Of a DNA stretch of 10,107 bases, positions 1 through 10,107 are shown piece after piece (positions within the stretch are counted from its first letter, which is position 1; each line of letters opens with the position of its first letter). The position numbers and the translations under genes were made by a program. Source of the stretch: an uncultured Spirochaetota bacterium (lineage in GTDB: Bacteria; Spirochaetota; Spirochaetia; SZUA-6; Fen-1364); the NCBI GenBank assembly GCA_963745235.1, contig CAVUXE010000050.1, positions 1 through 10,107 on the forward strand, given 5' to 3'. Below the pieces are notes generated by a model. It was given only the letters and a program-made list of their open reading frames with translations, had not been told where the DNA came from and did no database searches.

Positions 1-424
1 CGACCAGGAATGGCATGGAAACGACCTTACCGTTATCACTGATGTCGTTGACGTATTTGGCGGAAGCCAGATCCTTTTCCCAATCCGCTCCCCAGGACTT
101 GGACGCAGTGTCGTTCAGCGAATCGAGAAAGCTCGCGTACCTCGAGATCATGGAGCCGTTGAGCCACAGGGAATCAGGGCCTTCCCCGCCGGCCATCGCG
201 ACCTGCAGTTTCAGGACGTAGTCCGAAGTCTCGCCCCGCCAGTACTCGATCTGGATATTCGGATACTTCTTTTCAAACGCGGCATATACCCTGGGCCACT
301 GCAGGCTCGTGGGCACCGGAGCCCATACGTGAAGCAGGACCTTGTCTTGCCCGAAACCGGCCATAGCCAGGAAGACTCCCGCTAAAAGCATCAGGAACCC
401 AATCTTTCTGCGTTGTGTGACCAT
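1..424 (-). CDS. Sugar ABC transporter substrate-binding protein, partial (runs off the left edge; missing from the ORF track)
   Basis: Manual translation from ATG 424: MVTQRRKIGFLMLLAGVFLAMAGFGQDKVLLHVWAPVPTSLQWPRVYAAFEKKYPNIQIEYWRGETSDYVLKLQVAMAGGEGPDSLWLN..., open to the edge. Basic plus hydrophobic signal peptide with no lipobox Cys. The 'FEKKYPNI.IE' and 'KL.VAMAGG.GPD' segments are typical of carbohydrate-binding SBPs. Strong SD GGAGGAGGT at 439-431. Confidence 0.92.
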   Translation of the reverse strand, partial: MVTQRRKIGFLMLLAGVFLAMAGFGQDKVLLHVWAPVPTSLQWPRVYAAFEKKYPNIQIEYWRGETSDYVLKLQVAMAGGEGPDSLWLNGSMISRYASFLDSLNDTASKSWGADWEKDLASAKYVNDISDNGKVVSMPFLV

Positions 425-458
425 TCGAAGACCTCCTCCAAGGCATGTCGTTCGATCA

Positions 459-476
459 TGACGTGAATTAACGTCA
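459..476. promoter_or_regulatory. Putative LacI-family operator 1 (TGACGTGAATTAACGTCA)
   Basis: 18-bp palindrome with one mismatched pair. It shares the core CGT(G/T)AATTAACG with the palindrome at 1747-1766 and overlaps the predicted transcription start of the SBP promoter. Confidence 0.75.
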
Positions 477-480
477 ACGA

Positions 481-509
481 AGAGTATATCCACGCTTCCC
501 GTTTGTCAA
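481..509 (-). promoter_or_regulatory. Sigma70-type promoter of the sugar ABC operon
   Basis: On the minus strand: consensus -35 TTGACA (509-504), 17-nt spacer, -10 TACTCT (486-481). An overlapping TATACT gives a 15-nt spacer. Confidence 0.65.
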
Positions 510-533
510 CATGAAAATCTCTTTGGCAGACGG

Positions 534-562
534 AAAAACCCCCCGCTCACAACGGAAGCGGA
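534..562 (-). terminator. Possible intrinsic terminator downstream of the LacI gene
   Basis: The minus strand reads TCCGCT-TCCGTTGTG-AGCGGG-GGG-TTTTT: a short GC stem followed by a T run, between the lacI stop and the next promoter. The stem is weak. Confidence 0.3.
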
Positions 563-622
563 TGAGCTCTGGCACAGGGCGAAACTGCTCTGGGAGGGGC
601 AACGATGCTTTCTATGAGAGGT

Positions 623-1657
623 CTATTGTGCGGCGCCGTATTTCTGAGTCGAGCCACGAATGACGACTTTTGTTGGGACAACCTTTGTCGCCTCCGTGAT
701 CTCCTGGCCGTTTATCATCTTGAGAAGAAGCGCGACGCCCTCCGCGCCCAGTCGACCCGTGTCCTGGACTATGGTCGTCAAAGGCGGTGTCATGATCGAT
801 GCAAAGTCGATGTCGTCGAAGCCGACGAGAGAACAATCCTGTGGTACACGAATCCCTCTTTCGTGAAAGAGGCGTACCACGCCGAGCATCATCTGATCGC
901 TGAACGTAAAGACGGCGCTGAAATCCATCTCTTCGAGGAGTATGCCCTTCATCTCGTTGTAGGCGTTTTCCATTCTCGGCTCACACGAACGGAGCAGGGA
1001 TTCGTCGACTTCGATGCCGTTGTCCTTGAGCGCGGAGCGATATCCCTCAAGCCGTTCCGCGGCGCTGGAAATGTAACTCGGCGCATTGATGAAGAGGATT
1101 CGCTTGTGTCCGAGGCGCGCGAGATGGTTTACCGCCTCATAGGCCCCGCCGCAGTCGTCGGCAATGACACAGGGAACCTTATAGCTTGAGAAGTGCCTTC
1201 CCAGCAGCACGAAAGGGGTCTTTTTTGAGAGTAGGAAGGCGATATCCTCGTCGTTTGATTGCGTCGGTATCAGCAGGATGCCGTCGATTTTCCTTTCGAC
1301 GAGCAGGGCGATGGCGTTTCTCTCTCGTTCATAGTCCTCGTCGGTATTGCACAGAATCAGGGCGTATCCGCTGTTCTGCAGTGTTCGTTCGACGCTTCTG
1401 ACGACCTTGGCAAAGAAAGGGTTCGAGTTGTCCGCGATCACGAGCCCGACGACGTTCGTCTTGTGACTGGGCCAGCCCTTCGGGATGATTTCGTATTCGT
1501 AGCCCAGCTTTTTTGCCGTTTTGTAGACCTGCTCCTTTGTCGCCAGGCTGATGTCGGGCTTGTTCGCGATAGCTTTCGACACCGTGTTGATGGAGACACC
1601 GAGTGTCGAAGCGATGTCCTTCATTGTGACCTTGCGAGGCCTCTTGTTGGATGCCAT
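623..1657 (-). CDS. LacI/GalR-family transcriptional regulator
   Basis: N-terminal HTH 'VTMKDIASTLGVSINTVSKAI', and sugar-binding core motifs 'NPFF', 'IDGILL', 'GHKRI', 'VPQDCSLVGFDD', 'PPLTTI', 'IRGS'. SD GGAG at 1670-1667. Start is ATG 1657 (alternative TTG 1660). Confidence 0.96.
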   Translation of the reverse strand: MASNKRPRKVTMKDIASTLGVSINTVSKAIANKPDISLATKEQVYKTAKKLGYEYEIIPKGWPSHKTNVVGLVIADNSNPFFAKVVRSVERTLQNSGYALILCNTDEDYERERNAIALLVERKIDGILLIPTQSNDEDIAFLLSKKTPFVLLGRHFSSYKVPCVIADDCGGAYEAVNHLARLGHKRILFINAPSYISSAAERLEGYRSALKDNGIEVDESLLRSCEPRMENAYNEMKGILLEEMDFSAVFTFSDQMMLGVVRLFHERGIRVPQDCSLVGFDDIDFASIMTPPLTTIVQDTGRLGAEGVALLLKMINGQEITEATKVVPTKVVIRGSTQKYGAAQ

Positions 1658-1717
1658 CAATAGCTACTCCGAAGAAATCCTTATCACATTTCGCTCACGG
1701 CGCCAAGCAACCTTGAC

Positions 1718-1747
1718 TTGACCGTTGTGGACCCGTGTGACTATAGT
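1718..1747 (+). promoter_or_regulatory. Sigma70-type promoter of the isomerase gene
   Basis: -35 TTGACC (1718-1723), 18-nt spacer, -10 TATAGT (1742-1747), immediately followed by the operator palindrome. Confidence 0.6.
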
Positions 1748-1766
1748 TGCCGTTAATTAACGGTAA
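1747..1766. promoter_or_regulatory. Putative LacI-family operator 2 (TTGCCGTTAATTAACGGTAA)
   Basis: Perfect 14-bp palindrome CCGTTAATTAACGG (1750-1763), extendable to 20 bp with one mismatched pair. It lies in the lacI/isomerase divergent gap over the predicted transcription start and has the same core as 459-476. Confidence 0.78.
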
Positions 1767-1781
1767 TCCATGGAGACGAGC

Positions 1782-3179
1782 ATGACAAGTGCGCCGAGAA
1801 TTGGCCTATTGGGGATCACACAAGAGCTCTACGACAACGTCGTCGAAGGAATCACCGACTATCAGCGCAGGTTCGGCAACGAGCTTGTAACCTGGTTCAA
1901 GGATGACCTGACCGTCATCTATCCCGGCCCCGCAAAGAACCGGGCTCAGATAGAGCAGACAATGGCGCAGTTTAACCGGGAGAATCTGGATGGGATCATG
2001 ATTGTCATGCTGACGTATGCGCCGTCTCTTTGGGGCATCAACGCTTTCAAAAACAATGCCCTGCCGCTTCTCCTTGCCAATCTCCAACCCGAACGGACTG
2101 TTTCGGCTCAGTGGGACATGAAGAGCCTGACCTACAACCAGGGCATCCATGGCATCCAGGATCTTGCAAACTGCCTCTACAAGCTCGGGATCAAACCGCC
2201 AGTAATCACCGGCGACTGGAAATCCCCCTCATTTCGAATGCAGTTGATCGACTGGTCATGCGCCGCCAGGACGGCCTGCAAGATGCGGACAAGCCGGATT
2301 GCCACCTTCGGCCAGATGCCCGGAATGGGCGACATCACCGCCGACCCGAACGACATCATGCGAGTCCTCGGTCCGCAGGTAGATCACGTCCAGGCAGGTG
2401 CCGTCCAGGATCTCATGGGCAAGATGAGCGCGTCCGCGGTGGAGAAGGCGGTGCAGCGCGACCACCAGAACTTCGAGGTGGCCGCAGATCTCCCGCGCGA
2501 AAGCCATGAATATGCCGCGAGGCTGTACCTCGGCCTGAAGGAGTTCCTGACCTCCCGGCGCTACGACGGTTTCTGCGTTCACTTCGATGCTCTCGGAGAG
2601 GACGGGCGTTTCAAGCAGATCCATATGCTCGCGGCGTCAAACCTCATGGCCGAAGGCTTCGGTTATGCCGCGGAAGGCGACGTGCTTTGCGCCAGTCTCA
2701 TGGTTGCCGGTCAATCGATTGCCGGGAACGCGCACTTCACGGAGATGTACGCCCTGGACTACCAGCGAAACGCATTTCTCATGAGCCATATGGGCGAAGG
2801 CAACTGGAAGATCTCTCGGCGGGACCGGAAGCCGAAACTCATCAAGCGTGAGCTCCGTATCGGCGGACTGGATGACCCCCCCACGGTGCTCTTCAGCGCC
2901 GAGCCGGGCGAGGCGACTCTCGTGTCGCTCGCCAACCTCGGGTCCGGCCGTTTCCGGATAGTGGCGATGGAGGGCGTGATCCTTGACGAGGGGGAGCTTC
3001 CGAAGATCGAGATGCCCTACTTCTTTCTGCGCCCGAAAAGCAGAACTGTTGAGGAAACGGCAACGCTCTGGCTGGAGAGCGCCGGCACACACCACCAGGT
3101 GCTGATCCTGGGAAACAAGATCGCTCGCTGGAGCACTTTCTGCCGCTTGCTGGGGATAGAGTTTGTCGATGTGACATGA
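1782..3179 (+). CDS. L-arabinose isomerase-like protein (L-fucose/L-arabinose isomerase superfamily)
   Basis: AraA-like motifs in the expected order: 'YNQGIHG', 'GFGYAAEGD', 'FTEMY', 'SHMGEG', 'GTHH', supplying the Glu/Glu/His/His metal ligands. SD GGAG (1772-1775) favours ATG 1782 (465 aa) over ATG 1770. Confidence 0.88.
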   Translation: MTSAPRIGLLGITQELYDNVVEGITDYQRRFGNELVTWFKDDLTVIYPGPAKNRAQIEQTMAQFNRENLDGIMIVMLTYAPSLWGINAFKNNALPLLLANLQPERTVSAQWDMKSLTYNQGIHGIQDLANCLYKLGIKPPVITGDWKSPSFRMQLIDWSCAARTACKMRTSRIATFGQMPGMGDITADPNDIMRVLGPQVDHVQAGAVQDLMGKMSASAVEKAVQRDHQNFEVAADLPRESHEYAARLYLGLKEFLTSRRYDGFCVHFDALGEDGRFKQIHMLAASNLMAEGFGYAAEGDVLCASLMVAGQSIAGNAHFTEMYALDYQRNAFLMSHMGEGNWKISRRDRKPKLIKRELRIGGLDDPPTVLFSAEPGEATLVSLANLGSGRFRIVAMEGVILDEGELPKIEMPYFFLRPKSRTVEETATLWLESAGTHHQVLILGNKIARWSTFCRLLGIEFVDVT

Positions 3180-3182
3180 AGC

Positions 3183-3315
3183 AAAGACAACTCCTTCAAG
3201 GATTCCCTTCAGTACGTGTCCCCTCGTTGTTTCCACCTTGAGACCCGCGATGAGGCCGGATGAATATCGCTGCCTTCCAACCGCTTGTTCCAACGTCAAT
3301 TCTCAGGAAGCTCAT
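3183..3315 (-). pseudogene. Internally deleted FGGY-family carbohydrate kinase (xylulokinase-like) remnant
   Basis: ATG 3315 gives MSFLRIDVGTSGWKAAIF, a degraded phosphate-1 motif GIDxGTsxxKa. It is joined out of frame at about 3260 to SSGLIAGLKVETTRGHVLKGILEGVVF, the FGGY C-domain 'G.i.GL...T.r..i.+.ilEG..f' motif. Confidence 0.8.
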
Positions 3316-3465
3316 AGATATAGAACCTGTGAGTGCGACGCTGTCGTCAAGAGTTGATCCTGGGGCTGCAGATCTCCCGTGAAGCTCGCTCCGGCCCACG
3401 CTCCAGGGAAAGCTCGGGGCTGCCCGCGGACCTTGGGGGTTGTGGATAGGCAAAGATGTCTCCCC

Positions 3466-3657
3466 AGCAATGGTCGCTCCGTCGCGCAGGGCTCCCTGGC
3501 GTGGATATGGGCCAGGAGCAACAGCACAATGCCGATACCCGGCTTTCGCAACGAAAAGCAAGTCATTGAAAACGTAAAAGCGATGGAGCTCGGGCCCCTG
3601 GAACGGCCGCAGATGACAGAAATTGAAGGCATCCTGTCATCGCTGCGACCGTCGTGA
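3466..3657 (+). pseudogene. C-terminal fragment of an aldo/keto reductase
   Basis: SNGRSVAQGSLAWIWARSNSTMPIPGFRNEKQVIENVKAMELGPLERPQMTEIEGIL* matches the AKR C-terminal pattern 'G.s.AQ.aLAW......PIPG.+...qv.EN..A....L....m.eI'. The upstream part of ORF 3379 shows no AKR character. Confidence 0.82.
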
Positions 3658-3687
3658 CGGGGGGCGGACCGTCAATTCATTCATCGC

Positions 3688-5484
3688 TCAATTCCCGGGC
3701 TGCTTCAGGATGGTCGTATCCTTTGGGGACGGAGCAGTCGCCTTTCGCGCGGGAGGCTGCGCGCCAGTCCCCGAGCGCCCTGCCGCAGGTGCGGCCTGCT
3801 GTCGAGGAGGCGGCTGGACGGGAGCCGTGACATGCCCGGGGGGTGTGGGACGCGCGGTGGCCGCCGCAGTCGTCTTTCGCACGGGAGGCTGTGCCACAGT
3901 CCCTGTGTGCCCTGCCGCGGGTGGGGTCTGCTGTCGAGGCATGGTGCTCAAAGACTGGCCTCCCTTTGCCTGCGCCTGAGGTGAGGCGGAAGCTTGTCCG
4001 ACAGCCTTCTTCGGGGTCAGGACAGTGACTTGCGGACGAACACCCTGAGAAGGTCGGTTCAGGTTGGACAACGTTGCCGCGTCAAGAGGCTGGCCGGGAT
4101 GAGCGGCAAAGGCCTGCTGACGCGCCGCGAACGGGACCGCCTGCGGCGGCGGATTCAGCCTGGCCACCACTGGCCGAGACAGCACAGAAGCAGGAGGCTG
4201 GGCAACTCTGCCGCCTGCGTTTCCAGCATTACCAAACAGACTCTGTTTCTGGGGGGCGAGCGGCGACACGGCTCCACGTACCGGAGCTCTCCCGAGATCA
4301 TCGGCTTGCACCCTGAGCGCAGCTCTCCCTGTCGGCTGGCCGTGCACAAAGGCGTCGTTCGACACAACGGTCATCGCACCAGGAACAGCCCGGTTGACGT
4401 AGGTAAAATGCTGGACATCGATATTGTGCATTCGTGTCTTATCGCTGCGGTACGGGGCGACATAGGGCTCATGCGGACCAAGAGGAAACCAGCCAACGGA
4501 GTCGCCCGGGGCCTGGTTGGGGCGCCAACCAGCGCCTCCAACGAATGTCACGAGCGCGGGCGAATAGACCAGGCGGCTCACGTGAGCCCCCGGCACCCAC
4601 ACCCAGGCGTTGCTGCGATATGCCCAGCGGCCATAGTGGAAAGGCGCAAAACCCCACGGGGCGTCGTCCACCCAGGTCCAGCCCCAGGGATCAACCCAGG
4701 CCCAGTGCCCGAAGCGGTACGGCGCCCAGCCTGCAACTGTCACCGTCGGCGCCCAGACGGGCCCCAGTGTCGGGTCGACTGTCCAGCTTCCATTCTGGTC
4801 GAGGTCTTCGACCCCATCGAGGTCCCGAGGCACGTACTGGGCTGAAGCGACGTGGTCCTCCTTCTGATCTCGTGCCTGGCACCACAGGTCCCAGTCGTCC
4901 AAGGGCGGCGCGCTCGTTATCTGATAGGTGGGAGAGTCGAGACCCGTGATGGCGGCTCTCTGCTGGAGGGACACGGGGAACACAGAGGTACCCGCGGTCA
5001 CTTCGACTTCGCCAGCGCGCACCGAGACGGCTGTGTCTCCGCTTTGCTGAACATCTATCCGATAGGTGCCCGCACGAAGAAGGGAAAGGCTTGCGTTGGG
5101 GGTGTCGACCTCTATCTGCTCGGTCGCGCCCAATTGACGAAGTCGCAGATCCAGTGACCCGGTCGAGAGACGTATCTGGATTGTCTGGTCATCCAGGTTC
5201 AGGAATGAAATGTCCGTATTCGCGGCAAGTCGAATAGCCGTGGAGCCTACATGGACCTCAGCCTGCCCGTTCTGGTCGGTCCATAGATTGTCCCCAATGG
5301 TCATGGGATAATTGAGGGTCGCCGGGGCCCAATCCTCGACGCTCTCCGGGTGATAGGAGACTGCCCCGCTTATGAAGTTCAAACGGCCGACGCGATTGGG
5401 AGGGTCGCCCCAAAGCGCGGAGACGCCGGCAAGCGTCCAGACGCAGAAAGCAACTGTGCAAAGCCTGATCGTGTTTGGCTTCAT
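3688..5484 (-). CDS. Secreted FecR-domain / DUF6600-type protein with a Pro/Ala/Gln-rich C-terminal tail
   Basis: SD GAGGT precedes ATG 5484 (598 aa). Signal peptide MKPNTIRLCTVAFCVWTLAGVSALWG, then 'DPPNRVGRLNFISGAVS'. FecR-like beta region ('GDNLWTDQNGQAEV', 'EVDTPNAS....RAGTYRIDV') and a Trp-rich block 'GWAPYRFGHWAWVDPWGWTWVDDAPWGFAPFHYGRW'. Confidence 0.88.
   Translation of the reverse strand: MKPNTIRLCTVAFCVWTLAGVSALWGDPPNRVGRLNFISGAVSYHPESVEDWAPATLNYPMTIGDNLWTDQNGQAEVHVGSTAIRLAANTDISFLNLDDQTIQIRLSTGSLDLRLRQLGATEQIEVDTPNASLSLLRAGTYRIDVQQSGDTAVSVRAGEVEVTAGTSVFPVSLQQRAAITGLDSPTYQITSAPPLDDWDLWCQARDQKEDHVASAQYVPRDLDGVEDLDQNGSWTVDPTLGPVWAPTVTVAGWAPYRFGHWAWVDPWGWTWVDDAPWGFAPFHYGRWAYRSNAWVWVPGAHVSRLVYSPALVTFVGGAGWRPNQAPGDSVGWFPLGPHEPYVAPYRSDKTRMHNIDVQHFTYVNRAVPGAMTVVSNDAFVHGQPTGRAALRVQADDLGRAPVRGAVSPLAPQKQSLFGNAGNAGGRVAQPPASVLSRPVVARLNPPPQAVPFAARQQAFAAHPGQPLDAATLSNLNRPSQGVRPQVTVLTPKKAVGQASASPQAQAKGGQSLSTMPRQQTPPAAGHTGTVAQPPVRKTTAAATARPTPPGHVTAPVQPPPRQQAAPAAGRSGTGAQPPARKATAPSPKDTTILKQPGN
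3734..3939. repeat. Intragenic direct repeat, two 74-bp copies (3734-3807 and 3866-3939)
   Basis: Manual alignment gives 63/74 identical, offset 132 nt (in frame). The copies encode PRQQTPPAAGHTGTVAQPPVRKTTA and PRQQAAPAAGRSGTGAQPPARKATA. Confidence 0.9.
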
Positions 5485-5624
5485 GGTGCTTACCTCTGTG
5501 CTCATCATAGTACCCTTGGCTTTCAATAACCATAGATGGGGGGTTACGGGGGTATAATTCTCAGTTATTTGAGGGAAACAGCATTGGACAGGGAGCTTTG
5601 AGACAGGCTGCCTGTCCGCTCCTC

Positions 5625-5666
5625 CTCCCCCGGACGGACTCGAACCAGCGACCGGGTCGTTAACAG
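5625..5666 (-). pseudogene. tRNA-Asn(GTT) 3'-half fragment, att-like site (copy A)
   Basis: The minus strand reads CTGTTAA (anticodon loop) CGACC CGGTC GCTGG TTCGAGT CCGTC CGGGGGA G, i.e. the tRNA layout from anticodon loop to discriminator. The T stem has two mismatches, there is no CCA, and the upstream sequence does not pair to form the anticodon or acceptor stem. Confidence 0.75.
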
Positions 5667-5814
5667 TGCTGTCGGTGCAACTGATCGAAGGCTCAATCCG
5701 TTTCTTGTGGCCCAGGAGAATGAACCAGCAAAACTGTGACACCACTCATGTGCCGATGCGTGTCCACTTCGCGCTCGTGGCTTTCCTAATCCGCGGTCGG
5801 TGATCCGCCGGTTC

Positions 5815-6152
5815 TCACGGTTTCCCAAGAAGCAACTTCAGCGAGCGGTGAAGCTCTGGGATCTCTTCCGTCACAGTTTTCCAGACAACATCCGAATCGA
5901 TGTCGAAGTATCCATGGATCAATCTATTCCGCATTCCGATAATCGATATCCAAGGAATCCCCGGCGAAGTCGCCTTTGTCGCGTCAGCTACTTTGCTGGC
6001 CGCCTCTCCTATCACCTCGATCGCCCGCACGATGGCGAAGAGAAGCATCCGATCCGTATCAAGGTCCTCACGCTTTTTTCCGGTTGCGAATTGCTCGACG
6101 ATTCTGCAGCATCCACCATGTGCAGAATGCGAATACGATCATCACCGCGCAT
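5815..6152 (-). pseudogene. hepT: HepT-like HEPN ribonuclease toxin (DUF86 type), frameshifted
   Basis: ATG 6152 overlaps the MNT stop and gives MRGDDRIRILHMVDAAE. One base is missing at about 6100, and the next frame continues VEQFATGKKREDLDTDRMLLFAIVRAIEVIGEAASKV...IPWISIIGMRNRLIHGYFDID, with the R-X4-H-X-Y motif. The repaired protein is 112 aa. Confidence 0.88.
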
Positions 6153-6444
6153 ACTGGACTTGAGCGGATCGAATCACTTCATCCCTGAAATAGCGGCTCA
6201 GGTCGTTTGGGGTTCGCAAGTCAACGGTCCGCCCACCGAGAATAGTTGACAACTCATGTTCCATATCAGCCAGACCAAGGAGGCCTGGCTCCTTCCCACG
6301 GTCGAACTCCACGAGAAGGTCAATGTCACTTTCCGGATTGGCATGACCCTTAAGCTGAGATCCGAACAGCGAGAGGCGTCGGATACCATGCTTCTGGCAG
6401 AATGCTCCCAGGGGGGCTTTTTTGCTCTCGAGAAATCTGTTCAC
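6142..6444 (-). CDS. mntA: Minimal nucleotidyltransferase (MNT) antitoxin
   Basis: 100 aa, GTG start. 'LSLFGSQLKGHANPESDIDLLVEF' carries the GS-X10-DXD motif, followed by 'GRTVDLRT'. It lies directly upstream of, and overlaps, the HEPN gene. Confidence 0.93.
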   Translation of the reverse strand: MNRFLESKKAPLGAFCQKHGIRRLSLFGSQLKGHANPESDIDLLVEFDRGKEPGLLGLADMEHELSTILGGRTVDLRTPNDLSRYFRDEVIRSAQVQYAR

Positions 6445-6507
6445 CTTCGGTTCTCTATCCTCACTGCTGCGTGCACTCTCAGGCGTGGTTCCTGCCTCAG
6501 ACTATCA

Positions 6508-6642
6508 GAAATCCGGCGGCTCTGGAAGCTTGCGCAGTCCGTTGGGAGGAACGGTCAAAGAGGCCCGGAGGGGAACTGCCCGGCCTTCAAGCCTCCCTTC
6601 GACATCATCCACAGGATCGCCCAGAAAGCAAAACAGGCAGCC
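6508..6642 (+). pseudogene. Possible degraded C-terminal tail of a large serine recombinase
   Basis: Across frames: EIRRLWKLAQS ... GGEL/PAFKPPFDIIHRIAQKAKQAA. This resembles, from recall, the 'EKRrLl..v.SN....G.L...f+.PFD.l' tail of tRNA-associated serine recombinases, and it abuts a tRNA fragment. Confidence 0.4.
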
Positions 6643-6658
6643 AGCGACCTGCCGACTG

Positions 6659-6691
6659 CTGTTAACGACCCGGTCGCTGGTTCGCCAGCCG
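6659..6691 (+). pseudogene. tRNA-Asn(GTT) 3'-half fragment, att-like site (copy B), inverted relative to copy A
   Basis: CTGTTAA CGACC CGGTC GCTGG TTCG CCAGC CG: the T stem GCTGG/CCAGC is intact but 3 nt are missing from the T loop. 6659-6684 is the exact reverse complement of 5641-5666. Confidence 0.72.
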
Positions 6692-6850
6692 CTCAGGTGC
6701 GCTGAAAGCTTCAGCATCCGAGGCGACCAGGAAAGACTCACACGGATTGGACGTGTACCGTTGGTCTTCGATCACCTGAACCACCAACTCGTGAAAAACA
6801 GCGCTGAGCAGGCGGCGAACGGCATGATGCGGCAATACCGCGCCGGCGGG

Positions 6851-6951
6851 CTCTCCCTGCGAAACCTTGTAGTCCAGGATCGCCAGCCCCTGCTTTTCTC
6901 CGCCTTCATTTCCAGGATGACGCCGGCGCGCCCGGAAAGCAGTCCGTCCGA
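6851..6951 (-). pseudogene. Fragment of a PD-(D/E)XK nuclease domain (type found C-terminal to UvrD/AddAB-like helicases)
   Basis: Joining two minus frames across a 1-nt deletion at about 6911 gives SDGLLSGRAGVIL(D/E)NEGGEKQGLAILDYKVSQGE, matching 'sGraD.i.......l.IlDYK'. The catalytic Asp position reads Gly (GGC). Confidence 0.55.
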
Positions 6952-7085
6952 GTGAGATCGTCGGTCGAAGGCCAAACGGCAGGCAAGTATCAAACGGCAA
7001 GGAGAGCAGGTATTTCCTCGACCTTGTGCTGGTAGCAGAAGGTTCTTAAGCTCGTCCAATAGAGGGAGCTGGTCCATGCGACCCG

Positions 7086-8465
7086 TCAGGCCGGGGCTGC
7101 GATCCTTTCCACCAGGCTGATGCTCATCCATTTTCCCCTCCGATGCCGCAGGAACATGGACAGGCACAGGGAGAAAACGAAGGCAATGAAGAAAAGCCAC
7201 ACGAGGACGGGCGGGAGCACCAGGACCTTGATGAACAGGAATGCCCCGCAGGCCATGACCCAGTGCAGGATACCGGAGACCATCATGACCCAGCGCGTGT
7301 CCCCCGCTCCCCGCAAGGCGCCGCTGAAGACGACGTTGGCCGCGTCCGCAAGCGTGTAGAGAGCAGCCATCCTGAGCAGCGTCTGCGCGATCGGAAGGAT
7401 GGACTGGTCCTGCGTGGTGAAGCCTCCCGCGAAGAACCGGACCAGGACCGGCGCTCCCACCACGAACACGATCCCGACCAGGGCCGCATACGCCCACCCG
7501 AGCCTCAATCCGAGGAAGGCCACCTTGCGCGCACCCTGCGCGTCGCCGGCTCCCATCCTGTGTCCCACCAGGGCAGTCGTTGCCGCCCCAATGCCGAGCA
7601 TGGGAATGAATGATACCAGGTCGTAGTTGAACGTGATGGTCACGGCCGTTGCCACCTGCGTGCTGTAGGACTGCATGAGCATCACGAAAGCGTTGAAAGC
7701 GAAGACGTTGATGAACATCTCTGCTCCCGCGGGGAGGCCGTATTTCAAGAGCTTCCTGAGAAGGTCTCCCCGCGGCGTCCACGCCGAGATGGCCCGCGAA
7801 CGCCGCCTGTACCCGGGGCTCCGCAGGTAGGAGACAAGCAGGATGCTGACGATGAAGGCGGACCCCCCGAGGGTGCCGAGCGCCGCGCCCTGAATGCCCA
7901 GCCGCGGGAATCCCAGCTTCCCGAACACGAGGCACCAGTTGAGAGGAAGGTTCACGAGGATCCCCAGAAGGTTTGCCGTCATCACGACCCGGGTCTTTCC
8001 AAGACCGACGAAGTAGCCCACGAGGACGCTCTGCAGCATGAAGATGAAGGATCCGAGCATGAGGATGCGGTAGTAGGAAAACTCCAGCGCCACCTGGTGC
8101 GGGCTGTGCCCCGCCCAGATGAAAAGACGATGCCCCGCGGGGATGAGGAGAAGCAGCAGGGGATAGAACCCGAGGGTCAGCCAGAATCCCTGGGACGCGA
8201 CCTGGATGCAGCGTTCTTCCCGCTGGGCGCCGTGGTACTGAGCCACCAGGGCGTTCACATACCCGGTGATCCCCGTGAAGAAAGACGTGAACACAAAGGA
8301 GGTGAGCCCGCCGCTCATGGAGGCCGGGATATGATCCGCGCCGAGAAATGAAACGACCCAGCGGTTGAAGAACAGCATCAGCGTCTCTGATGCCTGGGAG
8401 ACGACCATGGGGGCGGCGATAGCGAACATGTGTCCGAGAGTGATCTCAGATCGGGCATTTTTCAT
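7086..8465 (-). CDS. MATE family efflux transporter
   Basis: 459 aa with about 12 hydrophobic segments and the MATE repeat motifs 'LVAQYHGA', 'GLGKTRVVM', 'FGKLGFPRLGIQGAALGT', 'LVGHRMGAGD', 'GALRGAGDTR'. Confidence 0.96.
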   Translation of the reverse strand: MKNARSEITLGHMFAIAAPMVVSQASETLMLFFNRWVVSFLGADHIPASMSGGLTSFVFTSFFTGITGYVNALVAQYHGAQREERCIQVASQGFWLTLGFYPLLLLLIPAGHRLFIWAGHSPHQVALEFSYYRILMLGSFIFMLQSVLVGYFVGLGKTRVVMTANLLGILVNLPLNWCLVFGKLGFPRLGIQGAALGTLGGSAFIVSILLVSYLRSPGYRRRSRAISAWTPRGDLLRKLLKYGLPAGAEMFINVFAFNAFVMLMQSYSTQVATAVTITFNYDLVSFIPMLGIGAATTALVGHRMGAGDAQGARKVAFLGLRLGWAYAALVGIVFVVGAPVLVRFFAGGFTTQDQSILPIAQTLLRMAALYTLADAANVVFSGALRGAGDTRWVMMVSGILHWVMACGAFLFIKVLVLPPVLVWLFFIAFVFSLCLSMFLRHRRGKWMSISLVERIAAPA

Positions 8466-8523
8466 GAGAGATGAGTCCCTGTGCGCGAATCATGCACGAA
8501 TCAGGGACGCTGTACGAGGGGGC

Positions 8524-9204
8524 TCAGTCCGCCGCGCAGATCTCCATGAGCTCTCGAGCCGCTTCGGGAGCAACCACATTCACCAGGCCCTGCAGATCTT
8601 CAAGGTGGGTTCTGACAAGGTCCCGTCCGATTCCGGGCGGCGCATAGACCGTGAACAGGAGGTCTTTCGTCTCCGCGGAGATGGAGGTGCGCTGGTCGGG
8701 GCCCCCGATGATGCTTGAGATGATCCCCGAGGCATCTGCAATCATCATGTCTCCGTCCTTGACCGTTCGCAGCTCGCCGCCGCCCAGCGCCGCATAGGTT
8801 TCAGCGTCACTCCCGACGTCAAGGCTGAGCGGAAGGCTGAGCTTGCCGAGGTCGTGTCCCGCGGTCAGCAGCATGTTGGTCAGCTCTGCCATGAACATGG
8901 CCTTGACGATTGCGCTGACCGATGGAATGCCGCGGCCTTTCCAGATCACCGACTCGAGCTGGAGCGCCACATGGTAGGTCTTGCGAAAGCTCTTGTAATA
9001 GCCTTCATAGGCCGCCATGACGGGGTGTGCCCGGAGGGCCTGTTTGCCGCCCTCGGAGAACCTTTCCCGCAGCCCTGACACCGTCTTTTCGCCAAGCCTG
9101 TCCAGCTCTTCGTCATGGTCCGGGTTTTTCACTCCGCGCATAACCAGGAGGCCGACAACTGCGCCCGGGCAGAGCTTCTTCCATCTCTGTGAGGTTTCGA
9201 TCAT
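8524..9204 (-). CDS. Stand-alone B3/B4 domain protein (PheRS beta-subunit editing-domain homologue)
   Basis: ATG 9204 overlaps the EamA stop (ATGA) and has a GGGGA SD; 226 aa. Family-like motifs 'HPVMAAYEGYYKSF', 'GRGIPSVSAIV', 'AGHDLGKL', 'GDMMIADASGII', 'RTSISAETKDLLF'. Confidence 0.88.
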   Translation of the reverse strand: MIETSQRWKKLCPGAVVGLLVMRGVKNPDHDEELDRLGEKTVSGLRERFSEGGKQALRAHPVMAAYEGYYKSFRKTYHVALQLESVIWKGRGIPSVSAIVKAMFMAELTNMLLTAGHDLGKLSLPLSLDVGSDAETYAALGGGELRTVKDGDMMIADASGIISSIIGGPDQRTSISAETKDLLFTVYAPPGIGRDLVRTHLEDLQGLVNVVAPEAARELMEICAAD

Positions 9205-10106
9205 ATGTTCCCCATGATAATGCCGGCAACGACGGCGGCGCATCCAGCGACGTGAGCCGGCCGCAGAGGTTCACCAAGAACGATCGCGGAAAGAACCACC
9301 GCGCTCAACGGGAGAGCCGCGGTGGCTATCCCTGTCCTGTTGGCGGATATCCGCAGCGCGCCGTGGCCCCAGAGGATGTAGGCGATCACCGTCGCCACCG
9401 CGCCGTAGTAGAGGACGGAGATCCATCCCACGGCGTCTATCCGGGAAGGATTGAAGGCACGGAGATCCAGCAGCGCGAAGGGCAGCATCATCACGGCGCT
9501 CATGGAAACGAGAACCGTCGTATTGGTGATCGAGCCGATGCGCCCGCCGGAGGACTTTCGAAAAACGGTGAGAAGCGCTTCACAGACGGTGGCCGCAAGG
9601 ACAAGCAGGTTGCCGGGAAGGGAACCGGTCCCCTCGGCGCGCCCGTGGCCCCAGAGGTTGATGAGGAGGAGGCCGGCAACCGTGAGACCGACGCCGAGTG
9701 CCTGGCCGCGGCGGAGCTTCTCTTTGAGGGCCACGGCCGCGAGCACCGCCATGATGGCGGGCGCGGCGCTCGTGATCACTCCGGCGCTGAGCGCTGAGGT
9801 GAGATGCAGGCCGTACAGGGTGAACGCTCGAAAGAGAACGATTCCGAAGAGCGCCTGGAGGAACATGTAGCCCAGCTCACGCCGGCCCAGGCGGCGAAGC
9901 TCCTTCCTCCGCGCCATCTGCGCCGGAAGGATGGCGACGAGTGCTGCGCAAAGGCTGAGCTCCACCGACAGGAAGACCGGTATGCGGACTGCAAGGAGCT
10001 TCCCGACCACCACGCTGCTTCCCGCCAATGCCATGGCAAGGATCACTTCCCCGAGGCCGCGAAGCTCGTCACGCTCCCTGCCGGAACGAGCCGCCGCATT
10101 TGCAAT
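9201..10106 (-). CDS. DMT superfamily / EamA-family transporter (5' end probably beyond the window)
   Basis: Ten hydrophobic segments in two EamA repeats ('AMALAGSSVVVGK', 'LYGLHLTSALSAGVITSAAP', 'LKEKL', 'AYILWGHG', 'VLGEPL'). The frame stays open from GTG 10046 to the window edge and GTG 10046 lacks a well-spaced SD, so the start is uncertain. Confidence 0.92.
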   Translation of the reverse strand: MANAAARSGRERDELRGLGEVILAMALAGSSVVVGKLLAVRIPVFLSVELSLCAALVAILPAQMARRKELRRLGRRELGYMFLQALFGIVLFRAFTLYGLHLTSALSAGVITSAAPAIMAVLAAVALKEKLRRGQALGVGLTVAGLLLINLWGHGRAEGTGSLPGNLLVLAATVCEALLTVFRKSSGGRIGSITNTTVLVSMSAVMMLPFALLDLRAFNPSRIDAVGWISVLYYGAVATVIAYILWGHGALRISANRTGIATAALPLSAVVLSAIVLGEPLRPAHVAGCAAVVAGIIMGNI

Positions 10107-10107
10107 G

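Follow-up and report, generated by a model that had tools for sequence, protein, structure and literature searches.

The window, that is, the whole stretch of DNA analysed, is the entire 10,107-bp contig C50 of a metagenome-assembled genome (G000; 85.7% complete, 5.9% contamination) from a spirochaete-labelled lineage. Two arms of 26 nt (5641-5666 and 6659-6684), located by an inverted-repeat search and by direct reading, are 100% complementary at a spacing of 992 nt and enclose an MNT gene and a HepT gene, and nothing else (Table 1). A rough estimate puts the chance of a perfect 26-mer pair in 10 kb at ~1e-8. An earlier sequence-only reading of this DNA had described a perfect, tRNA-Asn-derived inverted repeat whose match begins in the anticodon loop; both points are borne out, C32 being the first base of the left and the right copies alike.

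The same reading held that only a toxin-antitoxin (TA) pair is enclosed. MNT and HepT are indeed the sole genes between the arms, but only MNT, with its GS...DxD motif (LFGSQLKG...SDIDLLVEF), is intact. The HepT gene, in which the Rx4-6H motif is visible as RNRLIH, is frameshifted at 6099/6100 relative to the intact copy of the sister genome G001; it is one base short there, and therefore only a 77-aa ORF is left, corresponding to HepT profile positions 27-118. As read from the contig, HepT is a pseudogene in the window, unless the assembly is in error. A variant contig from public run X2 has an extra base at the deletion site and one base fewer 35 nt away, and no public contig confirms the frameshift. 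On the features that PMC7641770 describes for type VII MntA-HepT systems, the pair is similar in that the MNT gene overlaps the HEPN RNase gene and the GS..DxD and Rx4H motifs are present. It differs in its scores of 47.4 and 36 bits (the latter for the G001 HepT copy, below equivalog level) against the NCBIfam cut-off of 60, and in its frameshifted toxin. A sigma-70 promoter scan over 5450-7150 found none.

The genome's sole tRNA-Asn(GTT) gene lies on another contig (C57:3160-3233). The left copy matches it over positions 32-73 (42 nt, 90% identity), whereas the likeness of the right copy stops at position 57 (match 31-57 only). Three of the 26 bases of the repeat differ from the host gene, all of them in the 3′ strand of the anticodon stem and the variable loop, where the left copy reads CGACCCGGTC and the host CCACTAGGTC; in addition, the two differ in the 3′ strand of the T-stem, with CCGGC in the host against CCGTC in the left copy. 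The check proposed with the sequence-only reading thus yielded no exact parent: ARAGORN reported zero tRNAs in the window, and the single tRNA-Asn of the genome mismatches the 26-mer at these three positions. An Rfam scan of the window with E up to 10 gave three chance-level matches only, the tRNA model remaining unmatched. The exact 25-mer is carried by only one other species-representative genome, on a contig of G001, and no tRNA-Asn with the sequence of the 26-mer occurs in any sampled organism. The data support the view that the repeats come from tRNA-Asn and are what remains of attachment sites used by integrative elements, the origin that had been proposed for these tRNA 3′ portions.

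Table 1. Features around the inverted repeat, in window coordinates, with the basis of each assignment
Feature	Position	Strand	Basis
Flank 3′ of the left tRNA piece, 'type A', with hairpin GGACAGGCAGCCTGTC	5560..5624	-	Similar flanks after intact tRNA-Asn in G014 (L016 6403-6443) and after a piece in G002; unit alignment
Open frame antisense to the tRNA piece, running through the arm: APPPPDGLEPATGSLTVLSVQLIEGSIRFLW...ALVAFLIRGR, then stop	5618..5800	+	Translation; open also in 10 units of alignment A1
Left tRNA-Asn 3′ half, positions 32-73 (left arm 5641-5666)	5625..5666	-	90% over 42 nt to host tRNA-Asn
Conserved 'arm' between HepT stop and tRNA piece, motif TCGATCAG	5667..5814	-	Arm-like motif upstream of 22/32 units; exact CTCGATCA in 14/32
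HepT (HEPN RNase toxin), apparent pseudogene, 1-nt deletion between 6099 and 6100	5815..6152	-	77-aa remnant matches Pfam HepT-like (E 5.8e-21); aligned with the unbroken gene of G001
MNT, MntA-like nucleotidyltransferase antitoxin, intact	6142..6444	-	Pfam NTP_transf_2 (PF01909), E 2e-13; NCBIfam MntA_antitoxin, 47.4 bits (cut-off 60)
Terminator hairpin ahead of the MNT promoter region, normally belonging to the tRNA piece before it	6637..6659	-	Terminator scan; homologous 'type A' flanks after tRNA pieces in relatives
Right arm, 26-nt stub, tRNA-Asn positions 32-57, identical to the left copy	6659..6684	+	Next-nearest copies differ by 1 (G001) or at least 2 bases; X3 record 18 spans 6319-6691
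C-terminal tail fragment of a large serine recombinase gene, from the second half of the helix-turn-helix through MMRQYRAGGLSLR	6685..6880	+	Alignment to 5 relatives; tblastn of P0043 residues 592-633: 59.5%
Leader part of a recombinase tail unit, convergent with the preceding fragment	6881..6940	-	By-eye collinearity with relatives; junction near 6880 bridged by contigs of 3 runs
Degenerate tRNA-Asn 3′-end remnant AGTCCGTCCGAGTGAG, positions 58-73	6941..6956	+	88% complementary to 5625-5640; CCGTC variant as in the left copy
'rep80', 80-nt multi-copy unit ending in tRNA-like GGGAGC	6990..7069	+	Numerous copies across the genus, frequently adjacent to tRNA-Asn pieces

The right arm and its outer flank

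The two arms differ sharply in what surrounds them. After GGTTCG the right copy reads CCAGCCGCTCAGG, which aligns to the helix-turn-helix part of orfX, a recombinase tail gene, in five relatives; the right arm has neither the conserved arm nor the T-loop/acceptor part. The sequence-only reading had taken the copies for two differently damaged tRNA halves that, merged, rebuild a clean 3′ half. This fails: the right copy is a 26-nt stub fused to a serine-recombinase gene fragment, and the merged T-stem CCAGC is an artefact because CCAGCCGCTCAGG is orfX sequence and not a T-stem.

On its inner side, the stub adjoins the terminator hairpin at 6637-6659. In three canonical copies (G001, G014 and contig C98 of G000) this hairpin is followed by 13 bp and an oppositely oriented tRNA-like end. 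The canonical copies read CCGACTGC(C/T)TGTCCA at the inner junction and the window CCGACTGCTGTTAAC, while the inner flank of the left arm is CCGACAGCACTGTTAAC. At the outer junction the tail gene reads TCGCCTGGTTGGCG followed by CCAGCC, as compared with TCGCTGGTTCG of the arm. Both junctions thus show short, imperfect likeness only to the flanks of the left arm. Judged from these junctions, the right inverted 26-mer is not a second attachment site; it would most likely be a scar, formed when illegitimate recombination or template switching duplicated the left arm. The start of the stub exactly at position 32 is accounted for only by a 2-4-nt exact overlap together with nearby imperfect likeness.

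Beyond the stub lie two convergent tail fragments (6685-6880 on the plus strand and 6881-7077 on the minus strand), with a degenerate tRNA end and rep80. The minus strand of rep80 encodes LPLLDEL..IEEIPALLAV followed by a stop, and the window copy has a 1-nt insertion; at L017 and L069, rep80 is found between recombinase body and tail. We considered whether the right copy resumes at 6941-6956 after an insert of 256 bp. From the alignment, 6917-6940 may represent diverged positions 40-57, which would make 6941-6956 a separate old piece.

The MatE-B3_4-EamA block (from ~7100) is collinear in five same-genus genomes, where its left neighbour differs and matches contig C10 of G000, and the FecR/DUF6600 gene on the other side has other neighbours in G006. 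Since both flanking blocks have other neighbours in relatives, the locus lies at a synteny breakpoint. The suggestion of two decayed islands lying back to back therefore comes close to the context, with its breakpoint and oppositely oriented relic units, but the stub is not a second site.

Parts of the window occur in 20 listed rows of public runs from 11 studies with soil, peat, freshwater sediment and bioreactor labels, most of the shares being small. We compared the contigs of four such runs, in which uncovered stretches prove nothing. They bear on the explanation that C50 is chimeric, joined through short repeats, so that the inverted pair never lay on one molecule. The contig is short, the genome has 5.9% contamination and synteny is broken on both flanks. 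Moreover, public contigs end near both arms (5564-5638 is bridged by none, and the junction 6684/6685 is crossed by 7 nt only), and a variant strain in run X2 has different DNA, rep80, beside FecR in place of the left piece. However, a chimeric join at a common word yields one copy of that word, not two. X3 record 18 crosses the right arm, X1 record 4 covers 5639-6011, and the junction near 6880 is bridged in three runs. We therefore consider an assembly artefact very unlikely.

tRNA-Asn pieces and cassettes in relatives

The sister genome G001 (contig C257) has a matching cassette at 93-96% nucleotide identity with an intact 112-aa HepT. It has a single tRNA piece, on the HepT side; the right arm is absent, and two direct rep80 copies flank the cassette. 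An MNT-HepT pair followed by a tRNA piece is also found in G022 and G023, at 71-81% nucleotide identity. In relatives the boundary unit consists of the conserved arm, the tRNA-Asn 3′ half and its own downstream terminator.

Such units come in arrays. Contig C92 of G019 carries seven minus-strand tRNA-Asn pieces, in which five of the six intervals are ~700-900 bp, and in G014 (contig C4) an intact tRNA-Asn gene is followed by further pieces. Within the order, 11 of 92 genomes hold the T-arm/acceptor pattern in multiple copies, and 10 of these 11 belong to the family; on the eight contigs bearing two or more copies the orientation is direct for all copies (24/24). No recombinase gene was found in the window (11 ORFs scanned) or beside the arrays examined, which counts against the reading favoured below. 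Tyrosine integrases gave 48 family-scan matches in G000, none of them on C50, on C57 or beside the arrays inspected.

The cargo between pieces is varied. DUF433+DUF5615/PIN_10, BrnT+BrnA, HicB-like, ParE, HigB-like and MNT+HepT-like_2 genes were found, as were katG+Fur and an ABC-transporter (sugar-transporter) block. With regard to the specific association with TA genes in the sequence-only reading, many cassettes hold TA pairs, and non-HEPN and non-TA cargo is likewise bounded.

This diversity bears on the proposal that the tRNA halves are co-transcribed with the TA operon and serve the HEPN RNase as substrate, decoy or processing signal. The left piece does share its strand with HepT, which it follows at a distance of 150 nt, and it precedes a hairpin; the layout recurs in three relatives, and the T-arm/acceptor part is better conserved than positions 40-46. 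Yet like pieces bound DUF433/PIN-like, BrnT/BrnA, HicB-like, ParE, HigB-like, katG-fur and sugar-transporter cassettes, BrnT/BrnA being oriented opposite to its bounding pieces. The conservation pattern fits an attachment core, and HepT is broken in the window. A functional tRNA-like RNA, including the HEPN decoy or substrate suggested earlier, is thus hardly credible.

The arrays likewise inform the question of whether the TA module is a switch, flipped by a DNA invertase acting on the 26-bp arms or by homologous recombination between them. A perfect inverted repeat around one operon invites this explanation, and, by reading, either orientation sets the arm side beside position 32 of a tRNA piece. 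On the other hand, the window has no invertase, the right arm keeps only 26 nt of the unit conserved in the family, and that arm is missing from the one-piece cassette of the sister genome, the copies on multi-copy contigs being uniformly direct. Neither an inversion joint nor a loose end with a flipped junction was seen in the contigs of the four runs; as contigs lose rare forms, this evidence is weak. Flipping would also leave the linkage between promoter and genes unchanged, since the flipped segment includes the promoter region. An invertible cassette, one of the geometries that the sequence-only reading had put forward, is consequently highly improbable.

A serine recombinase split at the genome's own tRNA-Asn

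The gene at C57:1621-3192 in G000 encodes a 523-aa protein with Resolvase, Recombinase and Zn_ribbon_recom domains. It ends in FSFAPPAGLEPAT inside the tRNA-Asn gene (3160-3233, on the opposite strand), where it stops at the TAG of the tRNA. Over residues 1-516 of P0043, a protein of 662 aa, the identity is 94%; after FAFAPP, P0043 continues into a tail. This tail corresponds to orfX of relatives and is fragmentary in the window. Contig C121 of G024 has the same layout as C57, with the recombinase frame crossing the tRNA-Asn core. An intact orfX is present in L014. Its 123-aa product contains a helix-turn-helix, covers half of the Pfam Recombinase domain (24.7 bits, cut-off 21.1) and shares 70% identity with P0043 at the C-terminal end (residues 540-662, by reading).

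Among the 22 metagenome loci examined, the recombinase body abuts an intact tRNA-Asn gene in six and a tRNA piece in two, and body and tail are contiguous in four. Together with P0043, the contiguous forms are L080, L089, L093 and L097. A recombinase ORF crossing the tRNA-Asn core was found at C57 of G000, at C121 of G024 and at 8 of the 22 metagenome loci, and is absent from the window itself. Forms with a common body (L080 versus L081 and L082) diverge directly after GCTCCCCCG, in the acceptor stem. Because the forms diverge at the core inside the gene, the elements split their own recombinase gene on integration. The tail in the window is not the partner of the C57 recombinase, as it is only 59.5% identical to P0043. 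In the literature searched we found no description of serine recombinases at tRNA-Asn or of bacterial serine recombinases with a self-splitting gene.

The position of the crossover has a bearing on the stub. We had entertained position 57, where the stub ends, as a serine recombinase crossover and rejected it, since the crossover maps to the acceptor stem. A related scenario invokes an inversion made by a recombinase, with two attachment sites joined in the wrong relative orientation through a symmetric core, either GTTAAC of the anticodon loop or TCGA of the T loop. Loss of polarity at symmetric cores is known for both serine and tyrosine recombinases, and the stub starts (32) and ends (57) at palindromic tetra- or hexamers. 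Nevertheless, the serine recombinase crosses over at neither of these positions, a site-specific event would give intact-looking hybrid sites rather than a 26-nt stub on a coding fragment, and every other copy is direct. We regard such an inversion as improbable.

The arm-bearing units may descend from a related type of element. The frame antisense to the tRNA piece has the consensus APPAGLEPATG.LT....LIEDTI.F...LALVA.A followed by a stop, with a weak excess of differences at third codon positions (577/529/678, in 10 units picked for open frames). At positions 42-46, CTAGG occurs in none of ~19 arm-bearing units, which mostly have CCCGG, as against all five native-like units, and the antisense TAG stop is therefore removed. 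Such stop-removing variants in an open antisense frame suggest that the arm might be the recombinase tail of a second type. Searches for a longer protein with this frame gave little. In 25 family genomes there were 35 matches, with open frames of at most 153 aa barring three weak ones (E 6e-4 to 6e-3; frames of 376, 536 and 551 aa), of which two had internal stops and the third was a truncated recombinase body. A search limited to longer proteins returned no match. The arm-frame profile matched 38 of 1.84 billion proteins, all small but two weak, partial matches that we take as spurious, and hhalign of the profile against P0043 was negative.

Probable origin of the patch and comparison with known systems

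Taken together, these observations are best explained if 5485-7090 (approximately) is a patch of decayed ends of tRNA-Asn-targeting elements at a synteny breakpoint, with the inverted stub as a scar of illegitimate recombination; we put the probability of this reading at roughly 0.68. Elements of the family would accumulate one behind another at the tRNA-Asn gene, each leaving an arm, the tRNA-Asn 3′ half (from position 32/33) and a terminator, plus adjacent cargo. This cargo is often a TA pair, which may persist owing to a penalty on its loss. For at least one element type, the driving enzyme appears to be a large serine recombinase encoded by a frame that runs across the attachment core in the tRNA acceptor stem. 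As the frame crosses the core, integration would cut the gene, leaving the body at the tRNA and the tail at the far end. In the window, MNT-HepT would be surviving cargo with its toxin now frameshifted, and the left tRNA half with its arm a normal cassette boundary. The right stub would join the upstream terminator to the recombinase-tail fragment through short imperfect homologies, having been made from the left arm by illegitimate recombination or template switching. The arm-type units, too, may come from serine-recombinase elements. The inverted repeat itself is probably without function.

Several known systems share parts of this picture. In Islander islands a displaced 3′ tDNA fragment marks integration into a tRNA gene, and the islands described in PMC4383910, for each of which an integrase was required, include, in a total of 3919, just 4 tandems with at least 3 members. 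On the features given there, the likeness lies in a tRNA-derived repeat at the element ends, a tRNA 3′ part carried by the element and tandem arrays. In contrast, the units of the present family are mostly without integrase, and form arrays of up to seven pieces with sub-kilobase cassettes; the one recombinase identified is of the serine rather than the tyrosine type. The window pair, moreover, is inverted, and the window holds no intact tDNA, no integrase and only a tail fragment of a recombinase.

CIMEs (cis-mobilizable elements), related to the integrative conjugative and integrative mobilizable elements (ICEs and IMEs) of Firmicutes, for which PMC5704250 describes tyrosine or DDE enzymes, are likewise decayed elements with att sites and no integration genes, stacked by later integrations; by comparison, the units found here are ~1 kb long, TA-rich and located at tRNA-Asn in a spirochaete-labelled MAG lineage. 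As for the splitting of the gene, the closest counterpart is provided by the 'suicidal' tyrosine integrases of archaeal SSV-type elements, whose recombination site lies inside the integrase frame (PMC7253208). Integration splits the gene in both, but on that account of SSV-type elements the present case differs in being a bacterial large serine recombinase, cut ~145 codons before its stop. We view the context as a moderately novel variant of tRNA-linked element accretion.

A bolder possibility takes integrons as its model. In integrons, small promoter-poor or TA cassettes lie between conserved recombination sites, often without a nearby recombinase, as in integrase-less attC clusters. The arrays described here resemble them in that cassettes are parted by a conserved site and the recombinase is often not nearby, but a tRNA half with its arm takes the place of the attC hairpin at the boundary. 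The units of arm, tRNA-Asn half and terminator could then be working recombination sites of an integron-like cassette-capture system in this spirochaete-labelled lineage, in which self-splitting serine recombinases stack and reshuffle sub-kilobase, mostly TA cassettes, the stub being an occasional wrong-orientation event. We consider this extension possible but doubtful.

If the reading of decayed, accreted elements holds for the family, serine-recombinase elements that sever their own gene on integration have left long series of very small TA cassettes at the tRNA-Asn gene of these bacteria from soil and peat. This would account for the clustering of TA pairs beside tRNA scars, and it would make natural pairs of att site and recombinase available for testing.

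The serine recombinase at the host tRNA-Asn and the rep80 unit

The sole tRNA-Asn of the source genome, G000, is entered antisense by a 523-aa large serine recombinase frame that ends at the TAG of the tRNA; this recombinase is a split version of P0043, the full-length enzyme of 662 aa. In two loci, rep80, a multi-copy unit of 80 nt with a tRNA-like end, lies between the body and the tail of the recombinase. Judged by eye, the changes between copies in the small frame of rep80 (..LPLLDELRTYCYEHKIEEIPALLAV*) appear to be mostly synonymous.

Coordinates of the recombinase gene, rep80 copies and associated segments
Feature	Location	Remark
Large serine recombinase gene and tRNA-Asn	G000:C57:1621-3233 (= locus L067 1501-3113)	gene antisense to tRNA
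rep80 copies	window 6990-7077; L005 51-122, 1202-1280; L017 18627-18705	
7.4-kb block	L016 (G014:C4) 7766-15280	direct rep80 copy at each side (n=2)
Insertion sequence, two ORFs	L069 (G015:C10) 2454-3499	interrupts rep80 within recombinase gene

Segments associated with rep80 in relatives

The block in the relative G014, which encodes a sugar ABC transporter, a histidine kinase, an AraC-type regulator and a fucosidase, resembles a large cassette between its direct rep80 copies. For the insertion sequence in another relative, G015, we read the two ORFs as a putative helix-turn-helix protein and a putative transposase.

Further window features and mobile-element load

To the left of the MNT-HepT cassette, two direct repeats of 81 nt each (window 3727-3939; 83% identity, spacing 132 bp) lie within the 3′ part of a FecR/DUF6600 gene and encode a repeated proline/alanine-rich stretch. 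The 92-aa ORF at 3379-3657 is a probable gene fragment; its match to the aldo/keto reductase profile covers no more than the final 55 positions. At position 6910 the window may contain a 1-nt error or variant, since an additional G follows that position in contigs from three public runs.

At the level of whole genomes, a scan for the tyrosine-recombinase family gave 48 matches in G000 versus 6-27 in four relatives, pointing to a genome unusually rich in mobile elements.
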